Source: Candidatus Pacearchaeota archaeon (GTDB taxonomy: Archaea; Nanobdellota; Nanobdellia; Pacearchaeales; UBA284). Taken from it: DNA of 61,095 nt. Under the pieces are notes generated by a model. It saw nothing but the letters and a program-made list of their open reading frames with translations. It was not told the origin of the DNA and searched no databases. This document shows, piece by piece, positions 1-61,095 of the stretch. How positions within the stretch are numbered: the stretch's first letter is position 1; every line of letters starts with the position of its first letter. The stretch lies in NCBI GenBank assembly GCA_038894195.1, contig JAWAPZ010000003.1, forward strand, positions 1 through 61,095, given 5' to 3'. Both the position numbers and the translations under genes were made by a program.

Positions 1-120
1 TTGTCGTCTGTGCTAAGGACTTGAGAGGAGTTTTATGGCTTGTTGGCTGGGGAGACAGTTCACAAATTGGAAACCTAAGATAAACTAAAATTTTATAAAC
101 GTTTCTGCCTTCTTTTTCAT

Positions 121-1785
121 ATGAAAATCCTTACATTGCATTGTGACTATATTAAATTTAAGCCAACCAAAGAAGCAATAAAAGAGGCTGAAGAAACAGA
201 TAAAAAACTTATCGAGGTGAAAGAATGTCTTGTAGTTTTTACAGCAGTTGAGCAACAGGACTCTGAAAATTCTAGTGCTATTATTAAAAAATTTACAGAA
301 AATGTTACTGAAATTGCGGGTCAAGTTAAATGCAAAACTTTGGTTTTATATCCTTATGCCCACCTTAGCTCAAAACTTGCAAAGCCAACACTGGCCGAAG
401 AAATTCTAAAAAAAGCCGAGCAGCAATTAAAAAAGAACTTTAAAGTCACAAGAGCACCTTTCGGTTGGTACAAAGAGTTTGAGCTGAAATGCAAGGGACA
501 TCCTCTTTCAGAATTATCAAGAGAAATCACTGCAGAAGAAAAAGAAGAAAAAGCAGAAAAAAAAATTCTAAAAATAGTAATAAATAAGAGCAAGCTCAGC
601 GAGAATGATCATAGAATTCTAGGCCAGAAACTTGATCTTTTCTCATTCAATGAAACAGCCCCTGGAATGGTTTTCTGGCATCCTAAAGGCCTTGTCCTTA
701 GAAATTTATTGATAGAATTTTGGCGTAAAGAACATGATAAAGCAGGTTATCAAGAAATACTAACACCACAAATAATGTCAAAAAAATTGTGGAAACTTTC
801 AGGGCACTGGGATCATTACAAAAATGCCATGTTTTTCACTTCTGCAGGAAAAGAAGAATTCGCAATAAAACCAATGAACTGCCCTGGTGCAATGTTGCTT
901 TTCAAAGAAACTCCTAGAAGTTATAAAGAACTGCCTTTAAGATTCTGTGAACTTGGCATAGTCCATAGATTAGAACTTTCTGGAGTTTTAGCAGGAATGC
1001 TTCGTGTGATTCAAATAACACAAGATGACGCCCACATATTCTGTCAAGATGATCAAGTCGAGCAAGAAGTGATAAAAATTATAGAGTTAATTGACAAATT
1101 TTACAAAGTTTTTGGTTTTTCTTACCATGTTGAACTTTCAACAAAACCAAAAGACCATATAGGTACAGACGATGAATGGAAAAAAGCTGAAAATTCTCTA
1201 GAAAACGCATTAAAAAAATTAAAACTAAAGTTTAAAGTGAATCCTGGGGAGGGTGCTTTTTACGGTCCTAAGATAGATTTTCACATTAAAGATTCTCAAG
1301 GAAGAACCTGGCAGTGTGCTACAATACAACTTGATTTCGCGATGCCGCAAAGATTTAGCCTCGAGTACACTAGCCAGGATAACAAAAAACATGTTCCAAG
1401 AGTGATTCATAGAACAATTTATGGTTCACTTGAGCGATTCATAGGAATTCTAACAGAACACTATAAAGGACAGTTTCCCTTATGGCTTTCACCAACCCAA
1501 GTTCGTGTCTTAAGTTTCACAGCGAGAAATGTGAAAGCAGCTGAAAAAATTTTCAAGTTACTTAAAGAAAATTTTAGAGTAGAACTAGACATAAGAGACG
1601 AAAGTGTACCATACAAAATTCGTGAAGCAGAACTTCAAAAAATCCCTTACATAATTGTAATTGGTGATAAAGAAGAAAAAAATAATACACTGGCAGTCCG
1701 TGCTCGTGGCAAGAATCCGGAGTTCGGCGTAAAGCCTAAGAATTTTATAGAAAGACTTAAAAAAGAGGTTGAAGAAAAAAAATAA
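121..1785 (+). CDS. thrS: Threonyl-tRNA synthetase (archaeal editing domain + bacterial-type catalytic core)
   Basis: N-term YPYAHLS..RAPFGWYK..KGHPLSELSR; core DHRILG..PGMVFWHPKG, KPMNCPG, GEGAFYGPKID; anticodon-binding domain. Confidence 0.97.
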   Translation: MKILTLHCDYIKFKPTKEAIKEAEETDKKLIEVKECLVVFTAVEQQDSENSSAIIKKFTENVTEIAGQVKCKTLVLYPYAHLSSKLAKPTLAEEILKKAEQQLKKNFKVTRAPFGWYKEFELKCKGHPLSELSREITAEEKEEKAEKKILKIVINKSKLSENDHRILGQKLDLFSFNETAPGMVFWHPKGLVLRNLLIEFWRKEHDKAGYQEILTPQIMSKKLWKLSGHWDHYKNAMFFTSAGKEEFAIKPMNCPGAMLLFKETPRSYKELPLRFCELGIVHRLELSGVLAGMLRVIQITQDDAHIFCQDDQVEQEVIKIIELIDKFYKVFGFSYHVELSTKPKDHIGTDDEWKKAENSLENALKKLKLKFKVNPGEGAFYGPKIDFHIKDSQGRTWQCATIQLDFAMPQRFSLEYTSQDNKKHVPRVIHRTIYGSLERFIGILTEHYKGQFPLWLSPTQVRVLSFTARNVKAAEKIFKLLKENFRVELDIRDESVPYKIREAELQKIPYIIVIGDKEEKNNTLAVRARGKNPEFGVKPKNFIERLKKEVEEKK

Positions 1786-2324
1786 TGTCATTCAAATCTT
1801 TATTAAAACAAGTCGAAACAAGTTCAAAATTTCGCGAATTTAAAAAAAGAAACCCTAGAGCTAAACTTTATAGCGCATTCTTTACTCTGCGAACAGCATT
1901 TGGTAATCTTTTGGAGGATTCTCAACAGCTTGATTATCTAATTGGCAAAGAGAGAATAGTAACTTTTTCCTTGCAAGATGATCAGATAATCATGAAAGAA
2001 GATAAACTAGAAAAATTAGTTGAAAAATTCACAGCTTTAAAAAAAGATATAACAACTGATATTGAGGATATAAAAGAAATTGTACAAAAAGAAATGAAAA
2101 AACAAAAAATATCCTCAGAGATTCAGGAAATTGTGGCTATCCTACAAAGACAAAAAGAAAATCAGATTTGGAATATAATTGTTGTTCTTTCCTCTTTAGA
2201 CATGCTAAGATTGCATATAGACATACAAGGAAAAATTCTTGTTAACAAAAAAGAAAGTTTTGCAGATATCATAAAATTTAAAAAAGGAAATAAGGAAAAA
2301 GAAAGCTCACCAAAATATGTGTGA
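1785..2324 (+). CDS. Hypothetical protein
   Basis: 179-aa ORF overlapping the thrS stop by 1 nt. Confidence 0.75.
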   Translation: MSFKSLLKQVETSSKFREFKKRNPRAKLYSAFFTLRTAFGNLLEDSQQLDYLIGKERIVTFSLQDDQIIMKEDKLEKLVEKFTALKKDITTDIEDIKEIVQKEMKKQKISSEIQEIVAILQRQKENQIWNIIVVLSSLDMLRLHIDIQGKILVNKKESFADIIKFKKGNKEKESSPKYV

Positions 2325-2362
2325 CATTAAGTTTTTTAACTTATTCTATCCAAATTATTTAT

Positions 2363-2435
2363 GCCTCTGTAGCTCAGATGGTAGAGCACCATCCTCGTAA
2401 GATGGGGGTCCTGGGTTCAATTCCCAGCAGAGGCT
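2363..2435 (+). tRNA. tRNA-Thr(CGU)
   Basis: GCCUCUG/CAGAGGC acceptor, CCAUC-CUCGUAA-GAUGG anticodon arm, GGUUCAAUUCC T arm, U73. Confidence 0.96.
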
Positions 2436-3215
2436 TTAAACACCCTCTTCTCTTTTTTTCTTCATTTCTTCTAGTTTTTTTCTTACAAGTTTTCTTGCTT
2501 CTTCAAGGTCAATTTCTTTTTTTTCTTCAACTTGAAAAAAATCCTTAATATTTATTTTCTTTTTAATCCCTTTATTTTCAAGGAAAACTTTTGCAATTAA
2601 ATAAAGAGCAAGCCCTATGCTACTAGGACTTTTGTTATTACAAGGAACAACTATATCAACATATCTCGTCAAATTATTTGTACTGCATAAAGCTACTACA
2701 GGAATTCTTGCAGAAATAGCATCTCTCAATGCATTCTTGTCAAGCCATGGATCTGAGATAAACATTAATTCTGGTTCAAAAAAATCAACAAGAGCAGGAT
2801 TAGTGATTATACCAGCAGGATATTTTGTGAAAACCCTTATTCCAGTCAATTCTCCAAATAATTTTACTAATTTCTCGCAATTTTCTCTTTTGCAACAAAA
2901 AACAATTTTTTCTGCATCAAATTGTGAAAGAAATTTTGCCGCAATTCTTATTTTATCATCTACTTTTTGTGTATTTAAGACGGCTATTCCATCAGCCCTC
3001 CTCTTATAAACATATTCACGCATATCGGGAGTAACAGCCCTCGTACCAAGATGTAATCCAGCTTGAATGTAGTATTCCACAGGGACAAGCAATTTCTCTT
3101 CTTTTTCTTGTTTTTCTTCAGATTCTTCCTTCTTACTTTCTTTCTTCTCCTCTCCTTCTTCCCGCTTTTCTGTTAGAGCTTTTTCATCTTTGTCAATTTT
3201 TTTCTTTCTTGGCAT
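2436..3215 (-). CDS. rps2: 30S ribosomal protein uS2
   Basis: AGLHLGT..YKRRADG, DPWLDKNAL, IPVVALCSTNN, PCNNK motifs. Confidence 0.93.
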   Translation of the reverse strand: MPRKKKIDKDEKALTEKREEGEEKKESKKEESEEKQEKEEKLLVPVEYYIQAGLHLGTRAVTPDMREYVYKRRADGIAVLNTQKVDDKIRIAAKFLSQFDAEKIVFCCKRENCEKLVKLFGELTGIRVFTKYPAGIITNPALVDFFEPELMFISDPWLDKNALRDAISARIPVVALCSTNNLTRYVDIVVPCNNKSPSSIGLALYLIAKVFLENKGIKKKINIKDFFQVEEKKEIDLEEARKLVRKKLEEMKKKREEGV

Positions 3216-3256
3216 CTTTAAACATGTTAAGGTAGATTTTTAAATGTTATGAGAAA

Positions 3257-3378
3257 CGCCGGGACTGGGACTCGAACCCAGATATCCTTACGGAAACAGG
3301 TTTTTCATTTTTCTTCCAGAGGCTTCCTTTTAAGAAGGCTCTTAGCAAACCTGCGCCTTACCATTGGGCCATCCCGGC
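3257..3378 (-). tRNA. tRNA-Ser(GCU) with 40-nt intron at 37/38 (3303-3342)
   Basis: GCCGGGA/UCCCGGC acceptor, CAGGU/ACCUG anticodon stem, UUGCUA|A loop, long variable arm, G73; relaxed BHB (3 of 4 central pairs). Confidence 0.92.
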
Positions 3379-3464
3379 TTCTAACTTAAAAGAAAATTAA
3401 ACTTTTAAATTTTTTGAAATAAAAAGATTTTTAAATAAGAAATCTTTAAGAGCTCGGAGGTAAA

Positions 3465-4145
3465 ATGAAGAAACTCTTATTTTTTTTGTTGACTTTATTG
3501 CTTCTAGTTTCAGTTTCAGTTACAGCTTTAGCAAATGAAAAAGATATTGAAAGAGTTGATGTCATACATTACTTAAAGCCGGGAAATGGCATGCCAAGAG
3601 AAGCAAAAGCACAGGCGTGTTACAAATTACTTGGAATAAAATGGGACACTGCAGTCAATTATACAATTAATCCAACAAATCCACAGGGTTTGCCAGAAAA
3701 CTTTATAATTTTAGCCATCTCAACCTCAGCAGAAACATGGGATGACGCAACTTCAAGCGAGCTTTTTAATGACAACTATCTTGTAAATTATACGGCACAA
3801 TATGGTATAAGAAACAATGAAAATGCGCTTGTTTTTGCTGATTATCCCAGTGATAATGTAATAGCAATAACTTCTTATTGGTATAGTCGAAAGACAAAAA
3901 CAATACTAGAGTTTGATGTATTATTTAACACAAGGTTTACTTGGGGAGATGCTACACAAAACACGAGTGTAATGGACTTGCAGAATATAGCAACTCACGA
4001 GTTGGGTCATGCTGTAGGGATGAACGATGTTTATCAAACTGTTTGTTCTGAAGTTACAATGTACGGCTATTCAAGTTATGGAGAAACTAAAAAAAGAACT
4101 TTAGAACAACCGGACATAACAGGCTTGCAAAAAATGTATGGTTAA
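3465..4145 (+). CDS. Secreted metzincin (matrixin-like) zinc protease
   Basis: Signal peptide; HELGHAVGMND zinc motif; Met-turn VTMYG; GGAGGT SD. Confidence 0.88.
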   Translation: MKKLLFFLLTLLLLVSVSVTALANEKDIERVDVIHYLKPGNGMPREAKAQACYKLLGIKWDTAVNYTINPTNPQGLPENFIILAISTSAETWDDATSSELFNDNYLVNYTAQYGIRNNENALVFADYPSDNVIAITSYWYSRKTKTILEFDVLFNTRFTWGDATQNTSVMDLQNIATHELGHAVGMNDVYQTVCSEVTMYGYSSYGETKKRTLEQPDITGLQKMYG

Positions 4146-4177
4146 TTTTTCTTTGTTGTTTTGTTTTTTGCTAAAAA

Positions 4178-4713
4178 TTAACAAATATTTTCTCCTTCCT
4201 CTAGAACTTGTCTTTTAATATAAATTTTAGCATCAAACCTCAAAGCAATTGCTATTGCATCGCTCGGTCTTGAGTCGAGAGCAAGAATTTTGTTTCCTTG
4301 TCTTAAAAAGATTTTTGCAAGATAAATTCCATCTCTCGTTTCGTGAATAATCACATGAATAACTTTTATATCATAGATTTCAAAAATATTTTTTATTATA
4401 TCGTGCGTCAAAGGTCTCTCTGTTGTTTTATTTTTAGCGCCGCTTCAATAGAAATCGCCTGATCCTGTGTTATTGTCATTACAACTGCTTTGCATTCGCG
4501 CTTCAAAAAGAGAGTTTGTCCTTCTAAATAGACTTCAACTTCTTGAAAATTTTTCAAAGACAATTCTTCTATCCTTACTTCTTCAAGTTTTTCTTTATTT
4601 TCTTTATAGTGCAAGCCAATAAAGAGACCTAAGAAAAAGAAAATTATTGTTAAAACAACAAACAGAAAAAAAAGTTTTTTACCGATTTTTTTCTTACTCA
4701 TTTTCGACTGCAT
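4178..4713 (-). pseudogene. Bifunctional nuclease (DUF151) family, membrane-anchored, frameshifted
   Basis: Adding one A near 4426-4435 joins ..ISIEAALKIK to TTERPLTHDII..DSRPSDAIAIAL. Confidence 0.8.
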
Positions 4714-4942
4714 TCTTCTTCCTTTCGATTAATTTCTTCGCTCTTCCAAGCATCTCTCGTTTTAAGCCAATAAAACAACCTCCTGGTTTGCCAGCACAAT
4801 ATGTCGCTTCGCCTTCTTTAATTATTTCTGCAATTTCTGGAGATTCAATATCAATATGTGTAATTCTCGCACGACTTTTACCTTGCTCGTGCAAATAAAC
4901 TTTTGCCTTAATAAGATACTTGCCTTCACCTGGACCACTCAT
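4694..4942 (-). CDS. Small hypothetical protein
   Basis: 82-aa ORF, TATA-like element about 25 nt upstream, overlaps the next gene. Confidence 0.65.
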   Translation of the reverse strand: MSGPGEGKYLIKAKVYLHEQGKSRARITHIDIESPEIAEIIKEGEATYCAGKPGGCFIGLKREMLGRAKKLIERKKNAVENE

Positions 4943-4979
4943 GAAAAACTTAATAAGCCCATGTATTTAAAATTTATTA

Positions 4980-5165
4980 GGGGCTGTAGTATAACTTGGT
5001 TAGTATACGTGCCTAGGGAAGCATTCTTTCTTTTGAAAAAGAAAGAACCTTGGGAAGAAAGAAAATCAAAGTTAGAAAAAACTCTAGAACGCACGCGATC
5101 TGGGTTCAAAGAGCTTTCCTAAAGAGAAGCCTCGGAAAGAAAGCATGAGAATCCCAGCAGCCCCA
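4980..5165 (+). tRNA. tRNA-Pro (anticodon reads AGG) with introns at 37/38 (5019-5089) and 59/60 (5111-5151)
   Basis: GGGGCUG/CAGCCCC-A73 acceptor, D loop CUUGGUUA, CGUGC/GCACG anticodon stem, CUGGG/CCCAG T stem; both introns form BHB motifs; mature length 74 nt. Confidence 0.9.
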
Positions 5166-5202
5166 TCCGAAACTTTATAAAATTAGGAAATTTATTTTGA
5201 TT

Positions 5203-5449
5203 ATGAAAGTTGGAGCTTGCGGAATTTGTTGTAAAACTTGTGGTCCTTACACTAAAAAATCTGTCCTGGCTGTGAAAAATTCAAGAACATGTTGATTTCT
5301 TAAAGAACATAAATGCTAACTGTCCTGTTCTTGAATGTGCTGTCTGCAACAAGAAAGAAGTATGTTCTAAAGATTGTGAAAAGTTTCCATGTAAAAAATT
5401 TAAGGAATGCCTATCGGTTGATGGCTTGAAATTTTTAAAGGAAGATTAA
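5203..5449 (+). pseudogene. Cys-rich DUF3795-like protein, doubly frameshifted
   Basis: MKVGACGICCKTC..(K)ICPGCEK..CPVLECA..C..C..FPC restored by +1 A at 5254-5259 and at 5275-5279. Confidence 0.65.
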
Positions 5450-5499
5450 AAAATAAAGTATATAAACCCCTTTTTCTTGTTAGATAAAAAGGGGTAAGA

Positions 5500-6324
5500 A
5501 TGAAAATAACATTTATAGAAAAAACAGCAATCACTGTTATTTTTTTTGTAGCATTACTTTTTGTTTTTCCAAAAAATCTTTTTATTGGAGATATTTCAAA
5601 CTTGTTCACTGCAGTCTCTTTATTATTTGGAATTCTTGCTGGTTTTTTTATCGCAGCTACATTAAGTAATTATTTTAGATTACAATCATTAGTTGCCGAG
5701 GAAACAACTCAACTCGGAACAATATATGTAAAAGCTGTGCTTCTAGAACCAAAAATAAAAAAGGAATTAGAAGACGCTATTGATAGTTATGCTAGGGCAG
5801 AGTTCGATTACGAACTTCATGAATACATTGATAACACATGGAGAGAATTCGAAAATATAGTTAAAGCAACAGAAAAAATTAAAAAAAGAGAAACATCTTT
5901 ATTTACAAACTTTATTGATTCTATTGCAAGATTATCAACTATTAGACAAGAAATATCTTTAACTGCAAGAAAAATTCTAGGTCTTGGGCATTGGATTGTT
6001 TTGATAATACTTGCAGCAATGGTTATATTCTTATCATATATTATGAAAACCCCAACAGTTACTTCCTCAATTTTCACAGTTTTAATTTCAGCTGCAACTT
6101 GTCTTGTGTTATTCTTGCTGTATGAGATAGATAGTAATTTTTTTGCAGAAGAAAGATTGGCGTTTACATCTTTTGAAAGGGTTTTCCATGATATTGGAAA
6201 ACTTCCTTACTATCCAGAAGAATCTATTAAAAAAGGTAGAATAAAATTAAAAGGAAAATATAGGATTGGAATTCTTGAAAGTAAAAAACCAATAAAAAGG
6301 AGGATAGAGATACGAGAATTTTAG
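5500..6324 (+). CDS. Membrane protein, DUF4239/bestrophin-like
   Basis: Four TM segments in two pairs around a helical soluble domain. Confidence 0.6.
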   Translation: MKITFIEKTAITVIFFVALLFVFPKNLFIGDISNLFTAVSLLFGILAGFFIAATLSNYFRLQSLVAEETTQLGTIYVKAVLLEPKIKKELEDAIDSYARAEFDYELHEYIDNTWREFENIVKATEKIKKRETSLFTNFIDSIARLSTIRQEISLTARKILGLGHWIVLIILAAMVIFLSYIMKTPTVTSSIFTVLISAATCLVLFLLYEIDSNFFAEERLAFTSFERVFHDIGKLPYYPEESIKKGRIKLKGKYRIGILESKKPIKRRIEIREF

Positions 6325-6325
6325 A

Positions 6326-7600
6326 ATGAAATATATTGATTATGTAGACACAGGTTATAAACCATCAAAAGAAGATGTAATCTGTGAATTTTATATTGAA
6401 CCTTACAGATGCTCGATGAAGGAAGCTGCAGGTGCAGTAGCATCCGAGTCAAGTATTGGAACCTGGACTGAAGTAACAACAATGCATTCTGGCATCGAGA
6501 AACTCGCTGCAAAAGTTTTTTCTATTAAAAAAAATTTTATTAAAATTGCTTATCCAATAGAATTGTTTGAGCCAGGAAACATGCCACAGATTCTTTCAAG
6601 CATCGCAGGAAATATTTTTGGGATGAAACTTGTCAAGAATCTAAGACTTGAAGATGTACATTTCCCAAAAAAACTAGTAAACTCTTTTTATGGGCCAAAG
6701 TACGGCATAGAAGGGATAAGAAAATTATTGCACGTAAAAAAAAGGCCTCTTATCGGCACGATTGTTAAACCAAAAGTTGGCCTGAATGAAGAACAGCATG
6801 CAAGAGTAGCTTACAATGCATGGCTCGGTGGCTGCGACATCGTGAAGGATGATGAAAATCTTTCTAGTCTGTCGTTCAACAAATTTGAAAAACGTGTTCT
6901 TATAACCCTAAAAGCTAGGGACACTGCTGAAAGAATGACTGGGGAAAGAAAAATATACATGCCCAACGTAACAGCCGACCTACGCGAGATGCTTGACAGA
7001 GCAGAATTTGTAAAAAGAGTTGGTGGAGAGTATGTCATGGTCGATATATTAACTTTAGGTTGGAGTGCCTTACAAACATTAAGAGAATTCAATGAAGAAT
7101 TAAAACTTGTGTTGCACGCTCATAGAGCAGGACACGCTGCAATTACTAGAAATAAAAAACATGGAATAAGTATGTTAGTTATAGGAAAAATTTGTCGTCT
7201 AATTGGTTTAGATCAATTACATATAGGCACAGTAATAGGAAAAATGGAAGGTCCTCAAGAAGAAGTAATACATATCGATCAAGAAATTGAAAAAAAGCTA
7301 ATAAAAAAAGACCAAAAGGGCCATGTCCTTGAGCAAAAATGGTTTAGCAAAAAACCTGTACTTGCCGTATGCTCAGGGGGCTTACATCCACGCCATGTTC
7401 CTTTCTTAATAAAAAATCTTGGTAGGAACATAGTAATGCAGTTTGGTGGTGGGATTCACGGACATATTCGCGGCACGACCTCAGGTGCACGAGCAGTCAG
7501 GCAAGCAGTTGATGCTGTCATGAAAAATAAAACACTTGAAGAGTACTCTAAAGAACACAGAGAACTTTACGAAGCTCTAAACAAATGGAAAAAATCGTAG
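6326..7600 (+). CDS. rbcL: Form III RuBisCO large subunit
   Basis: ESSIGTW, GNIFG, KPKVG, DIVKDDE, HAHRAGH, GKMEG, SGGL, FGGGIHGH; all recognisable catalytic motifs intact. Confidence 0.96.
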   Translation: MKYIDYVDTGYKPSKEDVICEFYIEPYRCSMKEAAGAVASESSIGTWTEVTTMHSGIEKLAAKVFSIKKNFIKIAYPIELFEPGNMPQILSSIAGNIFGMKLVKNLRLEDVHFPKKLVNSFYGPKYGIEGIRKLLHVKKRPLIGTIVKPKVGLNEEQHARVAYNAWLGGCDIVKDDENLSSLSFNKFEKRVLITLKARDTAERMTGERKIYMPNVTADLREMLDRAEFVKRVGGEYVMVDILTLGWSALQTLREFNEELKLVLHAHRAGHAAITRNKKHGISMLVIGKICRLIGLDQLHIGTVIGKMEGPQEEVIHIDQEIEKKLIKKDQKGHVLEQKWFSKKPVLAVCSGGLHPRHVPFLIKNLGRNIVMQFGGGIHGHIRGTTSGARAVRQAVDAVMKNKTLEEYSKEHRELYEALNKWKKS

Positions 7601-7659
7601 CTAAAAAAAGCTTAACGCAATCCAATTTAAAAAATTCTTAAATCAAATGTATTTTAAAC

Positions 7660-7673
7660 CGAAAGTTTTATAA
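7660..7673 (+). promoter_or_regulatory. BRE + TATA box of tuf (probably leaderless mRNA)
   Basis: CGAAAG-TTTTATAA ending 22 nt before the ATG. Confidence 0.7.
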
Positions 7674-7695
7674 ATATATACAAACAAATCTTAAA

Positions 7696-8979
7696 ATGGC
7701 AGGCGAGAAACCAAATTTCAACATAATTTTTGTTGGTCACGTAGACCACGGTAAAAGCACAGCTGTAGGTAGATTACTCTATGAAAGTGGAATTTTCTCT
7801 GAGCAAGAACTTGCTAAGATGAAAGATATGGCTGAAAAACTAGGTAAGAAAGGTTTTGAGTTTGCATTTGTCATGGATCGCTTAAAAGAGGAAAGAGAAA
7901 GAGGTTTGACAATTGACCTAGCATACAAAAAGATTATGACTAAAAAATATCAAGTAACTATAATAGATGCTCCTGGACACCGAGACTTTGTAAAGAACAT
8001 GATAACAGGAACAAGCCAGGCAGATGCAGCAATTCTTGTAGTTGCAGTTCAACATGGAATCATGGCACAAACCAGAGAACATGTTTGGCTCTGCAGAACG
8101 ATGGGTGTTGAACAAATTGCAGTGCTTATAAACCAAATGGACACTGTAAATTATGACAAAGAAAAATACAATAAAGTTGTCGAAGATCTAAAAAACTTGC
8201 TTAAAATGACTGGTTACAAAGTCGACAAGATTAATTTCATACCAGCAAGTGCATATGTTGGAGACAATATTTTCAAAAAATCACCTAATTTGTCTTGGTA
8301 CAATGGCCCCACTTTGCTTGAACAATTTGATTTATTTGAGCCACCAAAAAAACCAGTTGACATGCCTCTAAGGATGCCAATTGAAAATATTTATTCAATC
8401 ACAGGTGTTGGAACCGTACCAGTAGGTAAGATCCTAACAGGAAAAATGAAGCCTGGCGACAAAGTAATCATTCTGCCTGCCAGATCAGGCAAAGGAATTG
8501 AAGGCGAGGTTAAAACAATAGAAATGCATCACGAACAACTTAAAGAAGCAATTGCAGGTGATAATGTTGGTGTTAACATAAGAGGAATAGGAAAGCAGGA
8601 TGTAGCAAGGGGGGACGTAATCGCACACACAAGTTCGCCCCCACCTGTTGTTGAAGAATTCACAGCACAGATTGTGGTAATAAATCACCCAACGGTCATT
8701 GCAGTTGGCTATCAGCCTGTTTTGCATGTTCACACAGCACAGGTACCAGTGCAATTTACAGAACTCGTGAAAAAACTTGATCCAAAAACAGGCCAGGTTA
8801 CACAAGAAAAACCAGATTTTCTGAAGAATGGAGAGGTGGCTATAGTTAAGTTAAAACCAGTAAAACCGCTAGTCATAGAAAAACAAGAGAAAAACCCGCA
8901 TATGGCTCGTTTTGCAGTTCGTGATATGGGCCAAACAGTTGCTGCCGGTATTTGTATAGACGTGGTTGAGAAAAAATAG
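7696..8979 (+). CDS. tuf: Elongation factor 1-alpha
   Basis: [39 protein letters not shown]. Confidence 0.99.
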
Positions 8980-9086
8980 AACTTAATCATAAAGCAAATT
9001 TTTTCAGGAATATTTAATTTTTTGATTTGCCACATATAACTAAATACTGCAAGGACGATTTTCAAAATAAAATTAAACCCTTAAGC

Positions 9087-10274
9087 TCAAAAACTTAAAA
9101 ATTTAATTTTTTCACTTGTTGCTTGAAAATTCTTTGCAGCAACATACTTGCATGAAAGTTGCTCGGCAATATTAAGAATACCCTGTGTCAAAGTCCCATC
9201 AATAGCAAGAGCCTCTATTGTTCTATTGCTTCTTTTTAAAGAATACAAAAATCTAACAACATCCGAAGCTGATTTCTTTATAATTTTAAAACCTTGTTCT
9301 GTCCTTAAGACAATTGCACATGCTTTTGTTCCTTTAACCTCTTTAATAACCCTCTCAAAATCAATCTCAGGCAAACCAGTATGCTCCTTACTTGCATCTC
9401 GAACCTCATATTTTTTATTCTCTTGTTCTTGCTTCTTTCTTCCCTTTTTGAAAAAAGTTTTTTTAAAATCTTCTACTTTCTGTGCATTTCTCAAACAAGT
9501 TAGAATTTCCTTTTCTGTTAATTCTTCAACTTCTTTGCCATCTGGCGCACGGGCGATTGCACTGACATTAAGGTTATCCAAAGCATCTTTAACAATAAGC
9601 AACCCTCCACGATCGCCATCAACAAAAAGAGTTATCTTCTTGCCAGTCAGCTCTTTCAATGTTCTAGGAATAACAGCCCCGTTCATGGCAATAACATTCT
9701 TAATTCCAGCTTTCAATAAATTAAGAACATCTGCGCGGCCCTCCACAACAATTATTTCCTCGCTTGAATCAATATCCGGACCTGCTGGCAACCTGTCTTC
9801 ACCATACTCTACAATCTTAGAAATTTTTGCATGGCTTGAAATTTCATTTTCCATCTCTCTCGTTTCTGGCAGGGTAGATGAAAGTTTTTCAAGTAATACT
9901 TTTGCCCTTTCAACTATATACTGTCTTTTACTTGTTCTAACATCCTCTACTTTGACTATTTCAAATTTAGCATCACAAGGGCCAACCCTGTCTATAGTCT
10001 CGATAGCAGCTGCAATAATTGTAGTTTCTGTTTTATCTATACTAGTAGGAATTTCAACATCTCCGTAAGTCTTAGAATCTTCAACATGCAAGTTAGCTTC
10101 TATTCTCCCTATTTTTCCTTTTTTCTGCAACTCCCGAAGTTCAAGATCCTCACCAAGCAATCCTTCTGTCTGTCCAAAGATAGCCCCAATTAAGTCTGGT
10201 TTTTCTACAACACCCTCTGCAGTAAATTTTGCTTTTATTATGTATTTTATTGAAGGTGGACTAACTTTTCCCAT
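9087..10274 (-). CDS. dnaG: Archaeal DnaG (TOPRIM primase-like / exosome-associated)
   Basis: GVVEKPDLIGAIFGQTEGLLG, VVEGRADV, DGDRGG, APDGKEVEEL. Confidence 0.96.
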   Translation of the reverse strand: MGKVSPPSIKYIIKAKFTAEGVVEKPDLIGAIFGQTEGLLGEDLELRELQKKGKIGRIEANLHVEDSKTYGDVEIPTSIDKTETTIIAAAIETIDRVGPCDAKFEIVKVEDVRTSKRQYIVERAKVLLEKLSSTLPETREMENEISSHAKISKIVEYGEDRLPAGPDIDSSEEIIVVEGRADVLNLLKAGIKNVIAMNGAVIPRTLKELTGKKITLFVDGDRGGLLIVKDALDNLNVSAIARAPDGKEVEELTEKEILTCLRNAQKVEDFKKTFFKKGRKKQEQENKKYEVRDASKEHTGLPEIDFERVIKEVKGTKACAIVLRTEQGFKIIKKSASDVVRFLYSLKRSNRTIEALAIDGTLTQGILNIAEQLSCKYVAAKNFQATSEKIKFLSF

Positions 10275-10487
10275 CTTTCAACTTTAATTTACTGTACAAC
10301 CAAGTCATATAGAAATCTAAGTAAAAACCGAACAAACCTAATCATGAAAAATGATAAGGTGCTAATCCAATGATCTACGTGATTGTCGCAATATATGACT
10401 TGTGAATTTTAATTTGTGATTTTTTATAATTAATAGCCTCTTTGAAGGTATATAAATCTTACTATCAAGTAACAAAATTAAAGAAGT

Positions 10488-10673
10488 TTATCCAAAGAGA
10501 CCCTTTCTCTTTTTCTTCTTTTTTTTCTTGCCGAGCTTGCCAGCTTTTGCTAATTTTATTAGTTTGGCAACCTTAGATTTTTTGCTTTTCTTACTCGGCC
10601 CTCTTGACTTATTGAATTTTTTTCTTGCTTTCTTTTTAAACTTTTTTTTAACCTTCTTTTTCTTTTTTGCCAT
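10488..10673 (-). CDS. Lys-rich basic microprotein
   Basis: 61 aa, 31 Lys, no acidic residues; GAGGT SD upstream. Confidence 0.65.
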   Translation of the reverse strand: MAKKKKKVKKKFKKKARKKFNKSRGPSKKSKKSKVAKLIKLAKAGKLGKKKKKKKRKGLFG

Positions 10674-10724
10674 CTTCCAATTAAAACCTCAACTCCTCCA
10701 GTATACTGTTCCTCTTTTAAAATA

Positions 10725-10956
10725 AAAGCTGACATCTGGACTCGGTGAAGGAAGTGCCTTGAACAACCGCTGAATCAAACTTAACCTATCAGCTTGCTCT
10801 AAAGGTTATCTCCTTCGCCCCATAACTAAGCTTAACAGGTGCAGGTTTCATTTGGCGAGTTATAGTCCAGTCGCCAAATTACTAGCTGAAACACCTGGCA
10901 GAGGCTGTTATGGTAGCATCCTTTCCAGGACAACCGAAATGTCCTTTGTCAGCTTT
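10725..10956 (-). ncRNA. Unclassified structured RNA (~232 nt)
   Basis: 10-bp terminal helix, several internal helices, AGUA/GAA motif, 7-bp pseudoknot; TTTATATA box about 20 nt upstream; no ORF. Confidence 0.7.
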
Positions 10957-11011
10957 GATAAACTAATTTAATTGTATATAAAAAACTATCTAATTACTAA
11001 AAAGTAAGAAC

Positions 11012-12289
11012 TTATAAGACAAGTCTCTCGTTAAACTCACCACTGAAATTTTCGAGCATCAATTTTTTGACTTTATCAGAATTTCTCCTAACTTGCTGCC
11101 CAAGCAACCATCCTAACTTAACGAAAGCTGTTTCAGCAAGCATATCTTTCAAAAATAAAACACCCTCTTTTTCTAATTTTCTTGCAGGAGTATAAACATA
11201 AGGGTTGACTCTTCCTGAAATAGTTTGGCTAGTTATTCCAATAATAATATTTTTAGAAATTGCTTTTTTGATTGCAGGAAGCCAGGAATTCTTACCCTTA
11301 ACACAAATTTGTCCCATACCAAAAGCTTCAATAATAATTCCCTTATATTTTCTTTTGATTAAATCATTCAAAATTTCTGTATTTGCCCCTGGAAAAAATT
11401 TTACTAGTGCAGTTTTTTCATTAAAAAAAGCTAGAGCCTTCACTTTACCTAAATTTCTTTTTCTATACTTATGATTTAGAATCTCAATTTTTCCATCAGG
11501 AAAAATCCTTGCAATTGGAACATCATTCACTGCTTTAAAAGCTGCCCGTTCTGAAGAGTGCATCTTTCTTACTTTAGTTCCTCTTAAAGCTAAACAACTT
11601 AGGTCATTAGTATTTTCATGACCAACAATCATTACTTCAGCAACATCACTCAAAGCCATGTAACACGCACATTTCAAATTGAGGTGCGCATCGCTAGAAC
11701 CCCTGTCGATGCTTCTCTGGCTATAAGTTAAAACAACCGGTTTGTTTAAATTGTGTAACATAAATGCTAAAGCACTTGAAGTGTAATGTAGGGTGTCTGT
11801 CCCGTGTAGAATAACAACTCCTTTAATATCTTTCCTATTAAGTATTTTGGCAACCAGTCTTGCAAGTTTTTTCCATTCTCTGCTCGAAATCTGTGAGCTA
11901 TCGATACTGTAAGGAACTTGTATCTCAAATTGCACAACATTTTTTAGTTCAGGATAACTTTCAAGCAAATCCTGGGGCTTTCCAACAGCCAAAACACCAC
12001 CGGTTGCATAATCAACTTTGCTCGCGATGGTGCCACCTGTCGCGATGATTACTATCTTCGGTAATTTTTTGTCTTGTTCAACTACTCTTTCTCGTTTTTC
12101 TTTTTTAACATCACAAATCTTTTCCAGATTCAAAATATCTTTTTTATTAAATCCAACATTATAACCATTATTCAACTTTACAAGAATAATTTTGGGGTCA
12201 TAACTTTCAAGAGCGATTCCTTCAAGTTCCTGATCTTTTGTCCTTATCCTGATTTTTGAACCTATCTCTACATGAAATTTCATAAACAA
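11012..12289 (-). CDS. gatD: Glutamyl-tRNA(Gln) amidotransferase subunit D
   Basis: N-terminal SH3-like domain (KLNNGYNVG), GGTIAS, HGTDT, SQRS asparaginase motifs. Confidence 0.95.
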   Translation of the reverse strand: MFMKFHVEIGSKIRIRTKDQELEGIALESYDPKIILVKLNNGYNVGFNKKDILNLEKICDVKKEKRERVVEQDKKLPKIVIIATGGTIASKVDYATGGVLAVGKPQDLLESYPELKNVVQFEIQVPYSIDSSQISSREWKKLARLVAKILNRKDIKGVVILHGTDTLHYTSSALAFMLHNLNKPVVLTYSQRSIDRGSSDAHLNLKCACYMALSDVAEVMIVGHENTNDLSCLALRGTKVRKMHSSERAAFKAVNDVPIARIFPDGKIEILNHKYRKRNLGKVKALAFFNEKTALVKFFPGANTEILNDLIKRKYKGIIIEAFGMGQICVKGKNSWLPAIKKAISKNIIIGITSQTISGRVNPYVYTPARKLEKEGVLFLKDMLAETAFVKLGWLLGQQVRRNSDKVKKLMLENFSGEFNERLVL

Positions 12290-12548
12290 ATCACGTTTAA
12301 AGAATATAAAAATGTTGCTAAATTCGATCGAATAAAATATTTCAACTGTCCCAAATAAATTAATTCTAATAAAAAAATCAAAAAAGAATTTTATTTTCTC
12401 TGGAAAATTACAAAAAAACCATAAAAATCTTAAAAATACAAAAGTTGAATTCTAAAATATATAATACATTATATATGTTATTTTGCGACAATGTATTTAA
12501 ATACAAAATTAAAGAATTTTAACATTAATATTTAATTAATAAAAGGGT

Positions 12549-12580
12549 GTTAAGCTTGGGGGCTTAACTTTTTGTTTTGA
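12549..12580 (+). terminator. Hairpin + U tract upstream of ftsZ
   Basis: GTTAAGC-N6-GCTTAAC followed by a T run. Confidence 0.4.
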
Positions 12581-12663
12581 ACTTTGTCTTATTCTAAAAT
12601 ATAAAAAATAAACTTATATATAAACCTTTCGGTCAACTCGAAAATTGGAGGTTAAAAAATAAA

Positions 12664-13740
12664 ATGGTCTTAGATTTTGCAAAAGAGGCAATTGAAGGAG
12701 CGGGAAAGTATGGCATTAACTTTGACGAGCTAAAAGCTGGACGAGCTAGCATAAAAGTTATTGGTGCGGGTGGTGCAGGATGCAACATGGTAACCTGGCT
12801 TTTCAACAAAGGAATCACAGGGGCTACGGTATATGCAGTAAACACAGACGCACTACACTTAAGTATAAGTAAAGCTGATGAAAAAATTTTGATTGGTAAA
12901 GAATTGACTCGTGGTCTTGGTGCAGGCGGTTTCCCTGACAAAGGGCGCGAAGCTGCAAAAGAAGCCATAGTTGAGTTGAAAAAAGCTGTAAGTGGTGCAG
13001 ACATGGTATTTGTAGTTGCAGGAATGGGTGGGGGTACAGGAACAGGAGCTTCACCAGTCATTGCACAACTTGCAAAAGAAATAGGAGCAATAACAATCGG
13101 TGTAGTAACAATGCCATGGGACACTGAAAAAGCAAGAATCGACAAAGCAGAATTCGGTTTACAACAACTAAGAGAAGTAACAGATACTGTAATTGTCATA
13201 GATAATAACAGATTAGTGGACATCGCAGGAAACTTGCCAATAGAGCAGGCACTTGCAGTTGCAAATGAACTAGTAAGCACAATGATAAAAGGTATTGTAG
13301 AAACAATAACAGTTCCATCTTTGATTAATCTTGACTTTGCTGATGTCTGTGCTATAATGAAAGATGGTGACGTAAGTTGTATAGGTATAGGTGAAAGTGA
13401 TACGCAGAACAGAGTAGAGGAAGCTGCAAAACAAGCATTAAGTCACCCACTACTAGATATAGATTACAAAGGAGCAACAGGTGCTTTGATACATGTGATA
13501 TGTGGTGAAGACTTAAAGCTTGAAGAACTTAACAATATCTGTGGCCTTATTAGCGAGAACTTAAATCCAGAAGCACAAGTAATACTTGGAGCAAGGATTA
13601 ACAGAGATTTCAGAGGCAAAGTTAGAGTTATTACAATAATAACTGGTGTAAAATCACCTTATGTATTAGGAAAAGCAAGAACACCTGAAACAGCACCTAC
13701 TGCAACAATGTCAGAAATAGGGGTAGACTTTTACCGCTAA
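12664..13740 (+). CDS. ftsZ: Cell division protein FtsZ
   Basis: GAGGAGCN, NTD, GGGTGTG, NLDFADV; GGAGGT SD. Confidence 0.98.
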   Translation: MVLDFAKEAIEGAGKYGINFDELKAGRASIKVIGAGGAGCNMVTWLFNKGITGATVYAVNTDALHLSISKADEKILIGKELTRGLGAGGFPDKGREAAKEAIVELKKAVSGADMVFVVAGMGGGTGTGASPVIAQLAKEIGAITIGVVTMPWDTEKARIDKAEFGLQQLREVTDTVIVIDNNRLVDIAGNLPIEQALAVANELVSTMIKGIVETITVPSLINLDFADVCAIMKDGDVSCIGIGESDTQNRVEEAAKQALSHPLLDIDYKGATGALIHVICGEDLKLEELNNICGLISENLNPEAQVILGARINRDFRGKVRVITIITGVKSPYVLGKARTPETAPTATMSEIGVDFYR

Positions 13741-13791
13741 AATAAAACTATGAATTCATGATTTTTCCCCTTAGCCTTTTGAGTTCTCTTT

Positions 13792-13829
13792 GGCTAGTCT
13801 CAAGAGAGACTAGCCTTTTTCTTTTTTTT
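13792..13829 (+). terminator. Terminator-like hairpin after ftsZ
   Basis: Perfect 10-bp stem GGCTAGTCTC/GAGACTAGCC, 4-nt loop, T tract. Confidence 0.65.
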
Positions 13830-13950
13830 ATTTTCTAAGAAAAATTGAGCAACGAAACTGTGCGGTTATTTCGTTTTCACTTTTTTAGTCCACCACGAAG
13901 AAACTAAAATTAAATTATGGGAAAATTGAGTTGTATTTGCAGAAAAAAGC

Positions 13951-14565
13951 TTAACGTATTTCACTTCTAATTTTATTGGCTTCAATCGGCTTGCCAATTC
14001 TATCATACAAATTTGCTAGTTTCAATTTTATTTCTTTCTCAAGTTCCTTATCTATTTTAAGTGTCAAAGCTCTTGTAAGTACTGAAATTGTTTTCGTCAA
14101 AGCTCTTGATGACTCGAATTCTTGTGCTTGCTGCAAGTAAGCATTTAGCAAAGTCTTATGAACTTCTGGTTTTTCTTTTTCAGATGCTAAAACAAGTGCT
14201 TTACGCATAACGGCTTCTGCTTCAAGATAGTCCTGTGCTTTCACAAAAAGCAACATTGACCTTAAGAGAAGATCAATTTTTTCTCTAAATGTACTAGCAA
14301 GATCAGCAGCATTGCTATAAGAACGTGCCGCAGTATTGAACCATTTTCTTTGTGCCTGTAAAGAAGCCATTAAAACAAAAATAGCTCTCCTTGTTGCCTG
14401 ATCAGGATTTTTTACAAGCATTTTTTCAAGATACTCTAATTTTCTCTCTTCAGTCTTGTATTGTTGGACATCCTTCAGAATCCTTGTACAAATTTCTAAT
14501 GAATTTTCTTGCTCTTTTTTCTCTTTTCTAGGAATATCAAGTTCTTCAAAAATATCCTCTGGCAT
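13951..14565 (-). CDS. TPR/SNAP-like helical repeat protein
   Basis: Repeated helical pairs with small-residue TPR-like pattern. Confidence 0.6.
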   Translation of the reverse strand: MPEDIFEELDIPRKEKKEQENSLEICTRILKDVQQYKTEERKLEYLEKMLVKNPDQATRRAIFVLMASLQAQRKWFNTAARSYSNAADLASTFREKIDLLLRSMLLFVKAQDYLEAEAVMRKALVLASEKEKPEVHKTLLNAYLQQAQEFESSRALTKTISVLTRALTLKIDKELEKEIKLKLANLYDRIGKPIEANKIRSEIR

Positions 14566-14717
14566 GTTCTTTTTTTAATGATTGAAGTATAAATATTTTT
14601 CTATGTTCAATTAGACAGATCGCGATTGAATCTAAAAATTTTTGTATCAGTGTAAGTACAAACAAGAATTATCCTTTTTGCCAACAAGCAGGTTACATCA
14701 ATAAAAAACTAAATTAA

Positions 14718-15251
14718 CTATTTACCTTTTTCTTTCTTACCCCACTCCTCAAAAAAAATAATGCTCTTAAGATCTGGTTTAAAAACTTTTCCAGGCTTTC
14801 CGTCTGCATATGCTATAGGAATTAAAGCTTCAATATCCACTTCTTGAGGTACTTTTAAAGTTCTCTTTACCGCAGTGTCGTCAAACCAACCAATCCAACA
14901 AGACGCTAATCCTAATGAAGTTATTTTTAAAAGCATGTTCTGGATCGCAGCTCCTGCTTGCTGGTGTGCATACTTAACACCGCGACTTGCGTAACTTCTC
15001 ACAACTTTAGAAGTTTCAGAACAAACTACAATTATAAAACTGGAATCATTCAAAAAAGGCTGCTGTGCAGCTTGAGCAAGATCTTTAATCTTTTGTCTTG
15101 CAGAAACTACTATCAACTTGAGTGTAAAAATGTTTCCTGCCATTGGGGCAAATCTTGCAACATCAAGAATTTCAGTAACATCTTTGAAAGAGACTTTCTT
15201 GTCAGAATATCTACGAATGCTTCTTCTAGCACGGATTATCTTGTCTAACAT
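14718..15251 (-). CDS. Nitroreductase family protein
   Basis: RRSIRRY, ARFAPMAGN, AIQNMLL..LGLASCWIG. Confidence 0.92.
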   Translation of the reverse strand: MLDKIIRARRSIRRYSDKKVSFKDVTEILDVARFAPMAGNIFTLKLIVVSARQKIKDLAQAAQQPFLNDSSFIIVVCSETSKVVRSYASRGVKYAHQQAGAAIQNMLLKITSLGLASCWIGWFDDTAVKRTLKVPQEVDIEALIPIAYADGKPGKVFKPDLKSIIFFEEWGKKEKGK

Positions 15252-15285
15252 GCTCTTTTCAGGAGTTTTGAATATAAAAATGTTG

Positions 15286-15627
15286 CTATGGTTGAAATCT
15301 CAAAATACCAAAAAATAAAAAAATCGCGTCAATCATTCCCAAGATAATGCAAATAATTCCAAGGGTTTTTTTGCCAGAATGAATAGAATAAAGTCCAAGG
15401 ATTATAGCTACAAAACCAACCAATATAGAAAAAATCCAGGGTAAGAACAAACCAATTACTCCTATAACTACACCAGCAATCCCATAAGATGCTCCACCTG
15501 GTTTTGGTTTTTTTGCTTCTTCAATAGCTTCTTTAAGATTCTGTTTGAATACCTCTTTTTCTAACGCTAGTTGTTTTCTCTCTGCCTCTTTTGATTTTGA
15601 TTTTTTCATAAAGGTAAATAGTATCAA
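15286..15627 (-). CDS. Small membrane protein (DUF4190-like)
   Basis: C-terminal TM hairpins with IILGLYS..G..LGIICIILG. Confidence 0.55.
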   Translation of the reverse strand: MILFTFMKKSKSKEAERKQLALEKEVFKQNLKEAIEEAKKPKPGGASYGIAGVVIGVIGLFLPWIFSILVGFVAIILGLYSIHSGKKTLGIICIILGMIDAIFLFFGILRFQP

Positions 15628-15697
15628 ATAATATAAAAAGATTACGAAAAAAATTTAAAAAAGCAAAATCTTAAAAGTTAGAAAAACATATAATTAT

Positions 15698-17464
15698 ATG
15701 CTCTACAAGGAACTTGTAAAGGTGTATGAAGCTCTAGAAAGTACAACTAAAAGGTTGGAAAAAACATATATACTGGCAGAATTTTTCAAAAAAATTCCAA
15801 AAAATGAATCGAAGGATCTAGCCTATCTCGTAAAAGGCAAAGTATTCGCAGATTGGCAAGAAGAACAAGTCGGAATTTCTTCGCAGCTCGCAATAAAGGC
15901 AATAAGCAAGGCAACCGGGATTTCAGAACAAGAGATTCTTAGAAAATGGCGTTCTGTAGGTGATCTGGGAAAAGTTACTGAAGAGATGATTAAGAAAAAG
16001 AAGCAAAAAACTCTTTTTACCGGAAAATTAACAACTGAAAAAGTTATCGATAACTTAAGAAAAGCGTCACAGCTTGAGGGCCCTGGAACAATTGAAAGAA
16101 AACTTTCACTTGTTGCCGAACTTTTGACAATTGCAGAACCTGTAGAAGCGCGTTATATTATAAGAACAATTTTAGAAGAGCTTCGCATTGGTGTTGCAGA
16201 AGGTACTATAAGAGACGCAATTGTCTGGGCATGCTTTGGTCACGAAATAGGTATAAAATATGAAAAAGAGATGAATGAGCTTGAGTTAAATGGAGAACAA
16301 CGTGAAAAATATAATAAATATATTTCAATTATACAAGAAGCCTATGATCTCGCAAATGATTTCGGTATAGTTCTTGAAGCTGCAAGGCAAGGCACCACGG
16401 CCTTGAAGAATATAAATCTTGAACCAGGTAGGCCTGTCAAAGTTGAGTTATGTCTTAAAGTAGATAGTATAGCAGAAGCATTTGAGCGAGTAGGAAAACC
16501 GGCAAGTTGCGAACTTAAATATGACGGTTTCAGAATGTTGATACATAAAACAAAAGAAGGCAAAATAATCATTTATACAAGAAGATTAGATAACGTCACA
16601 AAACAATTTCCAGAGGTAGTCGAAGCTGTCAAAAAACAAGTTTTTGGTAAGAGTTTTATTCTCGATGCAGAAGCAGTAGGTTATGATCCCAAAACTCATA
16701 AATATAGGCCATTTCAGGAGATAAGTCAACGCATCAAAAGAAAATATGATATTGAAAAATTAAAACGTGAGCTTCCTGTAGAAGTAAATGTTTTTGACTG
16801 TATTTTTTATAACAACAAAAATCTAATTAAAGAACCTCTTGAAAAAAGAAGAAAACTTATTGAAAAAATTATTAAACCAATAAAATGGAAGTTAAAACTA
16901 GTTGAAGGGATAATCACAAGTAGCGAAGAAGAAGCTGAAAATTTTTACAAGCTTGCACTAAAACAAGGAATGGAAGGGATAATCATGAAAAACTTGAAAT
17001 CTTTCTATCAGCCAGGGGCAAGAGTTGACACCTGGGTCAAATTCAAGCCAGTTCAAGAGCCATTAGATCTTGTGATCATAGGTGCAGAATGGGGTACAGG
17101 AAAACGCGCTGGTTGGCTCTCATCATTTATTCTTGCATGCCGACATGAAGATAAATTTCTTGAAATTGGTAAAGTCGGCACTGGTGTAAAAGAAAAAGCT
17201 GAACAAGGTTTAAGTTTTGAAGAACTGACAAAATTGTTAAAACCGTTAGTTATAGAACAAAAAGGTCGTGAAGTAAAAGTCAAACCAAAAATTGTCGTGG
17301 AGGTAGCTTATCAAGAAATTCAGAAAAGTCCAACCTATGCTAGCGGGTTTGCCTTAAGATTTCCCCGTATCTTAAGATTAAGAGAAGAGCATGGTATTTT
17401 TGACATTCATTCACTTGACGAAATAAAAAAATTTTATCATGACCAGTTCAAAAAGAAAAAATGA
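15698..17464 (+). CDS. lig: ATP-dependent DNA ligase
   Basis: ELKYDG, LDAEAV, EGIIMK, WVKFK, LRFPR motifs. Confidence 0.98.
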   Translation: MLYKELVKVYEALESTTKRLEKTYILAEFFKKIPKNESKDLAYLVKGKVFADWQEEQVGISSQLAIKAISKATGISEQEILRKWRSVGDLGKVTEEMIKKKKQKTLFTGKLTTEKVIDNLRKASQLEGPGTIERKLSLVAELLTIAEPVEARYIIRTILEELRIGVAEGTIRDAIVWACFGHEIGIKYEKEMNELELNGEQREKYNKYISIIQEAYDLANDFGIVLEAARQGTTALKNINLEPGRPVKVELCLKVDSIAEAFERVGKPASCELKYDGFRMLIHKTKEGKIIIYTRRLDNVTKQFPEVVEAVKKQVFGKSFILDAEAVGYDPKTHKYRPFQEISQRIKRKYDIEKLKRELPVEVNVFDCIFYNNKNLIKEPLEKRRKLIEKIIKPIKWKLKLVEGIITSSEEEAENFYKLALKQGMEGIIMKNLKSFYQPGARVDTWVKFKPVQEPLDLVIIGAEWGTGKRAGWLSSFILACRHEDKFLEIGKVGTGVKEKAEQGLSFEELTKLLKPLVIEQKGREVKVKPKIVVEVAYQEIQKSPTYASGFALRFPRILRLREEHGIFDIHSLDEIKKFYHDQFKKKK

Positions 17465-18246
17465 TTATTAAATTTGGCCCAGCTGGTATAGGTGGTTTTA
17501 AAGAAGCCCAAGAATTTTTAGAAAGATATAACAAAGTTGGAATAAAATGTGCTGAAATTCCTTTCACTTATAAAGTTTGGCTTGATAATTCTCAAGCTAA
17601 AAAAATTGGCGAGATTGCAAAAAAATTTCAAGTAGAATTAACAATCCATGCCCCTTACTACATCAACTTAAATTCTCGTGATTTTAAAAAAGTGCAAGCA
17701 AGTATGCAAAGAATTCTCGATTGTTGTGAACGCGCACATTATTTGCAAGCGAAATATGTTGTGTTTCATGCAGCTTATTACGAAGACATAAATCCTGAAA
17801 AAGTTTTTCAAATAGTTAAAAAAAGAATTCTTGAAATGGAGAGAATAATAAAAAAAAATGAGTGGCATGTGGTACTTGCACCTGAAACAACCGGCAAGGC
17901 AAGCCAGTTTGGTTCATTGGAAGAATTATTACAACTAGTTAAGGAAACAAAATGTTTTTTTTGTGTTGATTTTGCACATATGTTGGCAAGAAAACAAAAA
18001 ATTAATTATAATGAAATTTTTGAAAAAATAAAAAAAGCCAATATTGATAATCTGCACTGCCACTTCTCCGGGATTGAATTCACAAATAAAGGTGAAAAAA
18101 GACATGTAACAACCAGTGAAAAAGCTTGGCGCGATCTTCTCTCAGCCTTCAAAAAAAATAAAATAAGTGCAAACATAATCAATGAAAGCCCAACACCTGT
18201 GGAAGACTCTTTGCTAGGGTTAAAAATTTGGAATTCATTAAAATAA
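17461..18246 (+). CDS. nfo: Endonuclease IV (AP endonuclease family 2)
   Basis: HAPYYINL, VFHAAYY, ETTGK, DFAH, HCHFSG. Confidence 0.92.
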   Translation: MIIKFGPAGIGGFKEAQEFLERYNKVGIKCAEIPFTYKVWLDNSQAKKIGEIAKKFQVELTIHAPYYINLNSRDFKKVQASMQRILDCCERAHYLQAKYVVFHAAYYEDINPEKVFQIVKKRILEMERIIKKNEWHVVLAPETTGKASQFGSLEELLQLVKETKCFFCVDFAHMLARKQKINYNEIFEKIKKANIDNLHCHFSGIEFTNKGEKRHVTTSEKAWRDLLSAFKKNKISANIINESPTPVEDSLLGLKIWNSLK

Positions 18247-18392
18247 TTTCAGTGTCACTCGCTCCAAGTTACTTTCTTGACGAAGAATAAAAGTTACCCA
18301 CTATTAGTAACTACTTTTATCGTTGGACAGAAAAGCTTTTAAACTGACTTAACTTAAAAATAATAACAATTTAAATTTAAATTAAAAAGAAA

Positions 18393-19718
18393 ATGAACAA
18401 AAATTTGTTTTTAGTTTTAGCATTCGCTATTATTGCAATGCTATCAGTGACCGTGTATGCAACAGGATGGCAAGTTACTGGAACACCAGATATAAAATAT
18501 TTCTTAGTTTACGTTAACGGCGAACCAGTTTGGAAAGGAAATTGTACGGAAAACCCAGCACCAGGAATAGTAGAGAATACATGGACATGTACCACACAAC
18601 AACTTGCAGTTCCAGCAATCGAACGTGGAGAACAAGTTACTATAAAAGCGGTTTTCTTTGCAGGAAATAACTTGAACAATGTTATTGTGCACGCGTGGCT
18701 TCGAGGTTCTGGAAGAACAATTGAAGATGAAACAAGAGCTTTTGATGTTTATGCAGAAAACCAATACACAAAATGGATTTACCTAAGCATACCCGAAAAC
18801 TGGAAAACAGACGGTAAAAAAGAGTACACTTTACATGTAGAAATTGAAGGGGAAAATAGATTGACTGGTGTTAATGAAGCAGAAATTGATTTAGACGTCC
18901 AGCGCGTAGCAAATTTATTAGATATAGTAAGTATAAACCTAGAAGATAGTAATGTGAAGGCTGGCAATGCCCTTGAAGCAAGTGTTGTTGTCAAAAACAC
19001 AGGAAACCATGAACTAGAGGATGTATATGTAAAAGCAACAATCAAAGAACTTGGAATTTCAAAAACAGTTTACCTAGGCGATCTGGCAGCTTATGACAGT
19101 TGCAATGATGATTGCGACGAGGATGATACAAAAGCAGTTACAATATCCTTAATTGTGCCAAAAGAAACCCAAGCAGGGGTATACACTCTTACAGTTGAAG
19201 CTTATAACGAAGAAACAAGTTCAAAAGAAAATGTCGGATTTACTGTTGAAAGTGGTACAGTTGTTGGAAAAGTAGAGGTAACACCACAAACTACAAGAAA
19301 CAATATAATCGCGGGTGAAAGCGCAACATACAGCATTCTAGTTACAAACAATGCCGACACAACCAAAAGATTTGCAGTAGCTGTCTTTGGAACTGAAGGA
19401 TGGGCAACTTCAGAGATAATGCCTGCATCATTCAGTTTAGCTCCGGGGGAAAGCAAACTTGTAAGTATAACTTTGCACGTAGAAAAAGATGCAATAGTTG
19501 CAGAACATTTGTTTTCAGCACAAGTTAGTTATGACAATAACGAACAAAGATTCAACTTTATAGCAAATGTGACTGAAGCACAAGGGAAAGTACAACTCGG
19601 CTTGAAGGACGCTCTATTGATTGTAGGCATCATACTTGCAGCAATAATAGTTATACTTTTAATAGTTCTTTTGACAAGAAAAAGTGTAGAAGAAAAACCT
19701 GAAGAAAGCTACTACTAA
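18393..19718 (+). CDS. S-layer-like surface protein (CARDB/NEW3 Ig-like domains)
   Basis: Signal peptide, beta-sandwich repeats, C-terminal TM + EESYY tail. Confidence 0.7.
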   Translation: MNKNLFLVLAFAIIAMLSVTVYATGWQVTGTPDIKYFLVYVNGEPVWKGNCTENPAPGIVENTWTCTTQQLAVPAIERGEQVTIKAVFFAGNNLNNVIVHAWLRGSGRTIEDETRAFDVYAENQYTKWIYLSIPENWKTDGKKEYTLHVEIEGENRLTGVNEAEIDLDVQRVANLLDIVSINLEDSNVKAGNALEASVVVKNTGNHELEDVYVKATIKELGISKTVYLGDLAAYDSCNDDCDEDDTKAVTISLIVPKETQAGVYTLTVEAYNEETSSKENVGFTVESGTVVGKVEVTPQTTRNNIIAGESATYSILVTNNADTTKRFAVAVFGTEGWATSEIMPASFSLAPGESKLVSITLHVEKDAIVAEHLFSAQVSYDNNEQRFNFIANVTEAQGKVQLGLKDALLIVGIILAAIIVILLIVLLTRKSVEEKPEESYY

Positions 19719-19878
19719 AAACTAAAAAGGCTAAGGAACTTTTGATTTTATTTTTCTTTTTATTTTTTATTTTTTTAATTCAAATTTTTTCTTTTAAAGT
19801 AATAACAAAAACAATATTCTACAACATTTATATTATTTTGCAACAATATTTTTATATCTTTCAAACTCTTTTTTTTAG

Positions 19879-22227
19879 ATGAAAAAGAAACTAAATTTTT
19901 TGTTTTTAGCATTTTTTGTACTTGCAATTATAACTATTTCAGCAACAGCCAGTGCAGAACTAACCGTAGAGACTAAACTTCAAACTAACACAGTATGCCC
20001 ATCAACAACAATACTAATAGAAGAACAAATAACCTCAAGCGTTTCTGATTCTTTTACAATAACTCTTTCTGGTTCAGCCTCTAGTTTCTCAACGGCGGTC
20101 CCTCCTGGACTTTATATAAGCACAGGACAAACAAAAAGCATTTTTGTATACATAACTCCATCTACAAGAATAAATCCCGGAACATACAATTTGGAAGTTT
20201 CGATTTCAGGAACAAGCGGTTCAAAAAGAATATTCCATGAAATAATAGTAGAAAATTGCCACAAAACAACTCTTGAGATTCGTCCTTCCCAGGACAAAAT
20301 ATGCGCATGTGAATCCAAAACCTTCGAACTATTACTGAACAATAAAGGAAGTTACCTGGAAAACTATAAAGTAAACGTAGAAGGGCCAGCAGCTCAATGG
20401 ATAACCTTATCTGGTTCAAGCTTCGCGTTACAAAAAAATTCCTCAATACCAATTTCAGCACAAATGAAAGTACCTTGTGATGTTAAAGGTAATTACCAAA
20501 CCACATTCAAAGTAACTTCGGACTCTAGATTTGCTGAAGCTCAAACAACTCTGAATATAGAAATTGTTCCTTGCTATGATTATATAATAGGTATGAAAAG
20601 TTACACTGAATTATGCGAAAATGAAAAAATTATCCTGCCAGTTACAATCAAGAATCTTGGTACAGCAGATAACATCTATGCAATAAACTTGAAAGCACCT
20701 TCTTGGGTTTTTTTGGATAGAAGAAATATAGAAGTTAACAGTGGAAAAGAAAATATCCTAAATCTCGTTGCTCAACCACCATTTAAGACGGTTGGAGAAA
20801 CTAGTGTTACAATAGAGGCCTTATCAGAAAAAGGAAAGGTTATTAGAACTGCTGAAAGTATTTTAAAGGTCAACTCTTGTTATGGTGTCACGCTGGATAT
20901 AGAAAAAGATCAAGATAAAATATGTAATGGGTTGAATAACACATATGCAATTACAATAAAAAATACTGGTAAGTTTAATGCAACTTTTAATATAGATCTC
21001 GATGCACCCGGATGGGCAAGTGTAGAAGAAAAAACTATCACTCTAGAAGCTGGGAAAGAAAAAGTATTATCGTTAGTACTAAATCCTAGTAAAGACGTGA
21101 AAGCTGCAGATTATTCTATAATAATAAGAATAAAAGATCCTACTAGCGGGATTTCAGCTGAAGACAAGTTGAGTGCCACTACAATAAGTATGGAAGATTG
21201 TTACAAGCCACTCATCTCTAGCGATAAAGACGAAATAGATATTAGTAGAGATTCCACAGGATTAGCAGCCATTACTCTTGAAAATAAAGGCACTTTAGAT
21301 GCAGAATATGTAATTGAACTTTCCGGAACTGCTGCAAGTTTCTCGCAGATAAACCCAGCAACACTCAAAATTGAAGCAGGAAAGGCGCAACCCTTGTATG
21401 TTTATCTTGCACCTTCTTTAGATGTGGCAATAGGAAGTTATACCTTAAGTGTAACAGCAAGATTAAAAGACACTACAATTATTTCATCAAAAACTTTGAA
21501 GATTAACGTGTTAAAAGAAAAAGAAATTGCAGAAACGCCAACACGAAATATAACAAATATCACAACGAACATAACCAATGTAACGCAAATAACTGGGGGG
21601 GTTGTTGAAGAAAAACCAAAAATTAACATTTTTAATAAAATAATAGAATTCTTTAAAAATTTGTTCAAAGCAAAAGCGATCAAAGAAGAAAAAATCACAG
21701 TCAACGTAACAAACCAACCACCAAAACTAAAAAAGAACATACCTGAAATTAAGTTGATAGTCGGAGAAGATTATAAGATAAACCTTTCAGAATATTTTGA
21801 AGACCCAGAACACGAAAGATTGTTCTTTACAACAATAAAACCACTCAAAATAGATGTTTCGATATATAATGATATAGTAACCCTACGTGCAAAAGAGGAA
21901 ATTGACGGCGAGCGCGATATCACTTTTTATGCTAGTGATGGGGAAAACATAGTAGAAAGTAATAAAATAAGGATAACTGTAACAAAAGCAGAAAGCGAAC
22001 AACAAGAGAAAGTTGAAAAGGAAGTTCAAAAAGGTAATGAAACGGTAGAGGTGACGGGAGCGGCAACCGAAAAACAAGAAACTAAAACAAATTTCTTTAA
22101 AACATATCAAAATTATATAATTGGAGCAATAATAATTGTGATTATAATTATAGTTTTGATGTCCGGACTTGGTAAAAAAATAGTTAAGTTCTTCGAAGAA
22201 GAAGTTCCTGAAGAGAAGAAAAAATAA
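19879..22227 (+). CDS. Large multi-Ig surface protein
   Basis: Signal peptide, repeated Cys-bounded Ig-like modules, NIT-repeat linker, C-terminal TM. Confidence 0.75.
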   Translation: MKKKLNFLFLAFFVLAIITISATASAELTVETKLQTNTVCPSTTILIEEQITSSVSDSFTITLSGSASSFSTAVPPGLYISTGQTKSIFVYITPSTRINPGTYNLEVSISGTSGSKRIFHEIIVENCHKTTLEIRPSQDKICACESKTFELLLNNKGSYLENYKVNVEGPAAQWITLSGSSFALQKNSSIPISAQMKVPCDVKGNYQTTFKVTSDSRFAEAQTTLNIEIVPCYDYIIGMKSYTELCENEKIILPVTIKNLGTADNIYAINLKAPSWVFLDRRNIEVNSGKENILNLVAQPPFKTVGETSVTIEALSEKGKVIRTAESILKVNSCYGVTLDIEKDQDKICNGLNNTYAITIKNTGKFNATFNIDLDAPGWASVEEKTITLEAGKEKVLSLVLNPSKDVKAADYSIIIRIKDPTSGISAEDKLSATTISMEDCYKPLISSDKDEIDISRDSTGLAAITLENKGTLDAEYVIELSGTAASFSQINPATLKIEAGKAQPLYVYLAPSLDVAIGSYTLSVTARLKDTTIISSKTLKINVLKEKEIAETPTRNITNITTNITNVTQITGGVVEEKPKINIFNKIIEFFKNLFKAKAIKEEKITVNVTNQPPKLKKNIPEIKLIVGEDYKINLSEYFEDPEHERLFFTTIKPLKIDVSIYNDIVTLRAKEEIDGERDITFYASDGENIVESNKIRITVTKAESEQQEKVEKEVQKGNETVEVTGAATEKQETKTNFFKTYQNYIIGAIIIVIIIIVLMSGLGKKIVKFFEEEVPEEKKK

Positions 22228-25146
22228 TTAAATTTTTAATCCAACAACCTTTGTAACTCCTTCTTGCATTGACGCACCATATAAGGTAGTTGCATTATTT
22301 ATCATTACATCGTTGTGAGTTATTATTATGTACTGTGATTTGGTGTCCTTGCTTATAAGATTAGACAATTTTTCGCTATTCCTTTTATCCAAAGCAGCAT
22401 CTATTTCATCGAAAATATAAAAATGATATGGTTTATATTTCTGTATTGCAAAAATTAAAGACAAGGCAACTATAACTTTCTCTCCACCAGATAAAGCATT
22501 AGAATCCATGTACTTCCCTTTTACCAGTTTTATTACTATATTGACGCCTCCGGCAAAAGGGTCTTCTTTATTCTCAAGTTCAAGAAAAGCAAGGCCCTTA
22601 TTACTCAACATAGCAAAGTTTTCACCGAAATATTTATTAACAGAATTAAAAGTTTGCATAAATGCCTGCTTCTTTTTTTTGTCTATTTCTGCAATTACTT
22701 TCAATATCTCTTGCTTTTCTTCATCAAGTTTTTTAACTTTTATTTCTATTTGTTCATATTCTTTTTTCAATTTTTCATATGCTTCTAATGCTCTCAAATT
22801 GACTGTTCCAAGTTCCAAAAGTTCTTTCTCATATTTTTCTAGCTTTTTTTCCAATTCTTCTATGCTCGCTTTTATAAATTCACTTCCTTCAAATTCCTTT
22901 AACTCTTCTTTTAAAGTAGAAAGTTCGGCGTCTATCCTTGCTTTATTTATTTTATATTCATTTATTTCTTGGTCCATAAGATTTTTCTGCATTTGATACT
23001 CACTGATTTTAAGATCAAGTTTGTGATTCTCCTCTTGAAGCTTCTGTTTTTCTGAAACAAGTTTTTTAAATTTTTTTTCAAGCAATTCTTGCTCTTTTTC
23101 TTTTTCTTTAAGTTGATTTTCTTTTAACCCAACTTCTTTAATGATACTATGCAGTTTTGCTTCTAATTCTAATCGATCGTGTTGTGCTTGTTTTATATTC
23201 CTCTCACATTGTTCTATTTCTCGGTAATTTAAAGTCAATTCTGTTTCAAAGTCTCTCTCTATATAAAGTTGTATTGGTTTCTTAAGTTTTATTTTTAACA
23301 AATCTTCTTTCAATTTTTCCATCCGGTTTGAAAGATCATCATGTTTCTTAGAAATTCTATCATAATCTGGTAACTCTTTTTTAATTTTGTTTATATCTTC
23401 AGTAAGAGAGTTAGACTCTAGTTCAATTTGCGAAAGTTTACTTCTATTTTGTTCAATTTGTTTTTGTTTTGATATAAATATTTTTTTTCTTTGATAAAAC
23501 TCTTCTAGCTCTTTTTCCTTTTCTATAAAATTACTTAATACCACCGCTATTTTTTCTATTTCTTTTTCAATCTCTTCTTTACTCTTTCGTTTTTCATCAA
23601 GTTCTTTTTCAATAATTTCTATAGAGCTCCAAACATCTTTCGCGAGTTTTTCTTTATATTCTTTAGTTATTTTTTGTTTGCACCTAGGACATTGCTCTAA
23701 AGAAAAAATTTCATCAACATCCTTCTTATGTATCTCCTTCTTTGTCAAAAGTTGGATTATTTCTTTTTCAATCTCTTCTTTAGTTTTTTTGATTTCACCC
23801 AATAAAGTCTCGTGATGTTTTTTTTGGGTTTTTATTTCAAGTTCGTCAATAGAACCCACATCTAAACTAGAAATTTCTTTTTCCAATTCTGTAATCTCCC
23901 TAGTAAGGTATTCTTTTTGTTTTTCTTTCTCTTCAAAAAGTGCCTGTTTTTTTTCTATTTCTGTTTTTTTAATTTCATAAATTTTCTTTTTCAATTCTAG
24001 TTCTTGTAAATCTTTTTTGATTTTTTCAATTTCTTTGTTTATAAAATCAAAATTCTCTTTTTCGTTTTTGCTTATTTTGATTTTTTCTTTTTCTTTAAGA
24101 TCCGTTATCGCTTGTTCCAACCTTTTCTTTTCTTCTATGTTGCTTTCTTCCTTTCTCAATGTACTCTCAATCTGGTCCCTTAAATTTTCTTTTTTGACGT
24201 CAAGAGTCGCAACTTCTGTCTTTAAAGCCAACAAATCTGTTCTCAATTTTTCTTGGGCTATCCCCGTCTCTTTTTCTATTCTTTTTTCAATTTCTTGTAT
24301 TCTTCTTAAATTGGATTCTATAGATTTTTTAGAAATGTCTACTAATTTTGTTATTTTTTCTATATCTTTCTGCTTATTATCTATGCTTGACCCTATCTTT
24401 TTAATTTCTTTTTCTTTGATTTCTATCTTCTTGTTTAAAACGGAAGCCTTGCAATTCTTTATTTGTTTCTTTAAATATTCATGCCTTAAAGCTTGTTTTC
24501 TCTCTTTTTCCAGATTGTTCATATACGCAGATCTCTCTCTTAAAACAGTATTTATCTCTTTTAATTTCCCTTCAGTTTTTTCAAGTTCGTTCAAAGATTT
24601 TAATTTTCTATCTTCATAAACAGAAATTCCAGCAATTTCTTCGATAATCTGTCTTTTTTCTTCTGGACGCATTTTGATTATCGTATCAATCTGTGCTTGT
24701 AAAATTATATTAAAACCTTCTGGATCGATTCCAGCTTGAGCAAGAAGATCAAGAATCTCCTGCCTTGTTTTAACTTCACCGTTTATTTTATAGATGCTTG
24801 TTCCATCTCTTCTTACCAATCTAGAAATTTCAATTTCCTCGTCAGCTAAAGAAAAAGTCTTGTCAGAATTGTCAAAAACCAAACTGACTCGTGCAGAATT
24901 TGCTGGTTTGTTTGTCTTGCCACCGTTATAAATCAAATTTGAGTGCCTTGAAGCACGCATACTTTTCGCACTTAGTCTACCTAAAACAAAACAAATAGCG
25001 TCAACAACGTTGCTTTTTCCTGAACCATTCGGACCAACAATTATATTCATGCCTCTATCAAAAACCACTTCAGTAGGTTTTGCAAATGATTTAAAACCAT
25101 GCATAAAAACTTTTTTTATATAGGGCATCTTACTCCTTTCTCTCAA
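22228..25146 (-). CDS. smc: SMC-family ATPase with zinc hook instead of hinge
   Basis: GFKSF, GPNGSGKSN, LGTVNLRALEAY, LSGGEK, FDEIDAALD; CPRC at residue 486 of 972. Confidence 0.9.
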   Translation of the reverse strand: MRERSKMPYIKKVFMHGFKSFAKPTEVVFDRGMNIIVGPNGSGKSNVVDAICFVLGRLSAKSMRASRHSNLIYNGGKTNKPANSARVSLVFDNSDKTFSLADEEIEISRLVRRDGTSIYKINGEVKTRQEILDLLAQAGIDPEGFNIILQAQIDTIIKMRPEEKRQIIEEIAGISVYEDRKLKSLNELEKTEGKLKEINTVLRERSAYMNNLEKERKQALRHEYLKKQIKNCKASVLNKKIEIKEKEIKKIGSSIDNKQKDIEKITKLVDISKKSIESNLRRIQEIEKRIEKETGIAQEKLRTDLLALKTEVATLDVKKENLRDQIESTLRKEESNIEEKKRLEQAITDLKEKEKIKISKNEKENFDFINKEIEKIKKDLQELELKKKIYEIKKTEIEKKQALFEEKEKQKEYLTREITELEKEISSLDVGSIDELEIKTQKKHHETLLGEIKKTKEEIEKEIIQLLTKKEIHKKDVDEIFSLEQCPRCKQKITKEYKEKLAKDVWSSIEIIEKELDEKRKSKEEIEKEIEKIAVVLSNFIEKEKELEEFYQRKKIFISKQKQIEQNRSKLSQIELESNSLTEDINKIKKELPDYDRISKKHDDLSNRMEKLKEDLLKIKLKKPIQLYIERDFETELTLNYREIEQCERNIKQAQHDRLELEAKLHSIIKEVGLKENQLKEKEKEQELLEKKFKKLVSEKQKLQEENHKLDLKISEYQMQKNLMDQEINEYKINKARIDAELSTLKEELKEFEGSEFIKASIEELEKKLEKYEKELLELGTVNLRALEAYEKLKKEYEQIEIKVKKLDEEKQEILKVIAEIDKKKKQAFMQTFNSVNKYFGENFAMLSNKGLAFLELENKEDPFAGGVNIVIKLVKGKYMDSNALSGGEKVIVALSLIFAIQKYKPYHFYIFDEIDAALDKRNSEKLSNLISKDTKSQYIIITHNDVMINNATTLYGASMQEGVTKVVGLKI

Positions 25147-25224
25147 TGAGTTAAATCAGTTATTTAAAATTTGTTATAACAAACATAACAAAAAGTATTT
25201 AAGCTTTTCAAAATTGATAAAAGA

Positions 25225-25569
25225 ATGGGAACCACAACTTTTGTTATTTTGCTTGTACTTTTTTGTTCACTACTTGGCGCAAGTGGTCAATTATTTTTTA
25301 AACTCGCTTCTCCCGAATTTTCATTCAATCCGTTGAGCTGGTTAAAAAATTTTTATTTTCTTCTAGGAATACTCTTTTATGCAGTAGCCACAGTTCTTTT
25401 TGTTTGGGCCTTAAGGCACGGCAATCTTTCGATCCTTTATCCAATCATTGCCACAAGTTATGTGTGGGTAACAATTTTTGCCTCACTTATTCTAAAAGAA
25501 CCTTTTCCAGCACTCAAGTGGATGGGTATCGGATTAATAATTGGTGGTGTAATTTTAATCACAACGTAA
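25225..25569 (+). CDS. SMR/EamA-family small transporter (ArnE/F-like flippase candidate)
   Basis: Four TMs; LSILYPIIATSYVW. Confidence 0.75.
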   Translation: MGTTTFVILLVLFCSLLGASGQLFFKLASPEFSFNPLSWLKNFYFLLGILFYAVATVLFVWALRHGNLSILYPIIATSYVWVTIFASLILKEPFPALKWMGIGLIIGGVILITT

Positions 25570-25572
25570 ATA

Positions 25573-26286
25573 TTATAGGTAATTGAGCCTTATTCTCGTG
25601 ATATCTCTTAGCATAAGAAAACTATGTTTTAACAAACTTATGCTTGTTTTTTGGGCCTCTTTCCATTTTACAGGAATTTCGATAATTTTGTAATTTTTCT
25701 TTTTTGCCAAAAAAAGCAATTCTGCATCAAAAGCAAAGCCATTAATTTTTTGCTTTATTACAAGCTCTTTGGCAACATCAATCTTAAAAAGTTTAAAACC
25801 GCACTGCGTGTCTTTACAATTTAAACCAAGAATAAGCCGTACAATTTTAGCATAGATCTTCCCAGCAAGTTTTCGTATTGCTGATCTTTCTACCCTAGAC
25901 TTTTCTAAATTCCTTGAGCCTATAACAATATCATAATTAAGATATCTGAAAAATTTGTTCAATTCGGATAGTGGTGTTGCAAGATCAGCATCTGTAAACA
26001 AAATATAAGGAAATTTTGCAAGCAAAATTCCTTGTTTCACAGAAAATCCCTTACCTTTATTTTTTCTTTTCCTAGTTATTTTTATACTTTTTATTTTTAA
26101 TTTCAATTTATTTATTATTTCCCTCGTAGAATCTGAACTTCCATCATCGACACATATTATTTCATATTTCTTTATTTTTGGGTTTGTCTTCAAAAAATCA
26201 TTTATTTGGATTAGGTTATTCTTAATACATTCTTCTTCATTATAACAAGGGACTACAACTGAAATATTTATTCTATCCATTTTCAA
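25573..26286 (-). CDS. GT2 dolichyl-phosphate glycosyltransferase
   Basis: VVPCYNEE, VDDGSSD, GKG, TDADL, DTQCGFKLF. Confidence 0.93.
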   Translation of the reverse strand: MKMDRINISVVVPCYNEEECIKNNLIQINDFLKTNPKIKKYEIICVDDGSSDSTREIINKLKLKIKSIKITRKRKNKGKGFSVKQGILLAKFPYILFTDADLATPLSELNKFFRYLNYDIVIGSRNLEKSRVERSAIRKLAGKIYAKIVRLILGLNCKDTQCGFKLFKIDVAKELVIKQKINGFAFDAELLFLAKKKNYKIIEIPVKWKEAQKTSISLLKHSFLMLRDITRIRLNYL

Positions 26287-27735
26287 TTTTATTTTTGCAA
26301 AAAGATTTTAAAAAAGATGGCATGATGATCTGACAATTATTCAGTTTAGTTATTTTTTTTCCACGAAGTGTATCAAGATATGTTTTATTTATTTTGTAAG
26401 GTTTAATGCACAAACTTTCATTACTAACAATTGAGTAATCAGAAGTTTTTTTATGGTTGGGAGGGTCTCTAAAAAAGGTCTGTCATTTAGATATTCTGGT
26501 TCTGCTGATCCAAAAATAACAAATCTTTTACCTTTTCCTAACGCTTGTAAAAGCTCTTCTTTATTCCAAGGCATCGGTTCTGCGACAATGCCAAAATAAT
26601 TTAAGTATACCCATTTATCAGAAGAATACATGCAGTCTTTTTCGATGTTCATAAGAACATTCTTGTACTCAAGTCTATTTGAAAAAGGAGAAATATATGA
26701 AAAAAGTACGAAAATAGAAAATAGAAAATTGGCTAGAATGATTGTAACTAGAATAATAATGATTGCCCTTCTATTTAATTTTTTTTCTAATTTCTCGAAA
26801 AAAGATGTGGAAAAAAAAGTAATTGGTAATGTCAATAAGAATAAGTAACGCGGGTTTTTCAACGGAATTCGTGAATAAAAATATAAAACCAAAAGAAAAA
26901 AAATAGACATTAGTAGTAAAGGAAAATAATCAATTTTTTTATTTTTTAAATTTTTAAAACAAATAAAAATTCCTGGAATGAAAAAAGCAAGATAGTAGTA
27001 GCTGAATGCCTGTAAGAAATGACTCAGACTGAAAGGCATAAAAAGATAATCACGGAAATAAATGTTTTGAGCATAACTATCTGCTATACTTGTTAGCAAA
27101 CTACCCGTAGCTAAAAAGTTATAAAGAAACCAAGGGGATATTATAATTATAAAAGAAACTAAAGAAGTGAAAGTTCTTTTCAACCAAGGCCTCCTGACAA
27201 AAAACAAAAACATAAAAACAAGAGAGGTGTAATGTGTTAGAAAAGCAAGCCCAACAAAAATTCCTAAAAAAATAGCACTATTCTTCTTGTCCGAAAGAGT
27301 AAAATTGATGGCAAACATTAAAAAAGTCAAATATAAAAGTTCTGTTCCAGCAGTCAAGCCAACAAGAAGCAAAAAAGGTGAAAGCAATAAACCATAAAAA
27401 ATTAAAAGATTGATTCTCAATTTTTTAGCAAGCGTCACAGAAGCGAAAAAAAATAAAAAGGAAACAAGAGCAATGTAGAGATACTCTGCTACCAAGTAAC
27501 TGCCAAAAGCAACGAAAGATAAAATTCCTATAATTAACGGGACAAGTGGGGCTCTTAACCATTCAAAATAAAATCCTCCTGAAAAGAGATATTTCGCATT
27601 TAAAACATAAACAGAAAAATCCCATCCCAGATCACGAGAATGCTGAAATATAAAAAAAGCAGTAGAAATAACAAATAAAATTAGAAGTAAAATTAAAACC
27701 TTTCTATTCATCTTTAAATTTTTGTGCATTTTCAA
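26273..27735 (-). CDS. GT-C (PMT-like) membrane glycosyltransferase, C-terminal frameshift
   Basis: WDFSVY, EWLRAPL, multi-TM; +1 A at 26446-26452 extends the ORF to overlap the next start codon. Confidence 0.75.
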
Positions 27736-27737
27736 AA

Positions 27738-28433
27738 TTAAAGAAGTTCCTCAATTTCATCCTTTGTTAGATAACCAAAAGTTTTTCCATTGATAACAAG
27801 GGAAGGAGCTTTTGTTATATTATATTTCTGTCTCAAAGCAATTGACGCAGAATTTATGGAATTTATATCAAATACCAAAATGTAAACTTTCCTTCCGGTT
27901 TTCTTTTCATTGTGATACTGGCTGACTTGATCAAGGATAAGTCCTTGGTCTTCGCTACCAGCCACGCTTCCTAGAGGGTCATTTTTCTTGTTAGTATAAA
28001 AAAATAAAATTATGTTAAAATCTTCATGACATTCTTTTTTTGTTTTTTCAAGAAGTTCAAGAATTTTAATTTCTATAAGCTCATAAATCTCCTTCTTGTT
28101 TTTAAGTTTAGGGCTGTCCTTTCCAAGTCTTTTTTCTAGAACAGTAAGCATCTGTCCTAAAGAAATTTTTTTATCCAATATATCCTGCCAGTTTGAACTG
28201 CAAAAATTTTCAATAAAATAGTCTCGAGATTCTAAAGCTAGTAGCTGTATGAGAAACATTTCTTCAGTCTCTTGAAATCTTTCAATTCTTGAAGTGGCAA
28301 GATAATTTCCTAACAGCAAGCCAAGAATAAAAATAATCATAGTTGCGATTGAAGAGGCAATTAAAAATTTATTTGATCTTTTTGTTTCTTTTCTTATTTC
28401 TATTTCTTTTTCCTTTATCTTTTTCATTCTCAT
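27738..28433 (-). CDS. Membrane-anchored protein with thioredoxin-like C-terminus
   Basis: N-terminal TM; YNITKAPSLVING. Confidence 0.6.
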   Translation of the reverse strand: MRMKKIKEKEIEIRKETKRSNKFLIASSIATMIIFILGLLLGNYLATSRIERFQETEEMFLIQLLALESRDYFIENFCSSNWQDILDKKISLGQMLTVLEKRLGKDSPKLKNKKEIYELIEIKILELLEKTKKECHEDFNIILFFYTNKKNDPLGSVAGSEDQGLILDQVSQYHNEKKTGRKVYILVFDINSINSASIALRQKYNITKAPSLVINGKTFGYLTKDEIEELL

Positions 28434-29713
28434 TTATGCATTTCTCCCCAACTCATTTTCAGTTTAAAAATATATCTTATCAAACCCTCAAGCTGTGTGT
28501 AAGCTAAAAACCAAGTATATGGAATGAAAAAGACAAAATAATGCAATAGGTTTATTTTTTTCCCAGAATACTTCTGAGCAAAACCTAAAAAAATAACTGA
28601 AATTAGAACGCCTGCTAGTCCTAAAATAAACCTTGGATCTGAAAGCAGCACAGAAATATCAAAAAAATTGATTTTAAATTCAAGGACGGGTTTCCACCCA
28701 ATACTAAGCTGGTGTAGTATCGTTGTTATTCCTGCAATAGCACCATAAATAAGCATGACAAGTGCTGCAATTATAAGGGCAATTCCTAGTGCAACAGTAA
28801 CTGGTAGGAAAAATGTTCCTACCATGCCATATTTTGGTGAGATCATATAACTATAATCTTTAAACAAAGCCTGGAAGGTTCCGTGAGCCCATCTAACCCT
28901 TTCTTTGTAAAGTTTACCCAAACTTTCTGGTGCTATAAACCGAACCTGACTATCTATCTGTACTATTTTGTAAAACCTTGATCTAACACGTAACGCAATT
29001 TCAAAATCCTCTGTCCATGTTTTTTCACTATATAGACCAGCCTCTTTAAAAAAACTTGTTCTAAAAATTGAAAAAGCAGGTGTAAAACATAATGCATTGA
29101 TTCTGCTTAATAATTTTCTGAAAAACATCGCCATGACATACTCAACATGCTGCATTTTTTCAAGGAACTTACGAGGTTTATAAGGTAACAAAGGACACGT
29201 TATTGCTACGACATTCGCATCCTGTTCAAAAAAACCCATAGCCTTTTTCAGTATGTCTTTTGCAATAAAAGTATCTGCATCAAGTGGTGCAATAATTTCA
29301 ACATCGAGATTCTTGAGAACATATTTTATTCCTTCATTGAGGACAGGTGCTTTCCTTCCGACACTTTTTTTTCTATCCAATAGAATAATCTTTCTTTTTG
29401 AAGAACTATGCCTTTTAATTAATCTTTTTACAACATCAGAAGTGTTGTCAATGCTTGCATCATTCACAACTACAATATAAATTCTATTTTTGTAATCCTG
29501 GTTTAGTACAGATTTCACACAGCGTTCAATGTATCTTTCAACGTTCTTGGCAGGGATCACAAAGGCCACTTCTGGAAAAAACTTTCTTGCAAGTGGTTCT
29601 TCTTCCTTACCAATAATAAGTACAAGGACATAAAAAAAAGCTATAAAAAATCCGATTGCTAAAATTGGATAAACTGTCCATAAAGGTAACTGCGGTAATA
29701 TTGGAATTGCCAT
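28430..29713 (-). CDS. Processive-type GT2 glycosyltransferase (polysaccharide synthase-like)
   Basis: VIPAKN, NDASID, LDADT, TEDFE, ERVRW; flanking TMs; start reassigned to MAIPIL. Confidence 0.85.
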   Translation of the reverse strand: MAIPILPQLPLWTVYPILAIGFFIAFFYVLVLIIGKEEEPLARKFFPEVAFVIPAKNVERYIERCVKSVLNQDYKNRIYIVVVNDASIDNTSDVVKRLIKRHSSSKRKIILLDRKKSVGRKAPVLNEGIKYVLKNLDVEIIAPLDADTFIAKDILKKAMGFFEQDANVVAITCPLLPYKPRKFLEKMQHVEYVMAMFFRKLLSRINALCFTPAFSIFRTSFFKEAGLYSEKTWTEDFEIALRVRSRFYKIVQIDSQVRFIAPESLGKLYKERVRWAHGTFQALFKDYSYMISPKYGMVGTFFLPVTVALGIALIIAALVMLIYGAIAGITTILHQLSIGWKPVLEFKINFFDISVLLSDPRFILGLAGVLISVIFLGFAQKYSGKKINLLHYFVFFIPYTWFLAYTQLEGLIRYIFKLKMSWGEMHK

Positions 29714-29773
29714 TTTTGATAAAGGAAGAAGGAGTATAAAAGAATTTATATACATTAGGGAATAAAATAAAAT

Positions 29774-30116
29774 ATGCTGGTTAACAAAACAACAAAAAAA
29801 AATAATTACAAAAGAAATCAAAATTTGTGACACGTCCATTAAAAAAGCCCTAGGACTTATGTTCCACAAAAAGACAAATGCGGCTTTTATCTTTTGTTTT
29901 AACAAATCAACTTCTCAGATCATACATAGTTTTTTTGTTTTCTTTCCTCTCTGGCTTGTTTTTCTTGACAAAAACAAAAAAGTTATCTCAACAAGATACC
30001 TAAAACCTTTTCAAATATTTAAACTAAAACAAAAGGGTAGTTATCTTCTTGAATTCTGTGAAAAACCAGAAGTTCAAGAAGGTGATCTTTTAGAATGGAA
30101 AAACCACAAAATATAA
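29774..30116 (+). pseudogene. DUF192 family protein, frameshifted in an A9 run
   Basis: ICDT..KKALGLMF..IHSFFVFFPLWLVFLD; ATG at 29774 is out of frame by one A in 29794-29802. Confidence 0.75.
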
Positions 30117-30187
30117 AAATCATATTTTCATTAGATATAAATAATAATAAATTCAAAAAAGATTGAAAGGATGTTAAAAGAGGTAGA

Positions 30188-31183
30188 ATGAAAAAAGAGA
30201 TTAAGATATCTACACCGATGCCATCAATTTCTGAAAAAGATAAGAGTTTTAAAGCAACCTTCTGGATGTTTGTTGTTATTGCAGTTGCCCTAGGTTTTTT
30301 ACTTGCATTCACAATCACAACAAGTAACTTAATTAAAGATACTCAAACAAAAGTTGAATCAATTTCTGGGAAAGCTTTGTTCAGTTTCTTGGGTGGAGAA
30401 AAAACTTCTGAAACTGAAGAAACCGGAACAACAGATATAAATGAAATATGTGAAAAAATTAGTCAAGAACAAGGCATAACAGTCGAGGAATGTATTGCAA
30501 ATTATGAAAAAAGTAAAGCAGAATTTGATATGGTAAGCAACATAACATACAATTGTACAAGATATGAAACAATCCAGCTTCAAGATTTGCATGATCCAAT
30601 GCTCCTTGTAGCTTATAAAGATTTCAGAACTAGAGACATAGTTTGTTCAAAAGCACAATACACAGAAGGTTATAAACAAGTTGTTGTTACATACTATGGG
30701 AATAGATTTGATAGGAATAGAGGTAAAATTGTAGCAAGATTATCATTTGATTGCTATATAAACGGAAGTATATACAATCATCATGATGAAGAGATGTCAG
30801 TAGATGATATTGGATTTTTCGGAGAAGCATTGAAGATACATACTTACATTGCAACAGGTAATGTTTCAAGGCTATTATTTGTAATACCAAAAACATACAT
30901 TGATTTCTGTAACGCTGGCATGGAACCTTGGCAACATGACCAGTGGGGCGGTTTGTATGGAACCAATGGCGGCGGTGGAGGTGGCGGTGGTAATCCCAGT
31001 GGTCCATGTGATTTCGCAGGCACAACTTTTAGCTATGGAGATATACTTGAATGTTATAACCTGTGTATGGGTCATTGTGGATGGTGGTGCCAATATAACG
31101 CAGTCCCAAATCATCCATGTAGTAGGTTGTATTATGCCTGTTTTTACACCGGAGATTGTGTATGCGCTTGCAGAGAACCGTAG
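30188..31183 (+). CDS. Membrane-anchored surface protein with poly-Gly linker and Cys-rich tip
   Basis: N-terminal TM, G7 linker, 10 Cys in the C-terminal tip. Confidence 0.75.
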   Translation: MKKEIKISTPMPSISEKDKSFKATFWMFVVIAVALGFLLAFTITTSNLIKDTQTKVESISGKALFSFLGGEKTSETEETGTTDINEICEKISQEQGITVEECIANYEKSKAEFDMVSNITYNCTRYETIQLQDLHDPMLLVAYKDFRTRDIVCSKAQYTEGYKQVVVTYYGNRFDRNRGKIVARLSFDCYINGSIYNHHDEEMSVDDIGFFGEALKIHTYIATGNVSRLLFVIPKTYIDFCNAGMEPWQHDQWGGLYGTNGGGGGGGGNPSGPCDFAGTTFSYGDILECYNLCMGHCGWWCQYNAVPNHPCSRLYYACFYTGDCVCACREP

Positions 31184-31215
31184 TAATATATAATAGCTTA
31201 ATTTTTTTTTCTATT

Positions 31216-31557
31216 TTAAATTCTAAGAACAAGACAGATTTCTCTAAAAATCTTGTTGTCATTAGTTTTAACAAAATCCTCTGCCTTTTTCAAAAAATAA
31301 ATAATTTCTTTAGACTTTGCAGAGTTTAGAAAAAAATGTAATTCTTGGGTTGACTTTTTAATTAATAGAAATTTGTTATTGAGACCAACTTTAATTGCAT
31401 AGTTGATAGCTCGTCTACCTTTATTTGTTTGCGTTATCCAAGATGGCATTCCTTTGGTAAGATTATAGATAGCAGTATGCCTTCCGCCCCACACCCCTCT
31501 GCTACGAAGATTATCAATAATAAAAAATAAAACTTTAACTATAAGCTCTTTTTCCAT
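31216..31557 (-). CDS. Small basic hypothetical protein (possible winged-helix/toxin)
   Basis: WGGRHT..NL.KG.P pattern; divergent from an HTH gene. Confidence 0.55.
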   Translation of the reverse strand: MEKELIVKVLFFIIDNLRSRGVWGGRHTAIYNLTKGMPSWITQTNKGRRAINYAIKVGLNNKFLLIKKSTQELHFFLNSAKSKEIIYFLKKAEDFVKTNDNKIFREICLVLRI

Positions 31558-31601
31558 AGCATTTTAAATAAAAAAATATATTTAAAAGTTATCCTACAAA
31601 A

Positions 31602-31619
31602 TGAACCAATAGTGGCTCA
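31602..31619. promoter_or_regulatory. Candidate operator
   Basis: TGAACCA-N4-TGGCTCA imperfect palindrome between divergent TATA boxes. Confidence 0.5.
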
Positions 31620-31657
31620 AAAGAAAGATTTAAAAATATTCAGATATTATAATTTCT

Positions 31658-31975
31658 ATGAAAAAAGAAAAAACAATCTTTTTACAATACATCGGAGACT
31701 CGCCAAGAACAAAAATACTAGACTTTTTAATAAACGGCAGAATGTTTGACTATAGCTTAACAGAAATATCAAAAAAAGCTGGGATTAGCTGGAGCACTTT
31801 CAAGAGAATCTGGCCAGATTTTATAAAACAAAAATTAGTAATACAAACAAGAACAATAGGAAACGCCAAACTATTTAAAATAAATTTAGAGAATTCTTTT
31901 ATACAAAAACTATTAGAACTGAGAGAAAAAATACTCGAAGAAGCAACTTCAAAAAAAATTCTCATCCCAGTTTAA
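31658..31975 (+). CDS. Winged-HTH transcriptional regulator
   Basis: KILDFL..YSLTEISKKAGISWST..TRTIGNAKLFKIN. Confidence 0.8.
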   Translation: MKKEKTIFLQYIGDSPRTKILDFLINGRMFDYSLTEISKKAGISWSTFKRIWPDFIKQKLVIQTRTIGNAKLFKINLENSFIQKLLELREKILEEATSKKILIPV

Positions 31976-31983
31976 TCTCGCCC

Positions 31984-32718
31984 TCATTTTACTTCTTCAT
32001 AATCTTCTAATGAGCCAATATCTTTCCAAGAACCCTGGAAAACATAACCATAAACATCTTCATGCTTGCATAACTCTTGAAAAAAATGAGTCACGCCAAG
32101 ATCAGGATTTGCCTTCCAATCGTTTTGAGCTTTTTTATAAAATTCTCTTAACAAGTTAAGATCTTCCTTCTTGATAATATAAATTCCTGTAACAACCAAA
32201 GAACTTCTTGCTTCTTTAGGTTTTTCTTCAATGCTTAAAATTTTTGCTTGTTCATCTAATTCAACAACACCATACTTGTAAGCCCGCTCTTTCTTTTTTA
32301 AATCATGAAGAGCAATGCAACTTGTCTTTTTGTCAAAAAAGAAATCAACAAAAGATTCGAGATCAAAATCAAAAAACAGATCACCATATACAACAAGAAT
32401 ATCATCATTAATTTTTTCTTGTTCTAAAACAAAAAGTAGATCATGAACGCTTCCTTTCCGGTCTTCTACACTTTTTGAGCCTGTACTCAAAACCTCAATT
32501 TTTCTTTTTTTATTTTCGTTGTTCTTGCTTAACCACCAAACAAAATTCATGTAAAACTTTTCATTTGAAACAATAAAAATTCCTATATTTTTTGGAATTC
32601 TTTCAAGAATATATTCAAGTAATGCTTTTCCTTTGATAGACAATAAAGCTTTGGGTTGTTCTAAAGTCAAAGGATAAAGCCTTGTTCCATAGCCAGCACA
32701 AAACACCACTGCTTTCAT
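31984..32718 (-). CDS. Sugar-phosphate nucleotidyltransferase
   Basis: AGYGTRLYPLT..PKALL, GDL, EEKP, WKDIG. Confidence 0.93.
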   Translation of the reverse strand: MKAVVFCAGYGTRLYPLTLEQPKALLSIKGKALLEYILERIPKNIGIFIVSNEKFYMNFVWWLSKNNENKKRKIEVLSTGSKSVEDRKGSVHDLLFVLEQEKINDDILVVYGDLFFDFDLESFVDFFFDKKTSCIALHDLKKKERAYKYGVVELDEQAKILSIEEKPKEARSSLVVTGIYIIKKEDLNLLREFYKKAQNDWKANPDLGVTHFFQELCKHEDVYGYVFQGSWKDIGSLEDYEEVK

Positions 32719-32858
32719 TCTAAAAGGAAGAAAAATGGATTTATAAAAGTTAGGTAACTAGACACATCCTTTTTAATTTTCTATACAAACTACCTCTTAA
32801 AAAACCAGAATTATTAAAAAAAAGAAAAATAAAATTAAAAAATAAAATTTAGTAAAAT

Positions 32859-32987
32859 TTATCTTTTTTTCTTTTTCTTTCTCCCACCGCGGGCCATTTT
32901 TGCTTCACAGACATTTCCCTTACCGTCGACATAATACAAAAATCCCTTTTTTCTCTTAACGGCATTCTTAATTAAAACTCTTCCCAT
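32859..32987 (-). CDS. 42-aa basic protein (absent from ORF track)
   Basis: MGRVLIKNAVKRKKGFLYYVDGKGNVCEAKMARGGRKKKKKR; AGGAGGT SD. Confidence 0.8.
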   Translation of the reverse strand: MGRVLIKNAVKRKKGFLYYVDGKGNVCEAKMARGGRKKKKKR

Positions 32988-33047
32988 TTTTTTACCTCCT
33001 TTGCCATTTAAATAAACATTAACAATAATTTAATAATTAACTTATAT

Positions 33048-33473
33048 TTAAACCTTTCTATCACCGACGATACTGTCATTGATAGAGAATCCCAAATTTT
33101 TGGCTTTCAAATCTTTAAATTTTTGAAATAATTTTTTCACTTCTCGTTCTTTAACAAAATTGTGATGCAAAAATCCCCCTTTGAAACTTTTTGGAATATG
33201 CAAAAGTTCATGGATTAGAATTTTTATTTTTTCTTCATCGCTTAATTTATCGAATTTTTCTGAAATAACTTCAATGACATAAGCCGGTTCTGTTTTCAAA
33301 GCTTTCTGCAATAAAACTGGTAGTGAATGACACCTTGCAACAACATTTCTTGAACTAGAACCTCGGCTTTTAAAACAAAAAACTCTTTCTGTGTGTATAT
33401 GTTTGAAACCGAGTAACTCGACAATCTCTTTAATTACAGAATTCAATTCAGGGGATTCTTCATAACGAATCAT
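33048..33473 (-). CDS. Putative metallopeptidase
   Basis: HELLH motif; ARCH..P..L. Confidence 0.75.
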   Translation of the reverse strand: MIRYEESPELNSVIKEIVELLGFKHIHTERVFCFKSRGSSSRNVVARCHSLPVLLQKALKTEPAYVIEVISEKFDKLSDEEKIKILIHELLHIPKSFKGGFLHHNFVKEREVKKLFQKFKDLKAKNLGFSINDSIVGDRKV

Positions 33474-33551
33474 GAACTAATATCATGAAATGAATATTTA
33501 AATTTTTACGACCTCAGTAAAATTTAAAACCAGAGAAATCCTAAAATAAAG

Positions 33552-36500
33552 ATGGCAAAAGAGGAAAAAACAAGAAAAAAAACGAGCGAGCCTTCTTATG
33601 TATCTTGGCGAGCGAGTTTTTTTTTGGTTTTGATTTTGATGTGTGCTATTATGCTAACGGATAAAGTATATGCTAGCGAGTCTTGTCCTGACAATATTAA
33701 GATTCAAGCAGATGGAAGCATCTCCATGGAGCAAAGATATGATCCTAACGATTATTTTAATGTTAGTGGAAATATATACAATTTAAAGAGAAGTTTATCG
33801 GGTTGTAGATATAGTGGTATCCGAATATTAAGGAGGGGTATTACACTAAACTGTAATGGGTATTCTATTTATGGGGATGCGGCAGGAAACGACCGCGGAA
33901 TTTGGATTATTAATGCTAATGCGGTTACCATAACAAATTGCTATATCGGTATGTTCTGGGCTGGAATCGAAGTAGAAGATTCAAACACTGTAGTTATAAT
34001 AAAAAACACAATAGATGGCTATGATTACGACCCGCACGAATATGGAGTTTATTTAAAAAATTCTAAATATAGTCAAATTTTATCAAACACAATAAAAGAT
34101 TGGAAGACGAGTATTAGATTAGAAAATTCTAACAATACTTCAATCAGCTATAACTCTATAAATGTAAAAAATAGTCTTATTGGAAGAGTAAGAGAGGGTA
34201 TTTTTATATGGGGGGGTTCTTCCTACAACACAATTGAGTTTAATAATATATATACCGCATCAAACAACACATGGGGGATACAGGTAGGAGGCGCATCAGG
34301 TAGTCCAACAATACAAAATAACATAACACACAACACCATTGAAAATTTATCAACAGGGATCTATATTGGTATTAAGGCTAACAATACCAAAATCACAAAT
34401 AACAGAATTTGCTCCAAGGTATTTGACATCAGGAATGTATCTAATACACATATCACTTGTGAGTATAATATGTTTAACGGAAGTAAAATAAGTGAAGGGC
34501 TCTGCCTTAGTAATACCAATATTCGTGAGTGTAAAACATGTTCGGGATGTGTAAGAAGTGATACTAATAAATGTTCAATTTACTGCCCTGGACGAGGTTC
34601 AAATTTCCCTTCAGGATTGCCAGAAAGTCCTAACAGCTGGTGTAATCTCATGCCCCTTGTACCACAATATGGTGGAATTAACTGCAATGAACAAAGCCCA
34701 ACAGGTCGATGCCTTGGTTGCGGCGGAAATGCAACAAATGCAACTGGTGGTGAGGATACTTGTTCAAGTTGCGCAGACTGTACAACAAAATTAAGTAACC
34801 CCAATTACCAAGTTATAAAGTTAAACTACGATATTACAAACGTCGTAGGAGATTGCATTAATCTACAAAATATAAACGGTCAAGGAAGAATTTTTGACTG
34901 TCAAGGACACAGTATTGCAGGACCGGGAAGTAATATAGCAGAAGCAATTTACATAAAAAACTCGCAAAATTTCACATTTGTTAATTGTAATCTTAGTAAT
35001 TTTAAGTACGGCATAGAAATTGATGATTCTTCTCATATAAGTATAAGTAACACGAACATAAGTTCAATGGAAAAGGGAATTTATGCTCATGGAACTAGTC
35101 GTTCACTCAATATTTCACAAAATAAAATTTTTAATAATGAAGACCGTGGTATTTATATTGATCCAACATACTCGATAACAAACGCAATGATAATTATAAA
35201 AAATAATGATATAACAAACAGTTCAGGTTCTAGAAATAAAGGTGCTTTGTATTTAAGTGGTGTTAGAGGCACAACATCAGACAATCTTGTTGAATTGAAC
35301 AGGATCTGCGACAATAAATTAGATTTAAAAATATCTAGTTCAAATTTAAGTCTTATAAATAACAAGTACGACCGTATCGATACTAGTGGAACTAATCAAA
35401 TTGTTAGTTCAGGAAATGAACCATGCCTGTGCAACTTAACCTCAGCAACTTTAACACCAAATTGTCCTCCAGAAGGATGTAATCTCGGAGACAACATTAC
35501 ACTAGAAGCAGAATTATCTGGCTGTGACAATGGTACACTTGTAATAAATGTTTATGGCGAGGCATATGGTAAAACCTGCAGCATGAATTTATCTGTTCCA
35601 TGCTCAGTTTCAGGAAATTCTTGTTCAAAAGATTACACTATAGGTTATGTTCCTCAAAATTGTACTGGCATGCAAGTCGGACCAACACGTGCTTGGATAT
35701 ATTCCAACACAAATTTGATTAATGAAACCACAAATGTAAATGGAAATTTCATTTTTGGTGACATTCCTTTGCTTAAGAGAATTTTTGTTTTGCCAAAATA
35801 TGTCGCGATACCTAGAGACAACGAGGACTGTGACAAAGCTTATCTTTACACAACCGCCGTTTATGAAGGTGGTTTTAATCTTGATATCTCAACTCATGCA
35901 TTCACAAATTATAGCACTAACTCAAGCCAGATTGCTTATCCTTACCTGAATGACCCAACCCGTCCAAAAAATATGTTTGACAGTGGTTTTTCATTGCAAT
36001 CAGGACATTCAAATATAACAGCAAAATTCCCTGTTGACTCATGGAATTCAAATTGGCTAGTTTTCCAAAACAACTCAAGCGCTAAAATATTTTCTCCGCC
36101 ACCGAATTTACACATCGTTTGTCTCGATACCTCTATCAACAACAGCCAGTGCGGATACGACGGTTGTAACATTGGAGAAAACATAACTATAAAAATAAAA
36201 TTTTCTAATAACAAAAATACTGTAAATAATTATATTAATAATATAAGTATATGGGCGATGTCAGATGAAACATGTCCTTTCTATACACTATCCACAAGGA
36301 TCACCCCATCGACCGAATGCATAGACGTTGGCTTGTACTCTATCTGTGAAAAAAATTTGACCATCAGCAGCATCCCTGCTGGTTGTGAAGGTAAAACTAT
36401 GTTAGTATACGAGACACTAGTCTATAATAATTCAGGTAACATAATTGATGCAAGATTTGGTACTCCCCCAGATTTTTTCGGCAATTTCTCTTTTTATCAA

Positions 36501-38711
36501 GAACTTCCAGGAGCAGACATGATTGAAATTGTTCCGTGGCCAAATTGGGAAATTCAGCAAGGCGAGTTCGTTGAATATCAAGCATGGGCAATAAACTTAA
36601 CAAGTCACGCAACATATAATTTAACTTCCGAGCCCTACTACAGTAACACGCTTTTCAATTCAAGTAACACAACTGTTGCAAACAATCCAGGAGAACCAAG
36701 ATACAAATTTCGTGGAATAAATTTTGGAGAAGCAGAAATAACGATAAAATATCCTAAACAAGCATTTCCAGGGGTAACACCAGTAAGTAATACAACCACA
36801 CTATCCGTTTACCCTAACACTGGATGCAAGATTTTTGATGCAAAAATAACTCCATACTGTACTGACAACGGCAAATGCCAAGATGGTGATCAGATTACTT
36901 TAAATGTAACTGTAAATGCAACTTGTCTAAATCTTGGTATGAACAAAATTATAATGAACTTTTCTGAGCATTTGAACGAGGCATCGCCTTCAGAAAGATG
37001 CCGGTTCGGATTGGTTGCTGAAGATTTAGAATTGAATGAGTGTGATTGGTCTGCCCCGTCAGGCACAAAAGTCTGTGCTAGAAATGTTTCATTGAGTAAC
37101 CTGCCAGCCCCATGTGCTGGAAAAACAGTTTATGCTTATGGTGTCACTGTTAAAAATTCTTCTGGTTTTTTGGCTTCTCTTACAAGAACAGTATTCCCTG
37201 GCTTTGGTAACTTTACTTTTTCCGGGCTAATCGGAAGATTATGGGTAAAAATAACAAGTCCTGAAGACGGAAGTATTTTTGCTTACTCCAATCCTCCAGA
37301 GATTCAGTTTAATCTGACAAGTGGTCCCCATGGAAGAATATCCAACTGGAGTTGGTACATTAAAAAAGAAGAAGAAACTAACTGGTATAAATTTTATAAC
37401 ACAACAGAGGAATCACAAGCAAATACTACGGCTAATCTTCGCGATTATATCCAAGAAACTAATCGAGGTCCAGGTTCTTATAAAATTAAGGCAGAAGTTA
37501 GAAATCAAACTAGTATGGCTGATGATACAATTAATATATATTTTTGCAAACCAGGAGTGCCATGTGCAATAATTTCAGAGCCGCATGAAGATGAAATCAT
37601 AAAAAAGGGTGTAACAGCAAGTGGAAGTATGCGAGTCTTTTTTAATGGCTCACGAAGTTTTGATTCAAATGCTAACCCACCAGACAATTTTAATTTAACC
37701 TGGTTCTTTGATATAACAAATAGAACAAAAAAAGTAACAGGATTATATAATAGAACTAATATAACACCACATCTTTATGAAAAATCTTATATTGAAAGAT
37801 CAGCGATTACTGCTGAACTAAATGCGAGTGATGGACAAAATTCAACTATTGACTTAGTAAACTTCAGTTTTGGTTATTGCCAAGAGCAAGGACAAAAAGT
37901 TTTTCCTGGTCAATGTCTGAACCAAAAGTACTGTAATGGAAGTAATTGTAATGGAAGAATATGTACTCTTAATCCAGATTGCAGAGCATATGATTGTTGT
38001 CCTGGTCCGCCATACTGTGATTATCTTACAGGCCAGTGCATTGTAACACAATCAGCTCTTGGTTGTGGATCTCGAACATCGCGAAACACGTGTCAAAACT
38101 CTTCAACAACATTTCCAACGAGAGGTTGTTTCTGGAATGCTACACAAGCTTCTGGTAATTACTGCAAGAACTGCACACCAGCACCACCAGGACCCCTGAT
38201 GTGTAGAGATTATAACAATCAATGGGCATGTGATAATGATATTTATGGTTGTAATGTTGGTGCCACGGGTCCTGATGCAAGAACAATCCTAGGAAAAAGA
38301 GAAAATACAAGTGGAGTTGAATATGAAGCAATAGCAACAAGATGTAGCTGGTCCACAGCCAGCAATAATTGTACCTTAAACGTGACCTGGAGTCCAGTAA
38401 TTGGTGGGGGGGGAGGTGGTGGCCCTGGTGATTATTCCTGCAATTACTATCCTTCTATTAGTGATTGCGGACCACCAGAAGGTTGCACAACAAACACAGG
38501 AAGAAAAGGAAGATGGATAAACCTAACTGCATTATCTAACGGAAATTGCCTAAACTACTCAACATGTCAAGCCTGTGGCATAGGTTTTGAAAGATTACCT
38601 TTCTTTGAAGCATGGCATATGTTAGTTGCTGCTTGTTTAATTGCAATGTTATACTTTTTAATACAAAAAAATAACATAAAAATTAAGAATTTAAGGGAAA
38701 AAAATGAATAA
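33552..38711 (+). CDS. Giant surface protein with parallel beta-helix repeats and Cys-rich modules
   Basis: Two NosD/CASH-like repeat regions, PKD-like FNGSRSFD domain, C-terminal TM. Confidence 0.8.
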   Translation: MAKEEKTRKKTSEPSYVSWRASFFLVLILMCAIMLTDKVYASESCPDNIKIQADGSISMEQRYDPNDYFNVSGNIYNLKRSLSGCRYSGIRILRRGITLNCNGYSIYGDAAGNDRGIWIINANAVTITNCYIGMFWAGIEVEDSNTVVIIKNTIDGYDYDPHEYGVYLKNSKYSQILSNTIKDWKTSIRLENSNNTSISYNSINVKNSLIGRVREGIFIWGGSSYNTIEFNNIYTASNNTWGIQVGGASGSPTIQNNITHNTIENLSTGIYIGIKANNTKITNNRICSKVFDIRNVSNTHITCEYNMFNGSKISEGLCLSNTNIRECKTCSGCVRSDTNKCSIYCPGRGSNFPSGLPESPNSWCNLMPLVPQYGGINCNEQSPTGRCLGCGGNATNATGGEDTCSSCADCTTKLSNPNYQVIKLNYDITNVVGDCINLQNINGQGRIFDCQGHSIAGPGSNIAEAIYIKNSQNFTFVNCNLSNFKYGIEIDDSSHISISNTNISSMEKGIYAHGTSRSLNISQNKIFNNEDRGIYIDPTYSITNAMIIIKNNDITNSSGSRNKGALYLSGVRGTTSDNLVELNRICDNKLDLKISSSNLSLINNKYDRIDTSGTNQIVSSGNEPCLCNLTSATLTPNCPPEGCNLGDNITLEAELSGCDNGTLVINVYGEAYGKTCSMNLSVPCSVSGNSCSKDYTIGYVPQNCTGMQVGPTRAWIYSNTNLINETTNVNGNFIFGDIPLLKRIFVLPKYVAIPRDNEDCDKAYLYTTAVYEGGFNLDISTHAFTNYSTNSSQIAYPYLNDPTRPKNMFDSGFSLQSGHSNITAKFPVDSWNSNWLVFQNNSSAKIFSPPPNLHIVCLDTSINNSQCGYDGCNIGENITIKIKFSNNKNTVNNYINNISIWAMSDETCPFYTLSTRITPSTECIDVGLYSICEKNLTISSIPAGCEGKTMLVYETLVYNNSGNIIDARFGTPPDFFGNFSFYQELPGADMIEIVPWPNWEIQQGEFVEYQAWAINLTSHATYNLTSEPYYSNTLFNSSNTTVANNPGEPRYKFRGINFGEAEITIKYPKQAFPGVTPVSNTTTLSVYPNTGCKIFDAKITPYCTDNGKCQDGDQITLNVTVNATCLNLGMNKIIMNFSEHLNEASPSERCRFGLVAEDLELNECDWSAPSGTKVCARNVSLSNLPAPCAGKTVYAYGVTVKNSSGFLASLTRTVFPGFGNFTFSGLIGRLWVKITSPEDGSIFAYSNPPEIQFNLTSGPHGRISNWSWYIKKEEETNWYKFYNTTEESQANTTANLRDYIQETNRGPGSYKIKAEVRNQTSMADDTINIYFCKPGVPCAIISEPHEDEIIKKGVTASGSMRVFFNGSRSFDSNANPPDNFNLTWFFDITNRTKKVTGLYNRTNITPHLYEKSYIERSAITAELNASDGQNSTIDLVNFSFGYCQEQGQKVFPGQCLNQKYCNGSNCNGRICTLNPDCRAYDCCPGPPYCDYLTGQCIVTQSALGCGSRTSRNTCQNSSTTFPTRGCFWNATQASGNYCKNCTPAPPGPLMCRDYNNQWACDNDIYGCNVGATGPDARTILGKRENTSGVEYEAIATRCSWSTASNNCTLNVTWSPVIGGGGGGGPGDYSCNYYPSISDCGPPEGCTTNTGRKGRWINLTALSNGNCLNYSTCQACGIGFERLPFFEAWHMLVAACLIAMLYFLIQKNNIKIKNLREKNE

Positions 38712-41358
38712 GAAATTTGTTATTATGATAATTTTTTCAATTAGTATTATCTTACTTAGCTCTTTCCCTGTAGAAGCTTCAATCGCTCAGGGGACACCTT
38801 TTTTTAATCTAACTCAAATAAGTTACGGGCCTGGTCAGGTGATTGAAGGTTTTGTTAATTTTTCAATAACAAACCAAGTAAGTAATACAAAAGTTAGTAC
38901 AAGAATAAGTGGTGTAGGTATAAGAGAAAACAGAACAACAACGCTTCTTGATTTTTTAAAAAAAGCACAGGTTAGTTTTACATGCAATCCTGCTAGTTGC
39001 TTAACAAGTTATGCCACAAGTGGGCAAAATACTGAGAAAAATTTAGACATGCAAGAAGGGCAAGAAAGTTTAGTTGCTTTTAAGATACCTGCTGGTAGCA
39101 ACACCGAAATTCAAGATTTTAGTTTTAAAATTGCTGGCTCAGCTTCTGGAAGTTTTAGTTGCGAGGACAGTATAATAAAACTTGATTTGTTAGATGATGG
39201 CAGTATTGACTGGGAGTACGTGGCTTTTGCAGAAGAAAATAATTGCTCTGACTTTATTGGTGGTTGTTTTACAAACATAAACACACAGGACTTGAATCTT
39301 GATTCAACATTGAGATGCGAAAAAATTAAAATTGGTAAAACAGGTAAGGCTGACTTAGGAGTTTTTGTTAATCTTGACAACCCAGAAAATCAAGGAAACT
39401 TGCTATTATTACTTTATGATCCTCTTACGCAAAAACAATACAACTGCACTGTTGAAAGTGCTGGAAATGGTCCTAACTTTTGCACAATCAATTTTAATAA
39501 AAACAATTTTTTTATAAACAGTTCTCGAGACGTTTTTGTTTGTGTCAGAGCCATAAGTGGTGCTTATACAATAAAAGTTGAAACAGACATGCCATGTGGT
39601 TTTTTTGGCAATCCGCAAGAATGGCAAGGGGATTTTACATCTGATTATCCCTTGTATTTAAAATATTACGGATTCTCGTCAATGAATGAAGAATTTGTAT
39701 TCAGCAATGAAACCTTTACCCAAGGAAACTTAAAAGATTATTTGCAAGCCTACATCAATTCAAGATACTCTAAAAACTGTCAAGCGGGTTGTGTAATTCC
39801 TTTAAAATTTATTGCAAATGCAAACCAGACAATACAGGTGTCAGAACCTTTGTTGAACTACAATCATACTTTGGGTTCAGCCTCAAACAATTATTTTTAC
39901 AATGCTACAGCAAATTATGCTACAATTACAATGCCCCTATCCACTTTACAAATTAGTTTTCTTAATATCAGTGCTCCGTCCACACAAGGAACTTATACCT
40001 TTGATTTTCAAATTGCTACAATTTCAGCTTCGGCTCAATTCAGGGTAGAGGATGTCCCAATAATTCAGAACTTACAACCACTATCTGTTATTCCTGATAA
40101 AGCAACAACTTTCTATGTCACAGCTACAGCACCAGCTGGAAGACAAATTGTAAATTACACCTGGCAATGGGGTGATGGTTCTCAAGACATAACGACAACC
40201 GCAGAAGCAACACATACATATGCTGCAAGTGTGACTCCATATACTTTAACAATAACTGTCAAAGATACTGCTGGATTGCAAGGTTCTCGAAGTTTTGCAA
40301 TAACAAGTAATTTAACAAAAGAAACACTAAACAACACACTTCTTGCACTTAAAACAAGACTAAACAACATAACACAATCAATCGGTTTGCTAGAAAGCTG
40401 GTATTCCAGTATTGCTTACAGCTATATCAATTTAACTCAAATAAATTCAACTCTTAATTCTATTGAGCTACAACTACCAAATGCAAATGAAAATAGTTTC
40501 CAAACAATAAGAGACCAACTTCAGCAAATAGACTCAACCCTGCCTTTAGAAATAATAACAACTGAAAATTTAGAACCGGGTAGTTATTTCTCAAACCCGG
40601 AAATGATAGACCCTGGTTATGTTAAAGATCTTGGGGGAGGCAACTTCAATACTAGTGACCGTGAAAAACTTGCAAACAAGATAGCAGTATGGCAAGAAAA
40701 AAATCTTGATGTGAAAGTTGAAGGAAACATCAAAGCTTTCAAATACCAAGACCACTTAGAAGAATTCGTAACGATCTTAGAAATTTCTATAGACCCAGAA
40801 GAATACGAAGGGCAAGTCTATTTTGTTTTTGTTGCTCCTGAAAACATTAATCCTGAAAAAATTAAAAGTTCTGAAACTCTTGAAACGTTAGATGGTGCAC
40901 TTGGCAAATCCTTTGATCTTGGCTCTAGAAAAACAATAAAAATGGCGGTTCCAGGAAAAAAATCACTTTTTGAAATGAATTTTTTTATAGCGCCTCCACT
41001 AAGTGAGTTGCGTGAAACACTCTTAGATGACAGAAAAGGTGATAACAAATTACTCATTTTCCTTATAATAGTTATTATTATTGCTGTCGCTATAGGTCTT
41101 TTTCTAATATGGCACAAAACACCAAAAAGCCAGTTAGAAAACTTATTCAGAAATGAAGCTGACTTGGCTGGTTTGATTAATTTTATCATGATGGGTCTTG
41201 GAAGAGGCATGCAAAGAAAAGAAATTGAGAATCAGCTGATGAATTCTGGCTGGTCAAAGAAACAGATAGATTATGCTTTCAAACAACTAGGAAAACCAAC
41301 AAAACAAGAAACACAAAAATCTCCATACGATCTTGAGAGATATGGATATAAAGTTTAG
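38704..41358 (+). CDS. PKD-domain surface protein
   Basis: Signal peptide, YTWQWGDG..THTY, TM, cytoplasmic GW..QIDYAF tail. Confidence 0.8.
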   Translation: MNKKFVIMIIFSISIILLSSFPVEASIAQGTPFFNLTQISYGPGQVIEGFVNFSITNQVSNTKVSTRISGVGIRENRTTTLLDFLKKAQVSFTCNPASCLTSYATSGQNTEKNLDMQEGQESLVAFKIPAGSNTEIQDFSFKIAGSASGSFSCEDSIIKLDLLDDGSIDWEYVAFAEENNCSDFIGGCFTNINTQDLNLDSTLRCEKIKIGKTGKADLGVFVNLDNPENQGNLLLLLYDPLTQKQYNCTVESAGNGPNFCTINFNKNNFFINSSRDVFVCVRAISGAYTIKVETDMPCGFFGNPQEWQGDFTSDYPLYLKYYGFSSMNEEFVFSNETFTQGNLKDYLQAYINSRYSKNCQAGCVIPLKFIANANQTIQVSEPLLNYNHTLGSASNNYFYNATANYATITMPLSTLQISFLNISAPSTQGTYTFDFQIATISASAQFRVEDVPIIQNLQPLSVIPDKATTFYVTATAPAGRQIVNYTWQWGDGSQDITTTAEATHTYAASVTPYTLTITVKDTAGLQGSRSFAITSNLTKETLNNTLLALKTRLNNITQSIGLLESWYSSIAYSYINLTQINSTLNSIELQLPNANENSFQTIRDQLQQIDSTLPLEIITTENLEPGSYFSNPEMIDPGYVKDLGGGNFNTSDREKLANKIAVWQEKNLDVKVEGNIKAFKYQDHLEEFVTILEISIDPEEYEGQVYFVFVAPENINPEKIKSSETLETLDGALGKSFDLGSRKTIKMAVPGKKSLFEMNFFIAPPLSELRETLLDDRKGDNKLLIFLIIVIIIAVAIGLFLIWHKTPKSQLENLFRNEADLAGLINFIMMGLGRGMQRKEIENQLMNSGWSKKQIDYAFKQLGKPTKQETQKSPYDLERYGYKV

Positions 41359-41405
41359 AAAAATAGTATAGCAAAGCTTATATATATTAGTCAAGTTTTA
41401 AAAAA

Positions 41406-42050
41406 ATGGTGATAAAAGTAATTCCAAATCTAATAAAAAGAATATTCTATAACTTATTTAGAACAAGAAGGAAAGTCAAACTTGGTTTTTACGGCCCACC
41501 AAACAGTGGCAAGACAACTCTTGCAAATAGGATCTGTAAAGATTGGACAGGCGAAGAGCTAGGAAAAGTAAGCAAGGTACCGCACGAAACACGAGAAGTT
41601 CAATTTAAAGAGGAAGTCATAGTTAAAAAAGACAATAAAGAAATTAATTTCAAACTTATAGATACGCCAGGTATAGCTACTAAAATAGACTATGAGGACT
41701 TTCTGAGTTATGGTCTAAATGTCAAAGAAGCAAAGAAACGCGCAAGGGAAGCAACAAGAGGCGTGATCGAAGCGATAAAGTGGCTTGATGACATGGACGC
41801 TGTTGTGGTTGTCCTAGATGCAACAAAGAATCCTTATACGCAAGTCAACATAACTATAGTTGGCAATCTGGTAGCAAGAAAAATTCCTGTGCTTATCGTC
41901 GCAAACAAAATCGACCTTCGAGGAGCCAATGTCAAAAAAGTAGAGGCAGCTTTCCCAGAGTACGATGTTGTCGGGATGTCGGCTAAATTCGGCAAAAACA
42001 TAGAAGAATTTTATGAATCTTTATTTAATCTTGTAAAAAAAACAAAATGA
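41406..42050 (+). CDS. oapA: Era-like GTPase OapA
   Basis: GPPNSGKTT, DTPG, NKID; synteny with DUF2073 and DUF2072 genes. Confidence 0.85.
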   Translation: MVIKVIPNLIKRIFYNLFRTRRKVKLGFYGPPNSGKTTLANRICKDWTGEELGKVSKVPHETREVQFKEEVIVKKDNKEINFKLIDTPGIATKIDYEDFLSYGLNVKEAKKRAREATRGVIEAIKWLDDMDAVVVVLDATKNPYTQVNITIVGNLVARKIPVLIVANKIDLRGANVKKVEAAFPEYDVVGMSAKFGKNIEEFYESLFNLVKKTK

Positions 42051-42559
42051 AACTCGCAATCACCTTTGTTTTTCTGGCATTTTTTTTAGTCTTATCTATG
42101 TATTCGTCGAACGCGGCAATTGGTCCAGAAGAAATGGAAAATTTAATCAACAATGCAGAAGAACATCTCATTGGAGAAGTAATAAAAATTACAGACTTGC
42201 AGGATCATCACGAGTGCTCGGATGATAAATATGCTGAAATTAAAATTATCGAGGTGATAAAAACAAACAATAATCTAAATGTTGGACAAACAATAAAAAT
42301 TGGTTATGAAGATACTCGAGGAATTTTTTGTACCAGGGCAGTTCCAACAGTTAAACTCTATAAAGGAGATAAAATAAACTTCCATGCTAATAAAATAAAA
42401 GAATTAGAAATACAAAAGATTTATCCTGAAGCAGATTACACTTTTGCGGCTGGTGGATATAAGTTAAAAATTTTAGAAAGAAAAAATAATATAGAATATT
42501 TTTTTACTCCATTTAAAATAATAGAACAATTTTTCAAAATTTTGTTTAGAGCAAAATGA
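42047..42559 (+). CDS. Secreted hypothetical protein inserted in the oap operon
   Basis: Signal peptide; overlaps both neighbours by 4 nt. Confidence 0.7.
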   Translation: MKLAITFVFLAFFLVLSMYSSNAAIGPEEMENLINNAEEHLIGEVIKITDLQDHHECSDDKYAEIKIIEVIKTNNNLNVGQTIKIGYEDTRGIFCTRAVPTVKLYKGDKINFHANKIKELEIQKIYPEADYTFAAGGYKLKILERKNNIEYFFTPFKIIEQFFKILFRAK

Positions 42560-42927
42560 AACTCGCATTGCAATTCATTCCATATGCAGAAATTGCTTAC
42601 CTCAGCAGTTACCAGCGTGTGAAAAAATTGATCGATAGTGTTGGTGACGATAAGATACTACTTATACAAGGCAAACTAGCACCTGAAGAAGAAGCAGATT
42701 TGATACAAGAAGCTATGCGCAAAATAAGAAAATCCACACGGTTTAAAGGCATCGAACTCGCAACTTTCGCTCCAAAAGCAAAAAATCTCGGTTTCTTTAG
42801 AAGTTTCAGAGAAAGAATAGCTACAGCAATACTTGGAGAGAGGGATATTTTCACTGTTGTCGGACCAGCAGCGATAGTAAAAGAAATTAAAAAAGATCCA
42901 ACAAAAATGGAATTGTTCTTAAGATAA
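42556..42927 (+). CDS. oapB: DUF2073 protein OapB
   Basis: RVKKLI..ILLIQGKLAPEEEADLI..GIE..TVVGPA. Confidence 0.82.
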   Translation: MKLALQFIPYAEIAYLSSYQRVKKLIDSVGDDKILLIQGKLAPEEEADLIQEAMRKIRKSTRFKGIELATFAPKAKNLGFFRSFRERIATAILGERDIFTVVGPAAIVKEIKKDPTKMELFLR

Positions 42928-42989
42928 GAAATTTAGTTCTTTAATTGCACTACAAAAATATTTATATACGTAATACCTTATTTTAAAAG

Positions 42990-43472
42990 ATGGCACACAG
43001 ATGTGTTAGATGTGGTAAAATATACCCTAGTACTGCGCAAGAAATTCTAAAGGGATGCCCATGTGGTTCACACTATTTTTTCTTCTTTCGCGAAGATGAT
43101 CTAAGTCTAAAAGAAGAAACCGCAAGATTAACTCCAAAAGAACGAGAAGAAATTGTAAAAGATGTAAAAACTTTAATTGGACCTGATGTTGAAAAGCCAA
43201 TAATCTTAAATCTTGAATCAATTCGTGTTAGAAAGCCAGGCAAATTTGAGCTAGACCTCGTGAATATTTTAAAACGAAAACCAATAATTTACAAACTAGA
43301 AGAGGGCAAATATATTATAGATATCGCATCAACATTTCAAATGCGTAAAAAACTCTCTGAAGTTGAAGCCGAGATTGAGGCAGAATTGGGGGAGCCAGAA
43401 CCAGAATCACCAGAACCGCCAATAGAGCCTCCGGAACCTCCAGAAGCTAAAGAAGAAAAATCAGAGAATTAA
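42990..43472 (+). CDS. oapC: Zn-ribbon protein OapC (DUF2072)
   Basis: HRCVRCG..ILKGCPCG..F; ESIRVRKPGKFELD. Confidence 0.85.
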   Translation: MAHRCVRCGKIYPSTAQEILKGCPCGSHYFFFFREDDLSLKEETARLTPKEREEIVKDVKTLIGPDVEKPIILNLESIRVRKPGKFELDLVNILKRKPIIYKLEEGKYIIDIASTFQMRKKLSEVEAEIEAELGEPEPESPEPPIEPPEPPEAKEEKSEN

Positions 43473-43476
43473 AGAA

Positions 43477-44190
43477 CTAACCCATATAAGTTAAATCTTT
43501 TTTTTGCTTCTCACTTTTTACAGTAGTCATCTGTGATAAGATGTTCTTTAACTTGTTTTCAAATTCTTTCGCTTTTTCGAGTAATGGTCTATAATCAACT
43601 TTCAATCCAAGATACATATCTAAGACTTTAATTAATTTAGCTGCCCCCGCATTGTCTGGTAATTTTGAATGAGTTTCAACAAAAAAACATGATAAAGGCA
43701 AATCAGTTTTCATCAATAAAGCACCTGTAACTCCTATTATTATCCCTTCCTCTAAAGGTGGAATTTTTAATTGTTGTGAAAATTTTTTCTTTCCTTTAGC
43801 TCTAGAAAAGAAAAAAACCTTAGATTCCTTTAATTCTAAAGGTGAGGAAACCCCTTCCAAACTTATTATTTCTTTAGCTTTAATTTTTTTGGCAAGATCT
43901 GAAATTGTTTCAGCAATCTCCCATTCTAGCCCATCCACCGGAACAAGAGCTTGAACAATAACGAGGTTCTGTTTCTTAGCATAAAAAATTTGCAGTGGAT
44001 TTAAAACTTCGTTTTTATGTATAGCAGCTACTGGTTCTAATTTTGTGCTAATAATTTTTCCTATAGGCTTTGCGTCTAAGTGCTTTATCAAGAATTCAGT
44101 GGCTATTGTTGAAACAAACCCAAATCCAGGAAATCCTTCGATTATTGTAGATTTTTCAGCGGGTTTCTCTTCTAACTCTATTTGTAACAT
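43477..44190 (-). CDS. PAC2-family proteasome assembly chaperone
   Basis: IIEGFPGFGFVSTIA, PDNAGAA. Confidence 0.9.
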   Translation of the reverse strand: MLQIELEEKPAEKSTIIEGFPGFGFVSTIATEFLIKHLDAKPIGKIISTKLEPVAAIHKNEVLNPLQIFYAKKQNLVIVQALVPVDGLEWEIAETISDLAKKIKAKEIISLEGVSSPLELKESKVFFFSRAKGKKKFSQQLKIPPLEEGIIIGVTGALLMKTDLPLSCFFVETHSKLPDNAGAAKLIKVLDMYLGLKVDYRPLLEKAKEFENKLKNILSQMTTVKSEKQKKDLTYMG

Positions 44191-44263
44191 AACTATCTCA
44201 AAGTTAGAAAGTATTTAAATTTAACGGGCATAGTTTTTTAAATTTCTCCTTCCTTCATAAAAT

Positions 44264-45922
44264 ATGTTTGAAGAAAAAATAAAAGCAAGGATTTCAGAAG
44301 CGACTGGAATGAAAAAAGATGAGATTTTTCTTGAAAAACCTAAAGAAAATTATGGAGATTACGCATTTCCATGCTTCAGTTTAGCAAAAAAACTAAAAAA
44401 AAATCCAATTGAAGTTGCAAAAGATTTGGCAAACAAAATAAAACCATCAAAAGAGATAGAAAAAGTTGTGGCACTCCATGGTTACTTGAATTTTTTTATT
44501 GACAAAGAAATAATGATCAAAAAAATTCTAAAAAAAGTTCTGGGAGAAGAAAAAAGAAAAAAGAAAAAAGACATAATTCTTGTAGAATCTCCAGGGCCAA
44601 ACACAAACAAGCCGCTACATGTCGGTCATCTAAGAAATTTATTTATAGGCGACTCTATTGCCAGGATATTTGAATTTCTTGGATATAGAGTAAAAAGGGT
44701 TGATATAATAAATAACAGAGGAATTCACATCTGCAAGTCAATGCTAGCTTATCAGAAATGGGGTAAAAATAGAAAGCCAGATAAAAAACCAGACCATTTT
44801 GTTGGCCAGTTTTATGTTTTATTTTCACAAAAAGCAAAAGAAAATCCAGAACTTGAAAAAGAAGCCCAAGAACTACTTAGAAAATGGGAACAACAAGATA
44901 AAAAAACATTAAAATTATGGAAAAAAATGAATTCTTGGGCTATGCAAGGAATTCAAAAAACTTATAGACTTTTGAATTTTAGACATGACAAACAATATTT
45001 TGAATCAGAAACTTACAAAAAAGGTAAAGAGATTGTATTGCAAGGGTTGAAAAAAGGAATTTTTAAGAAAAGTGATGATGGTTCGGTTTTTGTTGATCTT
45101 AAAGAACTAGGAAAAAAAGTTTTATTGAGGGGTGACGAAACTAGTATTTATATTACCCAAGATATTGGCCTTGCAAAGAAACGATACGAAGATTATAAAT
45201 TTAGTAAAATGTTTTATGTTGTTGCTTCTGAACAAGATTATCATTTTAAGTGCTTATTTAAAATTTTAAATTTGTTAGGTTATAAGTGGGCTAGGAATCT
45301 TGTACATTTAAGCTACGGTATGGTTAATCTACCTTCTGGAAAAATGAAATCAAGAGAGGGCACGGTAATTGATGCTGATGATCTTATTTCCGAGGTTCTT
45401 GAAGGTGCTAAAAAGGAATTAATCAAAAGGTACAAACTAAGCAAGCAAAAATTAAAAACTAGAAGCTTAGCCATTGCTATTGCTGCAATTAAATTTGCTT
45501 TGCTTAAAGTAGATATTAAAAAAAATATTTTATTTGACAAGAAAGAAGCTCTTGACTTTGAAGGTTTTTCTGGACCTTACTTACAATATAGCTATGCTCG
45601 TGCCTCGAGCATTTTAAAAAAAATTAAAAACAAGAAGAGTAAAAAAAATTTTAAGAATCTTAACGAATCAGAAATTAATCTTGTTAAAAAATTAAGCGAG
45701 TTTCCAAGCACTATAGAAAGAACAGCCAGAGAACTAAAACCAGATATTTTAGCAATTTATTCCTACGAACTAGCACAGCTATTTAGCAACTTTTACCATA
45801 CTTGTCCTGTTTCGCAAGCTAAAGAAGAACGAGGAAGAAGAATCTTGATAGTTCTTGCTTTTAAGAAAATAATGAAAAACTGTCTAAATCTTCTTGGTAT
45901 TGAAGCGATTGAGGAGATGTAA
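44264..45922 (+). CDS. argS: Arginyl-tRNA synthetase
   Basis: PNTNKPLHVGHLRN, MKSREG, GPYLQYSYAR, FYHTCPV. Confidence 0.97.
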   Translation: MFEEKIKARISEATGMKKDEIFLEKPKENYGDYAFPCFSLAKKLKKNPIEVAKDLANKIKPSKEIEKVVALHGYLNFFIDKEIMIKKILKKVLGEEKRKKKKDIILVESPGPNTNKPLHVGHLRNLFIGDSIARIFEFLGYRVKRVDIINNRGIHICKSMLAYQKWGKNRKPDKKPDHFVGQFYVLFSQKAKENPELEKEAQELLRKWEQQDKKTLKLWKKMNSWAMQGIQKTYRLLNFRHDKQYFESETYKKGKEIVLQGLKKGIFKKSDDGSVFVDLKELGKKVLLRGDETSIYITQDIGLAKKRYEDYKFSKMFYVVASEQDYHFKCLFKILNLLGYKWARNLVHLSYGMVNLPSGKMKSREGTVIDADDLISEVLEGAKKELIKRYKLSKQKLKTRSLAIAIAAIKFALLKVDIKKNILFDKKEALDFEGFSGPYLQYSYARASSILKKIKNKKSKKNFKNLNESEINLVKKLSEFPSTIERTARELKPDILAIYSYELAQLFSNFYHTCPVSQAKEERGRRILIVLAFKKIMKNCLNLLGIEAIEEM

Positions 45923-45994
45923 GTTAAGTTCTTTCTAGGTTCATTACTTTTCCAAAACATTAAAGTTTTTAAAATTGATTAGACTAAACTAAAA

Positions 45995-47290
45995 ATGAAT
46001 ATCTACCTTGAGACATATGGATGTTCGGCAAATCAAAACAACACAGAAATTATGGCTGGACTATTAGAGCAAGCAGGTCTAATCACAACAAACAACCCTG
46101 AAATTGCTGAAATTGCCTTGTTAAATACTTGTATTGTCAAAGGCCCGACTGAACAAAGAATGTGTTCTCGAATTAAAGAACTCTGTAAAACATTCTACAG
46201 ATTAATTGTGGCAGGTTGCATGGTTGATGTTGAAAAGGAAAAAATAAAAGAAATTGTTAAAACAAATAATAAAAACTGTAAGCTAGCTTTGATAAGTGTT
46301 CATAATATTACTAGAATTCTTGATGCCATCAAATCTCTTGCTAAAGGAAAAGAAACAGAGTTGATTCAAACTAATAAAGAAATAAAATTATGTATGCCTA
46401 AAAAAAGAAAAAATAAAATTATTGGAATAACACAGATCGCATCTGGCTGTCTAGGTTCTTGTTCTTACTGCTATGTCAAATTTGCTAAAGGAAATTTGGT
46501 TTCATCCCCTCCAGAACTTATTATTAAAAACATTGAACAAGATCTAAAGACTAATTGTAAAGAGATATGGATTACCAGCCAAGACAATGCTTGTTTCGGA
46601 CTTGACCAAGGCAAACAAGAACTTCCTGAATTAGTGAAAAAAATCCTCTCTTTGAAAGGTAAGTTTTTTTTGCGTTTAGGGATGATGAATCCTAATCATG
46701 TCCTACCGATACTTGATGAGCTAATGGAATGTTATAAAAATAAAAAGATGTTCAAGTTCCTGCACTTGCCCTTGCAATCCGGCTCTGATAAAATTTTAAA
46801 ATTAATGAATCGCAATTACAAAGTCAGTGACTTTTTAAAAATAATTGAAAAATTCAGAAAAGAAATTCCTGAGATAACTATCTCTACAGATGTGATAGCT
46901 GGATTCCCTGGAGAGAACGAAAAAGATTGGAAAAAAACATTAGCAGTTGTATCAAAAATTCAACCAGATATCCTAAACATATCAAAATTTTGGTCAATGC
47001 CGATGACTAAGGCAAAGAAAATGAAACAACTCGCAAGCGAGATTATAAAAAAAAGAGCAAAAGAACTGAGCTCTTTGCACAAAAAAATTGCACTTGAAAA
47101 AAACAAAAAACTTATCGATAAAAATTTTAAAGCACTTGTTGACGAAAAGGGCTTTAATAGTACATGGATCGCAAGAAACATAAATTACAAGCCAATAGTA
47201 TTTGTCTCTAAAAAAAATTTTTTAGGGAAAGTTATTGAACTTAAAACTATAAATGCAACTTCTGGGTACTTAATTGGAAAAATTCATTGA
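45995..47290 (+). CDS. mtaB: tRNA t6A methylthiotransferase (MtaB/MiaB family)
   Basis: TYGCSAN, NTC, CLGSCSYC, HLPLQSGS, TRAM domain. Confidence 0.9.
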   Translation: MNIYLETYGCSANQNNTEIMAGLLEQAGLITTNNPEIAEIALLNTCIVKGPTEQRMCSRIKELCKTFYRLIVAGCMVDVEKEKIKEIVKTNNKNCKLALISVHNITRILDAIKSLAKGKETELIQTNKEIKLCMPKKRKNKIIGITQIASGCLGSCSYCYVKFAKGNLVSSPPELIIKNIEQDLKTNCKEIWITSQDNACFGLDQGKQELPELVKKILSLKGKFFLRLGMMNPNHVLPILDELMECYKNKKMFKFLHLPLQSGSDKILKLMNRNYKVSDFLKIIEKFRKEIPEITISTDVIAGFPGENEKDWKKTLAVVSKIQPDILNISKFWSMPMTKAKKMKQLASEIIKKRAKELSSLHKKIALEKNKKLIDKNFKALVDEKGFNSTWIARNINYKPIVFVSKKNFLGKVIELKTINATSGYLIGKIH

Positions 47291-47722
47291 CTATTTGTAT
47301 CTTATCAAAATAAAAATAGAGAATGCAAGAAGAAAAATATTAACAAAGGCTGATGATATTAATGTTATTGGATGAAAAAACCCCTCTGGAGTGAAATAAA
47401 GATTAAACGAAAATAAGAATATAAATAAAAGGAGTGAAGCAAAATAAAATATCGGTGCTGTTAAAGCTAAATAAACTTTTAGTTTTATGAATTTGAATAT
47501 AACAATTATGCTTAAAACGAAAAAAGCTAATTCAAAAAGCGACAAGAAAAAAATCCATAAGGTTAAGCCAGAGGTTGGTCGAAGTAAGCTCATTCTACCG
47601 CTCACGAAGAATATATCAATTATTCCTAGAATAGTGCTAATTATAAGTAAAATAAAATAAGCTTTAAAAAATCTAGATTTTTTACCTTGTTTAGTTTCTT
47701 CCTTCTTTTTTGACATTCCCAT
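47291..47722 (-). CDS. Membrane hypothetical protein
   Basis: Four TM segments. Confidence 0.6.
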   Translation of the reverse strand: MGMSKKKEETKQGKKSRFFKAYFILLIISTILGIIDIFFVSGRMSLLRPTSGLTLWIFFLSLFELAFFVLSIIVIFKFIKLKVYLALTAPIFYFASLLLFIFLFSFNLYFTPEGFFHPITLISSAFVNIFLLAFSIFILIRYK

Positions 47723-47812
47723 AATTATCTTTGATTAAAATTTCAAATATTGATTTTACCAGGCCATATGAGTTTAAAAGTCAACTTTCAAGTTACCTCT
47801 TTTCCAACTAAG

Positions 47813-48631
47813 CTACTTAATTTTTAGTTTCTGTAAAGGTGTCATCTTGTTCCATGTTTCTTCAAAAACGCTGTCTAGTGCCTGCGTGAAAAAAGGACTG
47901 TTGATCCAGACAGCGGTATCATAGGTTGGATGTACCTCTTCGTCATTCAAAACCATAAGCATCGCCTCTTTCTTGTCGCTTAGTGTAAATCTTGCATTTA
48001 TCTTGCCACTCCTTACTTCTGCTATTTTACTCAACTCCTTAGCTATTTTATAGTTTTTTTCATTTATAGGAGCAGCTATTCTTATCTTGACACCCTTTTT
48101 TCTTGCTTTTTCTAAAGCTAATTTAAGTGCTTCAAACTTTCTGTTTAAACCATCTGCTGTTGTCACCATGACAAGTTCTTTGTTGGTATTTCTTATCATC
48201 ATATCTAGATGATTGTACAAGTTTGTTCTTCCTCTTAACGCACCACTCAATTCTGTCGGGTCTATATATCTAACTCCTTGCAAGAATAGAGAATTCAGTT
48301 CATTCATGATATCTGTCCCTTTTAACTCTTCTAATCTTTTTGCCATTTCTTGTGCCTCTCGCACCATATTCTTCTTAACCCTTTCAACAACCTCAGTTGG
48401 TTTAAAAGCAACGAACTTAATTGGTTTTCCAAGTTTCATCAATATAAATCCCTTCTTCTCTAGACTTTCTAGAATGTCATAAGTTCTAGATCTCGGAACA
48501 TTGGCTATATCACTTATTTCACCAGCTGTACTAACACCGCGAGAAAGTAATGCCGTCCACACCTTTACCTCGTATAGATTAAGCCCAAAAAGTTTTCGTA
48601 GCCTGCTCAAAGACTCTTCTTTTACAATCAT
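47813..48631 (-). CDS. TrmB-family regulator (TrmBL2-like)
   Basis: LNLYEVKVWTALL..VPRSRTYDILESLEKKG + effector domain. Confidence 0.9.
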   Translation of the reverse strand: MIVKEESLSRLRKLFGLNLYEVKVWTALLSRGVSTAGEISDIANVPRSRTYDILESLEKKGFILMKLGKPIKFVAFKPTEVVERVKKNMVREAQEMAKRLEELKGTDIMNELNSLFLQGVRYIDPTELSGALRGRTNLYNHLDMMIRNTNKELVMVTTADGLNRKFEALKLALEKARKKGVKIRIAAPINEKNYKIAKELSKIAEVRSGKINARFTLSDKKEAMLMVLNDEEVHPTYDTAVWINSPFFTQALDSVFEETWNKMTPLQKLKIK

Positions 48632-48680
48632 TTTTACAACTTCAATATAGTAAACTATTCTCTTTAAAGTAAAGGCGGTA

Positions 48681-48727
48681 TTTAAAGCTTTCGTTTATTT
48701 TTCGGTTTTAGGTTTAAGTATATCGAC
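48681..48727 (-). repeat. 47-bp diverged direct repeat, copy A (contains trmB promoter)
   Basis: 35/47 identical, ungapped, to 51879-51925. Confidence 0.7.
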
Positions 48728-48743
48728 GAGAAAACGACAAAAA

Positions 48744-51635
48744 TTAAAAATAAATCTCGATTTTATGATCTTTTATATTCTTTCTCAATCTTAATATTGT
48801 CATTTTCTCAAAATCTATTGAAGAAGCATTAACTCTATCTCTGATTATTTTTTCATTCTTTTTTATTAATTCTTTTAAGTAACTATCACACTTAATCTGA
48901 AGTTTAATAAGGTGCCCTCTTTTTAGAGATGCTCTCTTCCTAGCCTCTTGGATAATTCTTACAATTTCGCGAAGGTAACCTTCTGCTTCTAATTCAGGAG
49001 TAAGTTTTGTGTCAAGCTTGACAGAAATTTCTTTTCCTTGTTTAATTTTAATTTTTTTGACATTTAATTGTCTCATTATCAAATTTTCTAGTTCGGGGTT
49101 TAATTTCTCTTTCGAGATTATTTCTGCATTAAGCAAAGGCCATTTTATCCCAACTCTCTTCTCTGCTCTTACTGCAAGACCTTTCTCAATAATTTGAAGT
49201 ACAACATCAAACAATTTTTCAAGTTGCTTATCTTCAAATTTTTTGTTTGCTTTCGGCCATCTACACAAATGAATCGATTCTTCTTTTAAATTAATTTTTT
49301 TCTTAAATTCTTGAAATATTTTTTCCGTTGTGAAAGGAATTGCTGGCGCAAGCAATTTTAAAGTGGTTAAGTAAGTATCTAGTAAAACTTTCAAAGCAAT
49401 CTTGCTGCTCTCATTTTTTTCCTGGAACTCTTGTACCCGCGGGCGAATCATTTGGATATAGGTTCTTGAAAGGTTATTAATAAAAAAATTCTCTATAGTC
49501 TTAAGATAAAAATCTGGTTTATATTCTTCAACGTATTTTGTTGATTCCTCTATGACACTGTTGATTCTACTTAAAATCCATCTGTCCTCTGGTTGGAGGT
49601 CTTTTTCAGAAAAATTATCATTTTCTATACCAAGTTCGAGTATATAATTGCCTATGTTGTTTAGAATATTTAAAGCACGTTCAGAATCTCTTGCAAGTTC
49701 AAAACTAAAATTCAAATTTTCATGCGGATTTACTCTTATGTACAAATATCTTAAAGCATCTGCACCTAATTTTTCAATAGCTTCATCAAGCCATATTGCA
49801 TTTCCTAAACTCTTATGCATTTCTCTTCCTTTTGCATCTTTAACGAGCTCGTATGTAAAAACATTTTTGTATGGTGCCTTGCCTTCAAGAACTACTCCTG
49901 CAAGTAACATAAAAAAGAACCATAATCTGTACTGTCCTGGACCGCATTCAAGAACAAGATCAGCAGGAAACCATTCATTAAAATATTTTTTATTTTTCAA
50001 CCAGTCTAAAGTATAGAAAGGAACAAGACCTGCGTCCATCCACACATCTACCGTATCTAAAACACGACGCATTAAACCACCACACTTACATCTCAAAAAA
50101 ACTTTATCGACGCCAGGTCTCCTGTGCTCTTTGAAATGTTCTATTCCTTTAACAGCCTTCTCCTTTAACTCATCAGCAGAACCTATAACCTCGAAGTTGT
50201 TACACTTTTCGCATTCCCATATAGGCATTGCTAACCCGTAATATCTTTTTCTGGAAAGAAGCCAGTCACCCATGTTTTCAAGCCAGTTTTGTTCATAGAA
50301 TTTTCCCTGCTCAGGAATCCAATTAACTGTTTCATTTGCCTCCATCAAAGCTTTTCTAATCTCTTTCATTGATATATACCATTCTGGAACAAGTCTGAAA
50401 ATAACCGGGGTTCTGCACCTGGTGCAATGTGGATAACTATGTTTATATTTTTCTTGCTTAAGTAAAAAATTTCTTTTCTCAAGGTCTTTGACTATTTCAT
50501 TATTAGCTTTAGAAGAATCCATGCCAGCAAGCCACCCATAACCCTCAAGATATTTACCTTCTTCATCAAGAGGCGAGATAGCAGGTAATTTGTATTGCTT
50601 GCCGAGCTGGTAATCCTCTGGCCCACAACCAGGAGCTATATGAACAATTCCAGTACCTTCCTCGCTACTAACATCCTGCCATAAGATAACTCTATGTGGC
50701 GCTTTAACTTTCTCCTTAGAATCTAACTTCGACCCAGCAATCCGCGATGCTTTTTGTGGTTCAAAATCTTTATAAGGCATTTTATACTGAATTCCTTCAA
50801 GATCTTTACCTAACATCTTACCAACAATCTCGAATTTTCCAAGGATTTTTTCAGCTAGATTTTCAGCTAGAATAAAAATTTCATTATTTTTCTTAGCTTT
50901 AACATAATAAATTCCCGGATGAACAGCTAACGCGACATTTGCAGGCAAGGTCCATGGTGTTGTTGTCCAAACTAGAAAATATTCTTTCTCATTCGTGTTT
51001 TTAACAGGAAATTTCAAGTAAACAGCAACATCCTCGCGATCTTCGTAGCCCTCTGTTGCTAACGCATGCTTTGATTGTGCTGTTGTGCATCTCGGGCACC
51101 AAGGAACAACATCTATCCCTTTATATAACCACCCCTTCTCGTGACAGTGCTTTATAAAAAACCATTTGTAATCATTTGCTATAAAACTATGCGTGTAATA
51201 ACTGTTTTCCCAATCCATCCACTGCCCCAAACGAATTGACTGCTCTGTTATTAATTTCGCCATTCTTTCAGTTCTTTCTTTGCAAGCTTCAACAAAATTT
51301 TCTATTCCGAATTTTTCTATATCCTCCACAGTTTTCAAACCTTTCTCTTTCTCAACTTCAACCTCAATCCAAAGACCTTGGCAATCAAAACCATTCTGAA
51401 ATCTCTGTTGAAAACCTTGCATCGCCTTAAACCTTTGAAAAAAATCTTTATAAGTACGACCCCACGCATGATGGACCCCCATAGGATTGTTGGCAGTTAT
51501 AGGGCCATCTATAAAACTCCATCTCTTACCTTTACTATTTTGTTTGCAGAGTTTATCAAAAATCTTATTTTCTTTCCAAAATCTCAAAATCTCAAGTTCT
51601 GTTTCTTTAGACATAGTAATTAAAAATAATGGCAC
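48744..51635 (-). CDS. ileS: Isoleucyl-tRNA synthetase, atypical GVHH type (likely start 51614)
   Basis: DGPITANNPMGVHH, GFDCQGL, WTTTPWTLPAN, DWLLSRKRYYG, EMHKSLGN. Confidence 0.93.
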   Translation of the reverse strand: MPLFLITMSKETELEILRFWKENKIFDKLCKQNSKGKRWSFIDGPITANNPMGVHHAWGRTYKDFFQRFKAMQGFQQRFQNGFDCQGLWIEVEVEKEKGLKTVEDIEKFGIENFVEACKERTERMAKLITEQSIRLGQWMDWENSYYTHSFIANDYKWFFIKHCHEKGWLYKGIDVVPWCPRCTTAQSKHALATEGYEDREDVAVYLKFPVKNTNEKEYFLVWTTTPWTLPANVALAVHPGIYYVKAKKNNEIFILAENLAEKILGKFEIVGKMLGKDLEGIQYKMPYKDFEPQKASRIAGSKLDSKEKVKAPHRVILWQDVSSEEGTGIVHIAPGCGPEDYQLGKQYKLPAISPLDEEGKYLEGYGWLAGMDSSKANNEIVKDLEKRNFLLKQEKYKHSYPHCTRCRTPVIFRLVPEWYISMKEIRKALMEANETVNWIPEQGKFYEQNWLENMGDWLLSRKRYYGLAMPIWECEKCNNFEVIGSADELKEKAVKGIEHFKEHRRPGVDKVFLRCKCGGLMRRVLDTVDVWMDAGLVPFYTLDWLKNKKYFNEWFPADLVLECGPGQYRLWFFFMLLAGVVLEGKAPYKNVFTYELVKDAKGREMHKSLGNAIWLDEAIEKLGADALRYLYIRVNPHENLNFSFELARDSERALNILNNIGNYILELGIENDNFSEKDLQPEDRWILSRINSVIEESTKYVEEYKPDFYLKTIENFFINNLSRTYIQMIRPRVQEFQEKNESSKIALKVLLDTYLTTLKLLAPAIPFTTEKIFQEFKKKINLKEESIHLCRWPKANKKFEDKQLEKLFDVVLQIIEKGLAVRAEKRVGIKWPLLNAEIISKEKLNPELENLIMRQLNVKKIKIKQGKEISVKLDTKLTPELEAEGYLREIVRIIQEARKRASLKRGHLIKLQIKCDSYLKELIKKNEKIIRDRVNASSIDFEKMTILRLRKNIKDHKIEIYF

Positions 51636-51686
51636 ATTTTAAAATTTTTGCTAAAGAATATTTAAAAAGAAAAAAAATTAAATTTT

Positions 51687-51839
51687 TTAAAATTCGCTTT
51701 CTTCTGTGTCAAACAATTCTTCATCAGTATTTTCCTCTTCGGGTTCTGCTCCGTCGCTAAACTCTTCTTCTTGCTCTTCTTCTTGTGTTTCTTCTTTCTC
51801 CTCTATCGGTTCTCCCTTCTTTTTTTTCTTTTTTGCCAT
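51687..51839 (-). CDS. 50-aa basic-then-acidic microprotein (absent from ORF track)
   Basis: MAKKKKKKGEPIEEKEETQEEEQEEEFSDGAEPEEENTDEELFDTEESEF; GGAGAT SD and TATA upstream. Confidence 0.65.
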   Translation of the reverse strand: MAKKKKKKGEPIEEKEETQEEEQEEEFSDGAEPEEENTDEELFDTEESEF

Positions 51840-51878
51840 TTTTTTATCTCCAGTTAAATGCAAGGGATTTAGACGATT

Positions 51879-51925
51879 TATAAAACTTTCGTTTGTTTTT
51901 CGGTTTACGTTTTTATATGCTCGAC
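51879..51925 (-). repeat. 47-bp diverged direct repeat, copy B
   Basis: 35/47 identical to 48681-48727. Confidence 0.7.
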
Positions 51926-51954
51926 AAATCTATAAATAGATAACCAGATGCAAA

Positions 51955-52470
51955 TCAACCTTTAAGTTTAGGAACGCTCAAAATCTCTTCCGGGGTAAGT
52001 AAAGAAATCCCTGCACGCTCGCCATCAATCTCAACCTTAATTATTTTCTGCGGATTATTTAAATCAACTTTTGGTTTGTCGACTACGTCTGTCAATCTTA
52101 TTATTAGATCCTTTCCATAATCCTTCACTGTTTTTCTCTTTATAAGATCCATCTTCCATTTCTCGTCCTTTTTGATGTTTTCTTGTACTTTTTTTATTAC
52201 TTTCTGCATTTCTGCCAAGTCAGCTTTACACCACTTATCAACCGGCCACCAATTAAAAGTGTATTTAAATTTTCCGATGTTTTTTTTCGCAATCTCAAGT
52301 AACGAGGCTACCGATTTCCTTGGGTCCTTCACAGAAAGTTCAGCTAACCCTTCAGAAATACTGATAACTTTAGCTGTCTGTTTAGCTTCTTTCAGTAAAC
52401 CAAGAATTTCAGCTTTAGCTGACTCTTCATGCACCGGATCAAAACTAACAAGCAAATTTCCTTCGGCCAT
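51955..52470 (-). CDS. Stand-alone THUMP-domain protein
   Basis: KVDLNNPQKIIKVEI; GGAGG SD before MAEGNL. Confidence 0.85.
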   Translation of the reverse strand: MAEGNLLVSFDPVHEESAKAEILGLLKEAKQTAKVISISEGLAELSVKDPRKSVASLLEIAKKNIGKFKYTFNWWPVDKWCKADLAEMQKVIKKVQENIKKDEKWKMDLIKRKTVKDYGKDLIIRLTDVVDKPKVDLNNPQKIIKVEIDGERAGISLLTPEEILSVPKLKG

Positions 52471-52523
52471 ATTTTCCTCCTTTTTAGTCAAGTTTGGACG
52501 AGTTTTTATAGTTTTCGATATGC

Positions 52524-52640
52524 TCATGCGGCAGCCATTCTCTTCTGTTTCCTCTTTCTTTTCTCTCGTTTCATTCTTTTACGTTGCCATTTCCACCTCA
52601 TCTGCCTTTTCTTTTTCCATCTACGCGATGAACGTTTCAT
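52524..52640 (-). CDS. rpl41e: Ribosomal protein eL41 (absent from ORF track)
   Basis: MKRSSRRWKKKRQMRWKWQRKRMKREKRKRKQKRMAAA. Confidence 0.85.
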   Translation of the reverse strand: MKRSSRRWKKKRQMRWKWQRKRMKREKRKRKQKRMAAA

Positions 52641-52641
52641 T

Positions 52642-52902
52642 TTACCCCTTTTTAAATTCTTTTAAAAGCTCGTCATTCCTTTCCCTAAGCTTCTTTATTG
52701 TATCTTGTAAAACTTTTTTTGCAGTTTTACCTTTAGTTTTTAAAACAAGCACAGGATTCTTGCTTGGATGTTCACGTTTCCATACAGCTAGTTCTGTCGC
52801 CTTATCTTGCCACAGTTCGTTCCTTAAAAGCTCGGCAACAGTAAGGTTATCTGTTTCTATTTCAAGGATGTCTTTATCTTGTTTAATTATCTTATATGTC
52901 AT
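52642..52902 (-). CDS. rpoL: RNA polymerase subunit Rpo11 (L)
   Basis: TVAELLRNELW..REHP. Confidence 0.85.
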   Translation of the reverse strand: MTYKIIKQDKDILEIETDNLTVAELLRNELWQDKATELAVWKREHPSKNPVLVLKTKGKTAKKVLQDTIKKLRERNDELLKEFKKG

Positions 52903-52918
52903 TTCAATTCCTAAAAAT

Positions 52919-53443
52919 TCATACTTTTAAAACTTTCCCTGATATCTCTTCTTTAGCTTCTTCTACCAACCCTTCCCTGTTTTTCTTGCCTCTAATTTTT
53001 TCAAATGCCCTGTTAAAAAAATCTCTGACGCTAAATTTTTTATTTTCTTCTAAGTTAAAATTAAATTCACTTTCTTCAGCTTCTACAGCTTTCTTGATTT
53101 CTTCTATATCTCTAGCTTGCTCTTTCTCAAGGTCTTCTAAAAATTCTTGTTCATGCATGATCTTTTGTTTTTCTTCAGCTTCTTTTGCCCTTCTCTCTCT
53201 ATATCTTTCATAAAGATCATTAAGTGAAAAGTTCTCTTTTGGCTTAACTTTCATTTTTTCAAGAATAATCTTAGCTGGTCCTTCTTCTTTTTTAACCAAA
53301 ATAAAAGAACCATTTAGTTGAGCACACCTTCTACATAAACGAATCGGTTTACCATCAGTTATAGTATCAAAAAGCTCCTCGACAATGCCACACTCCTCAC
53401 ACCCTTTACTAAAATTGATTTCTTTCTTCAAGTCAGCCATCAT
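52919..53443 (-). CDS. Zn-ribbon protein (aMBF1-like N-terminus)
   Basis: CEECG..LCRRCA; no clear HTH. Confidence 0.5.
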   Translation of the reverse strand: MMADLKKEINFSKGCEECGIVEELFDTITDGKPIRLCRRCAQLNGSFILVKKEEGPAKIILEKMKVKPKENFSLNDLYERYRERRAKEAEEKQKIMHEQEFLEDLEKEQARDIEEIKKAVEAEESEFNFNLEENKKFSVRDFFNRAFEKIRGKKNREGLVEEAKEEISGKVLKV

Positions 53444-53464
53444 AAAAATATGGAAGAAGTATAT

Positions 53465-53938
53465 TTAAACTTTACGAAATTTTTCCTGAAATTCTTTTTT
53501 AGTAAGCAAAGTCCTTCTATGTTTCTTCTCTAGTTCTTTAGGGATTTTCTTTTTATGTTTTTTCAAATAATTATAAATTGCTTCTGCAAGAGCATCTTCT
53601 GCAAGCAAAGAACAATGATATTTAACGGGTGGTAATCCTCCAAGAAACTTAACAATACTCTGATTTGTTATTCTCAAAGCTTTTTCAAACGTTTTTCCTT
53701 TTGCAAGTTCAGTCACAACACTTGATGTGGCTATGGCAGCAGCACACCCCAAGGTTTTGAACTTTATATCTTTGATATAATATTCATTTTTCTTGTTCTT
53801 GTCAACCTTAATAAAAATTCGCATGATATCTCCACAAATTATATTCCCAACTTTACCGACACCGTCAGCATTTTTGATTTCACCAACATTTTTTGGATGC
53901 AAAAAATATTTCATTACTTTTTTGTTATATTCTGCCAT
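53465..53938 (-). CDS. iscU: Fe-S scaffold IscU/NifU
   Basis: HPKNVG, CGD, GCAAAIA, KYHCS. Confidence 0.95.
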   Translation of the reverse strand: MAEYNKKVMKYFLHPKNVGEIKNADGVGKVGNIICGDIMRIFIKVDKNKKNEYYIKDIKFKTLGCAAAIATSSVVTELAKGKTFEKALRITNQSIVKFLGGLPPVKYHCSLLAEDALAEAIYNYLKKHKKKIPKELEKKHRRTLLTKKEFQEKFRKV

Positions 53939-54031
53939 TTTCTCTTTCCCCTATAATTTCTTTAAATAATTCAATAAATTCTTCGCATCCAGATTTGCAC
54001 TCAAACATTTTTTCAATTATAGACATTTTAT

Positions 54032-54268
54032 TTATTTTTTCTTCAATTTTTCGTTTAACTCTTTAACAAGCTTATCAGGATCAAGACCATGAGCTAAAGC
54101 ACCTTGTTCGATTGTTTCATATCTACCAACAGAACAGCCAACACAATGCATGTTATATTTTAAAAAAACATCGACTGTTTCAGGATACTGGCTAAGAACT
54201 TGATAAAAATACATCTTTTTTGTTATTCTAATTTTTTTTTCTTTCTTTTTTGATTTTTTTGTTTTCAT
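54032..54268 (-). CDS. DUF1858 protein
   Basis: YPETVDVF..MHCVGC..ETIEQGALAHG. Confidence 0.85.
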   Translation of the reverse strand: MKTKKSKKKEKKIRITKKMYFYQVLSQYPETVDVFLKYNMHCVGCSVGRYETIEQGALAHGLDPDKLVKELNEKLKKK

Positions 54269-54269
54269 C

Positions 54270-55100
54270 TTAGATATTTTTCAGATTTTTGACTAAGATC
54301 TTAAATCTTTCATTATTTTCGTCAATAAACCAAGGACAATCGCTAAATCCTCTGTGAAAAGAAAAGATGTAAATAGATGGCATTGAAATAATTAATTCGT
54401 TTAGATCTGGTTCAGCATAACTAAAATATAATTCGTGAGGGAATAATTTTTTGTATCTTCTTCTTGCAAAGATTCTAAAATATATATATCTTTTCGCTAC
54501 TTCTTCAGAAGTCATAATATTCTTCTTAACAAAAAGTGAATGCTTTTCTGCTTGGGATTTAAATCTTTCAAAAAAAGGGCTTTTAATTATCTTTTCTGCT
54601 CTTGTTTTTACCTCATTCAAAATATCCACATCTTTTGTTTTTTTTGCTATTTCATCCAAGGTCAAATTTTCTTTTGGATCCAATTTGAATAGGTTACCCC
54701 ATATTTCTTGGTTCACTCTAATTAGCTTAAAATCCTCGCCCAAAGAATCAAAAATTGGCTTAAGAGTATTATAGTACAAATCTATTTTTTCTCTGGGATA
54801 TCCTTCCAAATAAGAAGCATTGATATCTGTAAATAATATCTTAATAATCACCCTTACATTTATTTTTTTAAGCTCATCAACAATTCTTTTTTTTAAAAAT
54901 AGTAAAGCTGCTTCATCAACTTTATCTGCAACTCCTTCTTTGGTCGTCTTAACTCCCAGCCAATTTGTGACAAGAATTAACGGTTGATCGTTATCTAAAA
55001 AATATTTAATACACTCTTTTACACCATGTGGATTTGGTGGCCAAGATTTTCTGATACTAGACCGAGTTAAGATTTGATATACCTCTTTAACATTTGCCAT
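54270..55100 (-). CDS. Unknown Rossmann-like enzyme (weak PvcA/DIT1- or CDPS-like resemblance)
   Basis: LILVTNWLGVK..ADKVDEAALLFL..KILFTD; C-terminal PWF; tightly coupled to the radical SAM gene. Confidence 0.45.
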   Translation of the reverse strand: MANVKEVYQILTRSSIRKSWPPNPHGVKECIKYFLDNDQPLILVTNWLGVKTTKEGVADKVDEAALLFLKKRIVDELKKINVRVIIKILFTDINASYLEGYPREKIDLYYNTLKPIFDSLGEDFKLIRVNQEIWGNLFKLDPKENLTLDEIAKKTKDVDILNEVKTRAEKIIKSPFFERFKSQAEKHSLFVKKNIMTSEEVAKRYIYFRIFARRRYKKLFPHELYFSYAEPDLNELIISMPSIYIFSFHRGFSDCPWFIDENNERFKILVKNLKNI

Positions 55101-55101
55101 T

Positions 55102-56058
55102 TTATTTTTTAACACTTGGCCATGCAATCGGCCAAGCACATCCAGGACATTTAATTCTATCTTTATCTTTTATCCAATCATCCTTAAAATTTTTATATAT
55201 CTTTCTGTTAAGGTTCAAAATATTGTATTTTTCGGCAACAGACCCTTTGACATCATTGCATATCCACAATGAACCATCACTGTCTATCCTTAACCTAGCT
55301 AACACAGAACAATGCCATCCAATGGGGTTACAATTTATTTTAGCTAGATTTTCCAAATACTGTGTTGGATTTACAATTCTATAACCTCTTTTCTTTAATT
55401 TAACCAACTTGTTCATTACTTTCCCAACTAAAAATCTATCATCTTCTTTTATTTTAAACTCGTCGGCAACATCTTCTGCTCGAAACTCCCATTTAAAATG
55501 TTTGCCCCAATGTAATGGAATAATATTTATCCAAATCCCAAGACTAGATAATCTCTCAACAATAAAAGGTATTTCTTTGATATTCCTTTTGCTAATAATT
55601 ATTTCTGCTTGAACATAAGGAACTCCAGCTGTCTTCATTTTCATAAGCATTTTAAAACATTTACCTGATTTGATTGTTAACCAATCCTTTTTTGTTTGAA
55701 AATTAAAAGTATTCACGTCGGCACAGTATCCTCTTATTCCTGCTTTTAGTAAGCTAACAAATCTTTCTTTAGTAAAAGTAGAGTTAGATTGTATTGAATA
55801 AAATAACTTTGTCTTTTTATTAAGGAAATTGATCAAATCCTCAAGATAGTCAAGAGTTGTTGGCTCTCCCCCAAGGATTTGTATTGATTTAACTCCTATC
55901 TTTTCAAGATTTTTAATTCCTTTTTTCCATTGTTCAAAAGTAATCTCATTTGGAAGTTTTTTACTCCTCCTAATTTTACAGAAGGGACATTTTAAATTAC
56001 ATTTCCTTGTTATCACAATCTTAGCATCGTAACCTTTGTTCACAACAATTGGTACCAT
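55102..56058 (-). CDS. Radical SAM protein with twitch/SPASM-like extension
   Basis: CNLKCPFC, GGEP, WHC..IDSDGSLWICND..CPGC. Confidence 0.9.
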   Translation of the reverse strand: MVPIVVNKGYDAKIVITRKCNLKCPFCKIRRSKKLPNEITFEQWKKGIKNLEKIGVKSIQILGGEPTTLDYLEDLINFLNKKTKLFYSIQSNSTFTKERFVSLLKAGIRGYCADVNTFNFQTKKDWLTIKSGKCFKMLMKMKTAGVPYVQAEIIISKRNIKEIPFIVERLSSLGIWINIIPLHWGKHFKWEFRAEDVADEFKIKEDDRFLVGKVMNKLVKLKKRGYRIVNPTQYLENLAKINCNPIGWHCSVLARLRIDSDGSLWICNDVKGSVAEKYNILNLNRKIYKNFKDDWIKDKDRIKCPGCAWPIAWPSVKK

Positions 56059-56059
56059 T

Positions 56060-57208
56060 CTAAAAAGGACTAATTCTTCTTAAAGAATTTATAATTTTTG
56101 GCAAGACTTCGAGCAACTTGTCAACATCTTGTTCTGTATTATCTTTTCCTAGAGTAATTCTTAAACTTCCGTGGGCTTCTTCTGGTTTTAATCCTAGAGC
56201 CGTAAGCACATGACTTGGTTCTAAGGATTTTGATGAGCATGCAGAGCCAGTTGAAACCGCGAACCCTTTTTCGCTTAGCCTTAGCAATAAAGCTTCTCCC
56301 TCTATGCCATGAAAAGAAACATTCACATTATTTGCAAGTCTTTTTTCTTGTGAACCATTCAACCTTGATCCTTGAATCTTTAAAATTTCTTTAATTATTT
56401 TATCTCTTAATTTTTTCTGCCTCTCTTGTTCTTTTTTTCCTAATTTTTGCATTAGTTCAACTGCTTTTGCAAAACCAACAATTCCAGGAACATTTTCAGT
56501 TCCACTTCTCAAGCCTTGTTCATGGCCACCACCATGTTGTGTAGGCTCAATTTTAACATCTCTATTAACATAAAGTATTCCTACTCCTTTTGGACCATAA
56601 ATTTTATGCGCTGAAGCAGATAAAATATCTAGATTCATTCTTTTAATATTAATATCCAATTTACCAAAAGACTGAACAGCATCTGTGTGGAAGTATACAT
56701 CATACTTTTTACATATTTTACCTATCTCTTCTATTGGTTGTATTGTTCCAATTTCGTTGTTAGCGTGCATTATACTTACAAGCACGGTTTCTTTTGTTAT
56801 GGCTTTCTCAACATCAGCAGGGTTTATTATACCATCACTATTTACTGGTAAATAAGTAACTTTCCAGCCCTGTTTTTCAAGCCATCTACATGGTTCAAGA
56901 ACAGCAGGATGTTCTATCTTACTTGTTATAATGTGTTTGCCTTTCTGCTTATTAGCAAATGCTACCCCTTTTATCGCTAAATTATTTGATTCAGTTCCTC
57001 CAGAAGTAAAAACAATTTCAGCTGGCTTAGCATTAATAAACTTTGCTATATCATCTCTTGCTTTTTCTACAGCATTTCTTGCTTCCTGGCCATACACATG
57101 TAAACTTGAAGCATTACCAAACTTTTCTGAAAAATATGGCTTAATTGCTTCAAAAATTTCGTTAGCTAGTGGTGTGGTTGCGGCATGATCAAGATAGATA
57201 TGTTTCAT
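56060..57208 (-). CDS. iscS: Cysteine desulfurase IscS/NifS
   Basis: YLDHAATT, SGGTESNN, SAHKIYGPKG, GSACSS. Confidence 0.97.
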   Translation of the reverse strand: MKHIYLDHAATTPLANEIFEAIKPYFSEKFGNASSLHVYGQEARNAVEKARDDIAKFINAKPAEIVFTSGGTESNNLAIKGVAFANKQKGKHIITSKIEHPAVLEPCRWLEKQGWKVTYLPVNSDGIINPADVEKAITKETVLVSIMHANNEIGTIQPIEEIGKICKKYDVYFHTDAVQSFGKLDINIKRMNLDILSASAHKIYGPKGVGILYVNRDVKIEPTQHGGGHEQGLRSGTENVPGIVGFAKAVELMQKLGKKEQERQKKLRDKIIKEILKIQGSRLNGSQEKRLANNVNVSFHGIEGEALLLRLSEKGFAVSTGSACSSKSLEPSHVLTALGLKPEEAHGSLRITLGKDNTEQDVDKLLEVLPKIINSLRRISPF

Positions 57209-57218
57209 TTTCTCTTTT

Positions 57219-57593
57219 TTATCTTGTTTCCATCAGTGGTCTGGCTGAACATAAAGCAAGTATTCCTTTATTGTATTTTTTACAAATGCAGCACGCCAAA
57301 CCTTGTTGCTTGATAATATTTAGCAAATGCAAGATTTCTTGGATTACTTTTTTATTATCTTTAACAATTACTCCAGCAGCATTTTCAAATTCCTTTTTCA
57401 TTTTTAAAGGAAATTTTAATTCTATTGCTCTTTTCTTACTTAAATATTGAGAAACAGCAGATTCTGTTGTTCCAAGAATGTTTGCAACTTCCTTTTGTTT
57501 AAGTTTGTGTTTTTCTACAAGAACGCGCGCTAGCTCACGTCTTATAGCTGGAATTATGTACCATACTTCAATTTCCTGAGGCAAACTGTACAT
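57219..57593 (-). CDS. XRE-type HTH regulator with C-terminal Cys cluster
   Basis: PQEIEVWYIIPAIRRELA..QKEVANILGTTESAVSQY; CCIC. Confidence 0.8.
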   Translation of the reverse strand: MYSLPQEIEVWYIIPAIRRELARVLVEKHKLKQKEVANILGTTESAVSQYLSKKRAIELKFPLKMKKEFENAAGVIVKDNKKVIQEILHLLNIIKQQGLACCICKKYNKGILALCSARPLMETR

Positions 57594-57671
57594 AAATTAC
57601 TTAACTATTGTTAACTTTATAAATCTTTTGCTCATGAAAACTTTTAAAAACCCTAGCAACATGATAATCTT

Positions 57672-58244
57672 ATGATGCCACTGCTTATTATTTTAGTAAT
57701 CATCGTAGCAATAGTTGTAATTGTCCTATTAATGTGGCTCGGTTATTACAATAGATTTGTTATTCTAAGCAACAGAATTAAAAATTCCTTGGCACAAATT
57801 GATGTTCAGCTTAAGAAACGTGCCGATCTTGTTCCTAACCTAATTGAAACTGTGAAGGGGTACATGAAACATGAAGCTAAAATGATAAAAGAGGTCAGTG
57901 ATGCAAGAAAAGCCCTTGTAAGTGCCAATACAACTGGTGATATGACTAAAAGAATTAAAGCGGGTGATGCTCTACAAAGCGCATTAAAAACAATTTTTGC
58001 AATAGCTGAAAACTACCCTAACCTAAAAGCAAATGAAAACTTTGTAAAGTTACAAGAAGAACTCACTGCCATAGAAGATAAAATAGCTTACGCAAGACAA
58101 TTCTATAATGATTCTATCTTAAGTTTTGACAATGCAGTTCAAACAATTCCAGGGAAGTGGTTTGCAGGCCGCTTTAGACTTGAAGCTGGCAAATACATAA
58201 AAATTCCTGAACAAGAAAGACAGGTCGTGAAAGTTAAATTTTAA
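57672..58244 (+). CDS. lemA: LemA family protein
   Basis: YNRFV, IDVQLKKRADLVPNL, ENYPNLKANENF. Confidence 0.95.
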   Translation: MMPLLIILVIIVAIVVIVLLMWLGYYNRFVILSNRIKNSLAQIDVQLKKRADLVPNLIETVKGYMKHEAKMIKEVSDARKALVSANTTGDMTKRIKAGDALQSALKTIFAIAENYPNLKANENFVKLQEELTAIEDKIAYARQFYNDSILSFDNAVQTIPGKWFAGRFRLEAGKYIKIPEQERQVVKVKF

Positions 58245-58249
58245 AATCT

Positions 58250-59191
58250 ATGTTTCTTTTATGTTTTATGGCAAAAGAAAAAGAAACTAAAAAACAAGAA
58301 ATAAAACATCTTGATTTTAGAGATCAAATTTCAAGAAACAAAACAAGATCAGTCGTTTTGCTAATTATTGTTTTTATAGTAATTATTGCAATTGGTTATG
58401 TAATTAGTCTGGCATTTTCACCAGGATACTTTTTTGTTATAATGACTATCGCAAGTTGTGTAGCTATTGCTTATGTTTTGTTGACTTACAATAACTGTGA
58501 GAAAATCGCTCTTGCAAGTGTTAATGCAAAACCAGCAAGTCCTGAAGATTATCCTGAGCTACATAATGCTGTAGAAAACATGGCTCTCGCTTCTGGAATG
58601 CCAAAACCAAGAGTGTATATTATGCCAGGCAAGCAGATTAATGCATTTGCAACTGGCCGCGGTCCTAATCGCGCTGTGATTTGTGTTACAGAAGGGTGCA
58701 TCGAAAAATTAAACAAACAGGAATTAGAAGGAGTTATAGGCCATGAAATGTCCCATATAGCAAACTATGATATAAGGTACATGACGATTGTTGCTGTAGT
58801 AGCAGGTGCCATAGTAATTTTTTCACAACTTTTTTTAAGAAGCTTATGGTTCGGTGGAAGACGTAGCGAAGGACGAAGTGAAGGCCAAGCAATTTTAATG
58901 TTGATAGCTCTTGCACTCGCAATTGTTGCACCTATTATAGTTATGCTAATACAACTCTCTATTTCAAGAAAGCGTGAGTTCATGGCAGATGCAACTGCTG
59001 TGCAGTTTACAAGATACCCTCCTGGTTTGATTAATGCTTTAAAAAAAATAAAAGCAGAACATGAAAGCTTGAAAGTTCCAGGAAGTGTTACCCCTTTACT
59101 TTTCAACGAAAATACAAAAAGAGAAGCTTCTAGTTTGCTAGCCACGCATCCAAGCATTGACGATAGAATTAAGGCATTAGAAGCAATGTAA
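58250..59191 (+). CDS. htpX: HtpX-like M48 zinc protease
   Basis: NAFATG, HEMSH, SRKREFMADA, THP. Confidence 0.93.
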   Translation: MFLLCFMAKEKETKKQEIKHLDFRDQISRNKTRSVVLLIIVFIVIIAIGYVISLAFSPGYFFVIMTIASCVAIAYVLLTYNNCEKIALASVNAKPASPEDYPELHNAVENMALASGMPKPRVYIMPGKQINAFATGRGPNRAVICVTEGCIEKLNKQELEGVIGHEMSHIANYDIRYMTIVAVVAGAIVIFSQLFLRSLWFGGRRSEGRSEGQAILMLIALALAIVAPIIVMLIQLSISRKREFMADATAVQFTRYPPGLINALKKIKAEHESLKVPGSVTPLLFNENTKREASSLLATHPSIDDRIKALEAM

Positions 59192-59196
59192 AAAAA

Positions 59197-59556
59197 TTAG
59201 CTCTTTTCTAGTTGAAATCTCAAGTCAATACATTTATTATCTTTACAACTTATGTCTTGTAAAGAAGGTGGAATCGGGCAATCATAAACACATATAGGAC
59301 ATTTATCAAAATATTTTTCCGTGAGTTTATTTATTTTTGTTAAATCTTCATTTTTATTAACCAATCCATAGCACCCAAACGGGCATGCAAACATATGAGT
59401 AACAACACAATCAGAAACTTCATTTCAGTAATTTGCTTCATTTAACATACTCTTAATTTTTTCTTCCAATTTTTCACAATTGACTTTGGAGAAGAAAAAA
59501 TATGCCCATGTGATAATTATAATTAGGATAATAATCCAGATTACCCACTTTTTCAT
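59197..59556 (-). pseudogene. Cys-rich membrane-anchored protein with in-frame TGA (59425-59427)
   Basis: Frame is continuous across EANY*NEVSDC; 9 Cys plus the TGA codon. Confidence 0.65.
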
Positions 59557-59557
59557 C

Positions 59558-61095
59558 TTAACCACAACTTCCACCACTTCCAGAACTAGAACTAGTGCCG
59601 CCACCAAACCCCGGGCTTGGATTTTCTGTTGAAAATGCTTGAGAGCATTCACTTGGCTTTGTTTTAAATGCTTTACATAAAGCATTTGCAATGCTTTGAG
59701 GATCTCTCGGATAAATACTTGCTTCTTGGCCATCAATTATTACAGTGGGAGATCCTCGGACACCATACTGTTCGTTCAGTTGATTGTCTACTTGAAGATA
59801 ACTTTCTGCCCTGCTTTCAACACAAGAATCAAGTTTTGTTTTATCTAAGTATTTAGAGATACAGGATTGCGTTCCTTGCTCAGTACCATCTGCGTAAACA
59901 AAACATTTAAGATAATCAAGCAACTTTTCACTCTGTTCCTCCCTTACACATGCGATTCTTTTGTTGTCAAGTTCTTCCTGAGCACCATGCATCGTGTATG
60001 AAACAAATCTCAACTCGATATTTGCTTTATCCAAAAATGCTTGCCATACTGGCAAAAGACCTTTAATAATCTGAGTTCCATAAGGACAATGGCTCATAAT
60101 AAAGACTTGCATTGTTGGTGCTCCTTCAATATGCTTTATCGCACTACCAGTAGTTTGTGTTTGTTTTTCCTTAGAAAAAAGTTTAAAATTTACAATAACT
60201 TCTTTGCCGCAATGCTTGTGATTATCTGTTAAGGTTATTGTTGTTTCATTTAAGGTAATAACCCGTGATCTTGGCAACCCAGGAAATTCAACTTCTTGAT
60301 CTAGTTCGGGTGTCAAAATAAATTTTACTTTATCAGACGTAAATTTAACTTCTATATTTCCATTATCACTGGGTATTACAGAATCATTTCCTTCAAGTCT
60401 TAAGGTTAGCTTATCTTCTGTAACTTTTACAACCTTGGAACTAAAATATAACGAAGGGATAATCTGCCCGACTTGCGCTTCAGCACTTATTTTAACAGTA
60501 TCGTTAGAAACATCGATTACCTTATACTGCCAAGGTGCCAAGCTAACATTATACATTTTATTTAGCATAGCTGTTTCACCAAAAATCTGTTCAAAAGTGG
60601 CAATATCCATTTCAGTTGTTCTATTAACTTCTTGCTCACGAGGGACCTCTTCTGTTCTGTTATAATAATAAATTTTGTTAGAATCACAAGCTCCAAACGC
60701 ATCTACTGCTTCAAGTGTTATATTCTTTTCTTCCCCAGCCTGCATTCTTGCGACTTCCTTATCAATCTTATCTGAAACAAATCCAAGAACGTCTGATAAA
60801 GTTCCTTCTTGAAAACTGCCAGAACCTTGTTTAAAATTTTGGCCATCAACAAAAATAGAATATGAAACATTTAGGTAATTAGTTCTTACAGATGCGCCTT
60901 GTAATAATATCTTTCCAGGCCATATGAAGACAAGTATAAATGCTATGATTGCAACAACAATCCCGACCCTTTTCCAATTAATTTTTGTTGTTTTTTTTGT
61001 TCCACCAGTCATGCTTGGAGTTTCCTTTTTCGGATCTCTGGGTGGCTCTTTGCCCTCCTTCGTTTCACTCGTTTGAGAAACTGGTTCGCTCTTGG
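59558..61095 (-). CDS. FKBP-type PPIase + DsbA/thioredoxin-like fusion (5' end beyond window)
   Basis: MQAGEEKNITL..DAFG, NHKHCGKEV, MSHCPYG, GVRGSPT; frame is open to the window edge. Confidence 0.75.
   Translation of the reverse strand, partial: KSEPVSQTSETKEGKEPPRDPKKETPSMTGGTKKTTKINWKRVGIVVAIIAFILVFIWPGKILLQGASVRTNYLNVSYSIFVDGQNFKQGSGSFQEGTLSDVLGFVSDKIDKEVARMQAGEEKNITLEAVDAFGACDSNKIYYYNRTEEVPREQEVNRTTEMDIATFEQIFGETAMLNKMYNVSLAPWQYKVIDVSNDTVKISAEAQVGQIIPSLYFSSKVVKVTEDKLTLRLEGNDSVIPSDNGNIEVKFTSDKVKFILTPELDQEVEFPGLPRSRVITLNETTITLTDNHKHCGKEVIVNFKLFSKEKQTQTTGSAIKHIEGAPTMQVFIMSHCPYGTQIIKGLLPVWQAFLDKANIELRFVSYTMHGAQEELDNKRIACVREEQSEKLLDYLKCFVYADGTEQGTQSCISKYLDKTKLDSCVESRAESYLQVDNQLNEQYGVRGSPTVIIDGQEASIYPRDPQSIANALCKAFKTKPSECSQAFSTENPSPGFGGGTSSSSGSGGSCG

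Follow-up and report, generated by a model that had tools for sequence, protein, structure and literature searches.

How did a single archaeal gene come to join an archaeal-type editing domain to a threonyl-tRNA synthetase (ThrRS) body of the type found in E. coli? ThrRS is a textbook case of an enzyme that exists in two deeply diverged types and has two editing domains unrelated to each other, and the accepted pairings are the archaeal editing domain (ED) with the R-type body, the N2 editing domain with the C-type body, and a split form in Crenarchaeota. The gene considered here, thrS, lies near the start of the window, by which we mean the whole 61,095-nt stretch of Candidatus Pacearchaeota archaeon DNA that was analysed (GenBank assembly GCA_038894195.1, contig JAWAPZ010000003.1, forward strand). 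From its sequence and its relatives, it is likely that the window ThrRS is a working enzyme, the sole ThrRS found in this small-genome DPANN archaeon, and a natural intragenic recombinant. ED-C and ED-R denote below proteins in which the ED precedes a C-type or an R-type body.

Domain organization of the window ThrRS

The gene and its parts are:

121 to 1785, forward strand: thrS, mosaic of ED and ThrRS-C body, 554 aa, ATG start (Pfam, NCBIfam, genome search)
121 to 531, forward strand: ED of the archaeal, DTD-like kind, residues 1-137; pocket residues H81, Y117, K118 and E131 (PF08915)
532 to 606, forward strand: linker, residues 138-162, holding the predicted ED/body recombination junction (alignment to ED-R kin, AF2)
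607 to 1464, forward strand: catalytic domain (class II, ThrRS-C type), residues 163-448, with Zn ligands C254, H305 and H430, motif 2 R283/E285, motif 3 R439, and H229, the equivalent of E. coli ThrRS H309 (E. coli alignment)
1498 to 1764, forward strand: HGTP-type anticodon-binding domain in the C-type body, residues 460-548 (PF03129, E 9e-18)

Pfam assigned residues 1-136 to PF08915 tRNA-Thr_ED (E 2e-53; full-length match 1-137) and, within the body, residues 242-448 to tRNA-synt_2b and 460-548 to HGTP_anticodon. All of the motifs on which the original prediction had relied are present in the open reading frame, both in the ED (YPYAHLSS at 77-84, APFGWYK at 112-118, KGHPLSELSR at 125-134) and in the body (DHRILG at 163-168, SGHWDHY at 227-233, KPMNCPG at 250-256). 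Neither a TGS nor a SAD domain was detected in the protein by Pfam or by local phmmer with DPANN TGS and N2 queries, and the gap between the ED and the DHR motif is 25 residues. In the AF2 model (mean pLDDT 90.5), two folded modules are joined by a linker that is disordered at residues 140-152, where pLDDT is below 50. A search of the genome, which is 70% complete, returned one ThrRS and one ED, with no second copy of either.

The ED and the body belong to different ThrRS types

The best solved-structure matches of the N-terminus were the EDs of M. jannaschii (E 3e-37) and P. abyssi (E 1e-34), in PDB entries 4rrf and 2hl1, respectively. The ED structures of these two enzymes are 1Y2Q and 2HL1 for P. 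abyssi and 4RRF for M. jannaschii. Residues Y77, P78, H81, P113-G115, Y117, K118, K125-P128 and E131 were invariant in 63 aligned ED-C proteins. The pocket residues H81, Y117, K118 and E131 fall in the aligned blocks YPYAHLSS, PFGWYK and KGHPLSE, and we take them to be equivalent to P. abyssi H83, Y120, K121 and E134 (numbering of Hussain 2006 and Ahmad 2015). Block-mean pLDDT of the ED was 85-95 over residues 1-120 and dropped to 64-71 nearing the linker. The Ser-tRNA(Thr) hydrolase model NF011500 scored 191 bits against a cut-off of 362, matching the ED only. From the conserved pocket we infer that the ED would hydrolyse Ser-tRNA(Thr) in cis while carried on a C-type body.

The body gave 380-409 bits against bacterial, E. 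coli (about 390) and human ThrRS, and it aligned to E. coli ThrRS residues 239-634, including the anticodon-binding domain, with only one or two single-residue gaps. C254, H305, H430, R283 and R439 align with the E. coli Zn ligands (C334, H385 and H511), the motif 2 Arg and the motif 3 Arg, and the Zn ligands, the motif 2 and 3 residues and H229 were invariant in 63 family members; threonine charging of tRNA-Thr by the window ThrRS is thus predicted from its sequence. In NCBIfam, TIGR00418 scored 572.3 bits, above its cut-off of 383.65, and the archaeal-type model NF003068 scored 408 bits, below its cut-off of 484. A same-family relative with an R-type body (L173) showed the reverse pattern, with 621 bits for NF003068 and 350 bits for TIGR00418. 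Every signature column checked was in the C-type state (DHR, SGHWxxY, KPMNCPG, TQDDAHIF, GAFYGPKID and two indels).

Body trees were built from 77 rows with FastTree and with a quick IQ-TREE PMSF run, with SH-aLRT support only, and both agree on the points cited here; their sampling of bacteria, and of archaea beyond Nanoarchaeota and Thermoplasmatota, is thin and biased toward query-like sequences. The C and R types were split at a support of 100, with the window ThrRS in the C clade. The original prediction, an archaeal ED fused in cis to a core of the E. coli rather than the Pyrococcus type, was thus borne out as a domain-level chimera by Pfam, structure matches and signature columns, and in the separate ED and body phylogenies that it had proposed the body did not group with archaeal-type ThrRS.

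ED-R and ED-C enzymes at the same locus

Both architectures occur within the window organism's own family (f1). Genera g227 and g232 encode proteins of 620-644 aa with an ED and an R-type body, and genera g1, g2, g226, g228, g230 and g231 encode proteins of 550-581 aa with an ED and a C-type body. Identity to the window ED was nearly the same for ED-R kin (62-64%) and ED-C kin (63-69%), whereas identity to the window body was 28% for the former and 62-74% for the latter. ED-R and ED-C kin were colinear up to the sequence ending in KGHPLSELSREI and diverged directly after it, with unrelated linker sequences; windowed identity between the window ThrRS and ED-R kin correspondingly fell from 55-78% to 15-40% past about residue 140. 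Some ED-C kin have longer linkers, and the segment KQLL..ISK in these was considered as an N2 remnant, but it resembles N2 too weakly for such a claim.

Downstream of thrS, the window contains:

1785 to 2324, forward strand: 179-aa ORF of no known family, without a Pfam match, a conserved downstream neighbour of thrS (Pfam, tblastn)
2363 to 2435, forward strand: tRNA-Thr(CGU), substrate of the window ThrRS (ARAGORN)
2436 to 3215, reverse strand: ribosomal protein S2 gene, convergent, abutting the tRNA (PF00318)

In every f1 genome examined (4 of 4 ED-C and 3 of 3 ED-R), tblastn located a homologue of the 179-aa ORF directly 3′ of thrS and on its strand. Upstream of thrS, too, ED-C and ED-R relatives have the same divergent gene family. 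The ORF homologue marks the locus as the same in both. In a genome of another family (G336), tblastn found no homologue of this ORF, and ORF clustering placed one a few genes off. The S2 gene was found near thrS in the ED-C kin G368, G364, G349 and G267 (60-78% identity, tblastn).

A tRNA-Thr had also been predicted about 580 bp downstream. It does lie 578 nt 3′ of thrS, but this arrangement is not general: no tRNA-Thr was found in the thrS loci of 14 relatives (gene plus about 1-2.5 kb on each side), and only close kin such as G364 have one near thrS. We therefore rejected the linkage as a functional feature. The identity elements G1-C72, C2-G71, C3-G70 and U73 were identical in the tRNA-Thr of one ED-R and two ED-C genomes, the window's included, and among these three tRNA-Thr(CGU) there was no sign of co-variation with body type.

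The ED and body trees disagree

In the ED tree, which rests on a short alignment (143 columns) and leaves most inner branches without resolution, the EDs of the window's order (13 from ED-C and 10 from ED-R proteins) formed one clade with a SH-aLRT support of 98. In the body tree, the window ThrRS fell in an ED-C clade (96) that also holds proteins of family f13, with EDs from another clade of the ED tree. An AU test rejected a single clade for the EDs of proteins with the window-type body (p = 0.0029, for a group chosen after the trees were seen). Another protein of the window's order, L023, carries an own-order ED on a different C-body lineage (99 with P0141), and this mismatch between ED and body therefore points to at least two swaps. 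The contrast at one locus between an ED that is 62-64% identical and a body that is 28% identical, together with the conflict between the trees, therefore argues that the gene is a recombinant. Apparently, the resident ED stayed while the body behind it was exchanged, within the gene, and judging from these sequences more than once in the window's order.

An alternative explanation is that the combination of ED and C-type body is ancient in archaea and was inherited vertically, perhaps from before the two ThrRS types separated, and that the N2 forms of DPANN archaea are secondary. ED-C proteins are indeed present in Pacearchaeota, Woesearchaeota and Aenigmarchaeota, and when the tree was rooted with the R-type outgroup, the ED-C proteins P0132, P0126/P0129 and P0147 stood at the base of the C clade, so that ED-C could be older than we assume. 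However, these basal rows are long-branched and lie beside the very long outgroup branch, the meeting of long branches at this root was flagged in the tree analysis, and the window's clade is nested well within N2-bearing sequences. Its sister is P0225 (ED-C), followed by P0217, a protein from Micrarchaeota in which a decayed N2 lies between ED and C-type body (95 and 97). Such proteins (ED-N2x-C) retain an N2 from which the HxxxH and CxxxH editing motifs are gone, which shows that an enzyme already equipped with N2 gained an ED. Moreover, within one order and at one locus, EDs from ED-C and ED-R proteins intermix. We consider an ancient vertical origin very unlikely, and prefer the exchange of bodies behind the ED.

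The body is not specifically bacterial

The core had been described as bacterial-type, and this proved too narrow: it is of the E. coli-like C type, but in the trees it nests among ThrRS-C of DPANN archaea. One could suppose that the body was recently acquired from Bacteria, making the gene a true inter-domain chimera. It is 48-57% identical to many bacterial ThrRS among the matches listed, with E. coli ThrRS about as similar, and inter-domain transfer of ThrRS has a precedent in Methanomassiliicoccales, whose enzymes nest in a Bacillota/Bacteroidota clade in our body trees. However, the proteins closest to the body (55-74% identity) all come from DPANN archaea, and both body trees placed the window clade among Nanoarchaeota and Micrarchaeota C-type proteins, outside the clade with most of the sampled bacteria. 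C-type bodies also predominate in Nanoarchaeota, where 294 of the 301 genomes sampled gave a match and most of these 294 have a C-type body, and the N-termini of other DPANN archaeal ThrRS-C are normally TGS-N2 or N2. The C type as such occurs in bacteria and eukaryotes as well as in many archaea (Andam & Gogarten 2011, PMC3191353). A recent bacterial source is thus very unlikely.

The ED-C architecture is widespread

A survey of DPANN homologues, which the original prediction had also proposed, showed that the ED-C architecture extends across the family: the window ThrRS has it in common with more than 120 proteins, encoded in independent assemblies and 58-73% identical to it, and the ED is carried by 55 of 61 genomes of the window's order. 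Although thrS starts 120 nt from the contig end in an incomplete genome, it is extremely improbable that assembly or binning created the junction, because more than 120 independently assembled homologues, single-contig genomes included, have the same architecture, or that the ED is a decayed remnant on an effectively editing-free enzyme, given its invariant pocket and its confidently modelled fold.

A model for body exchange behind the ED

We propose that the ancestor of the window's order had the canonical archaeal enzyme, with an ED and an R-type body, and that in several lineages a C-type body replaced the R-type body in place, by recombination where the ED ends. The direction from R to C is assigned by parsimony, as every sampled R body has an ED and C bodies mostly have N2. 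The ED-N2-body proteins with a decayed N2 site may represent a stage preceding deletion of the redundant N2. In the resulting enzyme, a dimeric class II core would activate threonine on the zinc site and charge tRNA-Thr, some serine would also be mis-charged, and the 3′ end of Ser-tRNA(Thr) would be hydrolysed by the ED, tethered in cis via the short flexible linker; this mechanism draws on the conserved residues and on knowledge of both parent families.

More broadly, we lean slightly toward the view that the DPANN ED is a fixed anchor behind which R and C bodies, only ~28% identical, have been repeatedly exchanged in place by intragenic recombination, a partial 'homeoallele' replacement absent from the literature searched. 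A full-text search, with most subscription journals outside its coverage, returned no description of a ThrRS combining the ED with a C-type body, and none is given in PMC3191353, PMC5424206 (with supplements), PMC12003907, PMC7373986, PMC11580382, PMC8821087 or PMC9437257. If this view is correct, one editing fold serves two very different bodies, and a redundant N2 then decays and is deleted. The ED with a C-type body is a fourth, widespread ThrRS pairing, and a natural series suggests its origin: ED-R and ED-C at the same locus in one family, ED-N2(dead)-C, and ED-C. The family would offer a concrete example of module exchange in an essential translation gene and of the loss of redundant proofreading domains, as well as natural pairs in which to study the communication between an editing domain and a foreign catalytic body. 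By Pfam architecture alone, these hybrids pass for ordinary archaeal ThrRS, and therefore whole-protein trees used to study horizontal transfer or 'homeoalleles' can be misled by mosaics.

Comparison with known systems

The archaeal-type enzyme (ThrRS-R; NF003068/PRK03991; P. abyssi, M. jannaschii) has the same ED and pocket residues as the window ThrRS, the same order of ED, class II core and HGTP domain, and the same Pfam architecture, and same-family relatives of the window organism have this very enzyme at the same locus. In contrast, the window body is about 28% identical to it, with other signature motifs and indels, and the linker is 25 residues rather than the 65-75 of archaeal-type kin. 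Canonical ThrRS-C (E. coli 1QF6; TIGR00418) shares with the window ThrRS the body domains, zinc ligands, motifs 2 and 3 and the equivalent of H309, but the window ThrRS lacks both N1 (TGS) and the AlaX-like, zinc-binding N2 editing domain, and its editing is presumably carried out by a fold unrelated to N2. Closest in composition are the ED-N2x-body ThrRS of Micrarchaeota and Woesearchaeota (MBI5223733.1, QQG38622.1), a sister lineage in the body tree with the same ED and a C-type body, which keep an N2 of roughly 170 residues without its HxxxH/CxxxH, whereas in the window ThrRS N2 is wholly gone.

In the split system of Crenarchaeota (Sulfolobus, Aeropyrum; Korencic 2004, Shimizu 2009), as far as the account in PMC7373986 goes, ThrRS-ed supplies the ED in trans to ThrRS-cat. 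There, as in the window ThrRS, an archaeal ED serves a body without a working editing domain of its own, but in that account the ED belongs to a second protein that has an anticodon-binding domain too, whereas here one gene encodes one polypeptide. A fusion of a Sulfolobales-like ThrRS-cat/ThrRS-ed pair was considered and rejected: A. pernix ThrRS-cat gave only 184 bits against the window body, compared with about 390 for E. coli, and R-body kin occupy the same locus. Same-family kin with the same ED on an R body at that locus point to a body swap, not to the joining of free genes.

The natural chimeric LeuRS of Natrialba magadii, of bacterial type except for an archaeal tRNA-binding domain (PMC4005665), likewise mixes modules of two evolutionary types in one natural aminoacyl-tRNA synthetase, but it involves another enzyme class, other domains and duplicated haloarchaeal genes, whereas a sole gene would have been replaced in place here. 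Finally, C and R ThrRS are known as homeoalleles that replace each other among archaea, for which syntenic recombination has been proposed (Andam & Gogarten 2011, PMC3191353). The same two types alternate among close relatives in the window's family, with one copy per genome; however, the homeoallele work concerns replacement of the whole gene, whereas in this family the ED appears to have been kept and the body exchanged through one crossover inside the gene.

An archaeal editing domain on an E. coli-like ThrRS body

ThrRS-C, the common form of threonyl-tRNA synthetase (ThrRS), occurs across Bacteria, Archaea and Eukarya, and ThrRS-R is a rare, archaeal form with ∼29% identity to it (PMC3191353). 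The archaeal DTD-like editing domain (ED) has been tied to ThrRS-R (PMC5424206). The thrS ORF of the window (121-1785, + strand) encodes 554 residues containing three Pfam domains:

Residues 1-136: ED (PF08915), the archaea-specific ThrRS editing domain, full model length, E 2e-53
Residues 242-448: class II core (tRNA-synt_2b)
Residues 460-548: HGTP anticodon-binding domain

When compared with solved structures, residues 1-150 matched end to end the EDs of M. jannaschii (4rrf) and P. abyssi (2hl1, 1y2q), and residues 150-554 (the body) scored 380-409 bits against bacterial, E. coli and human ThrRS, with one or two single-residue gaps in the alignment to E. coli ThrRS 239-634; A. pernix ThrRS-1 gave only 184 bits. 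A column-by-column comparison put every signature (DHR, SGHWxxY, KPMNCPG, TQDDAHIF, GAFYGPKID and two indels) in the C-type state. The protein scored 572 bits with NCBIfam TIGR00418 (cut-off 384) and 408 bits with the archaeal-type NF003068 (cut-off 484), compared with 350 and 621 bits for a same-family relative with an archaeal-type body (L173) and 715 and 199 bits for a DPANN TGS-N2 enzyme (L028). The motifs quoted in the original prediction all lie where it placed them, and its central claim, an archaeal ED and an E. coli-type, non-Pyrococcus-type core in one ORF, was confirmed by the Pfam, structure, NCBIfam and signature comparisons. Because of its body, the window protein fails archaeal-type family membership, and it lies outside the canonical C-type architecture since both TGS and N2 (the other, AlaX-like editing domain) are absent; no TGS, N2 or N2 remnant was found in it. 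Nor does it belong to the crenarchaeal split system.

A search of the window genome (535 kb, 9 contigs, 70% complete) found one ThrRS and one ED. A survey of DPANN homologues bore out a widespread ED-body architecture: a search of 5.8 billion proteins found >120 proteins (549-592 aa, 58-73% identity) that share these three Pfam domains, the named carriers being Pacearchaeota, Woesearchaeota and Aenigmarchaeota. Across 63 aligned proteins, both the ED pocket (Y77, P78, H81, P113-G115, Y117, K118, K125-P128, E131) and the synthetic site (H229, C254, R283, E285, D303, H305, H430, R439) are invariant, and an AlphaFold2 model built on this alignment (mean pLDDT 90.5) folds the two modules confidently around a disordered tether (140-152). 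Because the architecture recurs, both sites are invariant and the ED folds confidently in the model, we can for practical purposes exclude both an assembly artefact and decay of the ED. Deposited homologues are already in databases, annotated merely as threonine--tRNA ligase.

A probable exchange of the body behind a resident ED

The most interesting part of the finding is that the body appears to have been swapped in place. The ED was found in 55 of the 61 genomes of the window's order, and 17 further loci of that order, fetched and scored with ED, C-body and R-body queries, revealed that EDs on R-type (ED-R) and C-type (ED-C) bodies both occur, even within the window's family, f1.

Table. 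ED-bearing ThrRS in family f1
Body type; length; genera
R-type; 620-644 aa; g227 (G367, G354, G363), g232 (G375)
C-type; 550-581 aa; g1 (window), g2, g226, g228, g230, g231

The window protein shares 62-64% identity in the ED and 28% in the body with its ED-R kin, versus 63-69% and 62-74% with its ED-C kin. ED-R and ED-C proteins are colinear as far as KGHPLSELSREI (window residue ∼136) and unrelated beyond, R-type proteins continuing with a linker of 65-75 residues and then PPHxKLM, and C-type proteins with 25-45 residues and then NDHRILG. In f1, ED-R and ED-C genes occupy the same locus, alike in having a homologue of the 179-aa ORF at 1785-2324 downstream of thrS on the same strand and the same divergent gene family upstream.

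Separate phylogenies of the two modules conflict. In the ED tree, built from a short alignment, the own-order EDs, 13 from ED-C and 10 from ED-R proteins, all group in a single clade (SH-aLRT 98), inside which the f1 ED-R and ED-C sequences are interleaved. Mismatch in the opposite sense is seen in two proteins of family f13 (L038, L048), which carry a window-type body with EDs from a different ED clade (96), and in one protein of the window's order (L023), whose ED is own-order and whose C-type body is of another lineage (99 with P0141). An AU test rejected grouping the EDs of window-type-body proteins in one clade (delta lnL 98.6, p = 0.0029), a set chosen after the trees were seen. Since ED kinship and locus are common to ED-R and ED-C, the bodies are dissimilar and the ED and body trees are mismatched, the simplest reading of these sequences is one-crossover recombination at the end of the ED, with at least two events in the window's order. 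The direction of the swap we infer by parsimony.

The window body belongs to the DPANN ThrRS-C

Among 301 sampled genomes of the window's phylum, including two unpublished ones (G243 and G244) on which no particular claim depends, 294 match the window body, most at C-type level. An N2-type editing domain has been reported in ∼30% of archaeal genomes (PMC12003907). Four N-terminal arrangements on C-type bodies were read from 52 fetched loci of the phylum: TGS-N2-body (∼635 aa), N2-body (∼570 aa), ED-N2x-body (∼720 aa, N2x being a decayed N2) and ED-body (∼565 aa). In Thermoplasmatota (31 sampled), C-type bodies all carry N2 and R-type bodies all carry ED.

Body trees were built with FastTree (112 rows) and a quick IQ-TREE run (LG+C20 PMSF, 77 rows), with SH-aLRT as the only support values and archaeal sampling confined to the phyla Nanoarchaeota and Thermoplasmatota; long branches make their root unreliable. 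The C and R types separate at support 100, with the window core on the C side, not with the archaeal type. Eight ED-body proteins, the window's among them, make up one clade (99 and 96), whose sister is the ED-body protein P0225, followed by the Micrarchaeota ED-N2x-body protein P0217 (95 and 97), all amid DPANN N2-type sequences. Of the 25 bacteria, a small, biased sample taken among the matches listed, most make up a derived group of their own; only Desulfobacterales depart from this. Because it is nested amid DPANN N2-type sequences, with most sampled bacteria apart, we conclude from the trees that the window body is a DPANN ThrRS-C and no recent bacterial import. The earlier term "bacterial-type" holds for its likeness to E. 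coli and not for its placement.

Three N2-body ThrRS from Methanomassiliicoccales/Thermoplasmatota (L075, L145, L146) lie inside a Bacillota/Bacteroidota clade (support 100), which looks like bacterial-to-archaeal transfer of the whole gene, and two Desulfobacterales ThrRS (L119, L134) lie amid Woesearchaeota TGS-N2-body sequences (97-99), a possible archaeal-to-bacterial transfer. Inter-domain transfers are present in these data, which means that the C type has no simple deep history.

Possible intermediates and other ED-bearing proteins

ED-N2x-body proteins are present in Woesearchaeota and Micrarchaeota. Their N2-like domain scores 33-117 bits versus ∼200 bits for intact N2, and in most of them other residues stand in place of the HxxxH and CxxxH motifs; P0240 keeps HxxxH and the Cys and has lost the second His. 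These proteins fit a series in which ED would first have taken the place of TGS ahead of an N2-body enzyme, the N2 site, now redundant, would then have decayed, and N2 would finally have been deleted to leave the ED-body form. In three ED-C kin (L012, L186, L189), the linker (∼140-175) is 20 residues longer and contains Y(D/N)(Y/C)KQLL(N/R)QISK; this could be an N2 vestige, although its faint likeness to the NKQLQRIYG block ending N2 is too weak to claim.

Nine further ED-bearing proteins (P0188, P0193, P0214, P0224, P0242-P0244, P0264, P0270; 510-593 aa) match the window body in the anticodon-binding domain only (40-65 bits); they are perhaps trans-editors of the ThrRS-ed kind, or perhaps their ED is joined to another or a degenerate catalytic body. 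P0142 (784 aa), P0169 (800 aa) and P0189 (772 aa) have a ∼200-residue insert, which may be a YeaK-type insertion, between ED and an R-type body. Three own-order genomes with an ED-C thrS have a second, free-standing ED-like ORF besides (G085:C3:33064-33465, G106:C10:96-485, G378:C11:1904-2293; open frames of 141-187 aa scoring 77-83 bits with PF08915).

Proposed working of the enzyme and its tRNA

By analogy with its parent families, the window protein would edit as archaeal ThrRS do and synthesize as E. coli-type ThrRS do. The enzyme would be a class II dimer whose zinc site selects threonine; some Ser-tRNA(Thr) would be made in error, and its CCA end would shift to the ED of the same or the partner subunit, where the serine ester would be hydrolysed. 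Downstream of thrS lie:

2363-2435, + strand: tRNA-Thr(CGU)
2436-3215, - strand: ribosomal protein S2, with a ∼40-residue Lys/Glu-rich N-terminal extension
3465-4145, + strand: 226-aa ORF whose N-terminus is hydrophobic and signal-like, with a HELGHAVG (HExxH zincin) motif

The tRNA gene, predicted ∼580 bp downstream of thrS, begins 578 nt from it, and such a gene near thrS is confined to close kin. G1-C72, C2-G71, C3-G70 and U73 of tRNA-Thr(CGU) are identical in three genomes, one ED-R and two ED-C, with no sign in these of a tRNA change accompanying body type. The copy in a close ED-C relative (G364, L198:1501-1580) has an 8-nt intron-like insertion directly after anticodon-loop position 37, which the window copy lacks. 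The tRNA and the convergent S2 gene end at 2435 and 2436, with zero spacer. Given its signal-like N-terminus and HExxH motif, the 226-aa product is probably a secreted metalloprotease.

Comparison with known systems

In the literature searched, with incomplete coverage, no description of the ED-C form of ThrRS was found. As a natural module chimera among aaRS, its nearest analogy is the LeuRS of N. magadii (PMC4005665). Conceptually it comes closest to the replacement of ThrRS homeoalleles described by Andam and Gogarten (PMC3191353), in which whole genes are replaced, whereas in the window lineage the body alone appears to have been exchanged.

Follow-up and report, generated by a model that had tools for sequence, protein, structure and literature searches.

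How do homologous introns come to lie in different tRNA genes, and at different positions within them? The question is raised by a stretch of 61,095 nucleotides from a Candidatus Pacearchaeota archaeon (the whole of which is hereafter the window), in which a sequence-only reading had noticed that the 37/38 intron of a tRNA-Ser gene resembles an insert in the T loop of a tRNA-Pro gene, and had proposed an active mobile tRNA-intron family in this DPANN lineage. The coordinates and sequences on which that proposal stood (Ser 3303-3342 on the minus strand; Pro 5111-5151, preceded by A59 at 5110) are correct. The genes and introns concerned are:

3257..3378, minus strand: tRNA-Ser(GCU) gene, 122 nt, with exons 3343-3378 and 3257-3302
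3303..3342, minus strand: 37/38 intron of tRNA-Ser(GCU), 40 nt, AGAGCCUUCUUAAAAGGAAGCCUCUGGAAGAAAAAUGAAA, by direct reading
4980..5165, plus strand: tRNA-Pro(AGG) gene, 186 nt, with exons 4980-5018, 5090-5110 and 5152-5165 and two introns
5019..5089, plus strand: canonical 37/38 intron of tRNA-Pro(AGG), 71 nt
5111..5151, plus strand: non-canonical 59/60 (T loop) intron of tRNA-Pro(AGG), 41 nt, base 5110 being A59

The tRNA-Ser gene scores 45.9 bits against the Rfam tRNA model, with 42 nt inserted into its anticodon loop, and its spliced product of 82 nt is recognised by ARAGORN as tRNA-Ser(gct). The tRNA-Pro gene, by contrast, is undetected by ARAGORN and Rfam, both of which report only tRNA-Thr and tRNA-Ser in the window; it was located by a custom acceptor/T-arm scan, a looser cloverleaf scan having returned 685 candidates, mostly false. 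Its spliced product of 74 nt is accepted by ARAGORN as tRNA-Pro(agg), intronless Pro(AGG) orthologues with the loop CUAGGGC are found in three relatives (G002, G011 and G017), and the gene keeps its synteny, adjoining tRNA-Ser. It is the sole AGG isoacceptor found in the genome, with Pro(UGG) and Pro(CGG) genes elsewhere. A Pro(UGG) reading, with two introns flanking CUUGGGA, also gives a product that ARAGORN accepts, yet it was rejected because the intronless orthologues carry CUAGGGC and because a CUAG:CUAG helix suits a canonical 37/38 intron. In this regard the sequence-only reading needs amendment: the anticodon is AGG and not UGG, the anticodon region holds one canonical 71-nt intron, and CCUUGGGAA is part of a repeat and not the anticodon loop.

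By the criterion of two 3-nt bulges and a 4-bp helix, both Pro introns fit the bulge-helix-bulge motif and the Ser intron is a relaxed variant of it. The Pro 37/38 motif has the stem CGUGC:GCACG, the central helix CUAG:CUAG (4/4) and the bulges GG/A and AA/C. At 59/60, the T stem CUGGG:CCCAG adjoins a central helix UUCA:UGAG (4/4) with bulges AA/G and AA/U and an outer helix GCUUUC:GAAAGC, and the motif is recovered by an MFE fold; the same T loop is uninterrupted in the Pro orthologues of G002, G011, G017 and G023. In the Ser intron, as read by hand, the UUGC loop bases pair with AUGA at 3/4 positions only, the bulges are UA/A and AA/A, and no clear outer helix is present beyond the 5' bulge. 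Removal of the inserts restores a complete cloverleaf for both Ser and Pro, at junctions that agree with those of the intronless orthologues.

The resemblance between the introns is as close as had been claimed, with 27/33 identical positions, ungapped, over the first 33 nt of Ser 37/38 and Pro 59/60. Such identity was reached by 0/5,000 dinucleotide shuffles in any register (maximum 25), and the local score of 44 by 0/20,000 (null 18.9 ± 3.9, maximum 42). Moreover, the shared GAG..CUC hairpin co-varies over 18 family members, 95.6% of cells being paired and five pairs being changed on both sides, a level matched by 0/500 shuffles. The terminal AUGA is indeed common to both introns, but is by itself weak evidence of homology, since pairing with the first four loop bases (the splicing motif) partly forces it. 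Likewise, the piece of the Pro anticodon intron that had been described as related ('CCUUGGGAAGAAA') is not significant against the Ser intron alone (z = 1.7), whereas the whole intron is a member of the family, being found at E = 8e-4 genome-wide by an HMM lacking G000 sequences (G000 being the present genome).

Further members of the family exist, both in this genome, where Arg(UCG) carries one at 37/38, and in related genomes, in many copies. An all-against-all comparison of 34 introns gives z = 7.8 for Ser-Arg, 5.5 for Ser-Pro59 and 5.6 for Arg-Pro59. Built on a model-based alignment of 62 copies, all from other genomes, the leave-out HMM finds four significant matches in the 535-kb genome (1.07 Mb over both strands), and all four are tRNA introns, namely Ser 37/38, Pro 59/60, Pro 37/38 and Arg(UCG) 37/38; the Asp GUC 37/38 intron is a weak further copy elsewhere in the genome. 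In other words, homologous introns do occupy different tRNAs and two different positions, 37/38 and 59/60.

What the introns share is a compact repeat, designated family A, which in the window takes the following forms:

3308..3342, minus strand: family-A core of the Ser intron, GAG-C-CUUCUU / loop / AGGAAG-C-CUC, then a UG-GAAGAA tail
5018..5065, plus strand: long-stem family-A repeat of the Pro 37/38 intron, with arms and mirror tail
5110..5144, plus strand: family-A core of the Pro 59/60 intron, partly decayed, with 4/6 mirror levels

Under the covariance model R1 the Ser core scores 48.9 bits, the Pro 59/60 core 43.1 bits and the Pro 37/38 repeat 41.2 bits (5018-5062, a sequence that is itself part of the seed). 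The corresponding genome-wide E values of the leave-out HMM are 1.3e-6, 9.6e-7 (the top match of the genome) and 8.2e-4. The layout runs 5'-(R)RAGC, pyrimidine arm, loop of 3-5 nt, purine arm, C-CUY-GG and finally a purine tail, the mirror image of that arm. It is most extended in the Pro 37/38 repeat, where the pyrimidine arm UUCUUUCUUUU (5024-5034) and the purine arm AAAAGAAAGAA (5037-5047) are followed by CCUUGG and then by the mirror tail AAGAAAGAAAA within 5052-5065, such that direct reading gives 11 consecutive U-A.A / C-G.G levels. Introns homologous to this one are found in G023 and G019, and BLAST aligns it with tRNA-Leu and tRNA-Ile introns of G023 at 89-92% identity.

Across the family, the tail is the mirror of the purine arm at 5.66/6 positions, against 4.30 ± 0.11 with permuted tails (0/5,000), a test that overstates independence because the copies share descent. 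The mirror is perfect in nine distinct combinations of arm, arm and tail, and nearly all levels are U-A.A or C-G.G; antiparallel Watson-Crick pairing between the tail and the pyrimidine arm is not enriched (4.39 vs 4.49 permuted). This three-way co-variation indicates a match to what an intrastrand triple helix requires, and would reflect selection for a fold-back three-stranded structure of the class II intrastrand triplex type. Stems of 6-11 nt and a first loop of 3-5 nt may be set beside the ITxF criteria of 6-15 nt and 1-6 nt, respectively (PMC4666352); the second spacer, C-CUC-GG, measures 6-7 nt, some of it paired within the outer stem. The predicted triplex is more likely to form in single-stranded DNA than in RNA; purine-motif triplexes reportedly do not form in RNA (PMC4666352).

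The repeat is carried by 66/401 genomes of the order (44/153 genera) and by 15 genomes of other orders of the class. Across Pacearchaeota/Woesearchaeota-type genomes it lies in at least 15 tRNA species, with hosts that include Ser, Leu, Arg, Cys, Gly, Pro, iMet, Gln, Ile (at 59/60, as in Ile(UAU) of G023), Val, Trp, Lys and Asn, and both nested and tandem copies are present. An exact-pattern scan with an 18-nt core over 596 Gb of genomes returned mostly chance bacterial matches. The assignment to a DPANN lineage holds, the named relatives being Candidatus Pacearchaeota and Woesearchaeota MAGs, and so does the contrast with related genomes that in Thermoproteales goes by the name of intron transposition: orthologous tRNA genes of sister genera lack these introns, with Ser(GCU) intronless in at least 10 relatives of the same family. 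No copy is found in the nearest relatives by IleRS identity (G003, G011 and G008), a ranking and not a tree, with two divergent IleRS types within one genus. In these relatives the introns are absent, or different introns lie at the same sites. The introns vary in presence and absence between species, and to call the family active, as originally proposed, goes further than this variation shows.

The repeat is not confined to tRNA introns, and on this point the original proposal was too narrow: intron transposition is supported, but 26/40 sampled loci (approximately two-thirds) in related genomes are intergenic, in sense orientation with the genes. Indeed, 13 of 30 copies start where an ORF on the same strand has its stop codon, as compared with 2 on the antisense strand, and eight have a same-strand start codon within 0-14 nt downstream. 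The strong orientation bias suggests a constraint that would act at the RNA level or be linked to transcription. Orthologous intergenic sites are found both filled and empty, the repeat often being absent. One copy is conserved at its orthologous site in two species, between genes that are ~70% identical, and each of its three tracts has undergone compensatory changes. One intergenic site, when compared with empty sites, has a 9-11 bp duplication (ATGATTATT..); tRNA-hosted copies show no target-site duplication. No intergenic copy was found in G000, where some may have been missed since the genome is ~70% complete. No transposase is linked to the repeat: the Y1 transposase PF01797 occurs in 3/11 repeat-bearing and 0/8 repeat-free genomes, counts that MAG incompleteness may affect, and is absent from the highest-copy genomes examined. 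REP/RAYT-like mobilisation is unsupported, given that the Y1 transposase does not follow the repeat.

The two positions are geometrically equivalent, for each follows base 6 of a 7-base loop that caps a 5-bp stem. Within a tRNA gene, the repeat makes up the 5' 35-45 nt of the intron and is followed by a host-specific 3' end, consisting of four bases complementary to the first four of the interrupted loop and usually then AA. Together with the 5-bp stem, this host-matched end creates a bulge-helix-bulge with predicted splice sites after loop base 6, which corresponds to 37/38 for the anticodon loop and to 59/60 for the T loop, and therefore the same geometry in both. The central helix has 4/4 pairs in 19/33 tRNA-hosted copies and 3/4 in 12/33. 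The tRNA splicing endonuclease EndA would cut at both positions and a ligase would rejoin the exons. The genome holds one EndA gene (C2:44.4-45.0 kb), whose 189-aa product has N-terminal and catalytic domains (PF02778 and PF01974); judged from size only, its subunit type is inferred to be alpha4. No C/D-box guide RNA was found in the introns, there being no snoRNA family at threshold in Rfam and no C/D boxes by eye. Standard tRNA finders missed at least 11/38 tRNA genes in this genome, and repeat-derived introns explain why such genomes have genes that these finders overlook.

Our preferred reading, to which we give a probability of about 0.8, is that the three window introns (Ser GCU 37/38, Pro AGG 37/38 and Pro AGG 59/60) are copies of one dispersed repeat, the spread of which through the genome would yield homologous introns at different positions. 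In other words, intron transposition is supported, with the genome-wide repeat as the probable mobile unit, one that related genomes gain and lose, with copies nested in others, tandemly duplicated or replaced. That A-rich introns merely look alike under the bulge-helix-bulge constraint, without common descent, is scarcely conceivable and is already contradicted by these results. Rich in purines and low in complexity, the introns share a 3' AUGA/UGAG-AA that is set by pairing with loop bases 1-4, and the short piece in the Pro anticodon intron falls short of significance by itself. However, none of the 20,000 shuffles attains the local score, the conserved core GAGC-hairpin-CCUCGG-tail lies outside the splicing-helix bases, a profile from other genomes, run over both strands (1.07 Mb), selects precisely these introns, and the same core is present in intergenic DNA, where a splicing motif is unnecessary. 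It is very unlikely, too, that the Pro locus is a decaying pseudogene full of repeat insertions and not a working two-intron gene. Such decay would be in keeping with its being missed by ARAGORN and Rfam, with inserts totalling 112 nt and with the further UGG and CGG genes, but excision at the bulge-helix-bulge sites leaves a perfect 74-nt cloverleaf near the relatives' intronless orthologues, both splicing helices are 4/4, and no second AGG isoacceptor accompanies the retained synteny with tRNA-Ser. More can be said for old introns inherited vertically at each site and kept similar by gene conversion, with absences as losses and no transposition, although this too is improbable. Precise intron loss is a known process, the Ser intron has the same 3' end, AAAAAUG(C)AAA(C), as its counterparts in G018 and G023 despite differing interiors, and Pro(AGG) of G003 holds a 16-nt 59/60 intron that matches that of G000 minus the hairpin; at least that site was therefore occupied before the two genomes split. 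Set against such inheritance are the spread over at least 15 tRNA species and two positions, the nested, tandem and intergenic copies, the patchy distribution (44/153 genera), new-site copies beyond the reach of gene conversion, and one intergenic copy whose site stands empty in four genomes of the same genus, the two flanking genes overlapping there.

A different kind of alternative is that the repeat is chiefly a functional module and not selfish, which tRNA introns merely tolerate or recruit: an mRNA 3'-end or junction element, with its stop codon, stable hairpin and Shine-Dalgarno-like purine-rich tail, or a protein-binding site. We regard this as unlikely, albeit deserving of real weight, and it does not exclude mobility. 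The orientation bias and exact placement at stop codons speak for it, as do the eight closely following start codons, the two-species copy with its three-tract compensatory changes and the persistence of the repeat in very compact genomes, while against it all significant G000 copies lie in tRNA introns, whose RNA is discarded, copies decay (Pro 59/60 being an example) and orthologous intergenic sites often lack the repeat. Returning to the dispersed repeat, the host-matched 3' ends are unaccounted for by simple insertion. Tentatively, the cassette of pyrimidine arm, purine arm and mirror tail could be an 'introner' for protein-spliced introns, self-folding and triplex-forming, that copies into 7-base tRNA loops and gene junctions of DPANN archaea and so gives rise, at 37/38 and 59/60, to bulge-helix-bulge introns that EndA removes; one route might be template switching by a polymerase stalled at the folded single strand.

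The gain of archaeal tRNA introns has been an open question since the 2010 study of Thermoproteales, as summarised in PMC4090602. Family A is a second case, far removed in phylogeny, whose repeat of ~35-45 nt is compact and well defined, and it illustrates concretely how protein-spliced tRNA introns may originate and spread. The question of gain becomes testable through empty and filled orthologous sites and through nested and tandem copies, the copies outside tRNA genes tie intron gain to an ordinary dispersed repeat, and oligonucleotides could test the particular structure that the three-way co-variation predicts.

Among known systems, the transposed tRNA-intron families of Thermoproteales (Fujishima et al. 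2010, Mol Biol Evol 27:2233) are described, in the same summary, as having bulge-helix-bulge motifs at exon-intron junctions and close relatives that point to recent gain, with no gain mechanism known. [quoted passage not shown] The Thermoproteales, however, are Crenarchaeota with an (alpha-beta)2 EndA, whereas the present hosts are DPANN archaea of the Pacearchaeota/Woesearchaeota type with a single alpha4-sized EndA. The family-A unit differs also in that many copies lie beyond tRNA genes, at the ends of genes and in sense orientation, and its three-tract co-variation signature is not reported for the Thermoproteales families. T-loop introns and multi-intron tRNA genes are shared with other ultrasmall archaea, as reported for ARMAN-2 (PMC3239211, PMC3488258) and in a survey of Pacearchaeota/Woesearchaeota (PMC5829648), whose EndA variants are thought in these accounts to be broad in substrate specificity. 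As far as full-text searches show, their treatment of endonuclease types and disrupted-gene counts does not extend to intron sequence families, intergenic copies or a triplex-type architecture.

Beyond tRNA introns, REP/BIME elements and MITEs are likewise short hairpin repeats that occupy transcribed intergenic spacers where genes end and have a conserved tetranucleotide on the 5' side of the palindrome, and the one duplication-flanked intergenic copy may recall them. Family A differs in that no cognate transposase tracks it, no duplication marks its tRNA sites and, apart from the hairpin, there are no terminal inverted repeats. The class II intrastrand triplex repeats (PIT elements / BoxC / TMECO) have the same one-strand order of pyrimidine arm, purine arm and third purine tract, the last being antiparallel to the purine arm with G.G-C and A.A-T triads, as is predicted here. 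They are multi-copy, mostly extragenic and tied to rearranged loci (Hoyne et al. 2000, as relayed by Holder et al. 2015, PMC4666352), and family A is similar in this. Those repeats are G/C-rich and bacterial, whereas family A is A/U-rich and archaeal, has no sequence similarity to their consensus, resides in tRNA introns and adds a conserved outer stem, GAG:CUC, that contains a C.C mismatch. Family A may share the mode of working of the triplex class, though it is not a member of the BoxC/TMECO repeat family.

Three introns interrupt two tRNA genes of the window, in the anticodon loop (37/38) and in the T loop (59/60), and all three belong to one repeat family, here family A, a short hairpin repeat made of a pyrimidine arm, a loop, a purine arm, CCUY-GG and a purine tail that mirrors the purine arm. 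The features are as follows.

3257-3378, minus strand: tRNA-Ser(GCU) gene (Rfam, 45.9 bits; 42-nt insert placed in the anticodon loop)
3303-3342, minus strand: tRNA-Ser(GCU) intron, 40 nt, between positions 37 and 38 (hand reading)
4980-5165, plus strand: tRNA-Pro(AGG) gene (our own scan, T arm beside a 7-bp acceptor stem)
5019-5089, plus strand: canonical 71-nt 37/38 intron of tRNA-Pro(AGG) (from the loop of intronless orthologues)
5111-5151, plus strand: 41-nt T-arm insert of tRNA-Pro(AGG) after A59 (T stem CUGGG/CCCAG)

The proline gene at 4980-5165 was detected by neither ARAGORN nor Rfam. Its acceptor stem is GGGGCUG/CAGCCCC, and its anticodon stem, CGUGC/GCACG, encloses 78 nt that can be read in two ways, both spliced products being accepted by ARAGORN. 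The intronless orthologues of three relatives (G002, G011 and G017) have the loop CUAGGGC, and therefore the gene is a tRNA-Pro(AGG) with a single canonical 71-nt intron at this loop; the other candidate loop, CCUUGGGAA, is intron sequence and is ruled out. At least seven related genomes share the loop CUAGGGC. An A at position 34, which to our knowledge is normally avoided in archaea, is found both here and in a tRNA-Leu(AAG) of the same genome (C7:13783-13893; C1, C2, C4, C5 and C7 are contigs of the assembly), the latter gene also having a D-loop intron. Among the proteins of the assembly the CDA fold was found just once, in a 164-aa dCMP-deaminase-like protein on C2, with no TadA-type match found. 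Between the two tRNA genes, an ORF (3466-4146, plus strand) combines a hydrophobic, signal-like N terminus with HELGHAVG, as read directly from the DNA, and this looks like the motif of a secreted zinc metalloprotease.

The sequence-only reading had aligned the serine intron with the 59/60 intron of tRNA-Pro, and this alignment is confirmed exactly. Without gaps, the two introns agree at 27 of their first 33 bases; none of 5,000 dinucleotide-preserving shuffles attains this in any register, and none of 20,000 attains the local alignment score of 44 (null 18.9 +/- 3.9, maximum 42). When all 34 catalogued introns of the genome are compared pairwise, these two cluster with the 37/38 intron of tRNA-Arg(UCG) (C1:56183-56226; z = 5.5-7.8), the 37/38 intron of tRNA-Asp(GUC) being a weak fourth member. 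Circularity is avoided by an HMM made from 62 distinct copies of other genomes only which, run over the whole genome, gives exactly four significant matches, all of them tRNA introns.

HMM matches and E-values
Pro 59/60 intron: 9.6e-7
Arg 37/38 intron: 1.2e-6
Ser 37/38 intron: 1.3e-6
Pro 37/38 intron: 8.2e-4
Asp 37/38 intron: 0.26 (fifth, not significant)

Both the shuffles and this profile, therefore, place the likeness of the introns beyond chance. The related piece claimed for the anticodon intron of tRNA-Pro is borne out in part, in that the short piece is not significant against the serine intron alone (z = 1.7), the support coming from the HMM match of the whole intron.

Each of the three introns follows base 6 of a 7-base loop on a 5-bp stem, such that 37/38 and 59/60 are geometrically the same site. 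In each, moreover, a four-base stretch two bases from the 3' end is paired to loop bases 1-4 and leaves two 3-nt bulges. In other words, the intron junctions carry the endonuclease motif.

Central helices and bulges
Pro 37/38: CUAG:CUAG, 4/4 pairs, bulges GG/A and AA/C (slash marks the splice junction)
Pro 59/60: UUCA:UGAG, 4/4 pairs, bulges AA/G and AA/U
Ser 37/38: UUGC:AUGA, 3/4 pairs, bulges UA/A and AA/A

The Pro 59/60 intron has an additional outer helix, GCUUUC:GAAAGC, and its motif is recovered in the minimum-free-energy fold. Among 33 tRNA-hosted copies from many genomes the central helix has 4/4 pairs in 19 and 3/4 in 12, a somewhat generous count since the register was optimised. A single EndA gene is present in the genome; its 189-aa product has N-terminal and catalytic domains and matches the alpha4-sized enzymes that PMC5829648 links with increased tRNA disruption in DPANN.

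Beyond this genome, a covariance model built from 18 copies (95.6% of hairpin cells paired, five pairs changed on both sides, matched by 0 of 500 shuffles) finds family A across the order in 66 of 401 genomes, representing 44 of 153 genera; with 16 candidates per genome scored in this survey, copy numbers are lower bounds. Other orders of the class yield the repeat in 15 of 400 genomes. Its tRNA hosts include Ser GCU, Leu CAA, Leu UAG, Arg UCU, Arg UCG, Cys GCA, Gly UCC, Gly GCC, Pro CGG, Pro AGG, initiator Met, Gln CUG, Ile UAU (at 59/60), Val, Trp, Lys and Asn, and copies occur in tandem or nested within other copies. The repeat is not confined to tRNA genes: 26 of 40 loci sampled from the best matches lie outside them. 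Among 30 non-tRNA copies, 13 begin right at the stop codon of an upstream ORF in the same orientation, or overlap that codon, compared with 2 for the antisense strand, and 8 are followed after 0-14 nt by a same-strand start codon. Profile searches of the whole assembly of the window's genome detected no intergenic copy.

Three orthologous intergenic sites were compared. In one genome (G260) the copy sits at a gene junction; in four congeneric genomes the two genes overlap there by 11 nt (ATGATTATTAA), a sequence that in G260 is duplicated on either side of the insert. In other species the orthologous loci L225, L226 and L213 (in G178, G403 and G407) hold unrelated inserts of 76-187 nt, each containing a different hairpin family (GGAAACCUUAGGUUUCC-like) and flanked by the same duplication of 9-11 nt. 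The junction is an insertion hot spot. At a second site G262 carries the repeat and G412 and G416 lack it, and at a third both species of one genus carry it, with compensatory changes.

Occupancy of the tRNA sites is similarly variable. The lineage is, as had been stated, DPANN, its same-order relatives including Candidatus Pacearchaeota and Candidatus Woesearchaeota, and the two tRNA genes are syntenic neighbours in several of them. At least 10 genomes of the same family have a tRNA-Ser(GCU) without an intron. Family-A introns are present in this gene in G028, G040 and G045, with G035 having an interrupted copy, and in G018 and G023 it has other introns, whose 3' end, AAUGCAAAC, resembles that of the window's. 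tRNA-Pro(AGG) lacks introns in G002, G011 and G017, has only a 37/38 intron in G023, a homologous 37/38 intron in G019 and a 59/60 intron of a different family in G014. In G003 (locus L016, contig C17) its 59/60 site holds a 16-nt mini-intron, AGCGGAAAGCUGAAAA, equal to the window's intron minus the hairpin (UUUCC..GCCUC), which suggests that hairpin modules drop out of, or enter, an intron frame that persists. The nearest genomes by IleRS identity, G003 and G011 (both 74%) and G008 (67%), have no family-A copy. This patchy occupancy, read from presence or absence in relatives, points to gain, loss and refilling of sites over short times. IleRS itself (window 48744-51635, and relatives) splits into two divergent types, not only inside the same family but also inside one genus (g11, 51% vs 40% identity to the window's protein), suggestive of replacement by transfer.

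The repeat has a further, three-way regularity. In 65 distinct copies aligned to the model, the six bases 3' of CCUY-GG are the mirror of the purine arm, that is, the parallel complement of the pyrimidine arm. Tail and purine arm match at 5.66 of 6 positions, compared with 4.30 +/- 0.11 when tails are permuted among copies (0/5,000, not a strict probability because copies share ancestry), and the aligned copies show no enrichment of antiparallel Watson-Crick pairing between tail and pyrimidine arm. Triad levels are nearly all U-A.A or C-G.G, and a perfect mirror is kept in nine distinct haplotypes, for example CUUCUU/AAGAAG/GAAGAA, UCUCUU/AAGAGA/AGAGAA and UUUCUC/GAGAAA/AAAGAG. The Pro 37/38 intron has 11 perfect levels (UUCUUUCUUUU / AAAAGAAAGAA / AAGAAAGAAAA), the Ser copy 5/6 and the Pro 59/60 copy 4/6, the last looking partly decayed. 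The same tract order and triad rule characterise the class II (purine-motif) intrastrand triplexes known from bacterial PIT/BoxC/TMECO repeats (PMC4666352), and the opposite strand would suit the pyrimidine motif. Purine-motif triplexes are reported not to form in RNA (PMC4666352). The predicted structure, if real, is more likely in single-stranded DNA, such as a displaced non-template strand; the orientation bias would agree with this.

As to how the introns may spread, EndA and a ligase would remove them, and the repeat would spread at the DNA level, creating or refilling introns, with the fold-back structure under selection and perhaps taking part in copying. A Y1 (IS200/RAYT-type) transposase does not track the repeat, and the tRNA-hosted copies have no target-site duplication. 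Every intron 3' end is matched to its host loop, and simple insertion does not explain this. Either selection would act quickly on the 3' end after insertion, or hairpin modules would enter and leave pre-existing short introns; the mini-intron of G003 and the common serine 3' ends hint at the latter.

The genome as a whole (535 kb; C1, C2, C4, C5, C7) is extremely rich in tRNA introns, with at least 38 tRNA genes, eleven of them missed by Rfam, some 27 with introns and 9 with an intron at 59/60. A second, stronger family (UGAUCAGAAACCUACGGUUUCCGAUGCUUUCCC..; C7:389-510, C1:136450-136622, C1:115395-115606, C1:56611-56738; pairwise z up to 20) occupies tRNA-Gly(UCC) at 37/38 and tRNA-Lys(UUU), tRNA-Leu(UAA) and tRNA-Pro(CGG) at 59/60. 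The 116-nt T-loop intron of tRNA-Ser(UGA) (C1:174968-175165) consists of three tandem hairpin units of ~35 nt (AAUAAGGAACACAUUUCCUUAUCAACCUUUGGAAG), related units being present in other introns. tRNA-Thr(UGU) (C2:27088-27193) and tRNA-Leu(UAA) (C1:115395-115606) apparently have introns on both sides of the anticodon loop, the latter with a third at 59/60. Initiator tRNA-Met has C33 (loop CCCAUAA) both here (C1:57129-57204) and in a relative (L032, G040).

Our full-text literature searches turned up no paper that treats sequence families, copies between genes or a triplex-type architecture for the tRNA introns of DPANN archaea. T-loop introns and heavy tRNA disruption have been documented in DPANN (PMC3239211, PMC5829648), and intron transposition in Thermoproteales (Fujishima et al. 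2010, via PMC4090602). The window's introns had been read as a case of such transposition, and this holds for homologous introns in different tRNAs and positions; a restriction to tRNA introns does not, the same repeat being intergenic elsewhere. The sequences lend partial support to that earlier reading and widen it, the case being one of tRNA-intron transposition in a new lineage, putatively carried by a genome-wide, triplex-type hairpin repeat.

Follow-up and report, generated by a model that had tools for sequence, protein, structure and literature searches.

The question raised by this locus is whether positions 4980 to 5165 of the analysed window (the whole stretch of DNA, 61,095 nt) hold a working tRNA gene that two introns conceal from routine tools. 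The host is an uncultured, tiny member of Candidatus Pacearchaeota (DPANN), known from a hot-spring metagenome. The first-pass annotation had read the locus as a genuine tRNA-Pro, overlooked by standard pipelines, with one canonical intron at 37/38 and one non-canonical intron in the T-loop. Our analysis upholds this reading, which is supported by orthologues, covariation, BHB geometry, a tRNA-type promoter, the EndA and RtcB genes in the genome and the finding of no other decoder of CCU/CCC. With a probability of about 0.92, we regard the locus as a functional tRNA-Pro(AGG) gene on the + strand with two BHB introns, which would be cleaved by EndA and whose exons would be joined by RtcB. Its features are as follows.

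4856 to 5122, + strand: mechanical ORF of 88 codons, overlapping the tRNA gene; not a gene.
4944 to 4957, + strand: promoter, with a BRE-like A-rich run AAAAA (4944-4948) and then a TATA-like box, TTAATAAG.
4980 to 5018, + strand: exon 1, tRNA positions 1-37, with the acceptor 5' strand, the D-arm, the anticodon stem 5' strand and the loop sequence CUAGGG containing the anticodon AGG.
5017 to 5019 and 5088 to 5090, + strand: bulges of intron 1, GG/A and AA/C, from the BHB scan and folds.
5019 to 5089, + strand: intron 1, 71 nt, at the canonical 37/38 position.
5090 to 5110, + strand: exon 2, tRNA positions 38-59, with C38, the anticodon stem 3' strand, a 4-nt variable loop and, in its 3' part, the T-stem 5' strand and UUCAAA.
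5109 to 5111 and 5150 to 5152, + strand: bulges of intron 2, AA/G and AA/U, from the BHB scan and folds.
5111 to 5151, + strand: intron 2, 41 nt, at the non-canonical T-loop 59/60 position.
5152 to 5165, + strand: exon 3, tRNA positions 60-73, with U60, the T-stem 3' strand, the acceptor 3' strand and discriminator A.

Excision of 5019-5089 and 5111-5151 leaves exactly the 74-nt cloverleaf that had been proposed, in which 21 of 21 stem pairs are standard. ARAGORN, run on the spliced sequence, identifies it as tRNA-Pro(AGG) with stems of 7/4/5/5 bp and the T-loop UUCAAAU; CCA is not encoded in the gene. A34 is uncommon in Archaea. A TadA-like deaminase was considered as an explanation for A34 and rejected, as both CDA-fold genes are ComEB/dCMP-deaminase-like. 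Alternative readings of the anticodon, either UGG drawn from an internal CCUUGGGAA or a micro-exon, were likewise rejected because the intronless orthologues read CUAGGGC directly and without interruption.

The exon structure is borne out by related genomes. The spliced sequence aligns base for base with 12 tRNA-Pro(AGG) orthologues from related Candidatus Pacearchaeota, 8 of them without introns, and the exons are 85-100% identical to their counterparts in a dozen other genomes. In an alignment of 15 sequences, 99% of the stem cells are paired and 9 pairs show compensatory (double) changes, against 24-52% pairing when the partners were slid and none of 500 shuffles reaching as high a value. 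The sequencing runs available for the hot-spring study are three, all of DNA. A comparison of contigs confirmed the assembly, and on a contig of a co-occurring relative, the same exon 1 end is joined straight to CGCACG. A homologue of intron 1 with 77-80% identity is present in the orthologues of two related genomes, G023 and G019. At the 59/60 site, the introns of the Pro(AGG) orthologues are of three or four unrelated kinds, and such variety at one T-loop site points to repeated, site-directed intron gain.

Both junctions have two 3-nt bulges around a 4-bp helix, with an exon helix of 5/5 and a central helix of 4/4 in the BHB scan. For intron 1, the pairing of CUAG (5013-5016) with CUAG (5084-5087) and the two flanking bulges were recovered as described earlier, with 5/5 pairs in the outer, 4/4 in the central and 2/4 in the inner helix; the intron also holds a 10-bp hairpin at 5024-5047. 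For intron 2, the central helix of UUCA (5105-5108) with UGAG (5146-5149) and both bulges stand as first described, but GCUUUC/GAAAGC, previously taken for the outer helix, is not: GCUUUC (5113-5118) and GAAAGC (5139-5144) form the inner (intron) helix of 6 bp, which follows an A.A mismatch. The inner helix h' amounts to 2 bp in intron 1, and the exon-side helix h is complete (5/5 bp) for both introns. Thermodynamic folding leaves the 5' bulges within loops of 4-7 nt, placing the 5' splice sites off the textbook BHB, and the BHB-constrained folds are only 2-3 kcal/mol above the MFE for each arm. In the unconstrained MFE structure (-56.8 kcal/mol), exon CCUAGGG instead pairs with intron CCUUGGG; the competing anticodon-arm BHB fold has -49.9 kcal/mol.

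Compared with the canonical archaeal BHB intron at 37/38, a substrate of EndA cleavage and RtcB ligation, intron 1 fits well, the anticodon stem serving as its outer helix, nucleotides 32-35 forming the 4-bp helix and cleavage being predicted in the two 3-nt bulges. It differs in its length of 71 nt, in an inner helix of only 2 bp and in an internal CCUUGGG that is able to compete for the anticodon loop. An intron within the intron at 37/38 was considered and rejected, since only AT-only BHB candidates of low quality occur inside 5019-5089 and the G023 and G019 orthologues align along the full intron length. No C or D box motif of a C/D-box guide RNA was found on inspection of the introns. Each intron splits a 7-nt loop, closed by a stem of 5 bp, behind its sixth nucleotide; loop nucleotides 1 to 4 would pair with the four intron nucleotides just upstream of the AA/N bulge, so that the 37/38 and 59/60 sites can be seen as structural mimics of each other.

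The upstream box noticed at first reading is also in place, TTAATAAG occupying 4950-4957 (-30 to -23 relative to the mature 5' end). In 39 tRNA genes of the genome, TTTWWAAA stands at -31 to -24, preceded by A at -35 to -33, a register that the tRNA-Pro(AGG) gene shares with the 38 others, and orthologues have TAATAAAT at the equivalent promoter position. Transcription from the BRE/TATA promoter at -36 to -23 would yield a precursor of ~190 nt containing the two BHB introns.

A complete, separate set of tRNA-Pro genes had been named as evidence that would speak against the gene. The assembly holds no such set: besides AGG, its proline tRNA genes are Pro(UGG) (C1:210984-211146) and Pro(CGG) (C1:56611-56738), neither of which replaces AGG, and all three have a 59/60 intron. 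CCU makes up 38% and CCC 7% of the proline codons, and no other gene decoding them was found in the assembly, which is ~70% complete and from whose missing part another tRNA-Pro gene or a second endonuclease subunit could come. These data bear on the possibility that this is a dead tRNA-Pro gene, disabled by a small mobile element that inserted twice, and producing no functional tRNA. Both inserts are indeed members of a repeated family whose behaviour resembles that of a mobile element, and the 5' splice sites depart slightly from a strict BHB, but every stem is preserved and covaries with the orthologues, the promoter is kept in register and no other gene in the assembly would serve the 45% of proline codons that are CCU or CCC. 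Moreover, the G019 and G021 orthologues also have two introns together with intact exons. Two other tRNA-Pro genes and six further tRNA genes share the T-loop interruption, and inactivation would therefore cost several essential isoacceptors. We consider a dead gene very unlikely.

The genome encodes both enzymes that splicing of the tRNA-Pro(AGG) precursor would call for. EndA is a protein of 189 aa, encoded on C2 (L013:1219-1788), scoring 107 bits on TIGR00324 (cut-off 59.6), with the catalytic Tyr, His and Lys kept, and the RtcB ligase scores 549 bits. There is one PF01974 and one PF02778 match in the genome, both in the same 189-aa ORF. Neither a beta subunit nor a three-unit form of EndA was found in the genome (~70% complete), and a second PF01974 match is absent from 41 of 41 genomes of the order (the host and 40 relatives), which have one each. 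The first-pass annotation had stated that multi-intron tRNAs need a broad-specificity endonuclease. None is recognisable in the genome: in addition to the missing beta subunit and three-unit form, the lysine-rich insertion of the Nanoarchaeum equitans and ARMAN-2 enzymes is lacking. As for its architecture, EndA is a single alpha-type unit collinear with the homotetrameric enzyme of Methanocaldococcus jannaschii; as a single unit with catalytic residues and acidic loop together, it is of the M. jannaschii alpha4 type, and assembly into a tetramer is likely. In alignment with 3IEY_A, it has a 6-residue gap at PKKGKRSE, the lysine-rich C-domain loop (L3 in PMC5829648). It is collinear with M. 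jannaschii 1A79, as are the enzymes of eight relatives, all without the N. equitans insertion. Its motifs YERG…EHA…STKK align with 1A79, and its VDHEGD aligns with the acidic VDADGD loop of 1A79, a type of loop that serves in tetramer assembly and that the N. equitans alpha subunit does not have. Judged by these alignments, EndA looks like a narrow-specificity enzyme. In the proposed route, this single alpha-type EndA, most likely a homotetramer, would cut in the four bulges, RtcB would ligate the three exons into the 74-nt tRNA, and CCA would be added later.

The type of EndA bears on a second alternative, in which the gene is real and the T-loop insert is not removed by EndA and RtcB, being either retained as an expansion or dependent on an extra factor, on the view that this site is beyond the reach of an alpha4-type EndA. 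The collinearity with the narrow M. jannaschii enzyme and the missing lysine-rich insertion would fit this alternative, and alpha4 enzymes are reported to require strict BHB motifs (PMC3239211, PMC5829648). Against it, the T-loop site matches the anticodon site in its 3-nt bulges, 4-bp helix and 5-bp exon helix, and four nucleotides complementary to UUCR are kept in nine introns belonging to three unrelated sequence families, which would be expected only if the BHB is in use. From general tRNA knowledge, an insert of 41-116 nt in the T-loop would wreck the contact between T-loop and D-loop on which the L-shape depends. In addition, alpha4-type DPANN lineages with many disrupted tRNAs have been reported (PMC5829648). 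An unremoved insert appears slightly less probable even than a dead gene. That the cloverleaf is a chance outcome of picking two deletions in AT-rich intergenic DNA, as the ~350,000 loose BHB candidates genome-wide and the many spurious ARAGORN calls from brute-force deletion might suggest, is already refuted by the orthologue alignment, in which the exons show compensatory substitutions and reach 85-100% identity to the tRNA-Pro(AGG) genes from a dozen genomes, several of which have no intron there. The probability of a chance cloverleaf is close to nil.

The functional, twice-interrupted gene is part of a genome-wide pattern. About 28 of ~39 tRNA genes bear introns, with about 34 introns in total (~0.87 per gene), and all introns that could be placed sit at 37/38 or 59/60. 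At least nine tRNA genes have a 59/60 intron; the nine T-loop introns share the same design (9/9), range from 41 to 116 nt and in 8 of 9 cases form a perfect 4-bp UUCR/YGAR helix, for which the estimated chance expectation is ~0.02 each. To judge from their sequences, introns 1 and 2 are copies of one hairpin-plus-tail family, GAGCYUUCUU-loop-AAGAARCCUCGGRAAGAAA. Intron 2 and the intron at 37/38 in the neighbouring tRNA-Ser(GCU) are identical at 33 of 41 positions, and intron 1 shows 95% identity across 42 nt to a 59/60 intron of another tRNA in G023. A profile of the family (nhmmer) matched four introns in the genome, intron 2 being the best match, and the hairpin of the family shows compensatory changes. 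The same genome has related introns in Ser(GCU) and Arg(UCG), and relatives have them in Leu, Ile, Pro(CGG), Met, Cys and Gln genes, with 37/38 and 59/60 both among the sites. Similar introns thus occur in tRNAs of different identity and at different positions, as in a transposed intron family, and this family would have spread within the archaeal order, both from one tRNA gene to another and across the two sites. The tRNA-Pro(AGG) gene has introns of the same family in its two structurally equivalent loops.

A bolder proposal would be that an M. jannaschii-like EndA, maybe helped by a tail, splices all of the ~34 introns, including the nine at 59/60 with slightly relaxed 5' bulges, and that the introns derive from a loop-invading hairpin element, present twice in this gene. 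We hold this proposal as tentative, with the balance leaning against it. The helper in this case would be a lineage-specific lysine-rich N-terminal tail, and the element would be able to enter any loop of 7 nt on a 5-bp stem. If the proposal is true, endonuclease architecture would not limit tRNA disruption in the way that the coevolution model holds, and Pacearchaeota would possess an active loop-targeting mini-intron. The narrow-looking sole EndA makes the model that links endonuclease architecture to intron position directly testable.

Among known systems, ARMAN-2 (Candidatus Micrarchaeum acidiphilum) has an intron at 59/60 in pre-tRNA-Cys(GCA) and introns at 53/54 and 59/60 in pre-tRNA-Pro(GGG) (Fujishima et al. 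2011, PMC3239211). The present gene shares with ARMAN-2 its DPANN affiliation, a BHB intron after the sixth T-loop nucleotide, a multi-intron proline tRNA and the difficulty of prediction (PMC3239211), and ARMAN-4 and -5 resemble it in having tRNA-Pro(AGG), with A34, in place of GGG (PMC3239211). It differs in that the other intron of the proline tRNA is at 37/38 here and at 53/54 in ARMAN-2, and the introns here measure 41 and 71 nt and belong to a repeated family, compared with 13 nt for the ARMAN-2 Cys intron. In addition, the ARMAN-2 EndA is a three-unit epsilon2 enzyme with specificity loops, whereas that of the host is a single alpha-type unit lacking the lysine-rich insertion.

In Thermoproteales, multiple-intron tRNAs and transposed intron families have been described (Sugahara et al. 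2008; Fujishima et al. 2010; summarised in PMC4033280 and PMC4090602). [quoted passage not shown] The two groups belong to different phyla, and the placed introns here are confined to two sites (37/38 and 59/60), whereas many sites are used in Thermoproteales. Furthermore, the Thermoproteales EndA is an (alpha-beta)2 enzyme with a Crenarchaea-specific loop, in contrast to the host and 40 relatives, in which no beta subunit is detectable.

Within DPANN, alpha4-type EndAs, including that of a Pacearchaeota genome, have been tied to more tRNA disruption (Kaneta et al. 2018, PMC5829648), and the predicted tRNA sets are incomplete, which implies that disrupted genes are still unidentified (PMC5829648). 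The tRNA-Pro(AGG) gene is a case of such an unidentified disrupted gene. The same work ties disruption to the L3 loop of Nanoarchaea and ARMAN-2 (PMC5829648), whereas in the EndAs of the host and eight relatives the N. equitans insertion is lacking, the Tyr-His spacing is that of M. jannaschii and the N-terminus instead extends in a lysine-rich tail that varies. The gene clearly adds a further example to a kind already known.

At 4980-5165, neither ARAGORN (with and without -i) nor Rfam RF00005 gave a match on the raw window or genome, a failure attributable to the two introns, which we do not count against tRNA membership; the earlier remark that annotation could easily miss the unspliced gene thus proved right. 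The ORF described as spurious does overlap the gene, but it is a mechanical ORF only and is not annotated on the public contig, and none of the products of ORFs overlapping the gene was found in a collection of 15 billion proteins. Genome-wide, a strict BHB scan combined with ARAGORN recovered only 12 single-intron tRNAs, because the central helix is 3/4 in many introns, and a scan anchored on the acceptor and T-arm was used in its place; brute-force single deletions gave too many spurious ARAGORN calls unless ranked by BHB. ARAGORN and the Rfam tRNA model both overlook nine tRNA genes of this genome, all three for proline and six more, and tRNAs will therefore be under-counted in surveys of Pacearchaeota and similar DPANN, which could be misread as missing decoding capacity or host dependence. 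Elsewhere in the genome, C1:115395-115606 is a probable three-intron tRNA.

Excision of 5019-5089 (intron 1, 71 nt, position 37/38) and 5111-5151 (intron 2, 41 nt, position 59/60 in the T-loop) from window 4980-5165 (+) left 74 nt, which ARAGORN called as tRNA-Pro(AGG) with a regular cloverleaf. Its acceptor, D, anticodon and T stems have 7, 4, 5 and 5 bp, and its loops comprise the anticodon loop CUAGGGC, a 4-nt variable loop and the T-loop UUCAAAU. The sequence is thus as the first-pass annotation had described it, a full cloverleaf of 74 nt once 71 + 41 nt are removed. The expectation that standard annotation may miss the gene also held. Unspliced, it received no call from ARAGORN in default mode or with the anticodon-intron search (-i) over the whole genome, and no match to the Rfam tRNA model. 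Because ARAGORN -i recovered it after excision of the T-loop insert alone, and still missed it after excision of the anticodon intron alone, the T-loop intron is what hides the gene. An overlapping ORF, proposed to be spurious, is present:

4856-5122, mechanical ORF of 88 codons, overlapping tRNA-Pro(AGG)

This ORF exists only mechanically; the public contig carrying the region has no gene called at 4856-5122, and no product of ORFs overlapping the tRNA was found in a 15-billion-protein collection. The observation is confirmed, and we consider a hidden two-intron tRNA-Pro gene, of which transcription, cleavage and ligation are predicted steps, to be supported with a probability of about 0.92.

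Both junctions passed the scan for the bulge-helix-bulge (BHB) splice motif (central helix 4/4, outer helix at least 4/5 pairs), with 5/5 outer pairs at each. In intron 1, the anticodon stem serves as the outer helix, loop nucleotides 32-35 form the central helix (CUAG, 5013-5016, with CUAG, 5084-5087), with bulges GG|A and AA|C, in agreement with the earlier description; the arrangement is canonical 37/38, and the intron-side helix at the 5' bulge is just 2 bp. In intron 2, the outer helix is provided by the T-stem, and the central helix consists of nucleotides 54-57 (UUCA, 5105-5108) paired with UGAG (5146-5149), with bulges AA|G and AA|U. Here the helix and bulges had been correctly recognized, but GCUUUC/GAAAGC, taken for the outer helix, is the intron-side helix, lying beyond an A.A mismatch. 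The 37/38 and 59/60 sites have identical geometry: a 5-bp stem closes a loop of 7 nt, and the intron follows the sixth of these. With both BHBs imposed, folds lie 2-3 kcal/mol per arm above the free MFE, and for the whole precursor the BHB form reaches -49.9 versus -56.8 for the MFE, a difference of 6.9 kcal/mol. In the competing MFE fold, the exon CCUAGGG (5012-5018), which holds the anticodon, pairs with the intron CCUUGGG (5048-5054). The whole precursor folds more stably than its shuffles (z = -3.5). On these modelled energies, both BHBs could form. The CCUAGGG/CCUUGGG pairing lengthens the intron hairpin, and the resulting fold is both the global MFE and a competitor of the anticodon stem and BHB; CCUCGG, the counterpart of CCUUGGG, is conserved throughout the intron family.

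The 5' exon is 85-100% identical to related Pacearchaeales genomes, whose tRNA-Pro(AGG) orthologues differ in their introns:

G002, G010, G011, G006, G018, G017, G022, G025: intronless
G023: 37/38 intron only
G003, G014: 59/60 intron only
G019, G021: both introns

Both predicted junctions are read through uninterrupted in the intronless orthologues. In addition, a co-occurring relative in the source metagenome has CCUAGGG joined straight to CGCACG (second contig of 181 nt from DNA run X1, over window 4977-5018). Among 15 aligned mature proline tRNAs, counted under the cloverleaf, 99.0% of cells form standard pairs and 9/21 pairs show two-sided changes. None of 500 shuffled controls matched these values, and pairing fell to 24-52% when the 3' partners were slid by 1-3 columns. 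Orthologue match and covariation show that the cloverleaf is not a product of chance. The 181-nt contig points to a second, lower-depth Pacearchaeote in the metagenome, whose tRNA-Pro(AGG) lacks the 37/38 intron and has in its T-loop an intron of the AUAAGG type, like G014.

The upstream regions (60 nt) of 39 tRNA genes from the genome, once aligned, revealed a sharply positioned signal, A at -35 to -33 and TTTWWAAA at -31 to -24; a T/C-rich patch at about -14 to -12 is weaker. Upstream of tRNA-Pro(AGG), AAAAAC-TTAATAAG occupies -36 to -23 (window 4944-4957) in the same register, and the orthologues have TAATAAAT at the equivalent position. The box previously noticed about 23 nt upstream is therefore likely a TATA element.

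The assembly (G000; 535 kb, 9 contigs, about 70% complete) derives from a hot-spring metagenome, and database entries for close relatives bear the name Candidatus Pacearchaeota. A separate complete tRNA-Pro set, which the first-pass annotation had named as something that would count against its reading, was not found in this assembly; it has three proline tRNA genes, all interrupted and all invisible to ARAGORN and the Rfam tRNA model (C3 is the window contig, C1 another contig):

C3:4980-5165 (+), Pro(AGG), introns at 37/38 (71 nt) and 59/60 (41 nt)
C1:210984-211146 (-), Pro(UGG), introns at 37/38 (47 nt) and 59/60 (41 nt)
C1:56611-56738 (+), Pro(CGG), intron at 59/60 only (55 nt)

CCU and CCC make up 38% and 7% of proline codons in long ORFs. 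Anticodon AGG with A34 (window 5013-5019; loci L002-L012, L030, L037) is conserved in 13 Pacearchaeales genomes of two families, G000 included, and no GGG isoacceptor was found. A search of G000 for a TadA-like deaminase that could act on A34 gave only CDA-fold genes resembling ComEB/dCMP deaminases. One dCMP-deaminase-like ORF (contig C4:15119-15529, -) has an in-frame TAG after the conserved His-Ala and before Glu (VHA*EN), which could mark a pseudogene, stem from a sequencing error or be read through. In a Pro-like tRNA from another family of the order (L041, G026:C42:650-1000), the anticodon loop is broken earlier (…CCGAGCCU|AAAAACC…) and a T-loop insert is present. As in G000, ARMAN lineages have 59/60 introns, two-intron pre-tRNA-Pro and an A34-bearing tRNA-Pro(AGG) in place of GGG, the A34 trait being that of ARMAN-4 and -5 (PMC3239211). 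Kaneta et al. (PMC5829648), who examined one Pacearchaeota genome, attributed incomplete tRNA sets to disrupted genes yet to be identified and called for manual curation; tRNA-Pro(AGG) of G000 is such a hidden disrupted gene.

Nine tRNA genes of G000 with an intron at 59/60 were identified in agreement by a scan anchored on perfect acceptor pairing, T-stem and UUC and by a second scan specific to the T-loop:

Pro-AGG, Pro-UGG, Pro-CGG, Asp-GUC, Lys-UUU, Gln-CUG, Val-GAC
C1:174968-175165 (+), Ser-UGA, 116-nt intron of three tandem units of ~35 nt each (AAUAAGGAACACAUUUCCUUAUCAACCUUUGGAAG)
C1:115395-115606 (-), class II tRNA, perfect acceptor and T arms, 49-nt intron

The class II tRNA has ~85 extra nt in its body from which no unique set of introns is derivable, and it probably carries three introns. 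The UUCR/YGAR helix is a perfect 4 bp in 8/9 T-loop introns (3/4 in Gln); the 3' ends are AA|U in 8/9 (AU|U in Asp) and the 5' bulges AA|N in eight (AU|A in Val). A one-nucleotide shift of the intron-side helix, present in most, leaves the 5' site slightly relaxed. Most other intron-containing genes, assigned by BHB-score ranking of deletions, are interrupted at 37/38. Introns interrupt about 28 of the roughly 39 tRNA genes, and four genes have two (Asp, Lys-UUU, Pro-UGG, Pro-AGG). All resolved introns, which cover the intron-containing genes except five and the class II tRNA, lie at 37/38 or 59/60. We did not find such confinement to two mimic sites described in the literature. The density, about 0.87 introns per tRNA gene, equals the 0.84 quoted for Thermoproteales in PMC8450103.

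The two introns of tRNA-Pro(AGG) share a core, and their relatives occupy both sites. Intron 2 is identical at 33/41 positions to the 37/38 intron of a gene 1.6 kb away:

window 3257-3378 (-), tRNA-Ser(GCU), long variable arm, 37/38 intron of ~40 nt (about 3303-3342)

This gene is detected by Rfam and mislabelled as Phe(GAA) by ARAGORN -i. Intron 2 also resembles, on C1, the tRNA-Arg(UCG) intron at 37/38. Intron 1 matches, in G023, the 59/60 intron of a different tRNA (95% identity, 42 nt) and the 37/38 intron of tRNA-Leu (91%, 53 nt). Other genera and another family of the order have further members, in their genes for Pro(CGG), Met, Cys and Gln, and the family profile picks four introns in G000, including both of tRNA-Pro(AGG). 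The RNAalifold consensus is a conserved hairpin, GAG(C)CUUCUU…AAGAAG(C)CUC, with GGRAAGAAA after it and compensatory changes at four pairs. One intron family in both loops of a single gene was not found described in the literature. Among Pro(AGG) orthologues, the 59/60 site holds the hairpin family common to introns 1 and 2 in G000 and a 16-nt intron in G003. In G019 and G021 it holds a AGUCAGAACC… family, to which the G000 introns of Pro-CGG, Lys-UUU and the C1:115395-115606 tRNA are related, and in G014 an AUAAGG…UCAACC family, with relatives in Asp and Ser-UGA of G000. This variety is consistent with repeated intron gain at a favoured site, the explanation offered for Thermoproteales by Fujishima et al. 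2010 (outlined in PMC4090602 and PMC4033280).

For splicing, G000 encodes the ligase RtcB (549 bits) and a single splicing endonuclease (EndA) gene:

contig C2 about 44416-44985 (L013:1219-1788), EndA, 189 aa, N-domain and catalytic domain

EndA scored 107 bits on TIGR00324. Among solved structures it is closest to 3IEY_A, the catalytic subunit of N. equitans (2e-34), and to 1A79, the homotetramer of M. jannaschii (4e-30). It is collinear with 1A79, retaining Tyr, His and Lys as well as an acidic loop, VDHEGD, opposite VDADGD of 1A79. Loops of this type serve tetramer assembly in 1A79 and are absent from 3IEY_A. EndA has a 6-residue gap opposite PKKGKRSE of N. equitans, and eight relatives (L047-L053, L058) show the same spacing. 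From the texts of PMC3239211, which reports a lysine-rich C-domain insertion common to N. equitans and ARMAN-1/-2, and PMC5829648, which names it L3, we infer that PKKGKRSE is this insertion. Exactly one PF01974 match was present in each of 41/41 genomes of the order. Classification of the EndA architecture, proposed earlier as a check, thus suggests that the lineage uses an alpha4-type EndA without the known C-domain insertion. The absence of an L3-type insertion was not found described in the literature; DPANN alpha4-type EndAs have been associated with greater tRNA disruption (PMC5829648). No recognizable feature of this enzyme, judged by its single gene match and its C-domain, bears out the broad-specificity endonuclease held to be required. 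Either the alpha4-type EndA itself would accept near-strict BHBs at 59/60, or a lysine-rich N-terminal tail or an unseen factor might assist it there; such a tail, variable and about 20-60 residues long in the relatives, is also present in G000 EndA. A metallo-beta-lactamase-fold gene adjoining EndA (L013:255-1145) is read as a putative RNase Z.

Follow-up and report, generated by a model that had tools for sequence, protein, structure and literature searches.

The window analysed here, a stretch of 61,095 nucleotides from an archaeon of the Candidatus Pacearchaeota, contains a gene that is well supported by its sequence features as a functional tRNA-Pro with the mature anticodon AGG, predicted to be made and spliced. 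The gene occupies positions 4980-5165 of the forward strand and is composed of three exons and two introns, one of 71 nt at tRNA position 37/38 and one of 41 nt in the T-loop at position 59/60 (Table 1). The source genome was obtained from a hot-spring metagenome and belongs to a DPANN archaeon; it comprises 535 kb on 9 contigs, with 33% G+C and an estimated completeness of about 70%.

Gene structure and splicing

In the raw window the tRNA-Pro gene was detected neither by ARAGORN nor by Rfam. In a genome-wide screen, in which each BHB candidate was removed in silico before ARAGORN was run, removal of the T-loop intron led to a call of tRNA-Pro(agg) with a 71-nt intron, and the fully spliced 74-mer was recognised by ARAGORN as a standard cloverleaf of tRNA-Pro(agg) with the loop CUAGGGC. 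The anticodon stem is formed by CGUGC (5008-5012) pairing with GCACG (5091-5095), and its 5' strand is followed by C5013, U5014, A5015, G5016, G5017 and G5018. Prolyl-tRNA synthetase (ProRS) recognises its tRNA by G35 and G36, and also by G37, the pair G1-C72 and A73. All of these predicted identity elements are present in the window gene, namely G5016, G5017 and G5018 (G35, G36 and G37), G4980-C5164 (G1-C72) and A5165 (A73); the corresponding columns are also invariant in an alignment of 48 sequences, yet there they were preset by the pattern used for the scan. The acceptor and D arms are common to the Pro(AGG), Pro(UGG) and Pro(CGG) genes of the source genome.

Table 1 Features of the tRNA-Pro(AGG) gene and related loci. 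Plain coordinates refer to the window; C1, C2, C4 and C7 are contigs of the source genome (G000), and other G numbers in the text denote relatives.
Feature	Position	Strand	Details
5' exon, tRNA positions 1-37	4980..5018	+	acceptor GGGGCUG, UA, D arm, anticodon stem CGUGC, C32 U33 A34 G35 G36 G37
A34, wobble base of anticodon AGG	5015	+	A in Logan contig and in 22 orthologs of the order; partner in the BHB central helix is U5085
71-nt intron at the canonical 37/38 site	5019..5089	+	strict hBHBh'; H 4/4, h 5, h' 2
Intron-family motif CCTTGGGAAGAAA inside the 37/38 intron	5048..5060	+	"second anticodon loop" of the UGG parse
Middle exon	5090..5110	+	C38, GCACG, 4-nt variable loop CGAU, T stem CUGGG, T-loop U54-A59 UUCAAA; aligned with intronless orthologs
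41-nt T-loop intron at 59/60	5111..5151	+	relaxed hBH; H 4/4 UUCA:UGAG, h 5 = T stem, h' 0
3' exon	5152..5165	+	U60, T stem CCCAG, acceptor CAGCCCC, discriminator A73
CCTYKGRAAGAAA motif site	3310		37/38 intron of Ser(GCU)
CCTYKGRAAGAAA motif site	5048		37/38 intron of Pro
CCTYKGRAAGAAA motif site	5130		59/60 intron of Pro
CCTYKGRAAGAAA motif site	C1:56205		37/38 intron of Arg(UCG)
tRNA-Pro(UGG)	C1:210984-211146	-	
tRNA-Pro(CGG)	C1:56610-56739		
tRNA-Leu(AAG)	C7:13783-13893	-	anticodon arm UACGG-CUAAGGA-CCGUA
Predicted tRNA splicing endonuclease	C2:44698-44958		PF01974, 98 bits
dCMP-deaminase-like ORF	C4:15119-15529	-	TAG at the catalytic Glu of the HAE motif (GAG to TAG)
Intact dCMP-deaminase-like paralog	C2:84318-84701		

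Splice sites were assigned by the rule that each 3-nt bulge is preceded on its 5' side by the 4-bp central helix and is cut after its second base, and all candidates in the region were enumerated. The intron at 37/38 is delimited by a canonical BHB with cuts at 5018|5019 and 5089|5090. Its central helix pairs CUAG (5013-5016) with CUAG (5084-5087) in four of four Watson-Crick pairs and is accompanied by the bulges GGA and AAC; the 5-bp anticodon stem serves as the outer helix, and 2 bp form the inner one. The mature loop C-U-AGG-G-C that the first-pass annotation had derived from the best BHB, and with it A34 in an archaeal tRNA-Pro, is thus borne out by the BHB pairing and by ARAGORN. A predicted tRNA splicing endonuclease is encoded in the source genome and was found in four relatives too, and the encoded enzyme is predicted to be able to cut both introns. 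The metatranscriptome of the same study contained no contig over the tRNA-Pro locus.

Homologous introns occupy the same 37/38 site in the relatives G023, G019 and G021, and the 59/60 intron shares homology with the introns that the Ser(GCU) and Arg(UCG) genes of the source genome carry at 37/38. A common pattern, CCT[CT][GT]G[GA]AAGAAA (motif CCTYKGRAAGAAA), occurs four times in the 535 kb and only in tRNA introns. Sequence similarity among these mutually alignable introns suggests that they form one family, which would have moved between tRNAs and between positions within them. The Ser(GCU) gene of the window (3257-3378, reverse strand) is called Phe(gaa) with an odd intron by ARAGORN; by eye it is a tRNA-Ser(GCU) with the loop UUGCUAA, a long variable arm and a 40-nt intron at 37/38.

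The first-pass annotation had also described a parse with two imperfect BHBs, in which introns at about 5013-5048 and 5055-5089 leave CUUGGG and hence a tRNA-Pro(UGG). Such a parse is tempting because CCTTGGGAAG (5048-5057) nearly repeats the exon-intron junction CCTAGGGAAG (5012-5021), sharing 9 of 10 bases and providing CUUGGG at 5049-5054, and the source genome does encode tRNAs that are interrupted immediately 5' of the anticodon, e.g. Thr(UGU) at C2:27087. However, a manual pairing check found no acceptable BHB for 5013-5048 or its shifted equivalents (best H 3/4, h 1, h' 0), and the second intron would introduce a U:U mismatch into a central helix that is perfect in the AGG reading. A separate gene encodes Pro(UGG) in the source genome, and orthologs with an uninterrupted anticodon loop share the exon through CUAGGG. 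The homologous introns of G023, G019 and G021 carry CCTTCGAG, CCTTCGGG and CCTTGGAG at the equivalent of 5048-5060 and read CUUCGA, CUUCGG and CUUGGA there; UGG is not conserved. In addition, the internal CCTTGGGAAG is the signature motif of the intron family and is found in three other tRNA introns of the source genome. The separate Pro(UGG) gene, the intronless orthologs, the unconserved decoy and the intron-family motif refute the UGG parse, which we regard as having a negligible chance of being correct, and by its sequence the "second anticodon loop" is best described as the signature of a family of related introns. The near-repeat of 10 bases had also raised the idea of alternative splicing that yields two isoacceptors from one gene, and this was rejected: the second copy is the intron-family motif, has no BHB and is not a Pro loop in the homologous introns.

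Distribution of A34 and the decoding set

An independent Logan contig (5269 nt) assembled from the source hot-spring run shows no differences to window positions 4900-5250 and has A at 5015. In contigs of co-occurring relatives from two runs, the match to the 5' exon extends through ...CCTAGGG without a flagged difference at 5015, and CGCACG... follows immediately. When the locus was compared by BLAST with 60 relatives, orthologs were found in many genera, mostly with an uninterrupted loop CUAGGG or UUAGGG. The ortholog of G003, which is without the anticodon-loop intron, is 100% identical to the 5' exon of the window through G37, and the spliced tRNA of the window matches orthologs with an uninterrupted anticodon loop nearly base for base. 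A34 is invariant among the AGG orthologs found by BLAST, for which this base was not used for selection.

A scan of about 186,000 species genomes with a pattern for intronless Pro(AGG) returned 110 stretches. Among the 80 matches listed of these 110, 59 are archaeal tRNA-Pro(AGG) with 47 distinct sequences, and the listed carriers are labelled Woese-, Pace-, Nano-, Parv- (including ARMAN-4), Micr-, Iain- and Aenigmatarchaeota; the Pro(AGG) genes of ARMAN-4 recovered in this way are alignable with the window tRNA. In 48 distinct archaeal Pro(AGG) sequences 96.6% of the stem cells are paired, compared with 72% in shuffles, and compensation supports all four stems, both sides having changed in 14 of the 20 pairs. 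The invariance of A34 in this alignment carries no weight because the search pattern fixed A34. Judged by these sequence comparisons, the archaeal Pro(AGG) genes are working tRNA genes. An error of assembly or base calling in place of a G, listed as an option by the first-pass annotation, is contradicted by the identical independent assembly, by the A in related strains of two runs, by the A in 22 orthologs of the order and by at least 59 intronless genes in public archaeal genomes, and we give it virtually no credence. A recent G34-to-A change private to this organism, likewise proposed there, does not fit the distribution, since AGG is common to most genera of the family, to several sister families and to other DPANN phyla.

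Some matches of the scan lie outside these groups. L046, L075 and L079 are Pro(AGG)-type genes on contigs labelled Hydrothermarchaeota and Methanosarcinales, which may represent non-DPANN carriers or mis-binned contigs; the copy labelled Methanosarcinales has mismatches in the acceptor stem. The listed matches also include 21 genomes of Actinomycetota (e.g. L030, L034, L040, L052, L086), among them the isolate Planomonospora venezuelensis. Their tRNA is a class-I tRNA of 73-74 nt with G1-G3/C70-C72, A73 and the anticodon UAG (Leu codon CUA), without a long variable arm. It combines a Leu anticodon with a Pro-like body, UAG standing in another register, and is unrelated to the archaeal Pro(AGG).

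The inventory of proline isoacceptors that the first-pass annotation had recommended gave AGG, UGG and CGG in the source genome. Pro(GGG) was not found in this genome of about 70% completeness, and near-complete members of the family likewise have AGG without GGG. When 301 genomes of the order were surveyed by pattern, Pro(AGG) was present in 22 and Pro(GGG) in 4; the pattern is sensitive, as the UGG control matched 261 of the 301 genomes. By this census, families f1-f8 (45 genomes) contain 19 of the 22 Pro(AGG) carriers, with two further ones from BLAST, and under the same pattern the large sister family f9 has mostly UGG with neither AGG nor GGG. In this lineage the AGG gene represents the archaeal Pro(GGG) isoacceptor after a G34-to-A transition.

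The second A34 tRNA of the source genome is a tRNA-Leu(AAG). Its anticodon arm is uninterrupted, and the only interruption of the gene is a hairpin insert of 26-27 nt in the D-loop with no clear BHB. A purine-34 Leu pattern, in which A or G was allowed, matched 25 of 61 genomes (the source genome and 60 relatives, f9 included), with AAG in all 25 and GAG in none. Leu(AAG) stands in the place of Leu(GAG) in the source organism. Six other four-codon boxes of the source genome keep G34, namely Ala GGC, Thr GGU, Ser GGA, Arg GCG, Gly GCC and Val GAC.

The remaining A34 calls that ARAGORN made in the source genome all stem from intron-containing genes parsed wrongly: Ser(aga) at C1:203558 is really Met/Ile2(CAU), Ile(aat) is really Gln(UUG), and Ser(aga) at C1:115395 is a Leu-like gene, apparently with three introns. 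Conflicting calls clustered at C1:205227-205485 were spurious. The Leu-like gene (C1:115395-115606, reverse strand) has a 59/60 intron and, in its anticodon region, a tandem ACTAGGA-ACTAGGA and a downstream CUUAAGA loop, and may be a Leu(UAA) with three introns. A tRNA-Ile(UAU) is present at C1:91914-92046 (reverse strand), as has been reported for ARMAN and for Nanoarchaeum, where it replaces the agmatidine route.

In the source genome proline is encoded by CCU (37%), CCC (7%), CCA (46%) and CCG (9%), with 342 CCC codons in about 139,000 codons. The ratio C/(C+U) is 0.16 for Pro and 0.15 for Leu compared with 0.14 and 0.17 for Ser and Val, which keep G34. Codon use gives no specific support to any reading of A34 and does not discriminate between them, because the drop in Pro and Leu is no greater than in Ser and Val.

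State of the wobble adenosine

The first-pass annotation had suggested a search for TadA/Tad2-like deaminases, and this search returned dCMP-deaminase-like ORFs or nothing. With PF00383, PF14437 and PF02137, no TadA/ADAT-like deaminase was found in the source genome, a MAG of about 70% completeness. Its only CDA-fold ORFs encode two small proteins with the dCMP-deaminase signature HAExNA ... PCxxC ... AGIKEV; for both, the best NCBIfam match is ComEB and the PDB matches are deoxycytidylate deaminases, and neither scores as TadA. One of the two is interrupted by TAG at the catalytic Glu and may be a pseudogene, a strain variant or subject to read-through; its paralog is intact. Four relatives with an ARAGORN-confirmed Pro(AGG), G008 (a single contig of 647,887 bp), G018, G029 and G026, gave no match to PF00383, PF14437 or PF02137, and 9 of the 25 Leu(AAG)-bearing genomes gave none to PF00383, in a search with Pfam models on MAGs that an enzyme of another fold would escape. 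A "transcriptomic" run of ARMAN-4 has A at position 34, but its contigs are covered evenly, in the manner of DNA, and rare variants are lost from contigs.

We propose that A34 probably remains an unmodified adenosine, and this reading becomes more likely because several AGG-bearing relatives gave no match to a CDA-fold deaminase. Unmodified A34 would read CCU well, by Watson-Crick pairing, and CCC only weakly; CCA and CCG would be read by Pro(UGG) and Pro(CGG), which would also back up CCC. The superwobble that the first-pass annotation had invoked is not needed, as the UGG and CGG isoacceptors are present. The change to A34 may have been tolerated because ProRS reads G35 and G36 and not position 34, because CCC is rare among the Pro codons, and because the two G:C pairs formed with CCN codons make the third position forgiving. 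C is poorly read by unmodified A34, and the continued use of CCC codons despite this poor reading counts against our proposal.

Alternatively, A34 could be converted to inosine by a not-yet-recognised archaeal enzyme, either of another fold or a diverged dCMP-deaminase-like protein, and the tRNA would in that case decode CCU, CCC and CCA, as I34 does in eukaryotes. Such an enzyme would be in keeping with the co-occurrence of ANN tRNAs and TadA/ADAT in bacteria and eukaryotes, with the use of both CCC and CUC codons and with the two small CDA-fold ORFs of the source genome. Moreover, Pro(AGG) and Leu(AAG) are a subset of the eukaryotic I34 set and were termed eukaryote-like by Fujishima et al. 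However, the resemblance of both ORFs to dCMP deaminases and the broken catalytic site of one of them speak against deamination of A34, as do the four AGG-bearing relatives without a CDA-fold or ADAT1-type match, one of them a single-contig genome, and the Leu(AAG) genomes that lack a PF00383 match. Furthermore, A34 is confined to Pro and Leu, and the six other four-codon boxes have G34. We consider formation of inosine a minority possibility, and the more specific proposal that A34 of both DPANN tRNAs, Pro(AGG) and Leu(AAG), is converted by a deaminase unrelated to TadA/ADAT quite unlikely. It is also conceivable that the AGG gene is a relic, decaying or dispensable, in which G changed to A by neutral drift under AT pressure and Pro(UGG) alone reads all CCN codons. 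Most f9 genomes have UGG without AGG or GGG, and therefore a purine-34 Pro tRNA can be lost in the order; the low G+C content of the source genome would also agree with such drift. Against a relic stand the preservation of the cloverleaf through many compensatory changes in the 48 distinct sequences from several phyla, the retention of spliceable BHBs in both introns, the persistence of the gene in genomes of 0.5-0.8 Mb in many genera, and the fixation of A34 among the AGG orthologs found by BLAST, where the base had not been selected for. We hold this explanation to be improbable.

Relation to known A34 tRNAs and implications

Reviews state that Archaea lack every ANN anticodon and have no known A34 deaminase. 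A survey of 2026 counted 3 ANN tRNAs among 10,517 archaeal tRNAs (GtRNAdb) and described archaea as being without ANN tRNAs or a wobble deaminase. Pro(AGG) and Leu(AAG) were nevertheless reported for ARMAN-4 and ARMAN-5 in 2011, with brief mention of the anticodons in the passage concerned (Fujishima et al. 2011, NAR 39:9695, PMC3239211). The first-pass statement that A34 tRNAs are essentially absent from archaea agrees with the reviews and overlooks this earlier report. The window gene is the ARMAN-4/-5 phenomenon in another DPANN lineage, known but largely overlooked, and its intron types are known as well. ARMAN-4 and ARMAN-5 (Parvarchaeota) resemble the organism studied here in having both A34 tRNAs without the synonymous G34 tRNAs, in being ultrasmall DPANN archaea and in having many unusual tRNA introns. 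In contrast to them, the present gene comes from a Pacearchaeota lineage of a hot spring and has two introns, at 37/38 and 59/60; moreover, fixation is shown here across many genera, and several carriers have no CDA-fold deaminase. The combination of a relaxed-BHB intron at 59/60 with a canonical 37/38 intron shows no difference of substance from ARMAN-2 pre-tRNAs, with their T-loop hBH introns at 59/60, and from archaeal multi-intron tRNAs.

In eukaryotes, Pro(AGG) and Leu(AAG) carry I34 formed by ADAT2/ADAT3, and as in the present case GNN gives way to ANN in the boxes CCN and CUN. However, eukaryotes use ANN in eight boxes and always together with ADAT, whereas here two boxes are concerned and no ADAT/TadA homolog was found. 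A natural replacement of GNN by ANN in four-codon boxes, as observed here, also occurs in certain bacteria, but unlike the source organism those bacteria have TadA. A precedent for our proposal of an unmodified A34 is provided by the proL G34A mutants of Salmonella and E. coli, in which Pro-tRNA(AGG) is unmodified and functional at little fitness cost, according to a preprint (Chen et al. 2002, as cited in bioRxiv 10.64898/2026.05.15.725136). These mutants have the same anticodon and a tRNA-Pro likewise derived from GGG; they are bacterial laboratory mutants, whereas the A34 described here is natural and fixed in an archaeal lineage.

In conclusion, our findings show that A34 tRNAs for Pro and Leu are fixed parts of the decoding set in a large group of ultrasmall archaea, several genomes of which have no deaminase of known fold. 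New in the present study are the fixation of Leu(AAG) across the order, the prevalence of AGG over GGG by roughly five to one, the absence of a known-fold deaminase from several carriers, and the explanation of the decoy motif. Standard tRNA finders miss the present gene, and censuses of DPANN tRNAs therefore under-count both introns and unusual anticodons. Should A34 be deaminated by an enzyme unrelated to TadA/ADAT, for which we see a rather slim prospect, this would be the first I34 decoding in Archaea and would have evolved independently. If unmodified A34 is in routine use, as we think probable, these archaea would naturally depart from the rule by which ANN tRNAs occur only alongside a wobble deaminase. 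They offer a natural system in which to ask whether unmodified A34 can serve normal translation, and they bear on the question why purifying selection removes A34 elsewhere.
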